From assembly GCA_964649705.1 (NCBI GenBank), contig CAZYRM010000015.1:1119-65118 (forward strand): a stretch of DNA of 64,000 nt, in the 5' to 3' direction. Positions 1 to 64,000 of the stretch are shown piece by piece (positions within the stretch are counted from its first letter, which is position 1; each line of letters starts with the position of its first letter). The notes beneath the pieces are model-generated. The model did no database searches. It worked only from the letters and a program-made list of their open reading frames with translations, and was not told where the DNA came from. The stretch is from an uncultured Planctomycetia bacterium. GTDB taxonomy: Bacteria; Planctomycetota; MHYJ01; WSZJ01; CAZYRM01. The translations under genes were made by a program, and so were the position numbers.

Positions 1-380
1 TGCTTCTCGAGGACGCGCGCGACCACCAGGCCCACCTCGGTCAGGCGGAACGGCTTGAGGAGGAAGTCGGAAGCGCCGATCCGCATCGCCTCGACCGCGG
101 TTTCGATGCTCCCGTGGGCGGTCATGATGACCACCGCGGTCCGCGGATGGTCCTTCACGACCTTCTTGAGGAGCGTCATCCCGCCCATCCCGGGCATCCT
201 GAGGTCGGAGAGGACCAGATGGACCGGCGACTTCTCCAGCGCGGCGAGGGCCAGCTCGCCGCTCGGGAACGCCTGGACCTCGTGCCCCTCGGCGGAGAGG
301 ACCTCGACGAGCTGCTCGCAGGTCATCGCCTCGTCGTCGACGACGAGGATGCGGCCGGTGCGGCCGGCGGCGTCAGACAT
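1..380 (-). CDS. Response regulator receiver protein (NtrC-like), runs off the window edge
   Basis: Manual translation from ATG at 380: MSDAAGRTGRILVVDDE...LVLSDLRMPGMGG...IMTAHG...FLLKPF. The start overlaps the stop of the upstream kinase by 8 nt. Confidence 0.9.
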   Translation of the reverse strand, partial: MSDAAGRTGRILVVDDEAMTCEQLVEVLSAEGHEVQAFPSGELALAALEKSPVHLVLSDLRMPGMGGMTLLKKVVKDHPRTAVVIMTAHGSIETAVEAMRIGASDFLLKPFRLTEVGLVVARVLEK

Positions 381-1527
381 TCGCGGTCCCTCCCGACAAG
401 GGCCCGCCGCGAGGCAGGCGGATCACGAAGCGGGCCCCGCCCCCCGGGGGGCTCTGGGCCTCGATCGCGCCGCCGTGGGCGCGGGCGACGTTCCAGCAGA
501 TCGCCAGCCCGAGCCCGGTCCCCGAGGGCTTCGTGCTGAAGAGCGGGTCGAACACCCGCTGCAGGTTCTCCTTCGGGATCCCCGGGCCGGAGTCCTCGAC
601 CTCGAGGACGACGTCCCCCTTCTCCTCCCGGAACCAAAAGCGGATCGTCCCCCTTCCGTCCATCGCCTCGACGGCGTTCTGCACCAGGTTCGCGACGACG
701 CGGCCGAGCTCCGCCTCGTCGGCGCGGAGGCGGACCGTCGCGGACGGCGTCTCCACGGTCGCCTTCACCTCCGCGGGGAGGGACATCCGCCCCAGGCTCT
801 CGGAGACGAGATGGGCCAGGTCGACGTAGCGGACCTCGAGGGGGCGGCTCCGGACGTAGTCGAGCAGGCTCGCGATGACCCGCTGGGCCTGATCGACGTT
901 CCGACGGATCGTCTCCAGGTGCCTCGATGCGTCCTCGTGCCCCGTCACGGCGGGGATCTGCCTGAGGAGGTACACGGAGGTGCCGATGGCCCCGAGGGGG
1001 CTCTTCAGGTCGTGGTTGACGCTCGCGGCGAGCTGGCCGATGGTCGCGAGTCGCTCCATGCGGCGGATCTGCTCCTCCTGGGCCTCCTCATAGGAGCCCA
1101 CGAGGATCCCCAGCTCCAGGTCGAGCGCCTTCTGGACCGCCATCCTCAGGTCGATCGGCCCGCTCGCGACGGCCGTGGCGAGCTGCCTCCGGATGACGTC
1201 CATCGCGGCGATCACGAAGCTGGGCGCCAGGCCGATCCGGACGTGCATCCGGCCGATGCGCTTCCTCAGCGCCAGGTGGGCCTCGCCGAAGTCCGCCGAG
1301 AAGACCTCCTCGAGCCAGCGCGCGAGCGTCTGCTTGAGGCGGATCACCTGGGCCTCGTCGGCGATCAAGGACCGGAGCGGCGGGGAGGCGAGGATCCGCG
1401 CGTAGAAGTCGTCGACGACCGCGGGGAAGTGAGGGCGGACCGAGGCGGCGTGCCCGCGGAGGAGACGGAGGTCCTCGTCGGTGAACCCGACGTATCGCTT
1501 CATCTCCTCGAACCGGGACAAATCCAT
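373..1527 (-). CDS. Globin-coupled (protoglobin-domain) sensor histidine kinase
   Basis: MDLSRFEEMKRYVGFTDED...VVDDFYARIL...IGRMHVRIGL is a protoglobin pattern. H-box SVNHDLKSPL, N-box NLVQNA, DSGPGI and GTGLGL follow. Start moved from 1683 to ATG 1527. Confidence 0.88.
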   Translation of the reverse strand: MDLSRFEEMKRYVGFTDEDLRLLRGHAASVRPHFPAVVDDFYARILASPPLRSLIADEAQVIRLKQTLARWLEEVFSADFGEAHLALRKRIGRMHVRIGLAPSFVIAAMDVIRRQLATAVASGPIDLRMAVQKALDLELGILVGSYEEAQEEQIRRMERLATIGQLAASVNHDLKSPLGAIGTSVYLLRQIPAVTGHEDASRHLETIRRNVDQAQRVIASLLDYVRSRPLEVRYVDLAHLVSESLGRMSLPAEVKATVETPSATVRLRADEAELGRVVANLVQNAVEAMDGRGTIRFWFREEKGDVVLEVEDSGPGIPKENLQRVFDPLFSTKPSGTGLGLAICWNVARAHGGAIEAQSPPGGGARFVIRLPRGGPLSGGTANV

Positions 1528-1593
1528 GTTGAAACCCTGCGGCCGTTTGCGGCATGATACGCCGCTTTCTTCGCGAGTCAATCCTGCCCCGCC

Positions 1594-3075
1594 ATGACCC
1601 CCATGTGCGCCTCGATCCTCGTTGTCGAAGACCACGCTGACTACCAGCGCAACCTCCGTGAGATCCTCCAGTCGGAGGGGCACACGGTCCGCACGGCGTC
1701 GACCGTCCGCCAGGCGGAGCGCGAGTTCCGCGAGCAGCCGAGCGAGATGCTCCTCCTCGACCTGCGCCTCCCCGACGGCAACGGGCTCGACCTTCTCGAT
1801 CGGGTGCGGAGCGAACGGCCGGACCTTCCCGCCATCGTCCTGACGGGAAACGCGGACCTGGAGAGCGCCCTCAGGGCCATCCGCGCGGGGGCGCAGGCCT
1901 ACCTGCGCAAGGACGCCCCCGTCGAGGAGATCCTCGCCACGGTCGCGAACGTCGCGCGGACGAGCGAGCTGGAGCGGGAGAGGCGAGCGCTCACGGAGGC
2001 CCTCCGCGACTCCCAGGAGCAGCTCTCGCGGGTCCTCGAGTGCGCGCCCGACGCCATCCTCTCGATGGACCTCGAGGAGCGCCTGACGTTCGTCAACCGG
2101 GACGTCTCAGGGATCCCGCGCGAGCGGTTCATGCAGGAGGGGATGCCGCTCCTCGACTCGCTCCGGGCCGAGGGGAGCCGCGAGCGATGGCACCGCGCGG
2201 TGGACGAGGTCCGCAAGACGCTCCAGGGCGTCCCGAACGTCCAGATGGTCCACGTGAACCGCCGCACGATGAGGCGCTACGAGTACGTTGCGAATTTCGC
2301 GCCGATCCTCGACGCGCAGGGGCGCGTGTCGGGGGTCATGTGGATCCTCAGGGACGTCACGACGCAGCGCGAGCTGGAGCGGAAGCTCGACGACGCGGAG
2401 CGGCTCGTCGAGGAGAGGCGCCGCCTCGCGGCGATCGGCGAGGTGGTCAGCGGCGTCGCCCACGAGATCCAGAACCCGATCCAGAACGTCGTGATGGGGA
2501 TCGACCTCGTCCGCGCGAAGCTCGGCACGGAGAGCCCGGTGGAGCGCTACCTCGCGCAGATCGAGCGGGCGAGCGAGAGCGTGCGCCTCCTGGTGCGGGA
2601 CCTGCTCGACTACTCCCGCTCGAACCGGATGGACCTCGAGCACGTCGACCTGCGCACGATCGTCCAGGGGGCCATCGACGAGACCCGCGGCAAGGCGGAG
2701 CAGGCGGGCGTCTCGATCGCCTGGAATCCCGCGGGTCCCGCGCCGGCGATGATCGACCCCCCGCGGATGAGGCAGGTGCTCCTCAATCTCCTCATGAACG
2801 CGATCGAGGCGCTGCCGCGCGGCGGACGGGTCGAGCCGCGCGTGGCGGCCCTGCCTGACGGCGGAGCGGAGATCGCGGTGTGTGACGACGGCCCGGGGAT
2901 GCCCGCGGACGTCCTCGAGAAGGCCTTCCTCCCGTTCTTCACGACGAAGGCGAGGGGGACGGGCCTGGGACTCTCCATCGTGCACAAGATCGTGCAGGCG
3001 CACCACGGACGCGTGACGCTCACGTCGGAGCCCGGCAAGGGGACGCGGATCGCGATCACGCTCCCGCCGCCGTAG
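1594..3075 (+). CDS. Hybrid receiver-PAS-histidine kinase
   Basis: N-terminal ILVVEDH...LLDLRLPDG receiver; PAS (APDAILSMD...WILRDVT); VAHEIQNP, NLLMNA, DDGPGM, GTGLGL. Confidence 0.92.
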   Translation: MTPMCASILVVEDHADYQRNLREILQSEGHTVRTASTVRQAEREFREQPSEMLLLDLRLPDGNGLDLLDRVRSERPDLPAIVLTGNADLESALRAIRAGAQAYLRKDAPVEEILATVANVARTSELERERRALTEALRDSQEQLSRVLECAPDAILSMDLEERLTFVNRDVSGIPRERFMQEGMPLLDSLRAEGSRERWHRAVDEVRKTLQGVPNVQMVHVNRRTMRRYEYVANFAPILDAQGRVSGVMWILRDVTTQRELERKLDDAERLVEERRRLAAIGEVVSGVAHEIQNPIQNVVMGIDLVRAKLGTESPVERYLAQIERASESVRLLVRDLLDYSRSNRMDLEHVDLRTIVQGAIDETRGKAEQAGVSIAWNPAGPAPAMIDPPRMRQVLLNLLMNAIEALPRGGRVEPRVAALPDGGAEIAVCDDGPGMPADVLEKAFLPFFTTKARGTGLGLSIVHKIVQAHHGRVTLTSEPGKGTRIAITLPPP

Positions 3076-3106
3076 GGGCGGGCGGCACCGGGGCGCACGC
3101 GAAGTG

Positions 3107-3901
3107 CTACTTCGACCGCGAGCGCGTCAGGGCCTTCGCCCAGGCGGCGTCCTCGGGTGAGAGGGGAGGGACGGGCGGCTTGCTGTAGTCGAGCATCGCC
3201 CAGTAGACCCCGGACCTGTAGACGTTCTCCATGAGAGACTGCAAGTCCACGGCCAGATCGGGGTCCCCCTTCAGCAGGGGAACGGGGAAGCGCGGCAGGC
3301 GATCCCGGAGCTTGAGCGGATAGACGTCTGCGCGCGATCGCCGGCCGGCGCGGTGGATGGCCACCAGGTAGTCGTACGGGCGGTGGGGGCGAAGCGCCCT
3401 GGGCGGCACGGCCACGGTGTGCTCCCCGCCGCGAAGGAGGTCGATCTCGATCAGATGGACGTCCGAGGACAGCACCTCGCGCTGCCTCTGGACGTACTTC
3501 TCGTAGCCGTCCGATCCTGGTGACTCGTTCGTCGGGGAGAGGACCTCGATCACGGTCACCAACCGTCCCAGGGCGCCGCCGAGCCGGATCTCGACGTTCG
3601 CCTGTTCCAGCTCCAGTGGGAGCGCTTCCAGGCTCACCGCCGGGTCGATCGTCGCTCCGCCAGCCCTCTTCATCGGCCTTCGCGATTCACGATACACGAT
3701 GACGTCCGGCCCGATAGGTCTGTTCTCGGCGGCCTCGACGACAACTCGAAAGCTGTGCGTTGCCACGTAACGCGGCGCCGTTCTTGCCGAGATGTTCCAT
3801 GCGAGCAGGCTGATGAGGCCGTGATGCGCGCTCGGCCAGAAGACAGGATCCTCGAGCCAGGGGTCCATACCTGGAAACAGGTACCGCCTCTTTCTCGCCA
3901 T
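3107..3901 (-). CDS. DUF4058 family protein (PD-(D/E)xK/Uma2-like)
   Basis: FPGMDPWLE, IEVLSPTNE and HLIEIDLLRGG are typical of this family. Confidence 0.85.
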   Translation of the reverse strand: MARKRRYLFPGMDPWLEDPVFWPSAHHGLISLLAWNISARTAPRYVATHSFRVVVEAAENRPIGPDVIVYRESRRPMKRAGGATIDPAVSLEALPLELEQANVEIRLGGALGRLVTVIEVLSPTNESPGSDGYEKYVQRQREVLSSDVHLIEIDLLRGGEHTVAVPPRALRPHRPYDYLVAIHRAGRRSRADVYPLKLRDRLPRFPVPLLKGDPDLAVDLQSLMENVYRSGVYWAMLDYSKPPVPPLSPEDAAWAKALTRSRSK

Positions 3902-3945
3902 ACTACCGGATTCTACGCCCATGGCCGGACAGCCGCAAGTAGCCG

Positions 3946-3975
3946 CCCCCGCGGCTGACGGGGTGGCGCCCCGGC
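3946..3975. repeat. 30-bp direct repeat, copy 1
   Basis: CCCCCGCGGCTGACGGGGTGGCGCCCCGGC; 29/30 identical to 5150-5179. Confidence 0.9.
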
Positions 3976-3976
3976 G

Positions 3977-4903
3977 CTACCTCGGCATCGGGTGCTTCGC
4001 GAAGAACTCCCAGATCGCCTCGGAGGCGTTCCAGTCGCGGCAGACGGGGCCGAGCACCTTCTGGATCGCGGGGCCCGAGGGCCAGGTGTGGCCGCCCCCG
4101 GTGATCTTGTAGAAGACGACCTCGGCGCCGTCCTTGCCGGAGCCGTACGTCCATCGCTCCACGGTCGTGCCGTCGTCCTCGTCGGCGTCGGGGAGCTTCT
4201 CGATCGTGGGGTCGGCCTCGCAGCCGTCCTTCTCCGCCCACCATCGGGCGAGGTCCTCCGCGGAGAGGGACATCGCGCGGCCCGAGATCCGGTCCTTTCC
4301 GTCGTACCCGACGATCGGGTCCTCCGTGCCGTGGACGTACAGGACGGGCACCGCGCGAGCGGGCTTCCAGGCCTCGGCGGCGGGCTTGAGCATCGCGCCC
4401 GACACCGGGGCGATGGCGGCGATCCGGTCCGCGAGGTCGATCGCAAGGCGGTTGGAGAGGTACGCCCCGTTCGAGATCCCCGTGGCGTAGACGCGGCGTC
4501 CGTCGGCGAGGCCCGCCTCGACGAGCGCGTCGATCAGCGCGCGCACGAAGCCGACGTCGTCCGCGGCGAACCGATCGAGCAGCTTCGGCCGCTTCTCCCC
4601 GGAGCCCCAGTACCTCCACATGCGGTTCTCGCCGTCGGGGTAGGCGACGAGGAACCCCTCGCGGTCCGCGATGGGGGAGAAGCCGGTGAGCTGCTCCGTC
4701 TGCTTCCCGTCGGAGCCGAGGCCGTGGAACACGAGGACGAGGGGAAGCGGCGTGCCCTTCTTGAACGACTTCGGGAGGTGGAGGCGAAAGGTCCGGGGGC
4801 GATCGCCATGTCGAAGCTCGAGGTCGTAGGACCCGGGGCGGTCGATATCGGGAATGCCCTCCGCGTGGAGGGCCAGGGCGACGGCGAGGAACAGAAATCT
4901 CAT
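3977..4903 (-). CDS. Secreted PHB-depolymerase/LpqC-like esterase (alpha/beta hydrolase)
   Basis: Signal peptide; PLVLVFHG, VAYPDG, DDVGFVRAL, nucleophile elbow GISNG, HGTEDP, GGGHTWP. Confidence 0.9.
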   Translation of the reverse strand: MRFLFLAVALALHAEGIPDIDRPGSYDLELRHGDRPRTFRLHLPKSFKKGTPLPLVLVFHGLGSDGKQTEQLTGFSPIADREGFLVAYPDGENRMWRYWGSGEKRPKLLDRFAADDVGFVRALIDALVEAGLADGRRVYATGISNGAYLSNRLAIDLADRIAAIAPVSGAMLKPAAEAWKPARAVPVLYVHGTEDPIVGYDGKDRISGRAMSLSAEDLARWWAEKDGCEADPTIEKLPDADEDDGTTVERWTYGSGKDGAEVVFYKITGGGHTWPSGPAIQKVLGPVCRDWNASEAIWEFFAKHPMPR

Positions 4904-5028
4904 TTCTCAACTCGCATTGATCAACAGAGGCTCAAGAGGCAAACCCCAAGGGCTGTTCCAGCGATGCGGGAGGCTACGGTTGAGGGATTTGAACTCTGTT
5001 GAGAAATGCACATTGCGAAATGAGAATT
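4895..5028. repeat. Degenerate long palindrome of heptamer type
   Basis: Arm 4895-4935 (aaatctcatttctcaactcgcattgatcaacagaggctcaa) pairs imperfectly with arm 4989-5028 (ttgaactctgttgagaaatgcacattgcgaaatgagaatt). Confidence 0.75.
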
Positions 5029-5149
5029 CCCGCGGATCCTGGTCGAAGCGCCGCCGAATCGACGACCGCATGAAGAATCCCGCCCGACACGGGCGGGGAG
5101 CCCAATTCCCTCTCTCCGGGCTCGTCCATGCGCGAGGGGGCGCGCTCTA

Positions 5150-5179
5150 CCCCCGCGGCTGACCGGGTGGCGCCCCGGC
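5150..5179. repeat. 30-bp direct repeat, copy 2
   Basis: CCCCCGCGGCTGACCGGGTGGCGCCCCGGC. Confidence 0.9.
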
Positions 5180-5241
5180 CCTTCCGCTCCGTCCCCCTCT
5201 TTACCCTTTCGCCGAATCCACCGGACCCACTCGCCGCCGGC

Positions 5242-5514
5242 CTAGCGGCAGCCCCCATGGACAGGCCACGAGTGCGTGTAGTAGTGGGTATCCAGGTAGA
5301 CCCGACGGTAATCGCCCGTGGGCCACGGGTCCACGCACCAACCGTACCCCGTGTGGGAGTGCGTGTGGCTCTCCCACCAGGTGGCACAGTGGCCGTGGCC
5401 GTGACAACTGCCGTGACCGTGACAGGAGCCGCAGGCCAACGCCTCCGGAGAGGCGTACAGGCTCACGCCAATGGCCATGACAGCGCCCACGAGAAGATTG
5501 CAGAGAGACCGCAT
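5242..5514 (-). CDS. Small secreted His/Cys/Trp-rich peptide (90 aa)
   Basis: AAAGGAG RBS upstream of ATG 5514; signal-like MRSLCNLLVGAVMAIGVSLYASPEALA, then CGSCHGHGSCHGHGHC... Confidence 0.75.
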   Translation of the reverse strand: MRSLCNLLVGAVMAIGVSLYASPEALACGSCHGHGSCHGHGHCATWWESHTHSHTGYGWCVDPWPTGDYRRVYLDTHYYTHSWPVHGGCR

Positions 5515-5616
5515 GGAAATCTCCTTTCGGATGACCGCGGCCGTCTCTCCAACAGCGCCTCGACCGGAATCCGAGGGTCCATTGATATGACAGCAGTTCG
5601 GGGCGGGTCCATGCGC

Positions 5617-5704
5617 GTTCCCCTTCCCCTTCCCGTTCCCCTTCCCTTTCCCAGCGCGTGAGAAGCGCTGGGAAGGGGAACGGGAAAGGGAACGGGAAGG
5701 GGAG
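5617..5704. repeat. Palindrome of tandem TTCCCN / NGGGAA hexamers
   Basis: Six TTCCCN units + GCGC, a short loop, then GCGC + six complementary units. Confidence 0.9.
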
Positions 5705-5714
5705 GGCGAGGGAC

Positions 5715-6398
5715 TCACACCCCCAGCCGTCCGAGAAGGCCCAGGAACCGGATCGTGTCCCGGATCGGGCGGATCTTACTCTTCTCCGTGCCGTAGACGG
5801 TGGAGACCTCCGCCTCGCGGATGCGGAAGCCGCGGCGGGCCGCGCGGACGAGGATCTCGCTCTCCAGGTCGAACCCCTCCGTCGTCACGGAAACGTCGCG
5901 GAGCACCCGCGCGCGAAAGAGGCGAAAGCCGGACTGCGTGTCGCCGATCCGACACCCCGCAGCCAGCGAGAGGACGGCCGACATCGTCCGGTTCGTCCAA
6001 CGGCGCACGAACGGCATCTCGCGCGGGTCCAGCCGCCGCGTCCCGACGACCACGTCCGCTCCCGTCCGCTCGGCGCACGCGATCAGCCGCGGGACCTCCT
6101 CCGGGAGGTGCTGTCCATCCGCGTCGAGCGTCAGGACCGGGTCGGCGCCGTTCGCAAGCGCCCAGGCGAACCCCGTCCTGAGCGCCCCGCCCTTGCCGCG
6201 GTTCCGCTCGTGGACGATGACGCGGGCGCCGGCCCCGCGCGCCTCGGCCGCCGTGCCGTCCGGGGAGCCGTCGTCGACGACGAGGACCTCCGATACCACG
6301 GCGCGCAGCCGTCCGACGACCTCGCCGACGCGTCCCTCCTCGCGGAAGGCCGGAACGATGGCAACCGCGTGCAAGCCGGCCTTGCCAGCGCCGTTCAC
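5715..6398 (-). CDS. Glycosyltransferase family 2 (polyprenol-phosphate sugar synthase-like)
   Basis: VPAFRE, VVDDGSPDGT, NRGKGGA, DADGQH, DTQSGFR. Confidence 0.93.
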   Translation of the reverse strand: MNGAGKAGLHAVAIVPAFREEGRVGEVVGRLRAVVSEVLVVDDGSPDGTAAEARGAGARVIVHERNRGKGGALRTGFAWALANGADPVLTLDADGQHLPEEVPRLIACAERTGADVVVGTRRLDPREMPFVRRWTNRTMSAVLSLAAGCRIGDTQSGFRLFRARVLRDVSVTTEGFDLESEILVRAARRGFRIREAEVSTVYGTEKSKIRPIRDTIRFLGLLGRLGV

Positions 6399-7045
6399 AG
6401 CAGGGTCCCGGGTCGGCGCGGGTACCCCTTGTAGGAGAAGTTCAGGTTGAAGAGGGCGACGACGGCCTCAAGCACCGCTCCCGCCACGCCGCGCGCCCAG
6501 GGCGGCACGCCGGCCTCCTCCTGGGACGGAAGCTCCTGCGGACAATCCACGACGCCCCACTCGGGCCGCCCGGGGTAGACGAGCCGCCCGTTCGAAGGGC
6601 CGCCCACGACGACCCGCGCGTGGACCTCGGTCGCGGCGAACCCGGGGCCGATCCCGACGATCATCGGGGCGTCGAGCGGGTCGGGCCGCGTCTCGTGAGG
6701 GACGCCGGCCGCGTCGACGAGGACGATGGGCAGGAACCTCTCCTTCACGTCCGCCGCGGGGTCGGCGAAGACGGGCACCATCCCGTCTCCCCAGATGTTC
6801 ACGAACTCGAAGTAGTATTCGGCCTTCTTCGCGCGGAGGCCCTCCACGTCGATCTCGCCTTGGAGGAGGGCGCCCGCGAACGTGGCCCGGGGGAACGGCG
6901 TGCGCGGCGTCGGGAGCTCGGTCAGGGCGACGCGCGGGATCCCTGCGCCGACGAGGCGGCGCGCGATCGCGGTCCCGGCGCGGCCCGCGCCGCGGACCAG
7001 GATCGAGAGGTCGGAGAGGATCTTGATGTCGGTGGGAGATGCCAT
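6395..7045 (-). CDS. YqeB/EF2563-like protein, internally shortened
   Basis: ILVRGAG..GTAIARRL, TELPTP, FAGALLQGEIDVEGLRA, IGPGF and the C-terminal VAGAVLEAV resemble YqeB. Confidence 0.6.
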   Translation of the reverse strand: MASPTDIKILSDLSILVRGAGRAGTAIARRLVGAGIPRVALTELPTPRTPFPRATFAGALLQGEIDVEGLRAKKAEYYFEFVNIWGDGMVPVFADPAADVKERFLPIVLVDAAGVPHETRPDPLDAPMIVGIGPGFAATEVHARVVVGGPSNGRLVYPGRPEWGVVDCPQELPSQEEAGVPPWARGVAGAVLEAVVALFNLNFSYKGYPRRPGTLL

Positions 7046-7060
7046 CGCGGATCCGTCAGC

Positions 7061-7192
7061 CCCATATCAAATATCTCATATCAGATATCTCATATCACAT
7101 ATGGCCCGGAGCCGTGCTGTTGGAGAGCCCAATGGCTCCGGTATCGGGTCATATGTGATATGAGATATCTGATATGAGATATTTGATATGGG
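7061..7192. repeat. Perfect 43-bp-arm palindrome built of ATATCNN heptamers
   Basis: 7061-7103 is the exact reverse complement of 7150-7192; inner hairpin CCGGAGCC/GGCTCCGG. Confidence 0.97.
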
Positions 7193-7195
7193 CGC

Positions 7196-10100
7196 TCAGC
7201 GTACAAGCTCCATCCGTGCCTCCTCGGCGGCGTCTCCTTCCTGGCAGAACCTCACCAGCTCCGGGTACTTCTCCGTCGCCATTACCTGCGGCCCGATCTC
7301 GAGCTCGTGCCTCACCCGCACCGCGTCTCCCTCCATCCGCCACGTGATCGCCAACCGCCCGATCTCCCCCTGCAGGAGCACGTCCTCGGGCAGCTTCCCG
7401 ACCCGCCATCCGTCGGGGATGCGGATGACCGCCTCGGTCCGCGAGGCCTCCCACGACGGGATCCTGAGCGGCACCGTCCGCTCGCGCTCCTGGCAGAAAT
7501 TGCTCCTCAGCTTCGACCGAGGCGCCGGCAAGGGGACCTCCATCCGCCCCCCGCGCATGCGCCCGAAGGAAGGCGTGCGGAAAGTCGCCTCGACCGAGAG
7601 GGGCGACCCCGCCTCTCCGAGGCCGGGCAGCTCCATCTCCTCGAGCTGGAAGCCCAGGAAGAAGTTCGCCAGGAGCGTCTGGAAGATCATCTTCCTCTGC
7701 GGCCCCTCGACGCCCAGGAGCCGGTCCTTGTACGCCGCCGCAGCCACGCCCCGAAGGTCCAGGCGGACCTTCCCGACCAGCGTCCCGTCCTCGGAAAGCT
7801 CCCCCTCGAGCGCGACCGTGTTCCCCGAGGCCGACGGCGGCGCCGACGGGATCGTCACGAACCGCGGCTGGCGCGGGTCCAGGATCAGCCCGTCTCCTCC
7901 CTGGGCCAGCTCGGAGACCTGGCCGGCCCCGAGGAGCCTCGCGTCGCCCGAGAGCCAGAGCGCACCGTCCGGAAGCGGCACGCGGAGGAGCGGAGAGACC
8001 CGACCCGCCGAGAAGACGTCGGACCGTGGGACGTCCCAGACCGCCTCCCCGACGAGGTCCTCGCGCGGCCTGACGGCCACCCAGTCGTACCGGACGCCCA
8101 TCGCGTCGAGGACCGCCGCCGTGAGCGTCAGGATCGACCCCGAGCGCGTGGAGAGGATCGACTGCGCGTCGCCAAACGACTCCGTGTCCTTCACCCAGCC
8201 CTGCGCGAACCGATAGGCGGCCTCGGCCGTCTGGCGCGGCCCGGCGGCCTTCTTCAAGAGCGGCTCCGCGACGCGGCGGATCTCCTCGGTCACGCGCGCC
8301 TGGCCGAGCAGCGACTCCCGCATCGTCTCCACGACCTCCGCCCACGTCCTGCGCTCCGCCACCATCACGTACGGCAGGAGGTCCGTGTCCGGCGGCGACT
8401 TCGACTGCCGCTCGAGCATCGGCAGCCCCTCCGCCTCCCAGACGACCGCTTTCCAGCCATTGGGCGCCTTCGCGACGCCGCGACGCACGACGGGGCAGCG
8501 GTCGAAGCCACGCTCGCGAACCACGAGCCCAAGCGACTCGGGCCACTCGATGGCGAACCGGACATAGGTCACGGGGCCGCTCCGCTCCGTGTCGTGGAAG
8601 AAGAGCGACAGCGACTGCCCCTCCGGCGCCGGGGGCACCTCGCGGCGGAACCGCGTCTCGATCACGGAGCCGGGAACGAGGCCCGGCATCGTCAGCGTGC
8701 CTCCCTGGCCGATCTGGCTCGGCGAAAGGACCTTCCCGTCGGGGCGGAGGTTCCGCGCTTCGAGGATCGCCCCTTCCAGGCCCACCGCGCCGCCCGCCTC
8801 GACCGCCTCCTGCGTGTTGAGGCGGATCGCCTGGTGCGTCCAGACCGTCGCCGACCCGTCCGCGCGGAAGCGGACCACGACCTGGCGGAAGAGGTGATCG
8901 ACGGGTGCGCCGATCGGCCGCGGGGCCGCGCGCATCGCCTCGACGGCGTCGAGCCGGTACGCCTCCGGCGGCTCCTCCGACTCGCCTCGCAGCTCCGCAA
9001 GGAGAGCGAGAGACGGGCCATCCGATGGGTCGATCGAGAGCGCCTTCTCGAGGAGCGCGATTCCCTCCTCGTCGCGGCCGGAGCGGAGGAACAACTCGCC
9101 CATCCGCCTCGGATACGACGCCTCCTCGGGGACCAGCTTCCAGGCCTCACCGTAGGCATCCAGCGCGTCCCTGGTCCTCCCGGCATCGGCGAGGGCCTCC
9201 GCGAGGGCCGCGTGCGCCCCCGGATCGGACAGGTCCTGCCCGACTTCGGCCCGGGCGAAGGCGATCGTCCCCTCCAGGTCCCCGGTGGCCTTCGCCAGCG
9301 CCGCGATCTGACGCCTCGCGGAGGTCGACTTCGCCGAGAGGGCCTCGAATCGCTCCTTCGCCTGGGGGTAGTTCCCGAGGACGACCGACTCCATCGCGAG
9401 CCCCTCCGCGGCCGTGAGCGCTCCGGCGGCGCGGCGCTCCAGCTCCTCGAGGGCGTGGCGGGCTTCGATCCCCCACCCCTCGTCCTGCAGGATCTGGGAG
9501 GAGAGCAGCGGCCCGGCGAAGTGCGTCGGGTTGATCTCGGAGGCGCGCCTCAGCGCATCGAGGGCCTTGTCCGCGTGATGGTCCCGCTTGTAATACAGCG
9601 CAAGGTCCTCGAGCGCGGGGACGAACGAGGGGTCGATCGCGAGCGCCTTGTCGTACCAATCCTTCGCGCGGTTCCGCCGCTCGCTCTCGGGGACGTGCTC
9701 CGCCGTGTCGTAGAGCTCTCCGAGGAGGCAGGCGACGTGGGCGGACTTCGGGAGCAGCTCGACCGACCGCACGCCGGCGGCGAGGGCGCGATCGGGGACC
9801 TCTTCCTCGGAGAGGAGGAAGGCGCGCATGCTCGCGGCCCAGCCGCTCTCCCGCTCGACGGCCTCGTACGCGGCGAGCGCGCCCCAGGTGGACCACCGCG
9901 AGTCGCGGGCGGGCGCGCCGCAGGGGTGGAGCCCGGTTCCTTCCTCTTCGGCGAGGGCCAGCGGCTCGCCGCGGGCGTCCAGGAGACGGACGCGGAAGCC
10001 CTCCTCGTTGAGGAGCGACTTCACGACGACGCGGTTCCAGCCCGCGGAGAGGCGGACGGGGGCGACGAGCGTGCGGGGCAGCCAGGCGCGGAAGCGGTCG

Positions 10101-10726
10101 ACGTCCGGGAGGAGGCCCTCGTTCCACCAGACGCGGAGGGGGCCGCCGCACTCGACCCAGAGGAAGGCATCCGCGTCCGCCTCGGCGCGGACCTGGCAGA
10201 GCGCGTAGGCCGCGCCCTGGAGGGGGCGGAGGTAGCGGGAGGGGACCACGGGGACGAGGCCGGGGTACGGCCGCCACGAGCAGTCCGCGCCGCGTTCCGG
10301 CGCGAAGGAGGTCTCGAACGATGCGGCGTCGGTGCGGCCGTAGGGTCCCGAGACGCGCCAGTGGGAGAGGTCGCCGTCCCGGGCGCGGACCGTCAGCGCC
10401 GCCGCGTGGTCGCCCGTCTCGTCGAGCAGGCGCGCGACGTTGCGACGCAGGTGGAAGGCGTTGGGGCCGGAGAGGGCGCCATCGAGCTCGCGCAGGCGCG
10501 GCAGGTACGCCGTGGGGTCGGGGACGAAGACCTCGACGTTCTTCCAGGCGCGGAGGACGACCTCGACCTGGGGTGCCTCGGGGTTCGCGGCGGCGAGCGC
10601 CAGCCACTCGTCGAAGAGGCCGACGTAGTCGCCGCGCCGCCACGCCTCGGACTCCAGGACCTTGCGGTCGAGGTCGTCCTCCGCGCAGGCGGCTAGGGCC
10701 AGGACCAGGAGGAGGAGGATCGGCAT
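7196..10726 (-). CDS. Secreted/lipoprotein TPR + DUF3857 + degenerate transglutaminase-like protein
   Basis: LALAAC N-terminus; WRVSGPY jelly-roll module; TPRs; RQVVVRFRADGS...PGSVIE (DUF3857-like); no catalytic Cys visible. Confidence 0.75.
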   Translation of the reverse strand: MPILLLLVLALAACAEDDLDRKVLESEAWRRGDYVGLFDEWLALAAANPEAPQVEVVLRAWKNVEVFVPDPTAYLPRLRELDGALSGPNAFHLRRNVARLLDETGDHAAALTVRARDGDLSHWRVSGPYGRTDAASFETSFAPERGADCSWRPYPGLVPVVPSRYLRPLQGAAYALCQVRAEADADAFLWVECGGPLRVWWNEGLLPDVDRFRAWLPRTLVAPVRLSAGWNRVVVKSLLNEEGFRVRLLDARGEPLALAEEEGTGLHPCGAPARDSRWSTWGALAAYEAVERESGWAASMRAFLLSEEEVPDRALAAGVRSVELLPKSAHVACLLGELYDTAEHVPESERRNRAKDWYDKALAIDPSFVPALEDLALYYKRDHHADKALDALRRASEINPTHFAGPLLSSQILQDEGWGIEARHALEELERRAAGALTAAEGLAMESVVLGNYPQAKERFEALSAKSTSARRQIAALAKATGDLEGTIAFARAEVGQDLSDPGAHAALAEALADAGRTRDALDAYGEAWKLVPEEASYPRRMGELFLRSGRDEEGIALLEKALSIDPSDGPSLALLAELRGESEEPPEAYRLDAVEAMRAAPRPIGAPVDHLFRQVVVRFRADGSATVWTHQAIRLNTQEAVEAGGAVGLEGAILEARNLRPDGKVLSPSQIGQGGTLTMPGLVPGSVIETRFRREVPPAPEGQSLSLFFHDTERSGPVTYVRFAIEWPESLGLVVRERGFDRCPVVRRGVAKAPNGWKAVVWEAEGLPMLERQSKSPPDTDLLPYVMVAERRTWAEVVETMRESLLGQARVTEEIRRVAEPLLKKAAGPRQTAEAAYRFAQGWVKDTESFGDAQSILSTRSGSILTLTAAVLDAMGVRYDWVAVRPREDLVGEAVWDVPRSDVFSAGRVSPLLRVPLPDGALWLSGDARLLGAGQVSELAQGGDGLILDPRQPRFVTIPSAPPSASGNTVALEGELSEDGTLVGKVRLDLRGVAAAAYKDRLLGVEGPQRKMIFQTLLANFFLGFQLEEMELPGLGEAGSPLSVEATFRTPSFGRMRGGRMEVPLPAPRSKLRSNFCQERERTVPLRIPSWEASRTEAVIRIPDGWRVGKLPEDVLLQGEIGRLAITWRMEGDAVRVRHELEIGPQVMATEKYPELVRFCQEGDAAEEARMELVR

Positions 10727-10730
10727 CGAG

Positions 10731-12650
10731 CTACGGGAACCTCAACTGCGACAGGAACTCCTCGAACGCCTTGGCGTCGTCCACGAACGACGGCGTGTCC
10801 TTCGCCGAGAAAAGGGCGAGGAACGTGCGACCGCCCTCCTGGAGGAGCGCCAGCCGGTAGCGCATCGTGACGCCCTGGGTCCTACCCGTGATCTCGCTTC
10901 GGTACGTCCGCCGCCCGCCGTCCTCCGCGAGGTCCGCCGAGACGACCTTCAGGTCCGTGAGCACGCCCGTCAGCGCCCCCTGCAGCTCCTGCGCGCTCTC
11001 CATGGAGAGCGGCCCGGCGCCGAGGAGGGGACGGATCTGCATCACGGCCCGCTCCTTCTGGAATACGGCCGCGTCCGCTTCGGCGAGGAGCTTGTGGTCC
11101 CAGCCCTCGGGCCGCGGATACGAGACGCCCCAGCCGAAGTGCTCCACGCGGTCCGCGGCGACCTGGACGAGGTCGTCCTTCTCCGAGAGGACGCGCTCCC
11201 CGCCCGCTCCGCGCACCGAGGCGACGGACACCTTCGCGCGGCCGAAGAAACGCATCATGCGGGCCGTCGTCTCGCCCGAGAGGGCCCCCTCGTCCGCGAA
11301 GCCGAAGTGGAGGTAGGCTGGCGGCGTGCCGACCGCGTCGAGCGTGGCGTCCACGGGCAGCCACTTCCCGACCCACACCTCCGTCCACTGGTGGTACCCG
11401 GCCTCCTTGCCGATCCACATGAGCCCCGAGGCCGACCGCGCCGGGACGCCCGACGCGCGGCAGAGCGCCGCGACGAGCACCGCGTGCTCGGTGCAGTCGC
11501 CCGAGCCCTCCACGAGCGTCTCCTTCGCCGTCTTCGCCCCGACGATGCTCGACTCCTTCTTGAGCGTGCGATAGACCCAGTGCACGATCTTCGCGGCCGC
11601 CGCAAGCGCGTCCTTCTCCTCGCCGACGATCTCCTTCGCCTTCGCCTGGATCTCCGTGTCGTCCGAGCTGCAGCGGGGCGTCGACCTGAGGAACTCCGCC
11701 ACGGAGGCCTCCGCGACGGGGCGCTGGACGGTCGGCCCCGACGGCGCGGGCTGCGCGAGGAGCGTCACCGAGATCACCTCCCCGGAGGCGGAGACCCGAT
11801 GGTACGGCTCCTCCGGGATGAGGTCCTTCGTGTCGCCCCCCTCCAGGCGGATGGAGAGCGTGACCTCCGTGAAGCGGCCCGGGAAGAGGATCACCGGCTT
11901 CACCGGCAGCATGTTCTCGAGTTCCTTGATGGCGGCGAATCCCTTGGCGTCCGCCTCCGTCGTCAGCTTCATCGCGAGCGGCCCGGCCTTCATCTGCACC
12001 ACGAACCCGTCGTCGCGGATCCAGAGCGACATGGGGAAGTTCTTGTAGAGGGAGTTCTCGATCCGCAGCCTCATCGCGTCGTGGTCCGCGCCGGCAAGGC
12101 TGAGCGTCTCCCTCTCCTCGGCGAGGATCGTCACGTCCGCGATCGCCAACTCGCGCGTCTCGATCGAGTGGTCCTGCACGGAATTCCCCGCATCGAGGCG
12201 GAGCGAGGCGTAGTACTGCCCGCTCTGGTCGTGGATCGTCCTCCCCTCGAGGTCCAGCTCCTTCTCCTCGACCTTGTCGTTCACTTTCTTCCGGATGCGG
12301 ACCTTGCCGTCGTGGACGACGACCTCCTCCTCCGAGATCTGCTCCCCCTCCTCGCGGCGGGACTTCGAGAACAGGGGAACGAAGTCGATCGACGCGTAGG
12401 CCTCCTCCTCGGTCCGCGTCACGGACACGACGCCGCGCGCCCTGATCCGGAGCTCCTGCTTGGACTTCGTCCACCACGCCGGCTGACCCTCGTACTCCGT
12501 CCGCTCGATCGCCGTGTGCGACCAGCCGACCTTCTGGCCGTTGATGTAGTACTCGTGCCACAGGTCGCGATGGTCCGCCCCCTCGGCGGAGAGCCTCGTG
12601 ACGAGGGCCAGGATCGCGATCGGCAGCCAGCATCCCGTTCGGCGGGTCAT
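10731..12650 (-). CDS. Secreted transglutaminase-like domain protein
   Basis: Signal peptide; Cys-His-Asp triad in GDCTEHA...ASGVPAR, YHQW and VDAT. Confidence 0.88.
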   Translation of the reverse strand: MTRRTGCWLPIAILALVTRLSAEGADHRDLWHEYYINGQKVGWSHTAIERTEYEGQPAWWTKSKQELRIRARGVVSVTRTEEEAYASIDFVPLFSKSRREEGEQISEEEVVVHDGKVRIRKKVNDKVEEKELDLEGRTIHDQSGQYYASLRLDAGNSVQDHSIETRELAIADVTILAEERETLSLAGADHDAMRLRIENSLYKNFPMSLWIRDDGFVVQMKAGPLAMKLTTEADAKGFAAIKELENMLPVKPVILFPGRFTEVTLSIRLEGGDTKDLIPEEPYHRVSASGEVISVTLLAQPAPSGPTVQRPVAEASVAEFLRSTPRCSSDDTEIQAKAKEIVGEEKDALAAAAKIVHWVYRTLKKESSIVGAKTAKETLVEGSGDCTEHAVLVAALCRASGVPARSASGLMWIGKEAGYHQWTEVWVGKWLPVDATLDAVGTPPAYLHFGFADEGALSGETTARMMRFFGRAKVSVASVRGAGGERVLSEKDDLVQVAADRVEHFGWGVSYPRPEGWDHKLLAEADAAVFQKERAVMQIRPLLGAGPLSMESAQELQGALTGVLTDLKVVSADLAEDGGRRTYRSEITGRTQGVTMRYRLALLQEGGRTFLALFSAKDTPSFVDDAKAFEEFLSQLRFP

Positions 12651-12651
12651 C

Positions 12652-15600
12652 TCACTTCTCCATGCGCTCGAGGACCACCTCCTGGTCCTCCCAACGGTCG
12701 AGGTCCTGGCACAGGCCCCTGTAGGCGGCGTAGTCGGCCGGCGAGACGCGCGGCGCCTTCACCGAGAAGCTGCGGCGGAGGACGATCTCCTCCCCGTCGA
12801 CCTCGTACGAGGCCTTCGCGCCCGCGACCGGGGTCTCGATCTCGAGAGGAGAGGGGAGCGACGCCGCCCTCAGCCCCTCGGGGAGCGCGAAGCGGACCTC
12901 CAGCTCCGACGACTTCGGCGCGGAGAGGAGGAGGTCGTGCGTCCGCGTGATGAGAGGGCAGTCTTCGGAGAGCGCAAGGGGGAACGGGGATGCGGGGAAC
13001 GTGGCCCCCTCGCCCCTCTTCCGAGCGTACGAGGGGACCTCGACGCGGTACCGGTAGCTCACGGGCACGTCGACGTCCTCGAGGTCGGAGAACTCTTCGT
13101 CGGCGACGCGGCACGCCCCGAAACGGCGGCCCCACTGCTGCTCGATCGCCTCGGTCCGACGGTTCTCGGCGGAGTAGATCGCGCGGTCCAGGGCCCCCTC
13201 GAGGCCGACCGGCTCGACCGTGACCACGGCCTGCGCGGAGCCGTCCGCGGCGAGCGCCACGCGCGCCCGCACGACGCGGCGGTTGTCCTCGGGGCGCCCC
13301 CAGGGGACCTCGGCGATCCGCCCGCCGTCCTCCTCGACGACGAGGACCGTCGCCCCGCGGTCCATCTCGGGGAGCGTGTCCATCGGGTGCATCGTCGCCG
13401 TCCCGTCGAGCCACAGCTCGCCGCCGCCGGGGAGCGTGACGACCGCGATGCAGTGGTTGAAGTGCTCCATCATCGGGCTCGCGAGGTCGTCCCGGCCGTG
13501 CGGCGCGTCGGCGTGGATGATCACGGGCCTCGCCTTGATCCCGAGCTCGCCGAGCATCACGCAGATCAACGTGGCCTTGTCCTTGCAGTCGCCGAAGCCC
13601 CTGCGGAGGATCTGGCTCGCGCGGTACGGCTGGAACCCGTGCACGCCGAACTCCCACGCCTGGTAGGGGACCTTCTGCGAGACGAAGTTGTAGACGGCCT
13701 GGACCCGCGCGACCGGGTCGTCGATCCCCCTGGTCAGCTCCCGGACCTTCGAGCGGACGTCCTCGTCGACGTCCCACTGCCCCTTGACCATGCTCCAGTA
13801 CCAGGCGCCGAACTCCTTCCACCCCGCGAAGCTCGCCACCTCGGCCGTGGGGACGACTTCGGACAGGTCGGGCATCCCGGGTTCCGCCTGGACCCGGGCC
13901 GCGTTGCGGACCTCCCACACGTAGGCCTTCTCGTCGGGCGTCCTCCCCTCGCCGATCGTCGGCTCCGGGCTGCCGTTCCGCGCGTGGAGGTGCAGCTTCC
14001 TTGCCGAGGGCGCGAGGAGGACCATGCGCGAGCGGACGAGCGGGTACTGCGCGGCGAAGAAGAAGCGGATCCCGAAGTAGTCTCCGAAGAACCCCTGGCG
14101 CAGCTCCTCCGCGCGATACTCCAGGTCGACGATGTCGCCCACGGCGAGCGGCGGGAAGTCGATGCTGGAGGCCCCCTCGGACGGCACGCGCGCCTCGTCG
14201 ACGCGCCCGTCGGGGTGGACGACGCGCGCCGTGAGCACCTTGAGCGTCTCCTCCCCAGGGTTGGCGGGGAGGCCCATCACGTCGAACTCGCGGATCGACT
14301 TCTCGTCGAGAATCTCCACGATCCAGTGCGTGTACTGGCCCTTGGTGCCGTCGGGGTGGAGGCGGACGACGAGCTCGTCGAGGAGATACCTCGCGTGCGC
14401 CGCGGGGTCCTTGGGCGCCGCCTTCCCGTCCGCGAGGGCCTCCTCGAACGGCACACGGTAGCGGGCCTCGTACGACTCCTGCTCGGCGGAGAGGTGCTCG
14501 AGGAAGCGGCGGAGCCTCGCGTCGTTCGGGTCGGCGTCGAGGGCGCGCTTCCAGCCCGCGAGGGCCTCCTCGCGGCGGCCCAGCCGGTCCAGGAGCCTCG
14601 CCCGAGTCTCGTGCAGGGACGAGGCCTCGGGGGCGATCCCGAGCGCGAGGTCGCACTCCGCGATCGCCTCCTCGTACTTCCCCGCGGCCTCGAGCGCGCC
14701 GACCTTCACGCTCCGCGCGTCGACGGAGAGGGGGACGGCGTCGACGGACTGCTGGCAGGCACGGGCCAGCCCGTCGAGGTCCCCCTGGGCGCGGAGGCAG
14801 CGCATCCAGGCGTTCCGCAGGTCGTCGTCCATCGGATCGATGGCGAGCGCCCGCTCGACCACGGCGCGGGCGTCGGCGACGCGCCCCTCGCCGAGGAGGG
14901 CCTCCGTCTGCCTCTCAAGCGCCGCGGTCTGGTCGGGGAAGTCCTGGGCCAGGTCGTCCACGCGGCGGCGCGCAAGCGGCGCGAGTCCGCGTGCGCCGAG
15001 GAGGTCGATCTCGAGGACGCGGGCCACCAGGTTCCGCGGGTGCCTTGCGACGACCTCGCGGACGAGGTCGGTGGACTTCCGCCCCCGGGCGAGCGTCTTG
15101 GCCTCGATCCGCGCCAGTTCCAGCGTCGCGGGGTCGTACTCCGGGACGTCGGCGAGGAGCGCGACGAGCCGCGTGCGGACTTCGTTCTCCTCCTGCTCGG
15201 CCGCCATCGAGGCGCTCTCACGGAAGGAGAGGGCGTGGGCGAAGCGGTAGTGGGCGTTCTCGTCGTCGAGCTCGGCGGCCGCGCGGTACTGCTCGCGGTC
15301 GTCGCGGCGCTCGCGAGGCTGGAGCCGCCGGGCGGCGATCAGGGAGCCGAGGTGGTACCGCTCGCGCGCGGTCGCCTTGCCGGTCGATGCGCGGGCGCGG
15401 AGCCTTGCGAGGTCCTCGGCCGGCGGGGCGCCCTGCGGCGAGATGGACGGTTCCTGAGCCCCCTCCGGCGGAGACGTGCGCACCTCGGCGGGGTGGAGCG
15501 CGCGTCCCTCGCGGTCGGTGAGGCGGAGGCGGAAGCCCCAGCTCCCCGAGAGGTCTCCGACCTTCACGACGAGGCGATGCCATCCTTCACCGATCGGCAA

Positions 15601-16353
15601 TGGGACGACGTCCTGGTCAAGCGCGGCGTCCCGCCGCACGTCCCGCTCGGCCGCGAGCTTCCCGTCGAGCCACATACGGAACCCCTCGTCGGAGGCGATC
15701 CGCGCGACCACGCCGTCCGATTTCTCCAGGCGGACCCACATCGTCGCGTACGCGCAGGCCTGGTCGTTCGGGCGGAAGAGGGCGTCGAAATCCACGGTCC
15801 CGAGGCACGGCGGCACTGGGATCGGACGCCAGCCGACGTCGCGGACCTTCCCGCGGAACGTCGCGTCGGCGTCGAACTCCCCCTCTGGGCCGTCCACGCG
15901 CGAGAGCCCCTGGCCCTCCTGGTTGTCGAACGGGCCGCAGACGAGCCAGTCGGTGAGGAACCCGAGCTCCTCAGCGCGGGCCCGGGCGTCCGCGATCCGG
16001 CCCAATCGCAGGAGGATGGTCGCGAGGTTCCAGTCGCGGCGCGCGTCGACGAGCGGCCAGTCCTCGAGCGCGAGGGCGGCCAGGACCTCGGCGGCCTCGG
16101 TGAGGCGCCCCCCCTGGAGCGCGGCGTCGGTGTAGCGGTCGAGGGCGTAGCTGGCCCACTCGGCCGACTCGGCGTCATCGTCGTCGACGGAGGCCTCGAG
16201 CGCCTCCCTCCACGCCGTCACGGCGGCGGCGAGGTCCCCTTCGGCCTCGGCGGCCAGGGCGCGGTCTTCTGCCTCCTCGGCGTCGTCGACGTCGGCGCGC
16301 GCCATCGCGCAGGAGGCCGCAAGGAGGGCCGCGAGGAGCAGTCGCCTGGTCAT
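12652..16353 (-). CDS. Secreted TPR + DUF3857 + transglutaminase-like protein
   Basis: MTRRLLLAALLAASC signal; WLVCGPFDN module; TPRs; GDCKDKATL, FNHCI, WLDGT. Confidence 0.88.
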   Translation of the reverse strand: MTRRLLLAALLAASCAMARADVDDAEEAEDRALAAEAEGDLAAAVTAWREALEASVDDDDAESAEWASYALDRYTDAALQGGRLTEAAEVLAALALEDWPLVDARRDWNLATILLRLGRIADARARAEELGFLTDWLVCGPFDNQEGQGLSRVDGPEGEFDADATFRGKVRDVGWRPIPVPPCLGTVDFDALFRPNDQACAYATMWVRLEKSDGVVARIASDEGFRMWLDGKLAAERDVRRDAALDQDVVPLPIGEGWHRLVVKVGDLSGSWGFRLRLTDREGRALHPAEVRTSPPEGAQEPSISPQGAPPAEDLARLRARASTGKATARERYHLGSLIAARRLQPRERRDDREQYRAAAELDDENAHYRFAHALSFRESASMAAEQEENEVRTRLVALLADVPEYDPATLELARIEAKTLARGRKSTDLVREVVARHPRNLVARVLEIDLLGARGLAPLARRRVDDLAQDFPDQTAALERQTEALLGEGRVADARAVVERALAIDPMDDDLRNAWMRCLRAQGDLDGLARACQQSVDAVPLSVDARSVKVGALEAAGKYEEAIAECDLALGIAPEASSLHETRARLLDRLGRREEALAGWKRALDADPNDARLRRFLEHLSAEQESYEARYRVPFEEALADGKAAPKDPAAHARYLLDELVVRLHPDGTKGQYTHWIVEILDEKSIREFDVMGLPANPGEETLKVLTARVVHPDGRVDEARVPSEGASSIDFPPLAVGDIVDLEYRAEELRQGFFGDYFGIRFFFAAQYPLVRSRMVLLAPSARKLHLHARNGSPEPTIGEGRTPDEKAYVWEVRNAARVQAEPGMPDLSEVVPTAEVASFAGWKEFGAWYWSMVKGQWDVDEDVRSKVRELTRGIDDPVARVQAVYNFVSQKVPYQAWEFGVHGFQPYRASQILRRGFGDCKDKATLICVMLGELGIKARPVIIHADAPHGRDDLASPMMEHFNHCIAVVTLPGGGELWLDGTATMHPMDTLPEMDRGATVLVVEEDGGRIAEVPWGRPEDNRRVVRARVALAADGSAQAVVTVEPVGLEGALDRAIYSAENRRTEAIEQQWGRRFGACRVADEEFSDLEDVDVPVSYRYRVEVPSYARKRGEGATFPASPFPLALSEDCPLITRTHDLLLSAPKSSELEVRFALPEGLRAASLPSPLEIETPVAGAKASYEVDGEEIVLRRSFSVKAPRVSPADYAAYRGLCQDLDRWEDQEVVLERMEK

Positions 16354-16363
16354 CGTGCCCCCG

Positions 16364-17980
16364 CTACCGGATGAACCTGGCGCCGCCCCAGTCCGCGCGG
16401 TCGAGCGTCTCCCCGTCGAAGATGTCCCCCTCGACGCCGCAGCGTACGACGAGGACGATCGTCTCGACACCCTCCAGGGAGACGGAGACGTCCTTCGCGT
16501 CCTCGCCGAACCGCACGAGACCGCTGTCGTAGAGGACCTTCGCCAGGTCCGGGATGCGCGTGACCGCGTCCCCGACGGCCGCCTCGAGGCAGCGGCGGTT
16601 CAGCCGGTCGACCTCGCGAGGCGTCCTCGCGGCCGCGTCCCTGGCGAGGATCGCCTTCGCGTCCTCGGCGAGATCGTCGGCGGGGAAGGCCTTCTCCTGC
16701 CAGAGGTCGGCCTGCGCGAGGGCGGCGTTCACGGCGTTGCGGACGGCGGCCTTCCGCGCGTCGGTCGCCTCTTCGCCCTCGGCGAGCTCCTGGACGGCCT
16801 TCAGCTCGCCCTCGCCCGTGATGAGCCCGGAGAACCGCTTCGACTTGAGGAGGGCGGCGCAGAGTTCCTTCCAGTCCTTCACGTGGGCGGTGTACAGGCG
16901 CAGCTCGGGGTCGACCTGGTCGATGGTCCCCTGAAACACCTGGAAGACGACCGATCCGCCGCTGCCGTCCGCGCCAGCGGACTCCTTGTCGAGGCCGACG
17001 GAGGCGCAGAACCTCTGATATCCTCCCGCGGGCTTGAACTCGAGGGCGCTGTAGGAGTGCACGCCGAGCCCCTTGCGGAATTCCCGCGTCTTGATCGTGA
17101 GCGGACCGCCCTTGTCGACGGCCCCGTCCCGGCGGAACGGGAACGGGCTGTTCTCCGGCCGCTCGGGGTCGTAGATGAACGGCCGCTCCCGCACGGCGGA
17201 GGGGTTCTCGTCGGAGAGGTACGCTACGCGTCCGTGGACGAAGTAGATGGCGCGCACCGCGGGCACGGGGACGGGGACCTCCTTCACGATGACGTGGTCG
17301 AGCTTGAGCGTCTGCCCGGTCATGGAGGTCAGCGTCCCCGTCAGCCGAGTCCCGCCGGAGCAGACGACGGTCGCGAGGAGCGTGTCCGGGGTCTTCACCG
17401 GCAGCGAGCTCCCCACGTACCAGCCCGCGATCTGCTTCCACTCGTACGTGACCTCGACGTCCTTGCGGCCCATGAAGCGGATGCCCTCCGGCGTGATCGC
17501 ATCGGCCGCCTCGGACGGGAAGCCGACGTTGGTGTCCTGGTTGATCAGGTAGATGCGGTCGGTGCCCTCGGCGGAGGCGGCGGCGTCCGACGGGACCTTG
17601 TCCTTGTTGTTGTCCGTCAGGACGAGGAGGCGGGAGACGTTCGTGAGCGGAAGCTCCATCCGTCCCATCTCGCCGGCCGCGATGACGATGTGCTCGGTAT
17701 CCCCGCTGGCAACCTCCCCGCGGATGACGTCGCCGTTCATGAGGACGACCTCGACCTGGGGGTTCCCGGCGGGGGCCCCGTCGTTGGCGGGGAAGGTGAT
17801 CTCGACGACGGTGTCGCAGGGGATCAGCTTCGACTCCCCGTCGGCGAGCGTGACGACGAGGTTGTCCCCGTCGACGGCGATGGCGGTCCCTGTCGTGACC
17901 TCCTCGTTCATGTCGAGGACGCGCACGTCGAGGGCGAGGACGGGGAGGGCGAAGGCCAGGCAGAGGGCGGCGCTGCGCAT
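16364..17980 (-). CDS. Secreted NPCBM/NEW2-domain protein
   Basis: Signal peptide; KGLGVHS...F.ASVGLD...GSVVFQV...LYDSG...ADWGGARF. Confidence 0.8.
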   Translation of the reverse strand: MRSAALCLAFALPVLALDVRVLDMNEEVTTGTAIAVDGDNLVVTLADGESKLIPCDTVVEITFPANDGAPAGNPQVEVVLMNGDVIRGEVASGDTEHIVIAAGEMGRMELPLTNVSRLLVLTDNNKDKVPSDAAASAEGTDRIYLINQDTNVGFPSEAADAITPEGIRFMGRKDVEVTYEWKQIAGWYVGSSLPVKTPDTLLATVVCSGGTRLTGTLTSMTGQTLKLDHVIVKEVPVPVPAVRAIYFVHGRVAYLSDENPSAVRERPFIYDPERPENSPFPFRRDGAVDKGGPLTIKTREFRKGLGVHSYSALEFKPAGGYQRFCASVGLDKESAGADGSGGSVVFQVFQGTIDQVDPELRLYTAHVKDWKELCAALLKSKRFSGLITGEGELKAVQELAEGEEATDARKAAVRNAVNAALAQADLWQEKAFPADDLAEDAKAILARDAAARTPREVDRLNRRCLEAAVGDAVTRIPDLAKVLYDSGLVRFGEDAKDVSVSLEGVETIVLVVRCGVEGDIFDGETLDRADWGGARFIR

Positions 17981-18041
17981 GAGCGGTCTCCATCGGGTCC
18001 TGAAGACCGCGATGATACTCCCCGGCACCCCGGCGAGGCAA

Positions 18042-20012
18042 TTACCGCTCGCGCGCCACGCCCCCGGCGTCGCCGACCCAGAGCGAGCCGTTGGCCGCGA
18101 TGCGCGGGTGCACCGTGATCGCCGCGACGGTCTCGCGGTCGCACGCCGCCTGGCAGAGCCTGACGACGAGGTCGACGAGCCCCGCGTGCTGCTTCCCGTC
18201 GGGGGCGAGGCCCGCCTCGGCGAGGAGGTGCTCCGCCTCGGTCTTTCCGAGCGGACAGACGCGGCTCACGCGCCCCGACGGACCCGAGACGACCATGACC
18301 GGCCCGAACACCGGGTCGCGGTGCACGGCAATCGGGACCGACCGCCCTTCCGGCGCCGCGGGGCCGACGTAGACCGGGCACTTGTGGAACCGCTTCCTGA
18401 GGTGCAGGAACCCGCGGTCCAGCTCCTTGCGCGTCTTCACCCCCTCCACCGCCAGCTCCTTCACGCCGTCCTTGCCGACCTTGCGGGCCGGCAGGGCGCG
18501 GAGGGTCACGGGGAACCCGATCTTCCTGAGGGCAGGGTTCGCCGTCTTCAGCGACTCGAGCACGACCCCCTCGGGGGCCGGGACGCCGATCGCGCGGAGG
18601 ATGTCGAGGACCTCGGGCTCCTTCATGTCGCGCTCGCGGATCGGCGCGTCCCCGGCCGGCGCGGCCACGGCCGCCTTCGGCCTGGAGAGGATCCCCTTCC
18701 GCTTCTGGACCTCGAGCAGCTTGCGCCACCGGTGCAGCCCCGCGTACGCGCGCGCGGCGCGCTCGGGGGTCGGGAAGACGGGGATCCCGCCGTCCTGCAG
18801 CACCCCGGCGGCGTTGGGCGCGCCCGTGACCATGGCGACGACACACCGCCCCGTGCGGCGCCTCCCCTCGATGGCCGCCTCGGCCAGCTCCGGCAGGTCG
18901 ACCCCCGCGTCGAGGAGGAAGAGCCCGCCAGCCTTCGTGTCCGCATAGGCGGCGTCGAGGACCGGGCCGTACTTCGACGGCGCGAGCCCCGTCGGCAGCG
19001 CCAGCGGCGCGCCGGGCTCCTCGCCCACAGCCGCCTTGATCGCCCTCGCCGTCTTCCCGTCCCACTCGGACACGGAGAGGCCGACGCGCACGCAAGCAGC
19101 CTTCCCCGCCGACGCGAGGCCGCCGGGAGCGGCGACGATGCCCACCGCCTCCGAGGACGGAAGGTTCCGCTGCGACGTGCAGAGCGCGATGCCGATGTCG
19201 AACAGCTCCTGGACCTCGGACGCGGGATAGAGGCCGCACTGACGGAACGCCGTCGCGTAGAGGTCGGGCGTGTCCGACTCCCCGACGTGGAGGGCCGCGA
19301 CCGGCTTCTGGAGGGCGACCTCGCTCGCGACCGAAAGGAAGCGCTGCCCGTCGCGGAGCCCGTCGAGGACGAGGAGGATCGCCTCGGTGCGGGAGTCGCG
19401 CCCGAGGAACTCCAGCGCGTCGGCGGCGTCGACGTCGAGCTGCTCGCCGTACGCGACGGCGCGGGCGAACCCGCGGCCGCGGGCCTCGAGCTCGCCGGCG
19501 AGGAGGAGGAAATACGACGGGTCGGGGGCGGCGATGCTGATCCCGCCGCGCTCGCGGGGGAGGCCGCCGAGGGCGCAGAGCCCGACGCCCATCTGCGGGT
19601 CGGCCACGCCGCCCGCGCGGGGGCCGAGGAGGCGCATCTTGGCAGTCCGCGCGATGGCGAGGACCTCCCTGCGGGCCTTCTGCCCGGCGGACGAGGAGGC
19701 GGGCCCGCCGCAGGCGTCAGGGAGGATCACGGCCTTCGCCTTCGCCCCGGCCGCCTCGCGCACGGCGGCGACGACGTCGGCCGCCGGGACGGCCACGACG
19801 ACGACGTCGATCTCCCGCTTCGCGTCCTTGAGCTGCGGGAGGCAGCGCCGGCCGCAGACCTCGCCGTCGGTCGGGTGCACGGGGATGATCTCCCCGCCGT
19901 ACCCGCTGTCGGCAAGCGCGCGCACGTAGGCGTATGCCCGCCCTGCGGGCTCGAAGGACGTCCCGAGGACCGCAACCGTCCTCGGTGCGAACAGGGGGTC
20001 GAGAGTGCTCAA
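18042..20012 (-). CDS. Acetate/acyl-CoA ligase (ADP-forming)-like protein, probably inactive
   Basis: LFAPRTVAVLG, IIPVHP, LLGPRAGG, GEQLDVD, EAILLVLDG, RDPVFGPV; the phospho-His segment is missing. Confidence 0.75.
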   Translation of the reverse strand: MSTLDPLFAPRTVAVLGTSFEPAGRAYAYVRALADSGYGGEIIPVHPTDGEVCGRRCLPQLKDAKREIDVVVVAVPAADVVAAVREAAGAKAKAVILPDACGGPASSSAGQKARREVLAIARTAKMRLLGPRAGGVADPQMGVGLCALGGLPRERGGISIAAPDPSYFLLLAGELEARGRGFARAVAYGEQLDVDAADALEFLGRDSRTEAILLVLDGLRDGQRFLSVASEVALQKPVAALHVGESDTPDLYATAFRQCGLYPASEVQELFDIGIALCTSQRNLPSSEAVGIVAAPGGLASAGKAACVRVGLSVSEWDGKTARAIKAAVGEEPGAPLALPTGLAPSKYGPVLDAAYADTKAGGLFLLDAGVDLPELAEAAIEGRRRTGRCVVAMVTGAPNAAGVLQDGGIPVFPTPERAARAYAGLHRWRKLLEVQKRKGILSRPKAAVAAPAGDAPIRERDMKEPEVLDILRAIGVPAPEGVVLESLKTANPALRKIGFPVTLRALPARKVGKDGVKELAVEGVKTRKELDRGFLHLRKRFHKCPVYVGPAAPEGRSVPIAVHRDPVFGPVMVVSGPSGRVSRVCPLGKTEAEHLLAEAGLAPDGKQHAGLVDLVVRLCQAACDRETVAAITVHPRIAANGSLWVGDAGGVARER

Positions 20013-20024
20013 CGCCGACTCCTC

Positions 20025-21191
20025 CTACACGACCGCGCCACCCGTGATGGCCCCGCCCTTGTCATCCCCCGCCGCCCGCGTCGCGGGCAGCGGCTCGTAG
20101 ACCTTCGCTCGATCGAGGATCATGCCCAGGACCACCAGGACCACGATCCCGGCCCCGGTCACCGGCAGGTACTGGGCCCTCGGCACCGAGGGGCGGGAGA
20201 TGTAGATCGCCACGCAGCCCGCCACCGCGGAGAAGAGGTACAGGAACAGGACCGCGCCGCGCTTCCCGAGCCCCAGCGCCGCCAGGCGGTGCGTGACGTG
20301 GTCCCGACCGCAGTACGTGATCGCCTCGACGACCCCCTTCACGACCCCGCTCTTCGCCCTCAGGATCGTCGAGAGCGTGATGTCGTAGAGGGGGACGACG
20401 AGGACGACGCACGGGATGATGATGCTCTTCACCCGGTCGGCCTGGGACCAGGCGCCGAGGATCGTGATCGCCGCGAGGAGGAAGCCGGTGAGGAAGGCGC
20501 CGTTGTTCCCGAGGTAGGTGCGCGCGGGCCCGACGGCGTTGTAGCGCAGGAACCCGAGCGTCGCCCCCGCGTGGGCGATCGACGCGAAGCTCACCCACCG
20601 CTGCACCTGCCGCCAGTAGGAGTTCTCGGGCCCCGTGGACAGGGCGGCGTAGTTCTCCCAGGCGATGACGAACGTGGTGAGCGCCGCGAGGACCGTCACC
20701 CCGCCCGCCGCCCCGTCCATGTTGTCGAGCGAGTTCATCGCGCTCGTCACGCCAACGATCCAGAACAGGGTGAGCACGGTGTTCGCCCACGCGAACGGCT
20801 GCTCGAACAGCGTCGCCGCGACGCCGAACCGCCCCAGGAGCCACGTCGCCAGGAACAGGACGAGGAGCTTCGCCACGGCCCAGATCGGCCTCATGTCGTC
20901 GATGACCCCGAGGACCAGGACGAACGCAGCGCCGAAGACGATCCCGAAGAGCGGGCGGTTCCCCTCGAACGATTCGAACCGCAGGATGGAGAAGATCGCC
21001 ACGGAGAACGCGAGGAAGATCCCCACGCCGCCAAGGAAGGCGACGGGGTGCTCGTGCGTCTTGTACGTGTGCGGGCGGTCCACGGCGCCCGTCCGGAGCG
21101 CGATCCAGATGAGGGCCGGGACGAGCAGGTCCGCGAGGAACCACGCGAACACGAACATGCCGACATGGGGTTGGTTCAAATTCTCGATCAT
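20025..21191 (-). CDS. MraY/WecA family polyprenyl-phosphate sugar-1-phosphate transferase
   Basis: LGGVGIF, LGVIDD, NSLDNMDGAAGG, YLGNNGA, RDHVTHRL; multi-TM. Start may be 21158. Confidence 0.9.
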   Translation of the reverse strand: MIENLNQPHVGMFVFAWFLADLLVPALIWIALRTGAVDRPHTYKTHEHPVAFLGGVGIFLAFSVAIFSILRFESFEGNRPLFGIVFGAAFVLVLGVIDDMRPIWAVAKLLVLFLATWLLGRFGVAATLFEQPFAWANTVLTLFWIVGVTSAMNSLDNMDGAAGGVTVLAALTTFVIAWENYAALSTGPENSYWRQVQRWVSFASIAHAGATLGFLRYNAVGPARTYLGNNGAFLTGFLLAAITILGAWSQADRVKSIIIPCVVLVVPLYDITLSTILRAKSGVVKGVVEAITYCGRDHVTHRLAALGLGKRGAVLFLYLFSAVAGCVAIYISRPSVPRAQYLPVTGAGIVVLVVLGMILDRAKVYEPLPATRAAGDDKGGAITGGAVV

Positions 21192-21230
21192 GGCCGAAAC
21201 ACGAGGGCCCAGTTCATCCGAGATCGACGT

Positions 21231-21366
21231 AACAATTCTCAATTCTCAATGAGCAATTCTCAACGAAGGCTCAGGTTCGAAAGGCCCAAGGCCCCGAACT
21301 CCGACACTTGAGACATTCGAATTTGAGCCTTCGTTGAAAATTGCTCATTGAGAATTGAGAATTGTT
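21231..21366. repeat. 43-bp-arm palindrome built of CAATNNN heptamers
   Basis: 21231-21273 pairs with 21324-21366 at 42/43 positions. Confidence 0.96.
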
Positions 21367-21378
21367 CCATGGCATCCA

Positions 21379-22137
21379 TCAGTCTCCCCTCTCCTCCTCC
21401 TCCATGTCTTCCGCCGGCGGCCCGTCCACCCATCCCCACTCGCCCTCGCCGCGCAGCACCGCGAGGCTCCGCGGCCCCGCGTTCATCAGCAGGTCGACCG
21501 CGGAGAGGTACGGCACGAACGGCCCCGCGAAGGCCTGCGGGTAGACCGGGTGGCGGAACTCCTGGAACACGAGCTTCACCCCCGCCTCCGCCACGCGCGG
21601 CAGGTCGAGGTAGTCCTTCCCGTGCACCCCCGAGAGGTACGCGTCCGCCCCCGTCTTCCGGCAGAGGTCGATCACCAGCTCCGTCCCCTTCCCACGGGCC
21701 CCCAATTCGCTCGACAGGTGGACCGGCTTCCGCAAGCCGAACATCTCCATCATCCCGCGTATCAGGTGCACCGACAGGTCCGCGAGCCGCTCCCAGCGCC
21801 TCGCGTACGTCTCACGGAAGAACCCGGCGTACTCCGCGTAGAAGGGGGCCGATCGGTAGTTCCACTCGATCGACTTCCCGTGCTTCTTCTCCCACCCCCT
21901 CGCGGGGTCGATCTCCGCCTCGCGGATCGTCTGGTGGAACCGCCCGTGCGTCTTGATCGGGACCGAGAGCCACGCCCATCCCTCCGGGGTACGGACGCGG
22001 TTCCGGTGCATCCATCCGAACGGCCCCCGCTTCACGAACTGGACGTCGTCGACGACGACGAAGGCGTCCGCCCGGTCGACCTTGTCGAAGAAGCCCAGGT
22101 ACGGCAGGTAGTTCGGCTGGTGCCCGGCCACCATCAT
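21379..22137 (-). CDS. wbqC: WbqC family protein
   Basis: MVAGHQPNYLPYLGFFDK...DDVQF...NR...YLSG...Y.Q...F.P.LS.VDLL; ATGA overlap with the upstream cyclase. Confidence 0.92.
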   Translation of the reverse strand: MMVAGHQPNYLPYLGFFDKVDRADAFVVVDDVQFVKRGPFGWMHRNRVRTPEGWAWLSVPIKTHGRFHQTIREAEIDPARGWEKKHGKSIEWNYRSAPFYAEYAGFFRETYARRWERLADLSVHLIRGMMEMFGLRKPVHLSSELGARGKGTELVIDLCRKTGADAYLSGVHGKDYLDLPRVAEAGVKLVFQEFRHPVYPQAFAGPFVPYLSAVDLLMNAGPRSLAVLRGEGEWGWVDGPPAEDMEEEERGD

Positions 22138-23081
22138 GTCGAGACGCGGCGCCCCCCCTGGCTCTTCGCCCGGTACATCGCCTGGTCCGCCCGCTTGACG
22201 AAGTCGCCGACCTTCTCCTCGTGCCTGACCTCGGCCACGCCGAGGCTCGCGCCCACGAGCGGCCCGACCCCCTGGTCGATCATCTCCAGGAGCCTCGCCG
22301 CGATCGGCATGGCGCGCTCGATCCCCACCTCGGGCAGGACCACGACGAACTCGTCCCCGCCGTAGCGATAGGCCGTGTCGACGTGGCGGCGCAGCGACCG
22401 GAGGACGATCCGCCCGACGCGGCGAAGGACCCCGTCCCCGCCGATGTGCCCGAAGCGGTCGTTGAACTCCTTGAACCCGTCCAGGTCGAAGAGGAGGAGC
22501 GAGAGGGGCCTCCGCTGCCGCTCCGCGCGGGCCGACTCGCTCGCGATCCGCGTGTTGAAGTGGGCGCGGTTGTAGAGCCCGGTCAGGTGGTCCGTGATCG
22601 CGAGCTTCTTGAGCTGCCGCTCCAGCTTCTTCCGCTTGCGGATGTCCTTCGAGACGCCGACCGTCCCGATCACCTCGCCCGCCTCGTTCCTGAGGAGCGA
22701 TAGCGTCACCGAGAGGTCGATCACCCGCCCGCTCTTCGTCTTGATCCGCGTCTCGTAGTCGACGACGCTCCCCCTCTGCTGGACCACCGACATCACGCGG
22801 TGGCGCTCGTCGGGCTCCAGCCAGATCATCGTCGCCGGCTTCCCGATCGCCTCCTCGCGCGTCCAGCCGAGCAGCCTCTCCGCGCCGCTGTTGAACTCCA
22901 CGATGCGGGAGTCGCGGTCGGTCGTGATGATCACGTCCGCCGAGTGATCGATCACCGCTTCGAGGTAGCGCACACGGTCGCGCAATGAGTCGACTTCCGC
23001 AGGGTCGTCCGTCCTTCCCTCCAGGGTCGCTCCTCCGCGCGGGAGATGGGTCTCTTCGCCACTGTGCATAGGTGTGTACAT
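22134..23081 (-). CDS. PAS-GGDEF diguanylate cyclase
   Basis: PAS (ADVIITTD...GVSKDI); TDHLTGLYNR, DLDGFKEFNDRFGH, RYGGDEF, MYRAK. Confidence 0.95.
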   Translation of the reverse strand: MYTPMHSGEETHLPRGGATLEGRTDDPAEVDSLRDRVRYLEAVIDHSADVIITTDRDSRIVEFNSGAERLLGWTREEAIGKPATMIWLEPDERHRVMSVVQQRGSVVDYETRIKTKSGRVIDLSVTLSLLRNEAGEVIGTVGVSKDIRKRKKLERQLKKLAITDHLTGLYNRAHFNTRIASESARAERQRRPLSLLLFDLDGFKEFNDRFGHIGGDGVLRRVGRIVLRSLRRHVDTAYRYGGDEFVVVLPEVGIERAMPIAARLLEMIDQGVGPLVGASLGVAEVRHEEKVGDFVKRADQAMYRAKSQGGRRVST

Positions 23082-23209
23082 TCGCCCGAACTATCCGTGG
23101 GCCATGTAGTAGCGAGCATTGTAATCGAGGAGTCGCCGTTGTCAAGCGATCAAGCCCCGGGGAGGCCCAAGATCGCGAGAATATGCAGGAGTGGGATACG
23201 AACTTCACC

Positions 23210-23995
23210 CTACCTGGGATCGGGCAGCGAAAAGCCCTGCAGTAAGGCGAAGCAGGAGAAGAGGATGAAGACGCCTATCACGCCGAGCCCCAGGGCGAGG
23301 AGGAGGGCGATCAGGCTCCTCCCTTCCGACAGGCGGTGCACCTGCCTCACGCCAAGATAGTTGAGGACAAGGACATAGATCATGCTGATGAGGAATCCGA
23401 ACGGGACGACGTCGAGGATGCGCGCCGTGAGGGAATAGAAGTAGATAGAGCAGGTCTTCTGAACCCCCCTCCCGCCGGCGAGCAGGACGCCCAGGTGGAG
23501 GGCCAGGGGAAAGACGACCAGCCCGACCGCCTCCGTAAGGACCTGGCCGCGGAAGACGGAGGGGAGCGACGGCATCAGGTCGAACGGCACCGCCCCCAGA
23601 CCGGCCGATTTCCACCAGTCCGCGATGGACGGACCGATCCGCCCCAGGAGCAGCCAGGTCTGGATCGAGGACGCCGCGTAGCCGATCAGGAGGAAGGGGA
23701 GTCCGACCCGGGCGGCCTGGCCGACGGTGGAGCGCAAGCCGCGCGCGGCGAAGAAGGCGGAGGGGGAGAAGAGGACGGCGAGCCACGCGCGCCCCTGGTC
23801 TTTGTCCGCCAGGACCTCGGGCGGGACGAAGAACGGGCCGGCGAACCCGGGCAGGGGCAGCCCCGACGGGGGAGGGGCGGGTGCGACGGCGAGGACCATC
23901 GCGCCGCAGGCGGGGCAGCGGATCCGCTGCCCGGAGAACTCGTCGCGGACCGAGAGCTGCCGGCGGCACCCGGTGCAGGGGAGGTCGATCGGCAT
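23210..23995 (-). CDS. Zn-ribbon + Yip1-domain membrane protein
   Basis: CTGC...CPAC N-terminus, VLFSPSAFF, about 5 TM segments. Confidence 0.7.
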   Translation of the reverse strand: MPIDLPCTGCRRQLSVRDEFSGQRIRCPACGAMVLAVAPAPPPSGLPLPGFAGPFFVPPEVLADKDQGRAWLAVLFSPSAFFAARGLRSTVGQAARVGLPFLLIGYAASSIQTWLLLGRIGPSIADWWKSAGLGAVPFDLMPSLPSVFRGQVLTEAVGLVVFPLALHLGVLLAGGRGVQKTCSIYFYSLTARILDVVPFGFLISMIYVLVLNYLGVRQVHRLSEGRSLIALLLALGLGVIGVFILFSCFALLQGFSLPDPR

Positions 23996-24243
23996 CAATC
24001 CAGCAAGCTGGCTCTGCCAGTCGCCGTTGGGACGGTCGCTCGCTGCCGCTCCATCTCGCGAAGGACCTCGATGAGCTGCTCGCTCGTGAGCGCGCCCGCA
24101 TCGAGGAGGTGCATGCCGATCAGCTTGTGAGCCTGTCCGTTCCCCTGGGCGCGCTTCTGCGTGGCGAGCGCCTGTTCGACCTGATCCCGCCTGACGAACC
24201 CCAACCGGACGGCGATCTCGCCGAAGAACTCCTGACGAGCCAT
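23995..24243 (-). CDS. Stand-alone MshEN-like protein (82 aa)
   Basis: Two motifs, FFGEIAVRLGFV...ALATQ and KLIGMHLLDAGAL...L. Confidence 0.7.
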   Translation of the reverse strand: MARQEFFGEIAVRLGFVRRDQVEQALATQKRAQGNGQAHKLIGMHLLDAGALTSEQLIEVLREMERQRATVPTATGRASLLD

Positions 24244-24256
24244 GGTTCCTCCCGGG

Positions 24257-25240
24257 CTACGCCCGATACCCTTCCGGATGCTCCTTCCGCCACCTCCAGG
24301 CCGACTCGACGACCTGCTCGATCCCGCTCCGCGAGGGGGTCCACCCCAGCTCGGCGGCCGCGCGCGCGTTCGACGCCACGAGGACCGGCGGGTCGCCGGG
24401 CCGTCGCGGGGCCGACCTCGTCGGCACGGGCCTGCCCGTCACGCGGCGCGCGGTGTCGATCACCTGGCGGACGCTCGTGCCCGTCCCCGTGCCGAGATTG
24501 TACGCGCGGTAGTGCCCCGGATCCAGACGGGAGAGGGCCCGCACGTGGGCGTCCGCGAGGTCCACGACGTGGACGTAGTCCCTGACGCACGTCCCGTCGG
24601 GGGTGGGGTAGTCCTCCCCGAGGATGTCGAGGGAGGGGAGCTTCCCGAGCGCGGCGAGGAGGCAGAGGGGGACGAGGTGGGTCTCGGGGCGATGGTCCTC
24701 CCCGAGGCCGATCTCGGGGGCCGCCCCGCTCGCGTTGAAGTAGCGCAGCGCGACGGCGCCCAGGGGCCACGCGGCGGTGGCGTCGCGGAGGGCCCATTCG
24801 AACGAGAGCTTCGATCGGCCGTAGGGGCTGATCGGCGCCTGGAGCTGGTCCTCGTCGATCGGGACCTGCTTCGGGATGCCGTAGGAGGCGCACGTCGACG
24901 AGAACACGATCCCCCGGACGCCGGCCTCCTTGCAGGCGGAGAGGAGGGCGAGGCCGCCGGCGACGTTGACGTCGTAGTACTCGCCCGGCGATGCCATCGA
25001 CTCCGGCACGAGCGCGAGCCCGGCGAAGTGGAGGACGGCCTCGGCGCGGGTCTTCGTGAGGGCGGCGAGGACGGCGGCGCGGTCGCGGACGTCTCCCTCG
25101 ACGAGCGGGAAGGACTTCGCCTGCTCGCGGAAGCCGCGGTAGAGGTTGTCGAAGAGGGTGACCTCGTGTCCGGCCTCGCGGAGACGCCACGAGGTGACGC
25201 TGCCGACGAAGCCGGCGCCTCCGGTGACGAGGAGCCTCAC
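24257..25240 (-). CDS. galE: UDP-glucose 4-epimerase
   Basis: [46 protein letters not shown]; GTGA overlap with the upstream gene. Confidence 0.93.
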
Positions 25241-26178
25241 TTCGTCCTCCCGGCGACCGACTTGTAGTACTCGTACGTCTTCCCCAGCCCCTCCAGGCGT
25301 GAGACGCCCGGCGACCAGCCGAGGATCCGTCGGGCGAGGGTCAGGTCGGGCCTGCGGACCTTCGGATCGTCCTGGGGGAGCGGATGGTAGACGAGCTTCA
25401 CCTTGGAGCCGGTGACCTGGAGGACCTCCCTGGCCATCTGGAGGAGGGGGATCTCCTCGTCGTTCCCGAGGTTGACTGGCTCGTGGTACCCGGACTGGAG
25501 GAGCCTCAGGAGCCCCTCGACGAGGTCGGAGACGTAGCAGAAGCTGCGCGTCTGGGAGCCGTCGCCGTAGACGGTGAGGTCCTCCCCTCGGAGGGTCTGC
25601 GCGAAGAAGTTGGGGAGGGCCCGCCCGTCGTCCAGGCGCATGCGCGGCCCGTAGGTATTGAAGATCCTGGCGATCTTGGAGTCGAGCTTGTGGACGCGGT
25701 GATAGGCCATGACGATGGCCTCGGCGAACCGCTTGGCCTCGTCGTAGACGCCTCTGGGGCCGACGGGGTTGACGTTGCCCCAGTAGGTCTCGCTCTGGGG
25801 GTGCTGGAGGGGGTCGCCGTAGACCTCGGAGGTGCTGGCGAGCAGGAAGGCGGCCTTCTTGGCCTTGGCGAGGCCGAGGGCGTTGTGGGTGCCGAGGGAG
25901 CCGACCTTGAGCGTCTGGATGGGGAACTCGAGGTAGTCCCTGGGGCTGGCGGGGGAGGCGAAGTGGAGGATCCAGTCGACGGGCCCGTCGACGAGGATGT
26001 ACTGGGTGACGTCGTGCCGGATGAACGTGAAGCGCGGATTGGAGGCGAGGTGGGCGATGTTGTCGGCATTGCCCGTGATGAGGTTGTCGATCGCGACGAC
26101 CTCGTGTCCCATGGCGAGGAGGCGGTCGCAGAGGTGGGACCCGATGAACCCCGCGCCGCCGGTGATGACCGTTCGCAT
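25237..26178 (-). CDS. UDP-glucuronate decarboxylase (UXS)-like NAD-dependent epimerase/dehydratase
   Basis: [57 protein letters not shown]. Confidence 0.93.
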
Positions 26179-26239
26179 GGGCGTTCTTGTACCACGATGC
26201 GCCCTGTTCGACAAATGCCCGTGGACGCGCGGCGGCGCG

Positions 26240-26370
26240 GGAGATCCCAGATCCCAAATCCAAAATCCCAACGAAATCCTACATCCCAGATCCCAAACTG
26301 GGTTCCATCGTGGTTGGGATCTGGGATGTGGGATTTCGTTGGGATTTTGGATTTGGGATCTGGGATCTCC
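26240..26370. repeat. 57-bp-arm palindrome built of A(G/A)ATCCC heptamers
   Basis: 26240-26296 pairs with 26314-26370 with one T.G pair; 17-nt loop. Confidence 0.96.
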
Positions 26371-26451
26371 GCGCCGCATCGCGCACAGGACCGGGCTTGA
26401 CAAGGGACTCGCCAGAGGCTACCGGAGACATGGTTCAGGGGGATAGCGGAC

Positions 26452-29400
26452 ATGGGTTCGCCCAGGGAAGTCCTGCTCGGACGGATCGCCGTCAAGCGCG
26501 GGCTCCTATCGCCGGAGGAGCTGACGAGGGCGATCGAGGAGCAAACCAGGCGCGGAGACGTGACGCTCGGCGTGCTCCTCGTCCAGCTCGGCCTCCTCTC
26601 CCAACTGCAGCTCAACGACCTCCTCGCCGAGCAGCAGGCCGCCCTCTCCGCGCAGGCACCCGCCGCGCCCCCCGCGCCGCCGGGCGCTCCCGCGAAACCC
26701 GTCACACAGGGCCAGAACCTCCTCGGACGCCGCGCCGTCGACGCCGGGCTCCTCACCCCCGACCAGCTCAACGACTGCATCCGCGAGCAGGGCCTCCGCG
26801 AGGGCCAGGGGCGCTTCCAGCGCCTCGGCGAGATCCTCGTCGACAAGGGCCTCCTCACCGCGACGCAGGTCGAGGCCCTCATCGGCGCCCAGGGGAAGCG
26901 GCTCCTCAAGTGCCCGAAGTGCCACGCGCAGTACAACGTCGCCGGCGACTCGGGCCCCTCCCCCGCGTGCCCGCGCTGCCGCGTGGCGCTCGTCGTCGCC
27001 GCCGCAACCGCCCCGCCGCCCGATCCGTTCGCCACCGCGGCGACGATCGTCAGGACGCCCTCGAAACCCAAGCTCGACAACGTCAGCGCCGAGGGGACGA
27101 TCTACTTCAACAAGGAGACCGTCGAGCTCCCCTCGGTCGACCCCGGGCCGAGACGCTCGCCCCCTCCGCCCCCCGCGAGGCGCCCCGGGGGAGGGACGAC
27201 GCGTCGGACGAAGAAGCACGCGCCCAAGCCGAAGTACGTCGACTACCGCAAGAGCCGCACCGCGAGGCCCCCCTCGTTCCAGTGGGTCGGCTTCGCCGCG
27301 ATCGGCGCGGCCGTCCTCCTCGTCGGGATCCTCGCGCTCGGCGGCTCCTCGAAGCCCCCGTCGACGACGTCGTCCTCCTCCGCGGAGCCCGAAAAGCCCA
27401 CGACGTCCTCCTCCGACCCGCGCGTGGTCTCCGACGAGCAGTGGAGGTCCTACCTCGCCGGCCTCCCCGAGGACCCGGTCGAGCGGATCCGGAGACTCGA
27501 CGGGATGGACTTCTCGGGCCCCATGGGAAAGCGCGCGAAGAAGGAGATCGCGAGGATCGAGGAAGAGCTCGACAGGAAGCTCGATGAGGAGTTCAGGCAG
27601 CGCAGGAAGTCCGCAAGCGACCTCGCCGCGAGCGAGCAGTACGACGCGGCGATCTCCGCGTGGAACGACTTTCCCCGCCGCCTCGACGTGCACGGCAAGT
27701 ACGCGGACCGCATCGCGGCCGAGGTCTCCACGCTCCAGAAGCGCAGCGAGGCCCACGACGTCGCCGTCCGCCCCCGGCAGCCGGTCGAGCCCGCGCAGCC
27801 GAGGACCTCCCCGGAGATCGACGCCGCGAACCAGCGCGTCGCCCAGGCGCGCGCCGACATCGCCAGGCGCAAGAAGGAGGTCGCCGACCTCAAGCTCGCG
27901 GAGTTCGCGCGCCTCACGAAGGGCTCGGTGTCCCGCCCGATGGACCTCGACATCAACGGCCAGCTCCTCAAGGGATGCGTCTTCACCGAGATCAACGACG
28001 ACGGCGGGCTCATCAAGGTCAAGGACCCGCCCGTGACGACCTCGCTCTTCTTCGCCTACCTGAAGCCGCCGACGCTCTTCAAGATCCGCAAGGCGATGAC
28101 GGACGCCGAGGAGGTCTCCTCGCGCTTCGCCCTCGGCCGCTACGCCGCGCGCCTCGGCCTCTACAAGGAGGCGGAGCAGGAGTTCAAGTGGGTCGTCGGA
28201 AAGGACGCCTCGTACCAGTCCCGCGTCCCGGACCTCGCGAAGCTCAAGCAGCGCGGGATCGTCTTCCACGGCGTCGTCCAGAGCCGATTCGACAAGTACA
28301 AGATCGTCTACGACTTCACGGGGCCGGACGAGGCGCTCGACTTCCAGACCGACGTCGGGAACGTCTCGGTCGAGAAGGGGCAGCTCGTCCTCGCTGGCTC
28401 GCGCGTGGTCCAGGCGAGCCTGAAGGAGGTCGCCTTCGCCGGCGAGGCGACCCTCTCCGTCGCGATGGCGGCCGCGCCGCAGGACATGCTGATCGGCTGG
28501 GGCCTCCAGCTCACCTGCACGGACGGGAAGGCGGTCTCGCTCCTCGTGTTCTCGGTCGAGGGCGAGCTCATCGTCATGGCGAAGACGCCGGGCGCCGACA
28601 AGATGGACGAGAAGGCGACGCTGCCCGCCCGCGGCGGAGAGGAGCTCTCGTTCAAGCTGGAGAAGGGGACGCAGATTTCCCTCCTCCAGGGGAAGACGGT
28701 CCTCTGGTCCGACTCGGTCCCGACGGTCACGGCATGCGGCATCTCCCTGCTGGGGTTCCACCGGCAGGAGACCGGAACGGTCCGCGGCGCGTTCGACAAG
28801 ATCTCGATGGAGGGGAAGATCCGGCCCGAGTGGATGAAGAAGATGAGGGCGGAGTCGGAGGTCCGGGCGCTCAGGACGCTTGAGGAGGACCTGCAGCTCT
28901 CCTCGGACGACGAGGCCGACCCGCCGCTCGATCCGCTCTCGGTGGAGGCGAACGCGCGGATCTCCTCGAGCGACCTGGGGCTCTTCCGGGAGGCGCGGCA
29001 GACGCTCGAGCGTCGGGGCCTCACGTACAAGGAGGTCTACGAGGTCGAGCTCAAGCTCTACGAGCTCGCGCAGAGGGAGCCGGGCTTCCCGGGGACGCCG
29101 TACATCCTCGCGCGGCTCCTCTCGCGCATCGGGGTGGACGACATGGCGGACGAGCTCCTCTCGAGGGCGGTGGAGCTCGACCCGCGCTTCTACGAGGCGC
29201 TCGTCGAACGCGCCAAGCTCTCCGTCGACAAGAAGGAGTTCGACAAGGCGAAGAAGGACATCGAGGCGGCGCTGGCGATCAAGCCCGACTGCGGGCAGGC
29301 CTGGTCGGCGCGGGGGTACATCCGGATCTCCGAGCGGAAGTTCCTCGAGGCGGCGGAGGACCTGGAGCTTGCGATCGCGCTCACGCCGACGGACCGAGGG

Positions 29401-30225
29401 GCGCTCCACCTCCTGAAGGACGCGCGGCACCTCCTGAAGGGGCCCTGGCCGAAGGAGAGCGGGAAGACGGAGTACGTCGCGGAGACGCAGCACTTCCGAG
29501 TGCGGACGGACATGGGGGCGAAGAAGGCGAAGGAGTTCGCCGAGCGGCTGGAGAAGGCGAGGGAGGTCTACGTCCTGGAGATCCCGCCGCCCTCGGGCGC
29601 GGTGGAGCGCGCCGAGGTGGTCGTCTTCTACACCGAGGAGGCGTATCACACGTACGCGGAGCTGACGAGCGACGACCGCGCGGAGTCGACGCTCGGGTAT
29701 TTCCACCCGCTCTACAACCAGCTCTTCCTGTTCGAGGGGGCGACGGACGTCTCGGGGCAGGAGCTGCTGCACGTCCTCTTCCACGAGGGGTTCCACCAGT
29801 ACCTGGAGGGGATCATCCCGTTCAACCCGACGTGGTGCAACGAGGGGCTGGCGGAGTATTACGGGGGGAAGGCGTTCGCGCGGGAGACGGGGCTGACGCG
29901 CGACCCGTTCCTGGCGATCCGCCTGGAGAACCTGCAGTCGTCCTATGCGGCGGGGTCGAAGATCGACTTCGCGACGATCATGGACATGTCGCAGGCGGAG
30001 TTCTACGGCGACTGGGCGCCGGTGCTGTACGCGCAGGGGTGGGCGATGTGCCACTGGTTCCTGGAGGTGGCGCCGAAGGGGGAGAGGGAGGCGTTCCTGG
30101 CGTACCTGGACGAGATGAGGAGGGGCTCCACGCGCGAGGAGGCGAGGGAGCGGGCCTTCGCGGGGAAGGACCTGAAGGACATGGAGCGGCGGTGGAGCTC
30201 GTGGATGCGGGCGTGGAAGTACTAG
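26452..30225 (+). CDS. MshEN-like x2 + Zn-ribbon + TM + TPR + DUF1570 (zincin-like) protein
   Basis: RLGEILVDKGLL; CPKC..CPRC; Pro-rich linker; TM; TPRs; LFHEGFHQY...WCNEGLAEY. Confidence 0.82.
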   Translation: MGSPREVLLGRIAVKRGLLSPEELTRAIEEQTRRGDVTLGVLLVQLGLLSQLQLNDLLAEQQAALSAQAPAAPPAPPGAPAKPVTQGQNLLGRRAVDAGLLTPDQLNDCIREQGLREGQGRFQRLGEILVDKGLLTATQVEALIGAQGKRLLKCPKCHAQYNVAGDSGPSPACPRCRVALVVAAATAPPPDPFATAATIVRTPSKPKLDNVSAEGTIYFNKETVELPSVDPGPRRSPPPPPARRPGGGTTRRTKKHAPKPKYVDYRKSRTARPPSFQWVGFAAIGAAVLLVGILALGGSSKPPSTTSSSSAEPEKPTTSSSDPRVVSDEQWRSYLAGLPEDPVERIRRLDGMDFSGPMGKRAKKEIARIEEELDRKLDEEFRQRRKSASDLAASEQYDAAISAWNDFPRRLDVHGKYADRIAAEVSTLQKRSEAHDVAVRPRQPVEPAQPRTSPEIDAANQRVAQARADIARRKKEVADLKLAEFARLTKGSVSRPMDLDINGQLLKGCVFTEINDDGGLIKVKDPPVTTSLFFAYLKPPTLFKIRKAMTDAEEVSSRFALGRYAARLGLYKEAEQEFKWVVGKDASYQSRVPDLAKLKQRGIVFHGVVQSRFDKYKIVYDFTGPDEALDFQTDVGNVSVEKGQLVLAGSRVVQASLKEVAFAGEATLSVAMAAAPQDMLIGWGLQLTCTDGKAVSLLVFSVEGELIVMAKTPGADKMDEKATLPARGGEELSFKLEKGTQISLLQGKTVLWSDSVPTVTACGISLLGFHRQETGTVRGAFDKISMEGKIRPEWMKKMRAESEVRALRTLEEDLQLSSDDEADPPLDPLSVEANARISSSDLGLFREARQTLERRGLTYKEVYEVELKLYELAQREPGFPGTPYILARLLSRIGVDDMADELLSRAVELDPRFYEALVERAKLSVDKKEFDKAKKDIEAALAIKPDCGQAWSARGYIRISERKFLEAAEDLELAIALTPTDRGALHLLKDARHLLKGPWPKESGKTEYVAETQHFRVRTDMGAKKAKEFAERLEKAREVYVLEIPPPSGAVERAEVVVFYTEEAYHTYAELTSDDRAESTLGYFHPLYNQLFLFEGATDVSGQELLHVLFHEGFHQYLEGIIPFNPTWCNEGLAEYYGGKAFARETGLTRDPFLAIRLENLQSSYAAGSKIDFATIMDMSQAEFYGDWAPVLYAQGWAMCHWFLEVAPKGEREAFLAYLDEMRRGSTREEARERAFAGKDLKDMERRWSSWMRAWKY

Positions 30226-30253
30226 GGAGCCCGTCCGGTCTCGGGAGGCGTCT

Positions 30254-32269
30254 CTATTTCTTGAGCTGCTGTTCGCAGTACTTCCGGTTCTGCTTCAGCG
30301 TGGAATCGCCCGGCAGATCGGCCAACCCCTTGTCGTAGATCGCAATCGCCCCCTTCCAGTCCTTCCGGTCCATCGCCTCCTTCGCCCACTCGTTGTAGTA
30401 GAACGTGATGTTCTGCTTGAACGCCCGCTCCTTCGGGTCCTCCGCGAGGCCCTCCTTCATCACCTGGATCGCCTCCTCCCGCTTCCCTGAGTCGTTCAGC
30501 TCCTTGGACCAGTCGAGGCGGACCACGACCCGGTTGTGCGCGAGCAGCTTGTCCCCAGGCGACGCCGCGAGCGCGCGGCCGTACACGTCGAGCGCCTCCT
30601 CCCACTTCTTCTCCTTCGCCAGCCGCTTCGCCCAGGCGTCGTAGAGCGCCACCCGGGCCTTTAGCAGGTCCTTGTCCCCCGGGTATCTCGCCAGCGCCGT
30701 CTGAATCGTCTCGAGCCCCTTCTCCGGCCCCTCCTTCTCGCTCCGGTCGAGCGCCCACTGCCCGAATGCGTACCTGAGGTTCCTCGTGTAGTAGAAGCAC
30801 GCCGGGTCGCGCGCGATCGCCTTCTCGAAGATCGAGACCGCCTCTTCGAACCGTTTCCCCTCCACGGCCTCGAGCCCCCACCTCGTGAACGAGGCGATCA
30901 GGTTCTGCCTGAGCCCCTCGCACGCCGGGTCGATCGAGAGGCCCTGATCGAGCACGCCGATCGCCTTCTCGTACTCCTTCTCCCTCCCCAGCTCGTAGGC
31001 CCACCGGACATGCCCCTGGACCAGGTTGTGCAACGCTCCCGAGAACCCCGGGTCGAGGTCGAGCGCCTTCGCGTAGCACGCGAAGGCCTCGGTGAAGGCC
31101 TTGTCCTCCGAGAGCCCCACGCCGCGGTTGTAGTACACGATCGCCACGGCCCCCACGTCCCTCACCTCGCGGCGCTGCTTCGAGTGCTTGTCGGGGATGT
31201 AGACCACGCCCATCTGCTTCTCCAGCTCCGCGACGAGCGTCTTGTCGCGCACGGGGTCGAACCCGCGCGGCGTCGTCGTCTCGACGTCGAGCCCGTCCTC
31301 GCCGTCGTAGAGGATGCTGAAGGCGTGATCGGGGACCTCGATGACCCTGAGGTCGAGCCCGAGGCGCTGCCCGACGGCGTTGTAGAGCGTCGCGCTCGAG
31401 ATGCAGTTGAACTCCCCCTTGTCCACGACCTGGGTGAGGTCGGTGGCGTGGCTCCGATACCTCTTCAGCCCGTTCTTGTGCAGCCACTCGAGGAGCGCCT
31501 TTCCCCTCGTGCGCGCGTCGCCGCCCCCGATGGCGCCGCGGGCCTTCTCGGCGAGCCCGTCCACTTGCGCGCGGTACTTCGCCAGCCCCGCCTCGTCCGC
31601 GACGCCGCAAGCGACGAAGGCCGCCTCGTCGAGCGTCAGGTCGTCGAGCTTCCCGTCCTTCGCGTCGGCGAAGAGCCGCTCCTCGAGAGGGGTCCTCTTC
31701 ACGTCGAGGCTCGGCGCCGCGGCGCGCGCCTTGCGGTAGGCCTCGTACCGCTTCGCGTCCATCTCTGAGACGACGTAGGTCTCCTCCGGGGGAAAGGCGC
31801 CGATGACCTCGATCCCGGAGAGGAGCGTCTTCGACCCGCCGTGGCTCGTGAGGACTCGGATTCGGAGGAACTTCACCGGCAGGTCCGGCACGTCGAGCGT
31901 CTGCGCCCCGCCGCGGTCCTCGAGGGCGAACTCGCCGACGGAGGCGAACCCCGCGGTGGCGCTGTCGATGGAGGCGAGGACCTCCACGTCGCGCGCCCGG
32001 CTGTCCTTCTTCCCGTCGGGGGCGGAGAGGACCACGCGCGCGACGTCCCCGACGCGGTCGTGGGGGAAGGCGAGGGTCACCTCGCAGGGGAGACGCTTCT
32101 CCCCGGGGAGCGAGCACGCCGTCGCAGCGTCGCCATCGATGAGCGCGTCGAGGTCTTTCGGAGACCCCCACGAGGCGTGGACGACGCGCCCTCCGGCGGC
32201 CTTCGCGACGAGGTCCTCCTCGGCGAGCACAGCCGCGCACAAGGCCAGGAACAGAGCAGCCCGTCTCAT
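30254..32269 (-). CDS. Secreted discoidin-like + transglutaminase-like + TPR protein
   Basis: GGAGG RBS; signal peptide; F5/8-like VKFLRIRVL; FNCISSATLY, PDHAF, DVETT; C-terminal TPRs. Confidence 0.78.
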   Translation of the reverse strand: MRRAALFLALCAAVLAEEDLVAKAAGGRVVHASWGSPKDLDALIDGDAATACSLPGEKRLPCEVTLAFPHDRVGDVARVVLSAPDGKKDSRARDVEVLASIDSATAGFASVGEFALEDRGGAQTLDVPDLPVKFLRIRVLTSHGGSKTLLSGIEVIGAFPPEETYVVSEMDAKRYEAYRKARAAAPSLDVKRTPLEERLFADAKDGKLDDLTLDEAAFVACGVADEAGLAKYRAQVDGLAEKARGAIGGGDARTRGKALLEWLHKNGLKRYRSHATDLTQVVDKGEFNCISSATLYNAVGQRLGLDLRVIEVPDHAFSILYDGEDGLDVETTTPRGFDPVRDKTLVAELEKQMGVVYIPDKHSKQRREVRDVGAVAIVYYNRGVGLSEDKAFTEAFACYAKALDLDPGFSGALHNLVQGHVRWAYELGREKEYEKAIGVLDQGLSIDPACEGLRQNLIASFTRWGLEAVEGKRFEEAVSIFEKAIARDPACFYYTRNLRYAFGQWALDRSEKEGPEKGLETIQTALARYPGDKDLLKARVALYDAWAKRLAKEKKWEEALDVYGRALAASPGDKLLAHNRVVVRLDWSKELNDSGKREEAIQVMKEGLAEDPKERAFKQNITFYYNEWAKEAMDRKDWKGAIAIYDKGLADLPGDSTLKQNRKYCEQQLKK

Positions 32270-32374
32270 GTCGCCTCCCGCTTCGATCGACGGCATTCTG
32301 CATCACGAACGCCCCCGGTGGCGAGGGGAACCCTGCGATTGCCCGGGGCGCCAGGAAGACGTACACTCCGTCCG

Positions 32375-32863
32375 ATGAGACCGATCCGCTTCTGGTTCAA
32401 TGGCGGCTATGCGGACTTCCAGGTGCCCGAGGGGGCGGACGACCGCTTCGAAGGAAGTGCGCTGCGGCTCGACGGGCCGTCGGGGCCGGTCCTGCGCATC
32501 AGCATCCTCAGGACGAGGCCGGCTCGCGAGGGTGGACCCGCGACGGCCGAGGAGGCGCTCCGGCTGACCCGCTTCGTGGACGCTGGGACGCTCGAGGCGC
32601 TCCCGCAGAACCGTGCGGTGTTTTCCCACGTCGTCCCTGCGGCGGACGGGAACGAGGACCTGGTGGCCCACGTGTGGCATCTGGCCGTCCCAGGCCCCGA
32701 CGCGTCGATCCTCGTGGCGATCTTCGCCCTGATGCTCCACGCCAAAGACGCTGCCGCCGCGGAACCCACGATCAAGGCCGTCGCCTCCGAGGTCCGCACG
32801 GCGCGCTTCCTCTTCTTCGACCAGCCCGAGACGGCCGAGGCCCCGGACGTCGAGGACGCGTAG
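32375..32863 (+). CDS. Hypothetical protein (162 aa)
   Basis: Balanced composition (MRPIRFWFNGGYADF...) and GC3-biased codons; no family recognised. Confidence 0.6.
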   Translation: MRPIRFWFNGGYADFQVPEGADDRFEGSALRLDGPSGPVLRISILRTRPAREGGPATAEEALRLTRFVDAGTLEALPQNRAVFSHVVPAADGNEDLVAHVWHLAVPGPDASILVAIFALMLHAKDAAAAEPTIKAVASEVRTARFLFFDQPETAEAPDVEDA

Positions 32864-32908
32864 TGGGTCTGGGCATGGAGCGGTGAGCCCGTTGCTGCCT
32901 GTCCCAGG

Positions 32909-33334
32909 CTATGGCTCGCCTTGTCCCAGCTTGGACACGAAGAGGAGCAGAAGCTCCTTCAAGTCCTTCCGATCCTCCGTCAGGATTCGGAAGACGATCC
33001 TCGAGTCCACTCGATCGTACAGGTGGACGACCCGATTGCGGAACGAGAACATGGGGCCGAAGCGATCGGTGGACCCGGCGGGCAGTTGCCCCGCGGTCTC
33101 CAGGGCTTGAAGGACGTCGCGACTCGTCGAGGGTGCGGGGAGACCGAGACTCGCACAGAGGTGGCTCCCCAAGTCCATGAGCCCTTGAATGGCGGTCTGC
33201 AGGGCATACAGGGCGCTATCCAGGTTGCGAAAGTCGGACATGAACTCGTCGTAGCTGCCCTGAGGGATTCGGGTCAGCTTCGCGAGGTTTGCCTCGACGA
33301 AGTCGATCTTCCCCTGGACTTCCTCGGTTGGCAC
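32909..33334 (-). CDS. hepT: HepT-like HEPN RNase toxin (DUF86)
   Basis: LQTAIQGLMDLGSH; RNRVVHLY matches RX4HXY. Confidence 0.88.
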   Translation of the reverse strand: MPTEEVQGKIDFVEANLAKLTRIPQGSYDEFMSDFRNLDSALYALQTAIQGLMDLGSHLCASLGLPAPSTSRDVLQALETAGQLPAGSTDRFGPMFSFRNRVVHLYDRVDSRIVFRILTEDRKDLKELLLLFVSKLGQGEP

Positions 33335-33335
33335 G

Positions 33336-33815
33336 CTAGGACCTCTCCAACCGGCGCCTGATCGCCCCGAGCCGACCGCGCGTGGCGATTTCGTAAGTCG
33401 GTCGGAAGTCGAATGCGCGCACGTAGGTCTCCGCCTCGAAGGAGATGCGCCGATCACGGTCCGCCTCGTACACCAGCTTCCCTTCCAGCAGCACTCGGTG
33501 ACGGAAGAGCCACCCCTGGGTCTCGAGCACGACCAGGTCCAATGGACGGCCGTCGCACACGGCTTCCAATCGGCTCGCGAGGTCCCCGAGCAGGCGGTGG
33601 TGATCGAGCGCGGTCGCGCCGGGCGTCCGGAAGAGGATCCCGATGTCCAGATCGCTCTCGGGACCGGCCGTACCGCGGGCGACCGAGCCAAACACGTACG
33701 CGGCCGCGATCTCCGGATAGCGAGCGAAGATGGCCTTCGCGCGGGCCGCGAAGCCCGCCGCTGCAGGGATCGTGACAGGAGGTTCGGTGAAGCGCATGGA
33801 CATCTCGGAAGCCAT
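33336..33815 (-). CDS. mntA: MntA-like minimal nucleotidyltransferase antitoxin
   Basis: AYVFGSVARGTAGPESDLD matches GSX10DXD; directly upstream of hepT. Confidence 0.88.
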   Translation of the reverse strand: MASEMSMRFTEPPVTIPAAAGFAARAKAIFARYPEIAAAYVFGSVARGTAGPESDLDIGILFRTPGATALDHHRLLGDLASRLEAVCDGRPLDLVVLETQGWLFRHRVLLEGKLVYEADRDRRISFEAETYVRAFDFRPTYEIATRGRLGAIRRRLERS

Positions 33816-33875
33816 TGTATGACCGCGCCTGGGTCGAGACAACCGGCACTTCCGGATGGCGCGCCCGACCCTCTG

Positions 33876-34457
33876 TCAAGGCCTGCGCGTGAGGATGACG
33901 CAACCCTGCTCGATGTACCAGCGTAGTCGACACTGCCTCGCGACCTCGTCGAGCAGGCCAGGGAGCCGCTGGCCGAGGGCGGACCAGGTGACCCGAATCG
34001 CCTCGGCGGCATCGATCGATTCCTCGTCGATGAGGATGTTGAGTCGGGAGATCTCTCGTATTTGCGTTACGACATCCGGAAGGGGCGTGTCACGGAAGTC
34101 GGGAGACATCGCCATGGCATTGGCCTTGGCCATCACTTCGGAGTTGCCCTCCTCGAACTTCCCTGGGTCCCTTCGCAGTTGATTGAGCGTCCAATCATCC
34201 GGAAGGCGGCTCGGAACGGGGTTGGTCTCCGAGCGCGTAGGCGACGCTTCGGCGTTGCCAAGGAACCTGGAAACGGCCTCCGCTCGAACAGCCGCGAGTC
34301 GGGACAAGCCTGCGACTTCCTTGTTCTCGCATGGAAACCACTTCACAGCCTCGACGACGAAGGCATACTCCGCGCCGGCCCTTTCGTAGTTACCCTCGAC
34401 GATGGCGCGCTCTCCCCTCTCGAAGCGCTGGTGGACCTCATCGAACGGGGCCTTCAC
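33876..34457 (-). CDS. Hypothetical protein with a C-terminal STN-like domain (possible fragment)
   Basis: DFRDTPLPDVV...LNILID...LLDEV...L.W.IE.G.VIL; weak start. Confidence 0.5.
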   Translation of the reverse strand: MKAPFDEVHQRFERGERAIVEGNYERAGAEYAFVVEAVKWFPCENKEVAGLSRLAAVRAEAVSRFLGNAEASPTRSETNPVPSRLPDDWTLNQLRRDPGKFEEGNSEVMAKANAMAMSPDFRDTPLPDVVTQIREISRLNILIDEESIDAAEAIRVTWSALGQRLPGLLDEVARQCRLRWYIEQGCVILTRRP

Positions 34458-34601
34458 GTAGCAGAAGCACGGCTCATGAGTGACCTTCGCGACGGACGGC
34501 TCGGAGGTCGCGCGGACAGCTCGACGGGAGAGTCGCTCGACCGGTACTTCCTGCCCTACGCAGGCGCCGCGAGGACGCGCGCGGGCAAGGCCTGACCGAC
34601 C

Positions 34602-36248
34602 CTACCGCATCCTCGTCCCCAGCATCGCGTGGAGCGCGCGGCGGGCCTCGCGGCCGAGAAGGGCCAGCACGCCGATCCAGAGCAGCGCCACGGTCGCGGG
34701 GACGAACACGAACGCCGCGCCGTACGCCTTGACCGCCGCCACGGCGCCGATCGCGCTCGCCACGAGGAGCCCCAGGAGCGAGACGTGCACGCCGACCCCC
34801 ACCAGCGTCACGGCCCGAAACTGGTTCTTCGAATCGTACTTCGGGAAGATCGCCCCGAGCGTCACGCTGATCCACGAGAACGCGGCGGCCCCGAGGACCG
34901 CCACGACGAGCGCCGCGCGGACCGTCCCCGCCGTGCCGTCCTCCCCGCGTGTGGCCAGCGCCACCATCCCCACCGCGAGCGCCGCCACCGGGAGCGACAG
35001 CACGAGCGCGACGTGGAACTTCGCCGCGAGGAGGTTCCTGGGCGTCACCGGCGTCCCTCGGAGCCCCTCCAGGCACCGTTCCTCTCGGCCGAACGCCGAG
35101 AGGTTCAGGTTCAGCAGGTGGCCCGAGACCACGAGCAGCACCACGCCCCAGATCGGATACGCGACGCCCTCCTCCAGCTCCCCCCTCCGCGCCTCCCAGG
35201 CCGCGAGCCCCACGCCGAGGAGGACGAGCGCGACGGCGGCGTATGCGGCGTATCCGACGATCGGGTCGCGCGCGATCCACAGGAGGTCCTTCCTCGCGAT
35301 GGCGCGCGTCGCGGGAGACGCCCACACGAGCGGCCTGAGGAGGGCCTCCGTGAACCCCTCGCCCCGCCCCGCCGCGGCCCGCGCAATCACGCCGGCATCT
35401 TGGTGGGGCCAGACCTTCTCGAGAAGCGGCGTGAGCCTCCTGAGATAGAGCGAGCGGTAGGCGAGGAACGCGAGCGTCCGGAGCGCGACCGCGACGGCGG
35501 CGACGAGCGCGCCCGACGTGGCGGCCTTTCCCCAGTTCCCAGCCCTCGCCGAAAGGACCAGGTCCGCGGTCCAGGCCGTCGGCCCGACGCCCGCGAGCAC
35601 ATCCAGGACGTGCCGACGGTCGAGCGCGCGGGCCGAGACGATGCCGGAGGCGCCGAGGATGACGATCGCCCCGAGCAGGGCCCCGCGCCCGAGGAGCGCC
35701 CTGGGTAGGAGCGTCACGACGGCGAGCACGAGGGCGATCATCATCCAGCCGACGACGTAGACGAGGAGGACCGACAGGACGAGCAGGATCGCGACGAACC
35801 CGAGGCCCGCCTGGCCGCCGAGGTTCAGGCCCGCCCCTGCGGCGAGGACGACCAGGAAGACGAGCGGCGTCATGCTGTGGAGGATGTCGCCGCACTTGAA
35901 GCCGAACAGCGCCGACTCGGTGATCGGGAGGGCGCGCAGACGCTCCAGCTCCTGGACCTGCGTGGGGTAGAAGAGGGCGATCAGCGTGAGGATGAACGTT
36001 ACGACGCCGAAGAACACGCAGTACGACAGCAGGAGCAGCGCGAGACCGCTCCTCTTCTCGAGGATGGCGGGAACGACGTCGGCGCCCCAGGCGGGCATCC
36101 TCGCGGAGTAGCCGAACAGGAACGCGACCGTGACGATCGAGACGATCCCGAGGACGGAGAGGATCAGGTTCGCGGGGTTATGGAGCAGGTCCCGTGCCTG
36201 GATCTTCACGTTGAGCCGTTTGTACGTCCAGCCGATCGACCGCATCAC
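34602..36248 (-). CDS. Putative ABC exporter permease
   Basis: About 12 TM segments in two halves, L.ALPIT and LRGTPV loops; coupled to the ABC ATPase. Confidence 0.82.
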   Translation of the reverse strand: MMRSIGWTYKRLNVKIQARDLLHNPANLILSVLGIVSIVTVAFLFGYSARMPAWGADVVPAILEKRSGLALLLLSYCVFFGVVTFILTLIALFYPTQVQELERLRALPITESALFGFKCGDILHSMTPLVFLVVLAAGAGLNLGGQAGLGFVAILLVLSVLLVYVVGWMMIALVLAVVTLLPRALLGRGALLGAIVILGASGIVSARALDRRHVLDVLAGVGPTAWTADLVLSARAGNWGKAATSGALVAAVAVALRTLAFLAYRSLYLRRLTPLLEKVWPHQDAGVIARAAAGRGEGFTEALLRPLVWASPATRAIARKDLLWIARDPIVGYAAYAAVALVLLGVGLAAWEARRGELEEGVAYPIWGVVLLVVSGHLLNLNLSAFGREERCLEGLRGTPVTPRNLLAAKFHVALVLSLPVAALAVGMVALATRGEDGTAGTVRAALVVAVLGAAAFSWISVTLGAIFPKYDSKNQFRAVTLVGVGVHVSLLGLLVASAIGAVAAVKAYGAAFVFVPATVALLWIGVLALLGREARRALHAMLGTRMR

Positions 36249-37000
36249 GAGCCGCTCATGAACCGTTCAATCCGCTCTTCGGCCACGCCGCCGGTCAGGT
36301 TGAGGTAGATCTCCTCGAGCGAGAGCCCCGGGAAGCGCGACTGGAGCTCCGTGAGCCTCCCCTCGCAGAGGAGCTTCCCGTGATGGAGGACTCCGACGCG
36401 GTCGCAGAGCTTTTCGGCCACGCCGAGCAGGTGCGTGGACATGAAGACGATCATCCCGGCGTCGCAGAGCGAGCGGATCGCCTTTCGCACGAGGGCGGAG
36501 GCCCCCGGGTCGAGCCCCTCGGTCGGCTCGTCGAGGAAGGCGACCTTCGGCTTGTGGACCAGGGCCGCGCACAGGCCGAGCTTCTTCTTCATCCCGTGCG
36601 AGTAGGTCTTCACGTACCGCTGCGACTCCTCCTCGAAGGCGAAGAGCGCGAAGAGGGCGTCGATCCGCTTCCTCTTTTGATCCTCGGGGATCCCGTGGAC
36701 GTCGGCGATGAAGTCGAGGTACTCGCGGCCGCTCAGGTAGCCGTAGGCGTAGAAGTCCTCGGGGAGGTATCCCGCGATCCGGCGGATCTCTAGGCTCTCG
36801 CGGCCGATCTCGTGCCCGAAGACGCGCGCGGTCCCGGCGGTGGGCGCGACGAGCCCCATGAGCATCCGGATCGTGCTCGTCTTCCCCGCGCCGTTCGGTC
36901 CGCAGAAGAGGAACCACTCGCCGGGGTGGACGGTGAGCGCGAGGCCGTCCACGGCCGTCAGCGCCCCGTACTTCTTCGTGAGCCCCTGAATCTCGATCAT
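36245..37000 (-). CDS. ABC transporter ATP-binding protein
   Basis: GPNGAGKT, YSHGMKKK, FLDEPT, STH. Confidence 0.95.
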   Translation of the reverse strand: MIEIQGLTKKYGALTAVDGLALTVHPGEWFLFCGPNGAGKTSTIRMLMGLVAPTAGTARVFGHEIGRESLEIRRIAGYLPEDFYAYGYLSGREYLDFIADVHGIPEDQKRKRIDALFALFAFEEESQRYVKTYSHGMKKKLGLCAALVHKPKVAFLDEPTEGLDPGASALVRKAIRSLCDAGMIVFMSTHLLGVAEKLCDRVGVLHHGKLLCEGRLTELQSRFPGLSLEEIYLNLTGGVAEERIERFMSGS

Positions 37001-39024
37001 CACACCCAGACGCCGACGGCGTTGAAGAGGGCGTGCGCCACGATGCACGCCAGGATCCCCTCGCGCTTCGCGAGCACGCCGAGGACGAGGCCCAGCGTGA
37101 ACACCTGCGCGAGCTTCCACGACTCGGGCTCGACCATCCCCGCGTGGGCGATCGCCCAGAAGAACGACACGAGGAACACCGAGATCGCCCACCTCCCCGA
37201 CACGGCGCGGAGCGACCTCACGAGGAGGCCGAGGAAGAAGAGGCGGCAGGTGATCTCCTCCACCACGCCCGCGGTCATGACCAGGAGCACGGCGGAGACG
37301 GGGTGGCGGGACGGCTCGAGGATCGCCCCGAGCTCCCCCTCGCGCAGCGGGTCCCAGAGGAACTGGAGGAGGTCCGACGGCCTCGGCGTCTGCCACGCGA
37401 GGAACGCCCAGGTGATCGCGCCCATCACGAGCCCCGCGACGACTCCCGCGGCGATCGACCTCGCGGCCCTCCGCGCGCGAGGCGTGCGGATCCCGACGGC
37501 CGCGGCGAGCGCCATCCCCGCGGGGACGACGAGGAAGGTCCTCGCCGAGAAAAGCCCCGTCCAGAGGAGGTCCGTCTTCGGCACGCCGAGCGCCCAGCCG
37601 TGGACGACGACCTGGGTCCCTCCGACGAGGAGCGTCAGGACGGCGGCGTGGAGGAGGTAGTTCCGGGTCCGCGACCACTGCGAGACGAGGACGACGATCG
37701 CGAGCACGCCCGAGAGCGCGGTCAGGAGGAGGGTGAACCCCATCGAGATCGTGAAGTACGGCGAGACGCGCAGGTAGCACGCCATCCACCTCCCCCACAG
37801 CTCGGGCAAAGGGGCCTCGGAGCGCGCCTGGTAGAGCCCATAGAGCGACATGGCCCCCCGGTGGTCGCCGGCCTCCGCGAGGCAGTCCCCGGCGGCGAGG
37901 TAGTAGTAGGCGTACGCCTCGACGTCGCGGCCGCCGGCGCGGGCCTCGGCGAGCCCGTCGAGGAAGCTCTCCGCGGCCTCCCGCGGCGCGGCGAGCCGCG
38001 AGCGCTGGATCTCGCCGATCCGGAAGAGGACCTGTCCCGGCGTGGACAGGAAGATCGGGTCGCCCCTCGATGCGAGCCCCTTCGCGCGGTAGTCGCGGAG
38101 GAGCTCCACGGCGCGGGCGGGCTCGTTGAACTCGTCCACGAGCAGGTCGGCGTAGGCGAGCGACGCGGGGCCGAGGCAGTTCCCGCGGTCGAGCGTGATG
38201 ACCTCCTCGAACCAGCGCCTCGCCGCGCCCGGGTCGCCGAGCTGCCGCTGGAAGGCCTCGGCGAGGCGGAAGGCCATGTCGTCGAGGTAGAGGCTCTCGC
38301 GGGGCGTCTCGTGAAAGACGCGCTGGAGGGCGTCGACGTCGGTCTGGCCTCCCTTGTAGCTGACGGCGGCCATGCGAAAGCCGGGGAGGAGGCGAGGGTG
38401 CGACTCGGCGGCGGCCTCGAGGAGACGCTTCTCGGAGCGCGCCTGATCGGGGGACTCGGGGAGGAGCGAGAGGGCCTCGAGGAGGACGACGTTGTCGGGG
38501 TCCTTTTCGAGGACGGCGAACACGGGGGAGGCGAGCGAGGCGATCTTCCTGGGGGCATCGTCGCCGCGCCACGCCGCGCGTTCGAGGAGGAAGCGGGTAT
38601 AGACGACCCACGGGTCGGCGGGGGCAAACCGCTCGGCGCGGCGGACGACGGAGTCGGCGGCGGCGACCTCGGGGCTCGAGAATCCCTCGCCTCCGGAGCC
38701 GATCACGATGGTGAACCGGCCGCCGCGCGTCTCGGCGCCCTTGACGAGGAGGAGGGCGAGCGCGGAGGCGACCATCGGGCCGGTCTTGCCTCGCGCGCGG
38801 CGCTCCCAGGACGCGCGGACGCGTTCGGCGCGGTCGAGGAGGTCCTGGTCTCGCGGCGCGACGGCTCGGCGGAAGAGCTCCACCCAGGCGCGCATCGAGC
38901 TTGGGTCCTTCTCGAGGAGGGCGAGGCACTCCTCGCGCGCCTCGGGCTCCCCGTCGTCCATGCGCTCGCGCAATGCGTCGATCGGGTCCTCGGCGGCGAG
39001 GGGTGCGACGACGAGCAGGAGCAT
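37000..39024 (-). CDS. TPR + CPBP (CAAX/Abi) intramembrane metalloprotease
   Basis: Signal, TPR-like helices, TM block with EEITCR, FWAIAH, AHALFN. Start uncertain (39024-39156). Confidence 0.82.
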   Translation of the reverse strand: MLLLVVAPLAAEDPIDALRERMDDGEPEAREECLALLEKDPSSMRAWVELFRRAVAPRDQDLLDRAERVRASWERRARGKTGPMVASALALLLVKGAETRGGRFTIVIGSGGEGFSSPEVAAADSVVRRAERFAPADPWVVYTRFLLERAAWRGDDAPRKIASLASPVFAVLEKDPDNVVLLEALSLLPESPDQARSEKRLLEAAAESHPRLLPGFRMAAVSYKGGQTDVDALQRVFHETPRESLYLDDMAFRLAEAFQRQLGDPGAARRWFEEVITLDRGNCLGPASLAYADLLVDEFNEPARAVELLRDYRAKGLASRGDPIFLSTPGQVLFRIGEIQRSRLAAPREAAESFLDGLAEARAGGRDVEAYAYYYLAAGDCLAEAGDHRGAMSLYGLYQARSEAPLPELWGRWMACYLRVSPYFTISMGFTLLLTALSGVLAIVVLVSQWSRTRNYLLHAAVLTLLVGGTQVVVHGWALGVPKTDLLWTGLFSARTFLVVPAGMALAAAVGIRTPRARRAARSIAAGVVAGLVMGAITWAFLAWQTPRPSDLLQFLWDPLREGELGAILEPSRHPVSAVLLVMTAGVVEEITCRLFFLGLLVRSLRAVSGRWAISVFLVSFFWAIAHAGMVEPESWKLAQVFTLGLVLGVLAKREGILACIVAHALFNAVGVWV

Positions 39025-39047
39025 CACTGCCAGGCAAGGCCCTGACC

Positions 39048-39150
39048 GGCCGAGCCCCGACAGGCCGAGCCCCGAAGGGGCGCCCCAAGTCAGCCAGGGG
39101 CGGAGCCCCTGGAACCACGTCAGGAGACGGAATGGAGCCCTGAAGGGGCG
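39048..39150. repeat. REP-like cluster of GC-rich hairpins
   Basis: GAGCCC(C/T)GAAGGGGCG at 39067 and 39135 flank the hairpin CCAGGGGC-GGA-GCCCCTGG at 39094-39112. Confidence 0.75.
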
Positions 39151-39156
39151 ACTCAT

Positions 39157-39759
39157 TCAGGCCCTCCCGTCGGAGAGGAGGGCGCGCGCAGAGCGGGCCG
39201 CCGTCGGCGGGGCGCCATCGATGCCGATCCGGAGCGCCTCGCGCACCTCGGCCGCGGTCGCTCCGCAGTTCCGCGCACCCGCGAGGTGGCTGCGAAGCTG
39301 GAGGACCATCCCTCCGGCGGCGAGCACGGGGATCACGCACAGCTCGCGGGTCCTTGCGTCGAGGAGGGGCCTCGAGAGGACCTTCCCGTACCCCTCCCAC
39401 AGGATCCAGTCGGCGAGATCGGGGTGGAGGCGGCGCATCGTTTCGATCATCTTCTCATACGTACGCCCATACACGCGGCGGCAGAGCCGGTCTCCGCGCG
39501 CGCGCCACGCGCCGAGGTCGCGGCGCACCGGCGGCCTCGGCGGAAGAGGCGCGATTGCAGCCAGTTCGGCAAGCGCGTTGATGCAGCGCGGATACCCGGC
39601 GAAGAGGTAGTTCTGGAGGATCGCCTCTCTCAGCGTCTCGGCGTCGGCCCCCTCGCGCAGCGCGGCGGCGAGCTCCCGGCGCAGGCGCGAGCCGTCCCCG
39701 AGGAAGACGAGGAGGCTCGCCCGGCACAGGCGGCGGAGGAGGGGAGTCAGCGCGGGCAT
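39157..39759 (-). CDS. Carboxymuconolactone decarboxylase/AhpD-like family protein
   Basis: EAILQNYLFAGYPR, YGKVLSRPLLDARTRELC, HLAGARNCGAT. Confidence 0.85.
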   Translation of the reverse strand: MPALTPLLRRLCRASLLVFLGDGSRLRRELAAALREGADAETLREAILQNYLFAGYPRCINALAELAAIAPLPPRPPVRRDLGAWRARGDRLCRRVYGRTYEKMIETMRRLHPDLADWILWEGYGKVLSRPLLDARTRELCVIPVLAAGGMVLQLRSHLAGARNCGATAAEVREALRIGIDGAPPTAARSARALLSDGRA

Positions 39760-39876
39760 GGGAGCTTCGTACCCGTCGCGCGTCCCGGAGTCAAGCGGAG
39801 CCGGTCCTCGTCAGGAGCAGGACCGGGCACCCTCCGCTCGGCGCGGGGAGGTCTGCCCTGCGAATCTCGTACTGGT

Positions 39877-40125
39877 TCAACGCGATCCCTTCGCTCGAGG
39901 CTTGCGCGCACCCCTGGGTTCCCAGACGCCTGGGTCCAGGTAGGCGTCGCCCGGGACGTCCGGCTGCCGGGCGTAGGCCTCCTCGGTCACGCGATCTTCC
40001 AGCTCCCAGAGCGCCATTCGGATCGCCGAACGAATGAACTCGGAGCGACGCCTGGCGGATCCGGGCGCCACGCGCTCCAGGCGGGCTGCCGTCTCGGCAT
40101 CGAGCTCGATGAGGACCTGCTTCAT
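39877..40125 (-). CDS. Ribbon-helix-helix (CopG/MazE-like) antitoxin-type protein
   Basis: MKQVLIELD...RRSEFIRSAIR...EEAYARQP. Confidence 0.72.
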   Translation of the reverse strand: MKQVLIELDAETAARLERVAPGSARRRSEFIRSAIRMALWELEDRVTEEAYARQPDVPGDAYLDPGVWEPRGARKPRAKGSR

Positions 40126-40215
40126 ATACGCAGGTCTATGGTAGATCCCATAGAGCGTCAAGCCAGGATTCGACCAATCGCGGCGCGCCACCGACGAGAT
40201 GGGACGATAGCCGCG

Positions 40216-41619
40216 TCAGTTCCAGGCGCCGCGGCGGCGGAGTTTCCGTATGCGGCGTTCGCACTCGCGCGCCTCGGGGCCGCGCTGCAGGGAGTGGAGG
40301 ACGCTCGCGAGGTTCGTCAGGACCGGCAGCAGGCGTGGATCGTTCGGCCCGTCGCGGGCCTCCGAGAGCGCGAGGGCGCGCTGGAGCAGGCCGAGCGCCT
40401 CCCGGCTCCTCCCCTCCTGGAAGTGGGCCTCCGAGAGCGCGTTCGCGAGGGCCGCAAGGAGGTCGGGGGATGCCTCGGGGTCGCGCTCCAGACGGCCCAG
40501 CACCGGCCCGGCGAAGTCGAGGAACTCGTGGAGCCTGCCTTGCGCGCGAAGGCAGAGAGCCAGGTTGTTGAAGCACTCGCAGAGGCCCGCGCCGTGGGTT
40601 GCGTGGACCGGCAGCCAGAGCTCGGCGGCTCGGCGCCAGAGGGGGGCGGTGAGCGCGGGGCTCCGACCGCAGGTGGCCTGGAGCGTCGCGAGGAGGACCA
40701 CCGGCTGCGCGACGTGAGGGCTCGCGGCGCCGAAGGACGCCTCGCTCACCGCGACAGCGCGCCGCGCGAGCTCGAGGGCCCCCTTCTCGTCATGGCTCAT
40801 CGCCGCGATCGTCGCGAGACCGGCGAGCGGCGTCGAGAGCGAGTGGTGCGCGGGACCGCGACAGCGCTCGATTGTCGCGGCCCCCTGCTCGTAGAGCCGT
40901 CGCGCCGCGTCGAGGTCCCCCTTCCCGAGCAGGTTGCCGGCGAGGTGGTCGAGCGTGTAGGCCACATAGAGGTGCTCCTCGCCCAGCTCGCGCCTCCGAA
41001 TCTCGAGGGCTCGATCGAGGAGGGCCCGGGCCTCGTCGAGCCGTCCCTCATGTTCCTCCGCTGTGGCAAGCGACACGCATGCGCTCGCGACCTCGAGCAT
41101 CTCGGGAGGGCTGCACCCCTCGTGGAGCGCCAGGGCACGGCGATAGTGCGAGAGGGCCTGTGCCGTCCGCTCTTGAGACTCTGCCAGCCCGCCCGCGTTG
41201 CCGTACACCGTCGCGACGGCCGTCCGTGTCTCCTGGGTCGGCTCGGGGGGCAGGGCGACGAGGGACCGCGCCATCGTGTCGCGCGCGGCGCCGGCGCGCC
41301 CGAGCTCCCAGAGGGCCCAGGCGACGAAGCTCCTCGTGCAGGCGGTCGAGGCGTGGTCCGCGCCGAAAACGCCCTCGCGCTCTTCCAGCGCGGTGCGGAG
41401 CACGTCCAGGGCGTCCTCGGTCCGCTGACCCTCGAGGAGGAGCTCGCCCGTCCTGTGGGCCGCCTCCGCGGCCAGCGCGCGGTCGCCCTCCGCGAGGGCG
41501 CGCTCCCGCGTCACGCGGGCGAACTCGACGCCGAGGTCGACCTCGCCGCGCAGGACATGGCGGTGCATCCTCTGCCGCGCGTCCTCGGGAGTCCTGTCGC
41601 CGGGCGAAGTTTCGCTCAT
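40216..41619 (-). CDS. Tetratricopeptide repeat protein (kinesin-light-chain-like)
   Basis: Repeated ALEIRRRELGEEHLYVAYTLDHLA-type units. Start uncertain. Confidence 0.8.
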   Translation of the reverse strand: MSETSPGDRTPEDARQRMHRHVLRGEVDLGVEFARVTRERALAEGDRALAAEAAHRTGELLLEGQRTEDALDVLRTALEEREGVFGADHASTACTRSFVAWALWELGRAGAARDTMARSLVALPPEPTQETRTAVATVYGNAGGLAESQERTAQALSHYRRALALHEGCSPPEMLEVASACVSLATAEEHEGRLDEARALLDRALEIRRRELGEEHLYVAYTLDHLAGNLLGKGDLDAARRLYEQGAATIERCRGPAHHSLSTPLAGLATIAAMSHDEKGALELARRAVAVSEASFGAASPHVAQPVVLLATLQATCGRSPALTAPLWRRAAELWLPVHATHGAGLCECFNNLALCLRAQGRLHEFLDFAGPVLGRLERDPEASPDLLAALANALSEAHFQEGRSREALGLLQRALALSEARDGPNDPRLLPVLTNLASVLHSLQRGPEARECERRIRKLRRRGAWN

Positions 41620-41719
41620 GCGGATGGGATCGCTGAGACGACCATGCCTCGCATCCCTACCACGGGCCCTCCCGGAAGGCAAGCCGTGCCCACCGCAGGC
41701 GCCTGCTCTTCCTCGAAGG

Positions 41720-42045
41720 TGGTGGCCGCTGGGGAAGGACCACCGCGTGGTCCTCGATCCCGCGCGACGTCTGGGGAAGCCGATCGTCTCGAAGGAGGGT
41801 GTGCGGACGCATGTCCTATCCGAGGCCTTCGCGGTCGAGCGGTCGTTCGACACCGTCGCGTCCTGGTACGAGGTCGAGCGCGAGTCGGTCCGCCAGGCCG
41901 TTCGGTACGAGGAATCGATCTCGGCGTGAGGTTCTTCATCGACAACTGCCGCCTCGCGGAGCGTCTTGGCGGCGGCGACCTGAGGCTTGCGGTGTGCGGG
42001 GGCAACCGCGTAGGATCGATTGTCGCTGGGAGGGCCTTGCGATGA
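41720..42045 (+). pseudogene. Remnant of a DUF433 antitoxin / PIN-like toxin pair
   Basis: C-terminal DUF433 (VVLDPARRLGKPIV...VASWYEV....VRQAVRYE) ends at 41929 with a GTGA overlap into MRFFIDNC, which degenerates within a few codons. Confidence 0.7.
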
Positions 42046-42077
42046 TCACGGCCGCAACGAGGGAGTGGAGGGTGGAG

Positions 42078-42506
42078 ATGGGAGAGGTCCGGGTGAGACT
42101 GGTCCTTTCGAACTACGAGGACGAGGGGATGGTCTGCCGCGGATTGCTTAGGGCCGATCAGGTCCGGCGCGCGGAGGTCGACGCGCTGGTCGACACCGGC
42201 GCCACGCGGCTCGTCCTCCCCAAGTCCATCGCCGATCAGCTTGGGCTGCGCGTCCTCGGCAAGCTCCCCGTGCGGTACGCGGACGAGCGCAGAGGAGTGT
42301 GCGACCGCGTCGGAATCGTGGTGGTCGGTCTGATGGGGCGGACCACCGAGGTCGACGCGGTGGTCGAGCCCCAGAAGACCTATGCCCTTCTTGGGCAGAT
42401 CCCACTGGAGGGATTGGATCTGTTCGTCGATCCCGTCGGGCGGCGCCTCGTGCCGAACCCGGACTCTCCCGACGCGCCGCTCTCCGAAATGCAGGGGAGC
42501 CTCTGA
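42078..42506 (+). CDS. Clan AA (retropepsin-like) aspartic protease
   Basis: ALVDTGAT, YADER, ALLGQIPLEGLDL; GGAG RBS. Confidence 0.9.
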   Translation: MGEVRVRLVLSNYEDEGMVCRGLLRADQVRRAEVDALVDTGATRLVLPKSIADQLGLRVLGKLPVRYADERRGVCDRVGIVVVGLMGRTTEVDAVVEPQKTYALLGQIPLEGLDLFVDPVGRRLVPNPDSPDAPLSEMQGSL

Positions 42507-42865
42507 ATCCGCCCCGTCAGGCTGACACGGGTTCGAGGCCGGTCTGATGGCCAGAGGCGGCGAGAGGACGTAGCCCTGGCGCGGCAGGTGAGGGACCACC
42601 CCGCCTGCCAGGGTGGAGAGAGGCACGCGGGGTTGCCCCGCGCCGTACGTGCGCGTTCTCAGATCCCCAGGAACGTCGAGGACGTGTACGATGTGGCCGA
42701 CAACGGTGTCGCTCCGGCGCCTGACGCGGAGCGATCGCAGGGGCGGACCGAGATGCCCACCTGCGGTGAACCCAATTCCCGAAAGCCTCCGTTCGCGGAT
42801 CTACCTCTAGATCATAGAGATTGGAACGCTGTATCCTCCTCGCGTCCCCGAGGAAGAAGTCGAGC

Positions 42866-45800
42866 ATGGCCGACGACCTCCACGCCCAACCCCCTCCCGG
42901 CGAGCAAGCTCAGCCCACCGAGAAACTCGCAGGAGACCTACTCGGATCAGACCAGGCCGGCGCCGCCCCCTGCGTGCCTGTTCCCCTACCTCCGACAGGC
43001 TCACCGCATCCCGACGCGCCGACGATCCCGTTGAAGGGGGACGAGTGGGCTTGGCCGAACGTTCCGAAGCAGCTCGGTCCGTACGCGCTCGTCGATGAGC
43101 TGGGTCAGGGCGGAATGGGGATCGTCTTCCGAGCCCGTCACGTGAAGCTCGGCAACGACTGCGCAGTGAAGATCCTGATCGCTGGTGAACATGCCTCTCC
43201 AGAGGCGATCGCCCGGTTTCAGCGCGAGGCCGCGGCAGTCGCGAAGATGGGGAAGCACCCAAACATCGTCACGGTGCACGACCTGGGCCAGGAGGGGTCG
43301 CTCTCGTACTACGCGATGGAGCTGGTCCAGGGGGTCTCGCTGCGGAGGAAGGTCCGCGAGGAGTCGTACAAGCCGAAAGAGGCCGCGACGCTCGTCGAGA
43401 AGGTCGCGAGGGCGCTCGACTTCGCGCACAAGCACGGCGTGATCCATCGCGACATGAAGCCGGACAATGTCGTCGTGAGGGCGGACGGCGAGCCGCAGGT
43501 CATGGACTTCGGCCTCGCGAGAGACCTAAGCTCCGATGCCCAGCTCAGCGCCGCAGGGCAGGTCATGGGGACGCCCGCGTACATGGCTCCCGAGCAGGCG
43601 CGGGGCGAGGCGTTGAAGACCGATGCTCGAACGGACGTGTACGCCCTGGGGGCGATCCTCTACGAGCTGCTGACGGGGATTCCTCCTCACGGCGGGCAGG
43701 ATCTTGGCGCAATCTTCTCGAAGATCCTCCGTGGCGACATCGTCCCGCCGCGCAAGCTGCGCCCCGAGGTGCCGCGCGATGTCGAGACGGTCTGCCTCAA
43801 GTGCATGGAACTCTCGCCCGCGAGGCGCTACCAGACCGCGGAGGCGCTCGCGGACGACCTCGCGCGGTTTGTTCGCGGCGAGCCGGTGCTCGCTCGCCCC
43901 GTAGGTCGCATCTCGCGGTTCGTGCGCCGTGTGCGAAGGCATCCGCTGGTGTCGGGCCTGGTCGCGGGGATCCTCGTGCTCGCCCTCTACGCCGGCTGGC
44001 GCACCCTCGCGCCCGCACGCATCTCGCTCAAGACGAATCCGGCGGGGGCGACCGTCGAAGCGGTTGGAGCGACGCTCTGGAAGGGCGAGTGGGTCTGGCC
44101 TGCTCGCCCCTTCAAGCTGCGGGTGAGTGCCCCCGGGCATGTGCAAAGGGACGTACCCGTCTCGGTCGCGCCGGGGCAGACCACGCGGATCGCCATCATC
44201 TCGCTCGACGTCGAACCGGGCAAACTCAAACTCACCGGGTTTCCGCAGGGGGTCCGTGTGCGGATCGTCGATGTGGCAACGGGAACGGAGATGGCGGTCG
44301 TATCCCCTCCCTCGGAGAGCGTGCTTGCACCGGGTCAGTACGAGCTTGTCGGCAGCTTTCCGGGGTGCTTCCCCCGGGAGCAGCGAATCAGGATTGCGCC
44401 CGGAGAGACGAAACGTGCAAACGTGTCTGTCGAGCACCAGCTCATGTGGAAGTGCAGACCAAGCAAGGAGTGGACCACGGTACCCTTCGCGGTCGCGGAC
44501 TTGAACGCGGACGGTGTGCTCGATTGCGTCGCGGGTTCCCTCGACCACTACGTCCATGCATTGTCGGGCAAGGACGGTTCCACGCTTTGGATGGTCGACC
44601 CGGCGGACGTGACTCCCCAGCGATCGACGCCAAGCACCCCCGAGGATGTGGGCCTCGCCGGTGTGGTGATGGCATGGTCTGGCAGCGCGGTCTTCCCCTC
44701 CACGTCGATGGCGGACCTGGATCTGGACGGGGTGTTAGACTGCGTGGTCGGATTCGACAATGGCGTTTGCGCCCTCTCGGGCAGGGGCGGAGTCTTTTGG
44801 CATTACCCAACCGCCGGGGCCGTGACCTGTTCGCCCGCCCTCGTGGATCTGAATGGCGACGAGACTCCCGATGCGGTTGCAGGATCGATGGACGGAACCC
44901 TCCATGCCCTTTCGGGCAAAGACGGCACAGTCCTCTGGGAGAGGAGGGAGATCGGGACGATGACTTCCTCACCCGCGGTAGATGACCTGGACGGAGATGG
45001 GGTGGCGGATTGCGTCGTCGGCTCGCACAAGGGAGATGTGTACGCTTTCTCCGGTAGGGACGGCTCGCCCCTCTGGCGATCCGAGACTGGGGCCAATGCA
45101 TGGACCTCACGTTCCTTGGCCGATCTGAATGGAGACGGAGTACCCGACTGCGTCGTGGTCTCAGAAGACCGCAAGGTCCGCGCGCTTTCGGGCAAGGACG
45201 GCCGCGCCCTCTGGGCATACGAGGCGCAGAGGGAGTTCACCTCCGCTGCGACTCTGGGCGACATCTCTGTCGATGGCGTCCCCGACTGCGTCGTCGCCTC
45301 CCTCGATGGCTGGGTACATGCGCTATCTGGAGTGAACGGCTCGCCCCTGTGGAGATTCAAGAACAATTTGCTCCTTGGATCGTACGCAACCATGGTCGAC
45401 GTGAATGCCGACGGCGTGCCGGACTGCGTGCTCGGCTGCGGACGCAGCCTCTACGCGCTCTCTGGAAGGGACGGCTCGATCGTGTGGCAGTACGACACGC
45501 CCCAGACCGTCTATGCTCCTGTGCTCGCGGACCTTCGCGGCGATGGTGTCCTCTCGGTCGTCGTTGGCTCGGATGACAAGAACGTCTATGCACTCTCGGC
45601 GATGGACGATTTCACCCTCTGGAGCTTCCAAACGGGGTCCTGTAGTCTCTCCCCTCCCATCCCCACCGACCTGAATGGCGACTCGGTGCCGGACTCGGTT
45701 GTCGCATCCAGAGAACATGCGGTCTATGCCCTATCGGGGCAGGACGGCGCGATTCTCTGGACGTTCGAGGTTTCCGGCCGGGCCGAGGTCTCCCGTCAAC

Positions 45801-47926
45801 TCGCGGATCTAAACGCGGATGGTGTCCCCGATTGCTGCGCAGCCGGCGATGACGGCAGGGTATCCGCTCTTTCAGGAAGGAACGGGGAAGTGCTCTGGAC
45901 CTACGTGGGGGAGGGCGACGTCCATTCCTCCCCGGCCCTGGCCGATCTGGACGGAGACGGAACTGCCGAGTGCGTCGTTGCCACCCAGAACGGGAACGTC
46001 TATGCGGTTGCGGGACGAACGCCCTCCTGCCTCTGGACGGCCTCAGTGCACAGCCCGCCGAGTACGGCTCTAGAGTTCGCGGATGTGGACAAGGATGGCC
46101 GGCTGGACTGCATCCTGGGTTCCGAAGACGGATGCGTGACGGCACTCTCGGGCAAGGACGGACGACAAGTGTGGAAGTCCTCCAACTTGCGGGACGAATT
46201 CGACCACCCTCACGTCCCCGATTGGCTCTCCGTCGCGGACCTCAATGGAGATGGCCAGCTCGACGCCGTAGTACAAGAAAACGTGGGCTTCGTTTGCGTA
46301 CTCTCAGGCCAGGACGGCTCGGTCGTCTTTTCCCGGTTCGAAACTGGCACTGGCGGCGGCGCACCGATCCTGCTCGACCTGGATGGAGACGGCGTGGTCG
46401 ACACCATCGGTGGGCACCTCGATGCGGAGATAACGCCTTGGGTGATTGCCAGGTCGGGAGCATCTGGTCAAGTGCTCTGGGCCTGTCCAACCGACGAGAC
46501 CGTGGTCTGCGGGGCGGCCTTGAAGGACCGGAATGGCGACGGGGTCCCGGACTGCGCCTTCGGAGCCTCGGATGGGAGTGTCGTCATCCTGTCGGGCAAG
46601 GACGGATCGCTGCTCTTTGGGACCAAGAGGAACGGAGAGAATCCGTTTTCCATTTCGCCTTGCGACCTGGACCGTGACGGCATCCAAGAGATGATCGTCA
46701 CGTGGGGAGACCGCATCGAGGCGATTCGGGGCAGACCCTCGCGGTCTCTCACAACAACGCGTGAACTCCGCGTGACGGATGCCGTCACCACCTTCGGCGA
46801 GCGCCGGGTGCACGGCAACTGGGTCTCGTTGGCCGACGAGGCGAGTCAGTGCCTGACGCGCAGCCGAGACCGCTGGGTGAAGTCGACCTGCTGGTTGAAT
46901 CTGGGGCTTGCGCGGTTGCACTTGGGCGATCCTGAGGGCGCGCGAGGCGCGCTTGCCGAGGCGAGGGCGCTCGGACTGCGATCTCCTGAGGGCGCCGTCT
47001 TCGAATGGGTCGCATCATGGAGGTGGTCGGGTTGCCCCTCCAGCATCCACGAGGATACAGCTCGGGCACTCAGTGAGGCACTTGCATTTGAGCCGCACCA
47101 GGTCTTTGACGGGTTTTGCGAGGTGAGAGACCTCCTCACGGGCCAGTGCATCGCCGACCTCGGCCCGATGTCGGATTTCACTTCGGAGCACGGTGACGCC
47201 TACATCGCGGCAAACATGCTCTTCGCGGTGTTCGCCTCCAGGCAGGACATTCCCAGGGACTGGGCCAAGCAGCTCCCGGCGGACCGAATGCCCCTGGTGG
47301 AGGAGGCCGTCTTGGAGAAGGTGCGCACGGGCGCCCACGGCGTTGCTCGCTGGCACGGGTATCTCGCGCTGCTCGCGGGGCTTCAGGGCGACATGGGTCG
47401 GTTCTGGCTCGCCTTCGAGAACTACCTCCACATGCCATTTTGCGGTCGGTCGCTGGACGGGCTGATCGAGAAAGTCGCCAGACAGTACGGTGCGGGGCAG
47501 GAGGAGGGCCGCACGCTGGCCCCCCAGTGGATGCAGGATTGGTTTAAGGGTAACGACGCTTTCCTACGTGCGGACTATGCTGCCGCACGAGAGCTGTTCG
47601 AGCAGGCCCTTGCCGCCGCACCGAATGACGCGAGATCGATGACCCAGGTTTCTGCGACGGCGTTGCAGACATGCCACTACACCCTTGCGGTGATCTACTC
47701 TCTCGCAAGCGTGGGCAAGGACGCGCCCTCGGTGGAGGCTCATCCCATCGACGCGGGCCAGGCTGCTCGGCTTCGGGACCAGGCGTTCCAGCACCTTGAG
47801 GCGGCGTTGGCGCTCGAAGGCCAAGGAGAGTACTCCCTCGGCCATGCGATTCCCACGAATGACAACTTGGCCCCCCTCCACGATGATCTGCGTTGGAAGG
47901 AGCTTCTCGGCCGCTTGGGCAAGTAG
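42866..47926 (+). CDS. Membrane Ser/Thr protein kinase with PEGA-like, FG-GAP/PQQ-like propeller and helical C-terminal domains
   Basis: LGQGGMGIV, AVKIL, HRDMKPDN, DFGLA, GTPAYMAPEQ; TM; 16 repeats of D(L/V)(N/D)xDGxxD. Confidence 0.93.
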   Translation: MADDLHAQPPPGEQAQPTEKLAGDLLGSDQAGAAPCVPVPLPPTGSPHPDAPTIPLKGDEWAWPNVPKQLGPYALVDELGQGGMGIVFRARHVKLGNDCAVKILIAGEHASPEAIARFQREAAAVAKMGKHPNIVTVHDLGQEGSLSYYAMELVQGVSLRRKVREESYKPKEAATLVEKVARALDFAHKHGVIHRDMKPDNVVVRADGEPQVMDFGLARDLSSDAQLSAAGQVMGTPAYMAPEQARGEALKTDARTDVYALGAILYELLTGIPPHGGQDLGAIFSKILRGDIVPPRKLRPEVPRDVETVCLKCMELSPARRYQTAEALADDLARFVRGEPVLARPVGRISRFVRRVRRHPLVSGLVAGILVLALYAGWRTLAPARISLKTNPAGATVEAVGATLWKGEWVWPARPFKLRVSAPGHVQRDVPVSVAPGQTTRIAIISLDVEPGKLKLTGFPQGVRVRIVDVATGTEMAVVSPPSESVLAPGQYELVGSFPGCFPREQRIRIAPGETKRANVSVEHQLMWKCRPSKEWTTVPFAVADLNADGVLDCVAGSLDHYVHALSGKDGSTLWMVDPADVTPQRSTPSTPEDVGLAGVVMAWSGSAVFPSTSMADLDLDGVLDCVVGFDNGVCALSGRGGVFWHYPTAGAVTCSPALVDLNGDETPDAVAGSMDGTLHALSGKDGTVLWERREIGTMTSSPAVDDLDGDGVADCVVGSHKGDVYAFSGRDGSPLWRSETGANAWTSRSLADLNGDGVPDCVVVSEDRKVRALSGKDGRALWAYEAQREFTSAATLGDISVDGVPDCVVASLDGWVHALSGVNGSPLWRFKNNLLLGSYATMVDVNADGVPDCVLGCGRSLYALSGRDGSIVWQYDTPQTVYAPVLADLRGDGVLSVVVGSDDKNVYALSAMDDFTLWSFQTGSCSLSPPIPTDLNGDSVPDSVVASREHAVYALSGQDGAILWTFEVSGRAEVSRQLADLNADGVPDCCAAGDDGRVSALSGRNGEVLWTYVGEGDVHSSPALADLDGDGTAECVVATQNGNVYAVAGRTPSCLWTASVHSPPSTALEFADVDKDGRLDCILGSEDGCVTALSGKDGRQVWKSSNLRDEFDHPHVPDWLSVADLNGDGQLDAVVQENVGFVCVLSGQDGSVVFSRFETGTGGGAPILLDLDGDGVVDTIGGHLDAEITPWVIARSGASGQVLWACPTDETVVCGAALKDRNGDGVPDCAFGASDGSVVILSGKDGSLLFGTKRNGENPFSISPCDLDRDGIQEMIVTWGDRIEAIRGRPSRSLTTTRELRVTDAVTTFGERRVHGNWVSLADEASQCLTRSRDRWVKSTCWLNLGLARLHLGDPEGARGALAEARALGLRSPEGAVFEWVASWRWSGCPSSIHEDTARALSEALAFEPHQVFDGFCEVRDLLTGQCIADLGPMSDFTSEHGDAYIAANMLFAVFASRQDIPRDWAKQLPADRMPLVEEAVLEKVRTGAHGVARWHGYLALLAGLQGDMGRFWLAFENYLHMPFCGRSLDGLIEKVARQYGAGQEEGRTLAPQWMQDWFKGNDAFLRADYAAARELFEQALAAAPNDARSMTQVSATALQTCHYTLAVIYSLASVGKDAPSVEAHPIDAGQAARLRDQAFQHLEAALALEGQGEYSLGHAIPTNDNLAPLHDDLRWKELLGRLGK

Positions 47927-47972
47927 ACGGATTCGGTCGATTCAGGGCCACGGGAGGTCGATCCCGTGGGAA

Positions 47973-48203
47973 TCGAGCTCGCTCGAGGACTGAGAGAGCC
48001 TACTCGAGGGTCAATCGAGCTCGATTGCAGACCCTTTGAGGGCGATCGAGGGCCGATCGAGCCTGCTCGCATGCGATTCGGGCTCGATCGGTGCCCGATC
48101 GAGCTCGATCGCCCATTGAGCGAGCCTGTTCGCGGACCCATCGAGCTTGATTGCGGGCCGAGCGAGCCTGCGATCGACGCCATCGAGCACGAATCTGCCC
48201 CCC
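47973..48203 (+). repeat. Degenerate 21-nt tandem array (11 units)
   Basis: TCGAGC-like heads every 21 nt from 47973 to 48183. Confidence 0.85.
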
Positions 48204-48460
48204 CGCCGTCCAACGCCTGAACGGCCCGTCCAACCGTTGGACCGGTCACGAGCGCGCTTGTGACGGCGAGAGACACCCCGCAACCCGCCATCCGCAACGC
48301 GCGGCGACACTTGCGGACAATCCTGAGCGCGACCGTCGGTCTGGCATCGCAGGTGCATCTCACATTCCCGTCCGCGGTCGCGCGCGCGCCGCGGACGCGG
48401 GATGGCGACGCACTGTGCCGAGCCGCCCGAGGAAGCGACGCGCGAGAAAGGAAGGGAGCC

Positions 48461-48847
48461 ATGGCGAAATCGCAGATTCCGTCGAAGCCCGAGCTGCTCG
48501 TGGCGATGGTGACGCGGATGATCGAGGGCGATGAGATGCACAAGTCGGAGAACCCGTTGCCCGCGAAGGTCCGAAAGGCGATCGAGGACGCGCTGGCGAC
48601 CCTCGATCCCGTCTACCGCCGCCTCCTGCAGTCCAAGGTCGACTACCTCGAGCTGCGTCAACAGTTCGTGGAAGCTCGGAAGGCGACGCTCAAGGTCGTC
48701 CGGTCGGCTCGCGACGCGGTGTACGGGCTGTACTCCCGCGCTGACAAGACCATCGGCGACTACGGGCTCGTCAACCCGAAGATCGGTCGGCGGTCCAGGA
48801 AGGAAGAGAAGCACGATGGATCGAAGCCCGCTTCCAACGCGGCGTAG
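48461..48847 (+). CDS. Hypothetical helical protein (128 aa)
   Basis: AAGGGAG RBS; amphipathic helices; basic tail; terminator-like hairpin follows. Confidence 0.8.
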   Translation: MAKSQIPSKPELLVAMVTRMIEGDEMHKSENPLPAKVRKAIEDALATLDPVYRRLLQSKVDYLELRQQFVEARKATLKVVRSARDAVYGLYSRADKTIGDYGLVNPKIGRRSRKEEKHDGSKPASNAA

Positions 48848-48856
48848 TCCAACGGG

Positions 48857-48890
48857 GGAGGAGGTCGGTTGCCCGGCCTCCTCCTCTTCA
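48857..48890 (+). terminator. Putative intrinsic terminator
   Basis: GGAGGAGGTCGG-TTGC-CCGGCCTCCTCC followed by a pyrimidine run. Confidence 0.55.
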
Positions 48891-49129
48891 TTCCGAACGT
48901 CCACGCCCTCTCGCGCGGCTTGAGGCGCTGCCGCGTCACCTGTTTCCAGAAGGTGCTCGAAAACCCAGCAGTCGAATCCGCGACTGCTGGAAAAACCAGC
49001 ACTTTCCCCTCGGGCGGATTCTGGACGATCAGCACGAAACCTCTTCAGTCCCTGTACGTTGCGGGAATTCAGCGCCCCTGGCACGGCCCGTGCCTTTCTC
49101 CTGTGGCCTCCATGCAGGAGAAGACGGAC

Positions 49130-51157
49130 ATGAGCACACCGCGAACGAACGGCCGACGATCGACTCGACAGCCCGACCGCCCCCGCGCGAAGACCCCGCA
49201 CGCCGCGCGAATCTACTCGCGCCGCCCTCGCCGCCGGCGCGAATCGGCCCTCTCCATCTACCTCCCCATCGGTGTGGTCCTCTCATGTCTCATCTTCGGG
49301 CTCGTCGCATGGGTCCGCCACGAGACCCCGCCCGCTGTGCGACCGGAGACCGCGAGCGCTCCGACGGTCGACGCCCCGGCGCCGACCGAACGACCCGGGC
49401 ACGTGACCCGCGCTCCGATCGCCCCTGACGGCTCCCTCGACAGGGACTCCGGCGCCGCGCCGCCCGTGGCGCCCCCCCGCATCGCGGTCGAACCGAAGCC
49501 GTCTCCGACGGAGGTCCCCCTGACCGCCCAGCCCGCACCCGATCCGCCCGCCGCCGCGCGCGAACCCGTCCGCCTGCCGGCCGAGATCGACGCCCTGCTC
49601 GCCCGCGCCGAGGAAGCGGCCAGGCGCCGCCGCTACCGCGCCGCGTCCGAGGAAGCGAGGCGAATCCTCGACAGGATTCCCGCGGACCACCCGTCGCGCC
49701 CGGTCGTCGAGCCGCGCGCCAATGACCTGATCGACCTCGCGAGACTCTTCGCCGACTTCCTGGCCGCCAGTTCCGGGTTGTCCGATCGAAGCTGGCCGAT
49801 CTCCACGGACCTCACCGGGACGATCGAGGGGGCCACGGAGGAGCGCCTCTCCGTGAAGGTGGGCGCCGCCCGCTCCGGCGTCGCGTGGGCCGACGTCCCC
49901 GCGGAGCGGATGCTCGACCTCTTCCGCCGCGCCGGTGCCCGGGACGCGTACGCCCTCGCGGTCTTCTGCTTCGACAACGGCCTCCAGGTGGAGGGGAGCC
50001 GTGAGCTTAACCGCCTCATCGAGCGAGCGCCGGAGCAGGCGCCCCGCGCGTACGGCCTCGTAGGGCGCGTGCGCGGAGTGGCCGTCTCGACCGACGGGTT
50101 CCTGTTCCACGAGGGCCGGTGGCTCACTCGGGCCGAGCGAGACCTCGCTGTCCTCGAGACGAAGATCCAGACGCTCGCCGATCGCATCCGGAAGGGATCG
50201 GACGACGAGACCGCCTCCGCGGTCGAGGAATTCGAAGAGCTGCTCTCGCGGCTGGAGCCGCGCCCCGGCTTCGCGCAGGAGGCGAGGGCGCTCCGCGCGT
50301 CGTCGCTCGAGGCGCGCCGCGATGCGCTGGTGGAGCGGCTGCAGGGTCTCCCCGCGATGGCGGCAATCGAGCGCATGAAGTCCCTCAAGGGCGAGCTGAA
50401 CGCCGCGCGCGCCGAGGCGATGCGCGTGATCTTCGACAATGGAGTCTACCCGGACGAGGACCACGGCCGCCGAGGTCAGCCTGCCGTCGACAAGCGGGTC
50501 CGCCTGGTCCGCGAGTTGTGGGAGAAGCCCGCGGTGACCCTGCCGGGCTCGCCCAGACCGTGCCTGGAGGGCCTCGAGGCCCTCCTCGCGCTGGAGGGGC
50601 TGCTGGGGCAGCACGGGGGATTGGGACGGCGGGACGGGGAGTGGCGGCGGCTCCTTTCGATGCTCGAACGTCCGGTCAGCGTGCGCACCGTGTCCCTCGA
50701 CGACCGGGAGCAGGAGGTCATCGACCACAACCTAAGGGTTGCGGAGTACAACGCGGGACTGAACACGGACATGGCGCCCGAGGAGGTGCGGGTTGTCGAG
50801 CTGGTGAACGGGTACCGCGAGATGCTGGGTCTGAAGATCCTCGAGTTCGACGGCGCGCTCGCCGCGGCGGCGCGTGCGCACTCGGAGGACATGGAGGCGC
50901 GCGGCTTCTTCGCCCACGTCAACCCGGACGGGAAGAGCCCGTCCGATCGCTGCTTGGGGAGCGGGTACCCGAGCAGGATGGTGGGCGAGAACATCGCCAT
51001 GGGCATGTATACGGCCGAGGAGGCCCACGACGCCTGGTACCGGAGCTCGGGTCACCACCGGAACATGCTCGACGCGGGGTACACGCAGATGGGCTGCGGA
51101 CGATCCGGAGCGTACTGGACGGAGAACTTCGGCGCCGCCCCGGCGGAGGCGAAGTAG
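49130..51157 (+). CDS. Membrane-anchored protein with a C-terminal CAP (SCP) domain
   Basis: AGGAG RBS; TM; Pro-rich linker; LVNGYR...AARAHSEDM...FFAH...GENIA...W.RSSGHHRNML. Confidence 0.85.
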   Translation: MSTPRTNGRRSTRQPDRPRAKTPHAARIYSRRPRRRRESALSIYLPIGVVLSCLIFGLVAWVRHETPPAVRPETASAPTVDAPAPTERPGHVTRAPIAPDGSLDRDSGAAPPVAPPRIAVEPKPSPTEVPLTAQPAPDPPAAAREPVRLPAEIDALLARAEEAARRRRYRAASEEARRILDRIPADHPSRPVVEPRANDLIDLARLFADFLAASSGLSDRSWPISTDLTGTIEGATEERLSVKVGAARSGVAWADVPAERMLDLFRRAGARDAYALAVFCFDNGLQVEGSRELNRLIERAPEQAPRAYGLVGRVRGVAVSTDGFLFHEGRWLTRAERDLAVLETKIQTLADRIRKGSDDETASAVEEFEELLSRLEPRPGFAQEARALRASSLEARRDALVERLQGLPAMAAIERMKSLKGELNAARAEAMRVIFDNGVYPDEDHGRRGQPAVDKRVRLVRELWEKPAVTLPGSPRPCLEGLEALLALEGLLGQHGGLGRRDGEWRRLLSMLERPVSVRTVSLDDREQEVIDHNLRVAEYNAGLNTDMAPEEVRVVELVNGYREMLGLKILEFDGALAAAARAHSEDMEARGFFAHVNPDGKSPSDRCLGSGYPSRMVGENIAMGMYTAEEAHDAWYRSSGHHRNMLDAGYTQMGCGRSGAYWTENFGAAPAEAK

Positions 51158-51249
51158 AGAGGACTCCCGCGGAAGGCGGCTCTCTCACGCCCGACTTGAC
51201 AGCGCCCCGCGCGCGGAGTACGAATGGAGCCGCGTTGGGAGCGCTCGCC

Positions 51250-51684
51250 ATGATCGAGACCGACCACATCGCGCGGTGGCTCAAGCAGCCCTTCGAGGTC
51301 GACGAGGAGCAGGCCCGCGACCTGACCACCGACTTCGAGATCGCCATCTGCGAGGCCCTCCTCCGCGACGACCCCGACCATATCCCCGCCCTCGCCGCCG
51401 TCGGGCACATCTACACCCGCTCGGGGGAGCACGACAAGGCCCTCGCCATCGACCGGCGCCTCGCCGTCCTCCTGCCGACCGACCCGATCGCCCACTACAA
51501 CCTCGCGTGCTCCCTCTCGAACCTCGAGGAGGTCGACGAGGCCCTTGTCGAGCTGCAGCGCTCCATCGACCTGGGGTACGTCGACCACCAGTTCATGATG
51601 AAGGACCCCGACCTCGAGAACGCGCGCAGCCACCCGCGCTTCCGCTCCCTCCTCGATCGGGCACGCCGCAAGAGCCGTGGATAG
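51250..51684 (+). CDS. Small TPR protein
   Basis: PIAHYNLACSLS...KDPDLENAR.HPRF. Confidence 0.82.
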   Translation: MIETDHIARWLKQPFEVDEEQARDLTTDFEIAICEALLRDDPDHIPALAAVGHIYTRSGEHDKALAIDRRLAVLLPTDPIAHYNLACSLSNLEEVDEALVELQRSIDLGYVDHQFMMKDPDLENARSHPRFRSLLDRARRKSRG

Positions 51685-52092
51685 CCCGACGAACGGGCTG
51701 CCCGCGGTCGAGATCCGCGGCCTCGCCAAGCGCTATGGGACCTTCGACGCCGTCTCCGGGATCGACCTCTCCGTCCCCGCGGAGAGCTGTTCGCCCTCCT
51801 CGGCCCCAACGGCGCCGGGAAGACCACCACGATCCGGATGCTCATGGGGATCCTCCAGCCCACCGGCGGGACCGCCCTCGTGGACGGCCTCGACTGCTTC
51901 CAGGACCGCGTCGAGGTCAAGCGCCGCGTGGGGATCATCGACAGAGGAAAGCTCGCCGCGGTCGGAACGCTCGAGGAGCTGCGCGCGAGCCTGGCACGCG
52001 GGGGATCGCTCGCGGAGATCTTCTTCGCCGTCACGGGGGACGGCGTTCCCCCGATCCAGGGGGACGGCGCCGCCTCGGGAGCGCCCGCCTGA
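51677..52092 (+). pseudogene. ABC ATPase pseudogene (frameshift + internal deletion)
   Basis: -1 frameshift near 51781 before GPNGAGKT; RRVG joins directly to IIDRGK, so signature and Walker B are absent. Confidence 0.85.
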
Positions 52093-53111
52093 TGCCTCCC
52101 GCCCAGCAAGCCGGCCTTGCCGGGCCCGGCGCGCCTGCGCCACCGCGTGAGGGAACCGCACGGAAGGGCGGAAAGGGCGGCTTCGGGCTCGTCTTCCTCG
52201 GAGCCCTCTTCCTCTTCTACGGAATCATGTTCTCGAGCAGCTTCGTGGCGCGCATCGGCGCGGCGCTCGACAAGGGATCCTCGGACCCGCGGATCCCCCT
52301 CCCGAGGAGCCTCTACCGCCAGGTCCAGCGCGCGGAGCACGCGATCCGGGAGCTCCGCCTCGACGATTCGTCCGACACGCCCGTCGTGCGGAGGACCAAG
52401 GAGGCGTCCCGCGGCCAGGTCATCGCCGACCTCACGACGAGCTTCGAGATCCGCCTCAAGCCGATGGGCCACTCGGACGCCGAGTGCCGGGAGAGGGCCT
52501 CCGAATGGGCCGGCGCCTTTGTGAAGCAGGGGGTCGCCGCCTTCCGCGAGACCAGGGAGGCGGGCACGGTCCTGCTCCTGTCCTACGTCCTCGCGGGCGT
52601 GGTGACGGCGCTCGCGACGCTGGCCGTGTTCCGCGAGAAGAGGGTCCCGGAGGTGCTTGTCAGGGTGGGGCTTCGCAACCCCGAGGCGTCGATCGGGAGG
52701 TCGCTCCTCGCGGGGCTGATCGCGGGCTCGGCCGCGGCGGCGTTCGGGGCGGTCTACCTGCTCGCGCTGAAGCATGTCCCCGCGCTGAGGTCGCTCTTCG
52801 GCGAGGACGCCGCTGCGACTCGCCCCGCGATGTGGCTCATCGCGCTCGCGGTGGCGGCGGCGCCGCTGTTCGAGGAGTTCCTGTTCCGTGGCCTCCTCTA
52901 CCAGGGGCTGCGCCGCTCATTCCGCCCGTGGGTGGCGGTGGCCACGAGCGCGACGATCTTCGCGATCGTGCACCCGCCCGTCTCGGCGCTCCCGGTGTTC
53001 GTCCTGGGCGTGGCGACGGCGCTGGCCTTCGACCGCACGCGCCTCCTCCTCGCGCCCATGGTCGCCCACGCGGTCTACAACGCCGCCGTCCTCGGCCTCC
53101 AGGCGCGCTGA
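52092..53111 (+). CDS. Permease-fragment/CPBP protease fusion, probably internally deleted
   Basis: Permease-like N-terminus; C-terminal FEEFLFRG, FAIVH, AHAVYN. Confidence 0.72.
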   Translation: MPPAQQAGLAGPGAPAPPREGTARKGGKGGFGLVFLGALFLFYGIMFSSSFVARIGAALDKGSSDPRIPLPRSLYRQVQRAEHAIRELRLDDSSDTPVVRRTKEASRGQVIADLTTSFEIRLKPMGHSDAECRERASEWAGAFVKQGVAAFRETREAGTVLLLSYVLAGVVTALATLAVFREKRVPEVLVRVGLRNPEASIGRSLLAGLIAGSAAAAFGAVYLLALKHVPALRSLFGEDAAATRPAMWLIALAVAAAPLFEEFLFRGLLYQGLRRSFRPWVAVATSATIFAIVHPPVSALPVFVLGVATALAFDRTRLLLAPMVAHAVYNAAVLGLQAR

Positions 53112-53133
53112 CCCTCCGTGGGGATGTGAAACC

Positions 53134-53167
53134 GTACTTTCCATCTGGCCGGCCAGATGGAAAGTAC
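53134..53167. repeat. Perfect 34-bp palindrome with no loop
   Basis: GTACTTTCCATCTGGCC|GGCCAGATGGAAAGTAC, between convergent genes. Confidence 0.95.
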
Positions 53168-53215
53168 ACTTGCGTGGCTTCCAGGCCGCTTCGGGGTCGA
53201 CGCCGTCGAGCGAGC

Positions 53216-53698
53216 CTACTCTCCCGCGGCGGTGAGGGCGCGCTGAAGGATGGCCGGGTCGATCCGGAATCCGAACGCGAGGAGTCGGTCCGTCTCCGCC
53301 TTCAGGCTTGGAACGAGTCCGTTCCTCTTCCCCAGGATCAGGATACCCAGCGTTCCGAGGAGGACGAGACCGATCGCCTTGGCTGACGCCCGTGCGGACC
53401 GCTCATCGATGAGGACGCGGTCGGCGCCGACCTCTTTTGCGAGCGCAAGAGCATCCGCCTCGCCATCGTCGAGGCGTGAACGGAGAGACAGCGCGAGGGA
53501 CGGGTCCGACAGGTCCGTCCGCGCGATCCACACGGCCCGAGCTACCTCCGCGCCCCCTGGGCGTCCGCTCCCCTCCTCGACGACTTCTCGCCAGACTGCT
53601 GGAGGGACATAGACCTGACCGAATTTCGCGGGAAGGATGCCGAGTCGCCCGATCCCTCCCAGCGCGATCAGGACGGAGGAGTTGCTGACGACTTTCAT
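53216..53698 (-). CDS. DUF3368 (PIN-like) protein
   Basis: VVSNSSVLIAL, LDDGEADALALA, LIDE, GTLGIL. Confidence 0.9.
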   Translation of the reverse strand: MKVVSNSSVLIALGGIGRLGILPAKFGQVYVPPAVWREVVEEGSGRPGGAEVARAVWIARTDLSDPSLALSLRSRLDDGEADALALAKEVGADRVLIDERSARASAKAIGLVLLGTLGILILGKRNGLVPSLKAETDRLLAFGFRIDPAILQRALTAAGE

Positions 53699-53955
53699 CG
53701 CAATCCCTGGATCGCGGAGAGGTCATCCTCGAGATCTTCGAGGGCATACGAACGAACGACGCCCTCACGAGCCAGAAGTTCGTGGAACTGCCACCGCGTG
53801 AGTCCCGAGAGACGACGCGCGGGCCCGAGGTTCAGGATCCCCTTGGCGTACAATCGAATTGCCAGTTCTTGGCGCAGGCGGTCTGCCCTCTCAGCCTCGG
53901 GCAGGTTCATCCCCGCCATGACGTCTTCTGGAATCTCCAGCACGATCTTGCCCAT
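53695..53955 (-). CDS. UPF0175 family putative antitoxin
   Basis: ELAIRLYAKG.L.LG.ARRLSGL.RW.F..LL; overlaps DUF3368 by 4 nt. Confidence 0.88.
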   Translation of the reverse strand: MGKIVLEIPEDVMAGMNLPEAERADRLRQELAIRLYAKGILNLGPARRLSGLTRWQFHELLAREGVVRSYALEDLEDDLSAIQGLR

Positions 53956-54115
53956 GGATCGCCCCCGGCGGCTGACGGCACATTGTATCCCAACGATCAG
54001 GATTCTAATCCGGCCCGTGCGGGCGCGCCAGCCCCTTCCCGTCTGTCAGCGGCGCTCGCGCGAGGGAAACAGCGACCGCAATGAGACCGTCGGATTGCAC
54101 GAGGCTGTGGAGAGC

Positions 54116-54748
54116 TCAGTCGGAGCTCGCCCTCTCCCACGTTCCCCTCGAGCTGTTGAAGCTGTGCGTGCTCCAGCCTGAGCTGAACCGGAGGAGATAC
54201 CCCCCGCTCTTGCTCTTCCCATACCAGAGAGGAAAGTGCTCGTCCTCCACCTCGGCCGTCTTCCATCTCCCTCCCAGCTCGTCGAGCTCTTTCGGGTAGT
54301 CCCCCCGCAATCGACGGAAGTCCTCGAGGGCCGCCATGGTCTCGTCACCGAACGCCCAGGTAACGTCGAGTCTCTGTCGCCAGATCCAGCGACCTGTGGC
54401 ATGGCCGGCGAACGAGCACAAGACGATGAGCATCCAGAGGAAGACCATCGCCGAGCGGAGCCGCTCGGCGCGACATCCTCTCCGTCCGAAGAGGACCGCG
54501 AAGCCTAGTCGATCCGGCGGACATCCTCTCAGTCCAACAAGAAGCGCCAGGCACGCCACCCCGATGATCGGGCACTCCACCGGGACGACGTACCTCATGA
54601 ACACGCCGGCTCCCGAGCCCGCGTAGCAGACATGGCTGATGACCGCCGCCGCTACGACTCCCAAGGCCAGGAAGATGACGCACCCGATCGCCTGCTCGTC
54701 GACCGGGGGAGAGGGGGGACTTGCGGCGTCCGTCGATTCATCCGTCAT
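54116..54748 (-). CDS. Hypothetical membrane protein
   Basis: Three TM segments, then LEDFRRLRGDYPKELDEL. Confidence 0.65.
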   Translation of the reverse strand: MTDESTDAASPPSPPVDEQAIGCVIFLALGVVAAAVISHVCYAGSGAGVFMRYVVPVECPIIGVACLALLVGLRGCPPDRLGFAVLFGRRGCRAERLRSAMVFLWMLIVLCSFAGHATGRWIWRQRLDVTWAFGDETMAALEDFRRLRGDYPKELDELGGRWKTAEVEDEHFPLWYGKSKSGGYLLRFSSGWSTHSFNSSRGTWERASSD

Positions 54749-54901
54749 GACAGGCCTCTGCGACGGAGTCTACCACGTACTCCCTTTCGTTGTTCGAGGG
54801 CTGCGCTCGGCGGTGGTGGACGCTGGATTCCTGATTCGGGGTTCCGATCCTCGACCGCTCACCTCGAATCCCTGGCTCGGAAGGAACTTCCAGAATTGGG
54901 A

Positions 54902-54939
54902 TTCTGTTGAGAACTGCGTGTTGAGAAATGAGGATTCCC
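54902..54939. repeat. Solo arm of the heptamer palindrome family
   Basis: ttctgttgagaactgcgtgttgagaaatgaggattccc closely matches 4994-5031. Confidence 0.75.
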
Positions 54940-55029
54940 CTCCCTCCCGCCTCCCTCCGATCCGGCTTCCCGATTGACTCCGGACTCGCTCCATGCTAGT
55001 TTCCCGCCTCACTTTCCGGCGAGAACCGC

Positions 55030-56136
55030 ATGCCCAAGAACATCTACATCACCGCGACGAGGGAGAACCAGGGGAAGACCGCCGTCACCCTCGGCCTGAC
55101 CTCCGCGTTCTGCCGCAAGCTCAAGAACATCGGCTTCATCAAGCCCATCGGCCGCATCCCCAAGGGCTCTCCGCGACACCGCGTCGACGAGGACACCCTC
55201 CTCATCGAGAAGGCCTGCTCGGTCCACTGCAGCATCGAGGACATGAACCCCGTCACCTTCACCCCGGGGTTCCCTCACGCCTTCACGACGAAGGCCTCCC
55301 AGGACGAGAACATCGGCAAGGTCTGGAACGCCTACAAGCGCGTCGCCGAGGGGAAGGAGCTCGTCGTCATCGAGGGGACCGGCCACGCCGCCGAGGGCGC
55401 CGTGTTCGGCCTCTCCAACGCCCTCCTCGCCAAGGTCTGCGAGGCCAAGGTCCTCCTCGTCACCGCCGGCGGCATCGGCCAGCCCGTCGACGATGTCCTC
55501 CTCAACAGCGCCTACTACCAGAGGGAGGGCGTCGAGGTCCTCGGCGTCATCGTCAACAAGGTCCGCCCCAACGAGATGCAGGCCGTCGAGGAGACCACCC
55601 GCCGCATCCTCGAGGAGCGCGGGATCCGCTTCTTCGGCGCCATCCCCCAGGTCCCCGAGCTCGAGCAGTTCACCATGCTCCAGGTCCTCGAGGAGCTCGG
55701 CGGCGAGGTCCTCCACGGCGAGGGGCGCCTCTCCAACCGCGTCGGCCGCATCATGGTCGGCGCCATGACCGCCCACAACGCCATCGAGCACTTCCACGAC
55801 CAGGAGGTCCTCCTCGTCGTCCCCGGGGACCGCGACGACCTCATCCTCGCCGCGCTCGTCTCCGCGTTCATCGACCGCGACCGCGGGTTCGCGCTCTCGG
55901 GGATCGTCCTCTCGGGAGGCATGCGCCCGAGCCCGACGCTCGTCGACATGATCCGGCGCGTCCAGGTCCCCGTGATCCTCGCGCCGAACGACAGCTTCAC
56001 CACGGCCACCGACATCCACTCGATCGTCGTGAGGATCTCGCCCTTCGACAAGGAGCGCATCCAGACGATCATCGATCAGGTCGCCGTGCACGTCCGCGCC
56101 GACGAGATCCTCGCCCTGCTGGGGGACCGGCGCTAG
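55030..56136 (+). CDS. AAA_26/DRTGG domain protein (phosphotransacetylase N-terminal-like)
   Basis: QGKTAV, FIKPIG, VVIEGTGH, VPGDRDD. Confidence 0.88.
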   Translation: MPKNIYITATRENQGKTAVTLGLTSAFCRKLKNIGFIKPIGRIPKGSPRHRVDEDTLLIEKACSVHCSIEDMNPVTFTPGFPHAFTTKASQDENIGKVWNAYKRVAEGKELVVIEGTGHAAEGAVFGLSNALLAKVCEAKVLLVTAGGIGQPVDDVLLNSAYYQREGVEVLGVIVNKVRPNEMQAVEETTRRILEERGIRFFGAIPQVPELEQFTMLQVLEELGGEVLHGEGRLSNRVGRIMVGAMTAHNAIEHFHDQEVLLVVPGDRDDLILAALVSAFIDRDRGFALSGIVLSGGMRPSPTLVDMIRRVQVPVILAPNDSFTTATDIHSIVVRISPFDKERIQTIIDQVAVHVRADEILALLGDRR

Positions 56137-56152
56137 CGCGACGGAGGGTGCC

Positions 56153-56956
56153 ATGACGACGCTTGCTGTCTCCGGGGCGCTCGGACGTATGGGCGGCCGC
56201 GTCATCGCCCTCGCCCACGAGGCCCCCGACCTCCGCGTGACCACCGCGATCGAGCGCGAGGGGCACCCGCTCCTCGGCCAGGACCCCGGGCCGTACCTCG
56301 GGATCGGCCCCCTCGGCTCGCCCCTCACCTCCGAGCTCACGAGCCGCGTCGACGTCCTCATCGACTTCTCCACGCCCGACGCAACGATGGAGCGCCTCCG
56401 CGACTGCATCGCGCACCGGACCGCCCTTCTCGTCGGGACCACCGGCCTCTCCGAGGACCAGATGTCGCGGATCCGCCAGGCCGCCTCCGCCATCCCCTGC
56501 CTCGTCTCTCCGAACATGAGCGTCGGCGTGAACGTCCTCTACCAGGTCGTCAGCGAGGCCGCGAGGCTCCTGGGACAGGGGTACGACGTCGAGGTGATCG
56601 AGGCGCACCACCGGTTCAAGAAGGATGCCCCGAGCGGGACGGCGCTTAGGATTGCCCGGGTGATTGCCGCCGCCCTCGGCCGGGACGTCGCCAAGGAGAG
56701 CGTCTACGGGAGGCACGGGAACTCCGCGGAGCGCTCCCAGACCGAGATCGGGATCCACTCCATCCGGGCCGGGGACATCGCGGGCGACCACACGGTGATC
56801 TTCTCCAACCTCGGGGAACGGCTTGAGATTACGCACCGGGCCCATTCGAGGGACACCTTCGCGCGAGGCGCCCTGCGCGCGGCGAAGTTCCTGGCGGAGG
56901 CCAAGCCCGGCTTCTACCACATCGACGAGGCCCTCGGATTGAACCAGCCCGGGTAG
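56153..56956 (+). CDS. dapB: 4-hydroxy-tetrahydrodipicolinate reductase
   Basis: GALGRMG, DFSTP, VGTTG, SPNMSVGVN, EAHHRFKKDAPSGTA, FARGAL. Confidence 0.97.
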   Translation: MTTLAVSGALGRMGGRVIALAHEAPDLRVTTAIEREGHPLLGQDPGPYLGIGPLGSPLTSELTSRVDVLIDFSTPDATMERLRDCIAHRTALLVGTTGLSEDQMSRIRQAASAIPCLVSPNMSVGVNVLYQVVSEAARLLGQGYDVEVIEAHHRFKKDAPSGTALRIARVIAAALGRDVAKESVYGRHGNSAERSQTEIGIHSIRAGDIAGDHTVIFSNLGERLEITHRAHSRDTFARGALRAAKFLAEAKPGFYHIDEALGLNQPG

Positions 56957-56968
56957 CCGGGCCTTTTT
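56947..56968 (+). terminator. Intrinsic terminator after dapB
   Basis: GCCCGG-GTAG-CCGGGC followed by CTTTTT. Confidence 0.75.
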
Positions 56969-56970
56969 GC

Positions 56971-56999
56971 TTGCATAAACCCTCTCGGGACTTATAAAT
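56971..56999 (+). promoter_or_regulatory. Possible sigma70-type promoter for the HU/IHF gene and sucC
   Basis: TTGCAT, 16-17 nt spacer, TATAAAT; AGGAG RBS before GTG 57030. Confidence 0.45.
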
Positions 57000-57029
57000 A
57001 GCGGCGACTCATCAGGTAGGAGACGGAGC

Positions 57030-57302
57030 GTGACCAAGAAGGACATCGTCAAGACCCTGGCCGACAAGTTCGGCCTCTCCCAGGTCGACGCAAAGAAGGT
57101 CGTGCAAGGGACCTTCGATTCGATCATCGACACCCTCCTCGAGGTGGGGCGGATCGAGCTCCGGAACTTCGGCGTCTTCGAGGTGAAGACGAGGAAGCCT
57201 CGGAAAGCGCGTAACCCCAGGACGGGCGAGGAGGTGATGGTCCCGGAGAAGAAGGTCGTGACCTTCAAGCCGGGCCGTCTGATGGAAGAGAGGATCAAGT
57301 AG
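57030..57302 (+). CDS. HU/IHF family DNA-binding protein
   Basis: [23 protein letters not shown]. Confidence 0.95.
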
Positions 57303-57304
57303 GG

Positions 57305-58465
57305 ATGAACCTCCACGAGTTCCAGGCGAAGGACCTCGTTGCGCGGCACGGCATTCCCACGCTCAAGGGGAAGGTCGCCACGACCCCGTCCGAGGCGGCG
57401 AAGGGGTTCACGGACCTCGGCGTCGCGACGGCCGTCGTGAAGGCGCAGGTCCACGCGGGGGGACGCGGGAAGGCGGGGGGGATCATCACCGCGAAGAGCG
57501 CCGCCGAGGCGGAGGCCGCCGCGGCGAAGCTGCTCGGGAAGCCGCTGGTCACGTACCAGAGCGGGCCGGCGGGGAAGATGGTCCGCAGCGTGCTCATCGA
57601 GGAGTGCGCCACGGCCGAGCGCGAGCTGTACGCGGGGATCGTGATCGACCGCAAGTCGTTCCGCCCGGCGCTGATCGCCTCCTCCGAGGGGGGAGTCGAG
57701 ATCGAGGTCGTCGCGCAGCGCTCCCCGGAGAAGATCCTGAAGGAGGAGATCCACGGGGGTCTCGGCCTCCAGCCGTTCCAGACTCGGCGCCTCGCGAAGG
57801 CGCTGGGGCTGTCGGGGGAGCTGTTCAAGCAGGCGACCGGCGTGTTCCTCGGGATGGCGCGCCTCTTCCAGGCGTGCGACGCGAGCCTCCTCGAAATCAA
57901 CCCGCTCTCGGTGGTGCCGGGCCGCGGGCTGGTCGCGCTCGACGCGAAGGTGAACCTCGACGACCGGGCCCTCTTCCGCCACGACGACCTCATGAAGATG
58001 AGGGACATCGAGCAGGAGGACCCGATGGAGGTCGAGGCCTCGAACATCGGGATCTCGTACGTCAGCCTCGACGGGAACATCGGGTGCATGGTGAACGGCG
58101 CGGGGCTGGCGATGTCGACGATGGACCTGATCAAGTACGCGGGCGGCGCGCCGTCGAACTTCCTGGACGTCGGCGGGGGGGCCACGAAGGAGCAGGTGAC
58201 GTCGGCCTTCCGGCTCATCCTCTCGAACCCGAAGGTGAAGGGGATCCTCGTCAACATCTTCGGGGGGATCATGAAGTGCGACGTGATCGCGCAGGGGATC
58301 ACGGACGCGGTGAAGGAGATGGGCCTCAAGGTGCCGCTCGTCGTCCGCCTGGAGGGCACGAACGTGGAGGCGGGCCGCGCCATCCTCAGGGGGTCGGGGT
58401 TGAACCTCGTCGCGGCCGCGGACATGAAGGACGCGGCGGAGAAAATCGTCAAGGCCGTGGGGTAG
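57305..58465 (+). CDS. sucC: Succinyl-CoA ligase (ADP-forming) beta subunit
   Basis: [58 protein letters not shown]. Confidence 0.97.
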
Positions 58466-58515
58466 CGCCCTGGCAGAGCCAGCCCGCTGGCGCCTGCCCC
58501 GCAGACGGCCCCGGA

Positions 58516-58546
58516 GTCCCGCCCCCCGGGGCGGGACGTTTCATTT
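58516..58546 (+). terminator. Putative terminator after sucC
   Basis: GTCCCGCCCC-CC-GGGGCGGGAC followed by GTTTCATTT. Confidence 0.6.
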
Positions 58547-58558
58547 CGGGAGGGATCC

Positions 58559-59347
58559 ATGGGACGCGCGATCCTCGCTTGTCTCCTCGCGGCGCCGCTC
58601 CTGGCGCAGGACTTGAAGATCGAGAACCTCCGGTTGATGGAGTCCGAGCACGGGCTTCCGAAGCGGGAGGCGACGGTGGCGCCGGGGGAGAACCTGGTGC
58701 TCCTGTTCGACGTGGCGGGCCTGAAGCGCGAGGGCGTGTCGATGACGCTCAAGCTGACGCTCGACGTCGTCGACCCGGCGGGCGCGACGGCGCATCACTG
58801 GGAGAGCGACGAGACGCGCGCGACGGACCTGCTGGGCGGGGCCTCGCAGCCGGGGTCGGTGTGGTACGGATTCCCGACGGAAGCGATGAAGGGGACCTAC
58901 ACGGCGAAGGTCACGGTGGAGGACGTCGCGACCAGGGCGCAGGCGACGGCGAGCGTGCAGGTCACGCTGGCGGACGCGAGGCTCTCGGTGGTGAACCTGG
59001 GGCTGACGTCGGACCCGACGGGACAGCTCCCCCACGGGCGGGTCCTGGTGGAGCGGGAGGTCGTCTTCGTCGACTTCTTCGTGGCGGGCCTGAAGATCGT
59101 GGAGGGGAAGGCGCGGTTCCAGGAGGACCTGGTGCTGCTGGACGAGGGGGGATCGGTGGTGGGGTGGCTGCCGAACGCGGTGGAACAGGAGCTCAAGATG
59201 CTGACCCTGGTCGCGCCGGTGCAGAACCGCCTCACGCTGCCGCGGGCGGGGAAGTACCGGGTGAAGGTCGTGGTCCGGGACCTGAACGCCGAGGGGACGA
59301 AGGCGGAGCACGTCCTGCCGATCGAGGTCGTCCCGGCGCCGAAGTAG
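58559..59347 (+). CDS. Secreted two-domain beta-sandwich (Ig-like) protein, paralog 1
   Basis: Signal peptide; two internal repeats; ends EVVPAPK. Confidence 0.75.
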
Positions 59348-59358
59348 GGGATTCACGG

Positions 59359-60141
59359 ATGAAGAAACTGCTGGCGGTCCTCCTCGTCTCGGGCGTCGCG
59401 GCGGGCGAGATCACGCTTGAGAACATGCGGATGGTCGTGTCGGACTACGGGCCGCAGAAGAAGGACGCCCGGTACGTGCCGGGGGAGAAGGTCTACCTGC
59501 TGTTCGACGCGGTCGGGGCGGAGGAGAAGGACGGGCAGGTCGCGTTCATCCTGCGGTTCGAGGCGCTGACGCCGAAGGGCGAGACGCTCGGGAAGTACGA
59601 TGGGGAGGAGCAGAAGGCGGCGGACGTCTTCGGGCGGGGGTCGATTCGCTGCTCGGTGTACGTGGGGCTTCCGCCGGACGCGCCGGCAGGGACGTACTCG
59701 GTGAACATCTCGGTCGAGGACCGGGTGGCGAAGAAGAAGGCGGAGACGAAGGTCGAGTTCGAGGTGGTGGCGACGGAGCTGACGACGATCAACGCGAAGC
59801 TCACGGTCGACCAGGCGGGGGAGAACGGTCACGGGCCGTTCGTGGCGGACGGGGAGTCGCTGTACCTCAGGTTCACGGTGGCGGGGCTGAAGACGGAGGG
59901 CGGGAAGGCGAAGCTCACGGTGAACCTGGTGATCCTGGACGGGGCGGGGAAGGAGCTCCGCACGGTGCCGTACTTCGTCGACGCCGAGGTCGAGGTGGCG
60001 GACGGGCTCGTCCACGTGCCGATGGGGATCCACTTCACGGGGCGCGGGAAGTACACGGTGCGGGGGGTCGTCAAGGACCTCCTGGCGGGGACGGAGACGA
60101 CCTGCGACTACCCGGTGCACATCCTCGCGCCGCCGAAGTAG
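59359..60141 (+). CDS. Secreted two-domain beta-sandwich (Ig-like) protein, paralog 2
   Basis: MKKLLAVLLVSG signal; alignable with paralog 1; ends ILAPPK. Confidence 0.75.
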   Translation: MKKLLAVLLVSGVAAGEITLENMRMVVSDYGPQKKDARYVPGEKVYLLFDAVGAEEKDGQVAFILRFEALTPKGETLGKYDGEEQKAADVFGRGSIRCSVYVGLPPDAPAGTYSVNISVEDRVAKKKAETKVEFEVVATELTTINAKLTVDQAGENGHGPFVADGESLYLRFTVAGLKTEGGKAKLTVNLVILDGAGKELRTVPYFVDAEVEVADGLVHVPMGIHFTGRGKYTVRGVVKDLLAGTETTCDYPVHILAPPK

Positions 60142-60144
60142 GGG

Positions 60145-61479
60145 CTACGACCGCTTCTTCTTCCGGCGGCGATCGCCGAAGTGGCTCTTGCCGCGCAGCA
60201 GGTGGTGGTAGTGCTGCGCGAAGCGGTGCGCCTCGTCACGGACGTACTGCAGCAGCCTGAACCCCGGCGCGTGCTTGTCCGGCGTCAGCGGCTCGTCCGT
60301 CGACGCGACGAACAGGTGGTCCCCCTCGTGCTTCGCCAGCGCCACCACGAACGGCGGCGCAATCCCCTGGGCCTGGAACTCCGCCAGCACCGCGTTCCGG
60401 TGACCCAGCCCTCCATCGATCAAGAGCACGTCCGGGAAGACCTGCTCCTCCTCCACCAGTTTCGTGAACCTCCTCCTCACCACCTCCCGCATCATCGCGT
60501 AGTCGTCGATCCCCTCCACCCCCTTGATCTTGAACCTCCGGTACCCGCTCTTGAACGGCACCCCGTCCACGAACGACACCAGCGACCCCACCGCCTCGTC
60601 CCCTTGCAGGTGCGCGATGTCCATCCCCTCGATCGTCCTCGGCGGCGCCATCAGCCCCAGCACCTCCTGAAGGCTCCCCAGGCTCTTCCGAGGGTCGATC
60701 GGCACCAGGTCCCCCTCGTACACGTCCGCCAGCGTGCCGCGCTCCGCCAGCCTACGGATCGCCTGGACCTGGTTCCGGTACGACGCGGCCGACTCGAAGT
60801 CGAGCTTCGCGGCCGACTCCTTCATGCGCGCGTCCAACTCCGCCAGCAGCTCCTTCCGCCCCCCTTGCAGGAACTTCCGGAACGACGCGATGTCCTCCGC
60901 GTACTTCTCCTTCGGGATGTGCGCCGCGCAGGGCGCCGTGCACATCTTGATGTTCCACAGGATGCACGGGCGGTAGAACCGCCGCTTCTCATCCCCCTCC
61001 TGGATCTCCAGCTCGCACGTGCGGTACTTGAACACCCCCTGCAAGATCCTCACCGCCGCCCTGAGGTCGCTCGCGCTCGCGAACGGCCCGAAGTAGCTGA
61101 ACTTCGCCTGGTCGCGCTCCCGCGTGATGAGCACGCGCGGGAAGTCCTCCCCCTTCGAGACCGCCAGCAGCGGCCGCGACTTGTCGTCCTTCAGGTCCGT
61201 GTTGTACTTCGGCTGGATGTCCTTCACGAGGCGCGCCTCCATCAGGAGCGCGTCCACCTCGCTCTCGGCCTCGATGTGCTCGACGTCCGTCACCAGCGCC
61301 ACCATCGCGCGGATCTTCGGCGCGAGGTCGGCGCCCGCGTGGAAGTAGCTCGACACGCGGTCCTTCAGGCTCTTCGCCTTCCCGATGTACAGCACTCGGC
61401 CCTTATCGTCCCGCATCAGGTAGACGCCGGGCGCCGTCGGCAGCGAGGCCACCTTCTCCTTCAGCGCGTCTCGGTCCAT
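60145..61479 (-). CDS. uvrC: Excinuclease ABC subunit C
   Basis: PGVYLM...YIGKAKSLKDRVSSYF (GIY-YIG), UVR domain, IEGMDIAH, LIDGG.GH, RDEAHRFA. Confidence 0.93.
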   Translation of the reverse strand: MDRDALKEKVASLPTAPGVYLMRDDKGRVLYIGKAKSLKDRVSSYFHAGADLAPKIRAMVALVTDVEHIEAESEVDALLMEARLVKDIQPKYNTDLKDDKSRPLLAVSKGEDFPRVLITRERDQAKFSYFGPFASASDLRAAVRILQGVFKYRTCELEIQEGDEKRRFYRPCILWNIKMCTAPCAAHIPKEKYAEDIASFRKFLQGGRKELLAELDARMKESAAKLDFESAASYRNQVQAIRRLAERGTLADVYEGDLVPIDPRKSLGSLQEVLGLMAPPRTIEGMDIAHLQGDEAVGSLVSFVDGVPFKSGYRRFKIKGVEGIDDYAMMREVVRRRFTKLVEEEQVFPDVLLIDGGLGHRNAVLAEFQAQGIAPPFVVALAKHEGDHLFVASTDEPLTPDKHAPGFRLLQYVRDEAHRFAQHYHHLLRGKSHFGDRRRKKKRS

Positions 61480-61540
61480 GGTCGTTCCATCCTACCGCGG
61501 CGTTCGGGTAGAATCGACCCCCCGTCGCCGAGGGAGACGC

Positions 61541-63211
61541 ATGCCCCGCCGCAAGGAAGTCCGCCCCGAGCTCTCCGAGGCCGACGTCGCCTTCGTGAAG
61601 GACCTCGTCCTCGACCACGAGGCCCGCCGCGCGCCGCTCCTCGAGGTCATGCACCGCCTCCAGGACCGCTGCGGGTTCCTCCCCGACCCCATGCTGCGCG
61701 AGTTCGCGTACCATTCGCGCCTCCCGCTCTTCGCCCTCCAGAGCTTCGTCTCCTTCTACTCGAACTTCCACACGACCCCCGACCGCCCCGTCGAGGTCGG
61801 CGTCTGCGAGAGCCTCACGTGCCACCTGAAGGGGGCCAAGGCCCTCCACCACCTCGCCGACGAGGTCGCGCGCGAGTTTCCCGGCAAGGTCGTCGTCCGC
61901 GGCTACTCCTGCCTCGGTCAGTGCGACGGCGCGCCCGCGTGCATCCTCAACCGCGCCGCCGTCCTCCGCGCCCCCGACGCCAGGGTCCTCCGAGGCGCCA
62001 TCGACTCCACGATCGAGTCGGAGCCCTCCACGATCGCCGTCTCCTGGCAGGACCTCGTCGCGTACCGTCGCGGAGGCGGCTACGCGACGCTCGAGGAGGT
62101 CCGCCGGCGAAGCGACCCCGCGTGGGTCATCGCGAAGCTCAAGGAGTCCGGCCTCCGCGGGATGGGCGGCGCGGGCTTCGGCGCCGGCTCGAAGTGGGAC
62201 TTCGTCGCGAAGGCGCCCGGCTCGCCGAAGTACGTCGTCGTCAACGCCGACGAGGGGGAGCCCGGGACGTTCAAGGACCGCCAGGTGCTGGAGCAGACGC
62301 CGCACGCGGTGCTCGAAGGCGTCCTCATCGCCTGTGCGACGCTCGGCGCGCCCGACGCGTACGTCTACGTCCGCCACGAGTACCCCCAGGCGAAGCAGGT
62401 CCTCCTCGCCGCGATCGAGGAGCTCTCCGTCGAGGGGATCCTCGGTCCGTCGCGCATCCACGTCGTCACCGGGGCGGGAGCCTACATCTGCGGCGAGGAG
62501 ACCGCGCTCCTGGAGAGCATGGAGGGGAAGCGCGGCGAGCCGCGTCTCAAGCCTCCCTTCCCCGCGCAGTCCGGCCTGTGGGGGAAGCCGACGCTCATCA
62601 ACAACGTCGAGACGTTCGCGTACGTCCCCCAGGCCCTGCGAGGCGAGTACGGCCGAGTCAGGATGTACTCGCTCTCGGGCGACGTCGAGCGCCCCGGCGT
62701 GTACACCCTCCCCCTGAAGACGACCGCGCGCGAGCTGATCGAGACGCACGGGGGGACCCCCGCCTCCAAGGTGAAGGCCTTCTTCCCCGGAGGCGTCTCC
62801 GCGACGCCCCTCCCCAGGACGCTCCTCGACGTCCCGCTCGACTTCGACTCCCTCGCGCAGGCCGGCTCGATGGCGGGGAGCGGGGCCGTGATCGTGGTGG
62901 GGAGCCACCGCTGCATCCTCGACGTCGTCCTCAACACGACCGCGTTCTTCGCGCACGAATCGTGCGGAAAGTGCACCCCGTGCCGCGTCGGAACCGAGAA
63001 GATGCTTCAGATGCTCGAACGCATGCGCAGGGGACAGGGCATCAAGTCCGACGTCGATCTCATGAACGAGCTATCGGCCACCATGGACCAGGGGTCGATC
63101 TGCGGTCTCGGACAGGCCGCGCCCAACCCCGTCCTCGCGGCGCTGAGGACCTGGCGCGAGGAGATGGAGGCCCACGTCTCGGGGCGCTGCCCCGCCGGGG
63201 TCTGCCGATGA
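61541..63211 (+). CDS. NuoE-NuoF-like fusion (NADH-binding diaphorase subunit of an NAD-linked dehydrogenase)
   Basis: VCESLTC...CLGQC 2Fe-2S motif; GLRGMGGAGF, NADEGEPGTFKDR, GAYICGEETAL, ESCGKCTPCR..ICGLG. Confidence 0.92.
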   Translation: MPRRKEVRPELSEADVAFVKDLVLDHEARRAPLLEVMHRLQDRCGFLPDPMLREFAYHSRLPLFALQSFVSFYSNFHTTPDRPVEVGVCESLTCHLKGAKALHHLADEVAREFPGKVVVRGYSCLGQCDGAPACILNRAAVLRAPDARVLRGAIDSTIESEPSTIAVSWQDLVAYRRGGGYATLEEVRRRSDPAWVIAKLKESGLRGMGGAGFGAGSKWDFVAKAPGSPKYVVVNADEGEPGTFKDRQVLEQTPHAVLEGVLIACATLGAPDAYVYVRHEYPQAKQVLLAAIEELSVEGILGPSRIHVVTGAGAYICGEETALLESMEGKRGEPRLKPPFPAQSGLWGKPTLINNVETFAYVPQALRGEYGRVRMYSLSGDVERPGVYTLPLKTTARELIETHGGTPASKVKAFFPGGVSATPLPRTLLDVPLDFDSLAQAGSMAGSGAVIVVGSHRCILDVVLNTTAFFAHESCGKCTPCRVGTEKMLQMLERMRRGQGIKSDVDLMNELSATMDQGSICGLGQAAPNPVLAALRTWREEMEAHVSGRCPAGVCR

Positions 63212-63645
63212 GTGGAAGCGGGGACGTGGCCGGTGGAGCTGTCCGGGGCGTGAGGACGGGCACGATCGTCGTCCTGATCCTGCTCGGGATCGGGGTCGTG
63301 GGCGGCCTCTCGGTCCAGCGCTGGCTCCGCCGCCCCGGGGGCAAGGAGTCGCGCGAGGCCGGCGCCGCCTACCGCCAGCTCCGCGAGATCGGGGCCGTCC
63401 TCCAGAGGTACTATCGCAACCATCAGACGTTTCCGAGGACGCTCGACCTGCTCGTGCGCGAGACCGACCCCGTCACGAGGGCGCCGTACCTGTCGGCGGA
63501 GATGCTCGAGAACCCCTGGAAGGCGCAGCTCGTCCTCGATCCGTCCCCCCCCGAGCGGGCGGTGGTGCGGTCGAAGGGCCCGGCCGTCCACCTCGTGCTG
63601 ACGGTCGAAAAGGGCGACCGGTTCTCCGTGGAGGAGGCGAAGTGA
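63208..63645 (+). CDS. GspG/pseudopilin-like small membrane-anchored protein
   Basis: TM helix, then LREIGAVLQRYYRNHQTFPRTLDLLV...PYL...ENPWK. Start could be GTG 63249. Confidence 0.6.
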   Translation: MSGSGDVAGGAVRGVRTGTIVVLILLGIGVVGGLSVQRWLRRPGGKESREAGAAYRQLREIGAVLQRYYRNHQTFPRTLDLLVRETDPVTRAPYLSAEMLENPWKAQLVLDPSPPERAVVRSKGPAVHLVLTVEKGDRFSVEEAK

Positions 63646-64000
63646 GCGCACGCGTCACGATCGACGGCACGGCGATCGAGGTCCCGGACGGCACGACCGT
63701 CCTCCAGGCCGCTGCCCGGCTCGGCATCGAGACGCCCACGCTCTGCTACTCGTCGCGCCTCCCGATCGCGGGGAACTGCCGAGCCTGCCTCGTCGAGATG
63801 AAGGGCTCCCGCGTCCTCCAGCCTGCCTGCTACCGGACGTGCGAGAACGGCATGGAGGTCAGGACGGACACGCCCAAGGTCCTCTCCGCGCGCCGCATGG
63901 TCCTCGAGCTGCTCCTCGCCGACCACCCCTCGCCCTGCACGAAGGCGGGCATGCCCGAGGGGTGCGAGCTAGAGCGCTGGGCCGAGAAGCTGGGGGTGAC
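63642..64000 (+). CDS. NuoG/FdhA/HndD-like Fe-S subunit (N-terminal part)
   Basis: VTIDG..IEVPDGTTVLQAA...IETPTLC...GNCRACLVE...PAC...GMEV...LELLLADHP..C...CEL. Confidence 0.9.
   Translation, partial: MSARVTIDGTAIEVPDGTTVLQAAARLGIETPTLCYSSRLPIAGNCRACLVEMKGSRVLQPACYRTCENGMEVRTDTPKVLSARRMVLELLLADHPSPCTKAGMPEGCELERWAEKLGV

Follow-up and report, generated by a model that had tools for sequence, protein, structure and literature searches.

A non-coding array of 11 degenerate, dyad-symmetric 21-bp units (47970..48203, without strand assignment) sits 140-370 bp upstream of a sigma-54-type promoter motif that precedes the gene for a 128-aa orphan protein, and the same predicted layout is repeated in about a dozen related loci of groundwater bacteria. 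This dyad-symmetric arrangement in steps of two helical turns is much more in keeping with a phased DNA element than with coding sequence. We favor, with roughly even confidence, the interpretation that the array is the distal part of a long control region for the sigma-54-dependent promoter of the 128-aa gene, in which it would act as a helically phased spacer or scaffold. All coordinates refer to the window, that is, the whole 64-kb stretch of DNA analyzed.

The period of the array was determined by base-match autocorrelation over 47966-48203, which gave 0.53 at lag 21 (z 10.3 versus shuffles), 0.61 at lag 42 (z 11.7) and 0.57 at lag 63. This places the period at 21 nt, overlaid by an alternating super-unit of 42 nt, and every 42 nt the 12-bp palindrome ATCGAGCTCGAT returns in perfect or nearly perfect form. 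A sliding scan for period 21 recovered the array as the sole strong region of the window (z 7.9), while TRF caught it piecemeal because the units are degenerate, returning only fragments (48119-48170, period 21 x 2.5). The units are found at 47973 + 21n, as a preliminary description of this DNA had proposed, and abut directly without spacers. Their consensus (CgATCGAGCtcGaTCGcGgnC) carries TCG at two offsets 10 nt apart, in agreement with the second TCG at offset 10 noted earlier, and dyad centers in the array region are in excess at spacings of 10.5 and 21. By contrast, the idea that each unit comprises three heptamers failed, since the autocorrelation at lags 7 and 14 (0.22 and 0.20) does not rise above background. 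The suggested tie to a family of heptamer palindromes was rejected as well, those palindromes being long hairpins of a different kind. We also discarded a CRISPR-like array, as the units are contiguous and no unique spacers separate the repeats.

The preliminary description had pointed to an 84-aa open reading frame over the array (47966..48220, + strand) as a possible hypervariable repeat peptide. The frame exists and has a GTG start, but a coding role was not borne out and we judge it not to be a gene. In comparison with the orthologous array of locus L001, the NG86 dN/dS of this frame was 0.91, with values of 0.6-1.2 over all six frames, and substitutions were distributed 12/17/12 over the codon positions. 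GC3 was 0.67, compared with 0.78-0.88 in real genes, such that the 3-nt codon bias sought in the array was found neither in substitutions nor in GC content. The stop codon of the frame is TGG in L001 and is followed by a 1-nt indel, the array of L009 has stops in all six frames, and gene callers run on the arrays made either no call or calls on inconsistent strands, with no frame common to the loci. It is hardly probable at all that the array encodes a heptad-repeat peptide or acts as a structured RNA, despite several features pointing in this direction: the frame is open in both the window and L001, with GGGAGG located 7 nt before the GTG, a gene is called over the L003/L004 array, P-x-x-x-D-x-G can be seen by eye to recur in the two translations, and the palindromic units can fold. 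Folding of two array sequences with RNAalifold, however, yielded only 2 compensatory pairs, changes that break hairpins are visible, and Rfam gave no meaningful matches over 47000-49500. Nor is the array a decayed repeat of the upstream kinase gene, an origin that had been raised earlier: BLASTP of the frame against the kinase gave E 0.64 and no similarity, the C-terminus of the L001 kinase differs yet the array is the same, and elsewhere the arrays come after bEBP genes instead.

We assigned promoters to the sigma-54 class by a GG at -24 and a GC at -12 in the spacing of TGGCAC-N5-TTGC. The window contains TGGCAT-CGCAG-GTGCA (TGGCATCGCAGGTGCA, 48342..48357, + strand), with GG and GC spaced as in canonical -24/-12 elements, and it lies 119 nt ahead of the ATG of the small gene. 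It is the sole strict match to TGGCAYN6YGCW on both strands of the 64-kb window (128 kb), and we infer that it is a sigma-54-dependent promoter driving the 128-aa gene. Upstream of it, GTCCA-N5-TGAAC and GTCCA-N5-TGGAC form two dyads (48205..48245, no strand) centered 127 and 107 bp from the -24 box, and a third dyad, GTCACGAGCGCGCTTGTGAC (48245..48264, no strand), is centered at 87.5 bp, with 9/10 complementary positions and an identical sequence in L001. All three of these putative upstream sites fall within the ~80-150 bp from the promoter expected of activator sites at sigma-54 promoters. The first two are probable activator (bEBP) sites and are in phase with the array. They are conserved in L001, where a perfect 10/10 dyad is found, and L006 and L012 likewise carry GTCCA-N5-TGGAC/TGAAC at 127 and 96-97 bp, where the motif stands out as a conserved island when these two loci are compared. 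Between the dyads and the promoter lies a conserved block (ACTTGCGGACAATCC, 48309..48323, + strand) with invariant columns in the alignment of the window, L001 and L004. In L006/L012, ACTTGCGACGA(A/T)TC is kept at this position, and the block is possibly a site for an architectural protein. Just past the predicted start site, a 5'-UTR stem-loop (CGTCCGCGG...CCGCGGACG, 48369..48397, + strand) is identical in L001 and L004, and remote relatives have a different self-complementary pair, CGTGCG...CGCACG, in its place. Finally, a ribosome-binding block (GCGCGAGAAAGGAAGGGAG, 48440..48458, + strand) includes GCGCGAGAAAGGAGG, which most loci of the family retain ahead of the ATG.

The gene itself (48461..48847, + strand) had been described as encoding a helical protein with a basic tail and as having its own terminator, and both points were confirmed. 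The AlphaFold model (pLDDT 85) is an all-helical, plain helical hairpin, with a helix at residues 10-26, a long helix at 35-90, a short helix at 96-101 and a disordered basic tail. Approximately 30 relatives of 119-129 aa form a conserved family, and relative to L001 the gene has a dN of 0.014 and a dS of 0.043 (dN/dS ~0.3). A terminator hairpin read directly from the sequence (GGGAGGAGGTCGG-TTGC-CCGGCCTCCTCC, followed by a T-rich tail, 48856..48887, + strand) is kept in L001 and, in L003/L004, bears the compensatory paired changes CGG/CCG to CTG/CAG. The protein has no sequence match in Pfam or NCBIfam (none at E <= 0.1-1), PHROG, PADLOC or PDB, and Foldseek with the AlphaFold model returned nothing; specifically, no PspA structure was among the fold matches, and no Pfam/NCBIfam match hinted at PspA as the target. 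No DNA-binding fold is recognizable, be it RHH or HTH. The most conserved stretch, RDAVY-LY-DK-I-DYGL-TP, is common to lineages with completely different array units.

If array and small gene travel together, as had been claimed, relatives of the protein should have period-21 arrays beside them. Indeed, in our comparison set of 12 GC-rich loci encoding a relative with 25-98% identity, adjacent arrays were found in 12/12, down to 25-30% identity. Lag 21 or a multiple of it (42, 63) was the top autocorrelation signal of the upstream region in every locus, with z at lag 21 ranging from 5.4 to 14.1 (weakest in L012 and L022, both 5.4), and the unit sequence is lineage-specific. A period-21 array recurs in ~10 lineages, always at this place; neither the rest of the 64-kb window nor the remaining sequence of the fetched loci contains another. 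The sigma-54 motif, too, is present with identical spacing in all 12 loci, 102-120 nt before the ATG. The proposed two-part cassette holds insofar as phased element and gene co-occur, but it is not an isolated cassette, as the array lies within a sigma-54 control region. A wedge-model estimate of curvature gave a weak negative, with only L016 and the AT-rich L013 as outliers and the GC-rich arrays not consistently so. Scans of genome contigs and a metagenome revealed no further family loci. Separately, Acido-Lenti-1 RNA matches were observed in the window, L006 and L009.

In nine of the 12 loci, the small gene is preceded on its own strand by a bEBP gene, directly in eight (L006, L009, L012, L016, L018, L019, L020 and L022) and with two genes inserted in L017. 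Most of these bEBPs are short, consisting of an AAA+ domain and a Fis-type HTH with no sensor domain. The HTH is at the end of 8/8 translated bEBPs, five of which have an exact GAFTGA; the L017 bEBP, located at the locus edge, was left out of this set. The bEBPs of L006 and L012 are 78% identical. No bEBP gene adjoins the small gene in the window, L001 or L004: tblastn found none in the 64 kb of the window, and the bEBP of L001 is 6 kb away, on the opposite strand and with a different HTH. Two AT-rich loci, L013 and L014, have a 21-nt array ~600 nt downstream of the gene, no bEBP and, by eye, no sigma-54 motif upstream of the gene.

The dyads of the relatives are placed in quantized steps. In five relatives, the proximal dyads are at 96-98 and 127-129 bp from the -24 box, and a copy of the dyad recurs further upstream by 253, 274, 295, 294 and 273/295 bp, corresponding to 12.05, 13.05, 14.05, 14.00 and 13.00/14.05 x 21. 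In L020, dyads read by hand are at 128 and 96 bp with a distal copy 253 bp away, which brings to six the loci whose distal dyad and proximal pair are separated by 12, 13 or 14 x 21 bp. The window has a perfect inverted repeat, CCACGGGA-GGTCGA-TCCCGTGG (47948..47969, no strand), with 8/8 complementary arms, identical in L001 and marking the upstream edge of the conserved cassette; homology with L001 begins at 47929. It may represent either a distal dyad or a hairpin of the kinase gene that resembles a terminator. Its center is 383.5 bp upstream of the -24 box, where the distal dyads of relatives are at 380-423 bp, and its spacing of 256.5 bp from the proximal dyads is no clean multiple of 21. 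Its sequence differs from that of the proximal dyads, and both the lack of a true copy and the uneven spacing speak against the interpretation that we favor.

Several mechanistic steps would connect these elements. Dimers of a bEBP, PspF-like and encoded directly upstream in most relatives and elsewhere in the case of the window, would bind the strong 19-21-bp dyads ~90-130 bp upstream of the -24 box and, in most relatives, the third, distal copy of the dyad as well. The 21-bp lattice would keep the upstream sites on one face of the helix and set the distal-to-proximal distance in whole two-turn steps, allowing three dimers to close a loop of ~250-300 bp, or to wrap the DNA, into an active hexamer that contacts polymerase. 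The GATC-centered cores every 21 bp may in turn provide weak one-face contacts for a protein polymerizing along the array. Candidate readers of the array are the bEBP, the small protein and a GATC reader, and it may also have none. A half-site cross-matrix, run to see whether the units are degenerate versions of each locus's own dyad, had no diagonal enrichment, and a simple model of weak bEBP sites is therefore unsupported. A pure loop spacer fits less well with L006, L009, L016 and L018, whose arrays reach upstream of the distal dyad too, where a spacer would not be needed; in L018, oppositely oriented arrays flank the distal dyad. Also running against the control-region reading are the lack of a bEBP gene in the 64 kb of the window, the position of the L013/L014 array downstream of the gene and the lack, by eye, of a sigma-54 motif upstream in these two loci.

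How the array evolves bears on whether it has a function. The strict keeping of length despite sequence drift, claimed in the preliminary description, is upheld: the window array differs from that of L001 by 17% substitutions with no indel, and across four haplotypes (including L001 and two from public reads) the net length of the array stays the same despite 14-17% substitutions. The array diverged by 0.19 between the window and L001, compared with a dS of 0.043 in the adjacent gene, and by 11% between L013 and L014, compared with 0% in the gene. Between L006 and L012, conservation is limited to dyads and promoter, the array sequence has turned over, and the distance from the bEBP stop to the promoter is 704 and 683 bp, exactly 21 bp apart. 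The substitution spectrum of the array is ordinary and not adenine-specific, which led us to reject DGR-like mutagenesis. We consider it quite improbable that the array is functionless, a minisatellite kept periodic by unit conversion and slippage and tolerated in a long intergenic region, with the 21-bp length steps merely a consequence of the mutational mechanism. This would account for divergence 4-10 times faster than in the adjacent gene, for the loss of array similarity between L006 and L012 where the dyads are conserved, and for the weak periodicity in L012 and L022. On the other hand, the same period is confined to this one locus in ~10 lineages down to 25% identity, copy number is constant among the four haplotypes, and GATC phasing is common to unrelated unit sequences. 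Moreover, the match to the array consensus is 71% in both lineages, and core columns are protected, being substituted at 0.13 versus 0.21 per site between the window and L001 (r -0.40 to -0.53, permutation p 0.04 to 0.008).

Across arrays whose units are otherwise unrelated, the one sequence feature that recurs is GATC. Its enrichment in the arrays is 1.7-7.4-fold, and distances from one GATC to another are most frequent at 0 mod 21 (162 versus ~22 per other class), with phasing at 21 bp in 12/12 GC-rich loci and additionally at 10-11 in the window and L001. SeqA binds pairs of hemimethylated GATC on one helical face. Such a precedent, together with the shared, phased and up to 7-fold enriched GATC, would suit a phased cluster read by a GATC system, either Dam-type methylation with a SeqA-like binder or a methylation-sensitive switch, tying promoter activity to replication or epigenetic state. 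We nevertheless rate this as very unlikely, because an unsystematic look at the loci noticed no methyltransferase or SeqA-like gene, these genomes as a whole show a 3 times over-representation of GATC, and the enrichment is only mild in the L004 and L018 arrays.

The array might also serve the 128-aa protein as its own operator lattice, a pairing of array and binder that the preliminary description had named as its first option. The basic-tailed coiled-coil protein would then polymerize on the one-face lattice and feed back on its own promoter or sequester the activator there. The array stays with the small gene when the bEBP is separated from it (the window, L001 and L004, and L017 with its two inserted genes), and the AT-rich L013/L014 carry theirs near the gene without any bEBP. 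The classical regulator of a sensor-less short bEBP is a partner protein produced by the operon that the bEBP itself targets, as with PspA acting on PspF and HrpV on HrpS, and this partner control offers a precedent. Against this, the protein is a plain helical hairpin without DNA-binding fold or family match, and its most conserved part is shared by lineages whose units are completely different. Likewise, the proteins P0001 and P0003 are 71% identical, but their arrays share little beyond CCGAT and GA. Taken together, binding of the array by the small protein is unlikely. A bolder version of the control-region interpretation, possible and offered tentatively, is that the lattice represents an enhancer class not described before. 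One-face, GATC-centered contacts under concerted evolution would allow an AAA+ activator or the small protein to form a filament or wrap from the anchor dyads, in a DnaA-like manner, and so set sigma-54 output, with the small protein and the sensor-less activator constituting a new PspF/PspA-like feedback pair.

The model for enhancer-dependent transcription in bacteria is the sigma-54 promoter, and the enhancers described are compact, with two to five sites. A module with 10-30 phased units and a third site exactly 12-14 double-turns away would offer a natural setting in which to ask how the assembly of an AAA+ hexamer is controlled by DNA phase and looping geometry, and it would allow the study of a cis-element that keeps its geometry while its sequence turns over. 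At the same time, a family of orphan proteins, small and helical and encoded by uncultured groundwater bacteria, gains a regulatory context, predicted to be sigma-54 with, usually, a sensor-less activator adjoining. Should the array prove functionless, it would still illustrate cleanly how a minisatellite tied to a single locus over deep divergence undergoes concerted evolution.

Our literature search found no description of such arrays at sigma-54 promoters. Like the enhancers of NtrC at glnAp2, NorR at norV and PspF at pspA, the region combines a -24/-12 promoter with dyads ~100-150 bp upstream, and dyad spacing is in whole helical turns, 30-31 bp here versus ~32 bp at glnAp2. Known sigma-54 enhancers have 2-5 sites within ~150 bp, whereas here 10-30 phased 21-bp units surround the sites over 230-650 bp and the third site is 12-14 units away. 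NorR uses three dimers for one hexamer (PMC2831303), a number matched by the three dyads here. As with PspF, most relatives have a sensor-less AAA+/HTH activator beside its target. The resemblance is confined to activator architecture, however, as the target is an orphan small protein and not a member of the PspA/IM30 family, and the window lacks an adjacent activator gene.

Three other systems share features with the array. Plasmid iteron centromeres include sopC, with 43-bp repeats each containing an inverted repeat, and parC, with 11-bp iterons. Tandem palindromic units of ~42-43 bp beside a small gene are a feature common to sopC and the window, whose super-unit is 42 bp with a 12-bp palindrome. 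The context here is chromosomal, though, and a sigma-54-type promoter stands between array and gene. We rejected a partition cassette, as no NTPase lies beside the cassette in the window or in 11/12 loci (only L017 has a ParA-like gene) and the protein lacks an RHH or HTH. At oriC, high-affinity DnaA boxes flank phased weak sites that guide oligomerization of an AAA+ protein, and putative anchor sites combined with a helically phased array are found here as well, most strikingly in the opposite orientations of the L018 arrays around the distal dyad. Differences are that the context is transcription and not replication and that the units are unlike the putative anchor dyads. The ARG boxes of ArgR/AhrC are imperfect palindromes of ~18 bp with 21-bp center spacing, bound on one face of the DNA by a ring-shaped hexamer. 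This 21-bp spacing of palindromes is shared with the array. Yet ARG boxes occur as pairs of well-conserved sequence at sigma-70 promoters, while here 11-30 lineage-specific units accompany a sigma-54-type promoter.

The array comprises 11 degenerate units whose starts fall at window position 47973 + 21n, as the preliminary description had quoted them. Over 47966-48203, base-match autocorrelation reaches 0.53 (z 10.3 relative to shuffles) for a shift of 21 nt, 0.61 (z 11.7) for 42 nt and 0.57 for 63 nt. The period is thus 21 nt, overlaid by an alternating super-unit of 42 nt, and every 42 nt brings a further copy, exact or nearly so, of the perfect 12-bp palindrome ATCGAGCTCGAT. The consensus unit, CgATCGAGCtcGaTCGcGgnC, carries TCG twice, 10 nt apart, bearing out the second TCG described at offset 10, and is roughly palindromic because strong dyad centres occur at 10x the shuffle level (5 vs 0.5), two of them 10.5 bp apart. 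Autocorrelation at lags 7 and 14 is at background, which rules out the suggestion that the unit consists of three heptamers. A sliding scan of the 64-kb window revealed the array as its sole strong period-21 region (z 7.9), while TRF returned only fragments since the units are degenerate. Nor does the array echo the palindrome family with which it had been linked, that is, four long inverted repeats (5616-5703, 7063-7190, 21233-21364 and 26244-26368) unrelated to it in sequence and period. Their arms are tandem runs of a 6-7-nt unit particular to each repeat, for example ATCCCAA x8 vs TGGGATC x8 around a loop of roughly 16 nt. At 49514-49579, where the downstream CAP-domain gene encodes its proline-rich N-terminal part, a 27-nt x2.5 tandem repeat looks like an ordinary coding repeat.

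The 84-aa ORF overlapping the array (47966-48220) had been read as a possible hypervariable repeat peptide. We compared it with the orthologous cassette of the metagenome loci L001/L002, which aligns over window 47929-48906 and encodes a small protein 98% identical to the 128-aa product of 48461-48847. Differences from L001 amount to 17% in the array (41 substitutions, no indel), 4.7% in the leader (48204-48460) and 2.1% in the small gene. The array substitutions show no codon-position bias, being spread 12/17/12 over the ORF codon positions, and are non-synonymous in 27 of the 33 altered codons. By the NG86 method, the array in the ORF frame has dN 0.179, dS 0.197 and dN/dS 0.91 (0.6-1.2 over all six frames), compared with dN 0.035, dS 0.367 and dN/dS about 0.1 for the N-terminus of the upstream kinase, and dN 0.014, dS 0.043 and dN/dS about 0.3 for the small gene. 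GC3 is 0.67 in the ORF vs 0.78 and 0.88 in two real genes, and its TGA stop is TGG in L001, with a 1-nt indel after it. Across remote relatives the arrays have no frame or strand that stays open consistently; all six frames of the L009 array contain stops, and over these arrays gene callers made either no call or calls on opposite strands. On these grounds we reject the repeat peptide. A decayed repeat of the kinase was likewise rejected, since the peptide encoded by the ORF does not resemble the kinase.

The strict retention of length noted from the window is borne out by the absence of indels relative to L001 and by an identical array length in four haplotypes. Divergence of the array from L001 (0.19) is faster than that of the adjacent small gene and slower than that of kinase synonymous sites (0.37); two further haplotypes from public reads differ by 14% in the array vs 1-4% in the small gene. 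Units match their consensus at 71% in both the window and L001 lineages, and conserved columns are substituted less (0.13 vs 0.21 per site; permutation p 0.04-0.008). Either concerted evolution or stabilising selection that preserves a periodic core, or the two together, would account for this pattern. The low divergence of leader and gene could reflect a recombination tract spanning only these two, and the dS contrast with the kinase (43013-43967, 5 kb upstream) suggests either their recent exchange or strong nucleotide-level constraint. Homology between the window and L001 (9468-10446) is limited to array, leader, gene and terminator, with edges at 47929 and 48906. The downstream genes encode a CAP-domain protein in the window and a DNA_alkylation protein in L001, and the upstream kinases share only the N-terminal kinase domain (90% identity), their C-termini being different. 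The cassette thus acts as a recombination unit in its own right.

Between array and gene lies a sigma-54-type promoter, TGGCAT-CGCAG-GTGCA (48342-48357, plus strand), with the -24/-12 consensus at exact spacing. It is the single match to TGGCAYN6YGCW on both window strands and sits 119 nt 5' of the ATG. Upstream of its -24 box are three dyads, GTCCA-N5-TGAAC, GTCCA-N5-TGGAC and GTCAC...GTGAC, centred at 127, 107 and 87.5 bp, which extend the 21-bp register of the array and are almost unaltered in L001. L001 and L003/L004 also both conserve a block ACTTGCGGACAATCC (48309-48323), the stem-loop with which the predicted 5' UTR opens (48369-48397) and, before the gene, an extended ribosome-binding block; the terminator hairpin (48856-48887) shows paired changes in L004. 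The stem-loop keeps its position in the window, L006, L009, L012 and L016-L019 with stems that differ by lineage (CGTCCGCGG/CCGCGGACG in the window, CGTGCG/CGCACG elsewhere), and the GCGCGAGAAAGGAGG block before the ATG is strongly conserved. Together these features suggest that the transcript may be under post-transcriptional control.

A homolog search bore out the expectation of adjacent period-21 arrays in all 12 GC-rich loci compared (window, L001, L003/4, L006, L009, L012, L016, L017, L018, L019, L020 and L022), where identity to the window's small protein falls from 98% to about 25%. The top autocorrelation signal upstream of the small gene is at lag 21, 42 or 63 in every case (z 5.4-14.1 at lag 21, up to 16 at lag 42), and this intergenic region is the top period-21 region of each scanned locus. 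Arrays span 230-650 bp (10-30 units) with lineage-specific units (CGGGTGATCCGCGGAGTTCTC in L018, TCCGAGTCGCGCCGGCCCCGA in L020, GCCGATGTCAYRYGACWTCGG in L004), and a strict sigma-54 motif lies 102-120 nt 5' of the ATG in 12/12. GATC is enriched 1.7-7.4-fold in all arrays, and 162 GATC-GATC distances fall at 0 mod 21 vs about 22 per other class. Under the null hypothesis the array would be a minisatellite that has no function and homogenises itself; its presence in every lineage, a copy number that does not vary and the GATC phasing common to the arrays make this less likely. The cleanest array of the family, L018 3323-3740, has about 18 units, the first 5 reversed, and switches orientation at its distal dyad (3449-3467). 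Groundwater metagenomes are the source of the window and its relatives, and the organism is uncultured; matches to the Acido-Lenti-1 RNA motif (RF01687) that exceed the gathering threshold occur in the window (39068-39112, minus strand), L006 (7238-7292) and L009 (11343-11390) and hint at a common phylum. L006 and L009 carry remote relatives of the small gene.

Eight loci (L006, L009, L012, L016, L018, L019, L020 and L022) have a sigma-54 activator gene directly upstream on the same strand. The L006 and L012 activators are a GAF-containing version; the other six (322-348 aa) have just an AAA+ domain followed by a Fis-type HTH at the C-terminus, the architecture of PspF. In these loci a strong 15-21-bp dyad, locus-specific in sequence, is fixed in position. 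Measured upstream from the -24 box, its copies are centred at 96-98 and 127-129 bp in L006, L009, L012 and L018, at 96 and 128 bp in L020 (read by hand) and at 96/107/118 bp in L016. The dyad recurs a third time beyond the 127-129 copy, farther upstream by 253 bp in L012 and (by hand) L020 (12.05 x 21 bp), 274 bp in L006 (13.05), 295 bp in L009 (14.05), 294 bp in L018 (14.00) and 273 or 295 bp in L016 (13.00 or 14.05). None of these distances departs from a multiple of 21 by more than 1 bp, an outcome with a chance of order 1e-4 to 1e-5. L006 and L012, whose activators are 78% identical, conserve only the dyads, a near-promoter block and the promoter, the array sequence having turned over; their activator stop-to-promoter distances (704 vs 683 bp) differ by exactly one unit. 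Recognition-helix residues are the same in these two loci, which share a dyad, and different between loci with different dyads, which is suggestive of co-variation.

The most economical reading of these sequences is that the array, non-coding and in phase with the helix, belongs to a long sigma-54 enhancer. We infer sigma-54 dependence, activator binding to the dyads and an aid from the array to assembly or looping, each a step beyond the presence of the motifs. The strong dyads would be putative activator sites for three dimers making one hexamer; the 21-bp lattice would hold the distal site and all else upstream on one face, at whole double-turn distances; and the GATC-centred cores may offer weak one-face contacts to a polymerising protein. 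A comparison of half-sites gave no support to the array units being weakened versions of the dyad in their own locus, an approximate wedge model predicted no consistent intrinsic curvature for the arrays, and evidence for RNA structure in the array is negligible.

An alternative that we keep alive is that the small protein itself reads the array, which accompanies its gene without an activator gene in the window (none within 64 kb), L001 and L004. In L017 a short-type activator is separated from the array by two inserted genes (1127-3285), encoding Schlafen/AlbA_2-HATPase and ParA-like (CbiA/AAA_31) proteins; defence-type genes (SNF2 helicase, HsdR, AAA_21/DUF4276, AIPR) adjoin several other loci. 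In the AT-rich relatives L013 and L014 (40% GC), which have no activator, a 21-nt array is situated some 600 nt downstream of the small gene. There, a perfect GC-rich 31-nt x3.3 repeat is followed by a 21-nt periodic A/T-tract array with ATTTTCTAAAAA-type cores (L013 5040-5141 and 5150-5440; L014 3242-3633), and the region also contains heptamer tandem runs. L013 and L014 are 100% identical over 1026 nt before the array, 88.7% over it and unrelated beyond. The protein belongs to no family in Pfam, NCBIfam, PHROG or PADLOC, has no PDB relative by sequence or fold, and failed a PspA membership test. Its AlphaFold model (pLDDT 85) predicts helices at residues 10-26, 35-90 (56 residues long) and 96-101 (short), with a basic tail that is disordered. 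An exhaustive profile search yielded 14 family representatives and word-indexed searches about 30 relatives (119-129 aa), all metagenomic and mostly from groundwater; scans of species-representative genomes found none.

By its sequence the enhancer module would resemble sigma-54 promoters with upstream activator sites, such as NtrC/glnAp2, NorR/norV and PspF/pspA, the last having a sensor-less activator. In geometry the array is reminiscent of ARG boxes, where a hexamer reads palindromes spaced 21 bp apart, and of the low-affinity DnaA sites arrayed in phase at oriC; the cassette failed a membership test for partition centromeres. At norV, three activator sites are essential (PMC2831303). Literature searches turned up no account of an enhancer set among 10-30 phased units, nor of a third activator site positioned in quantised steps.
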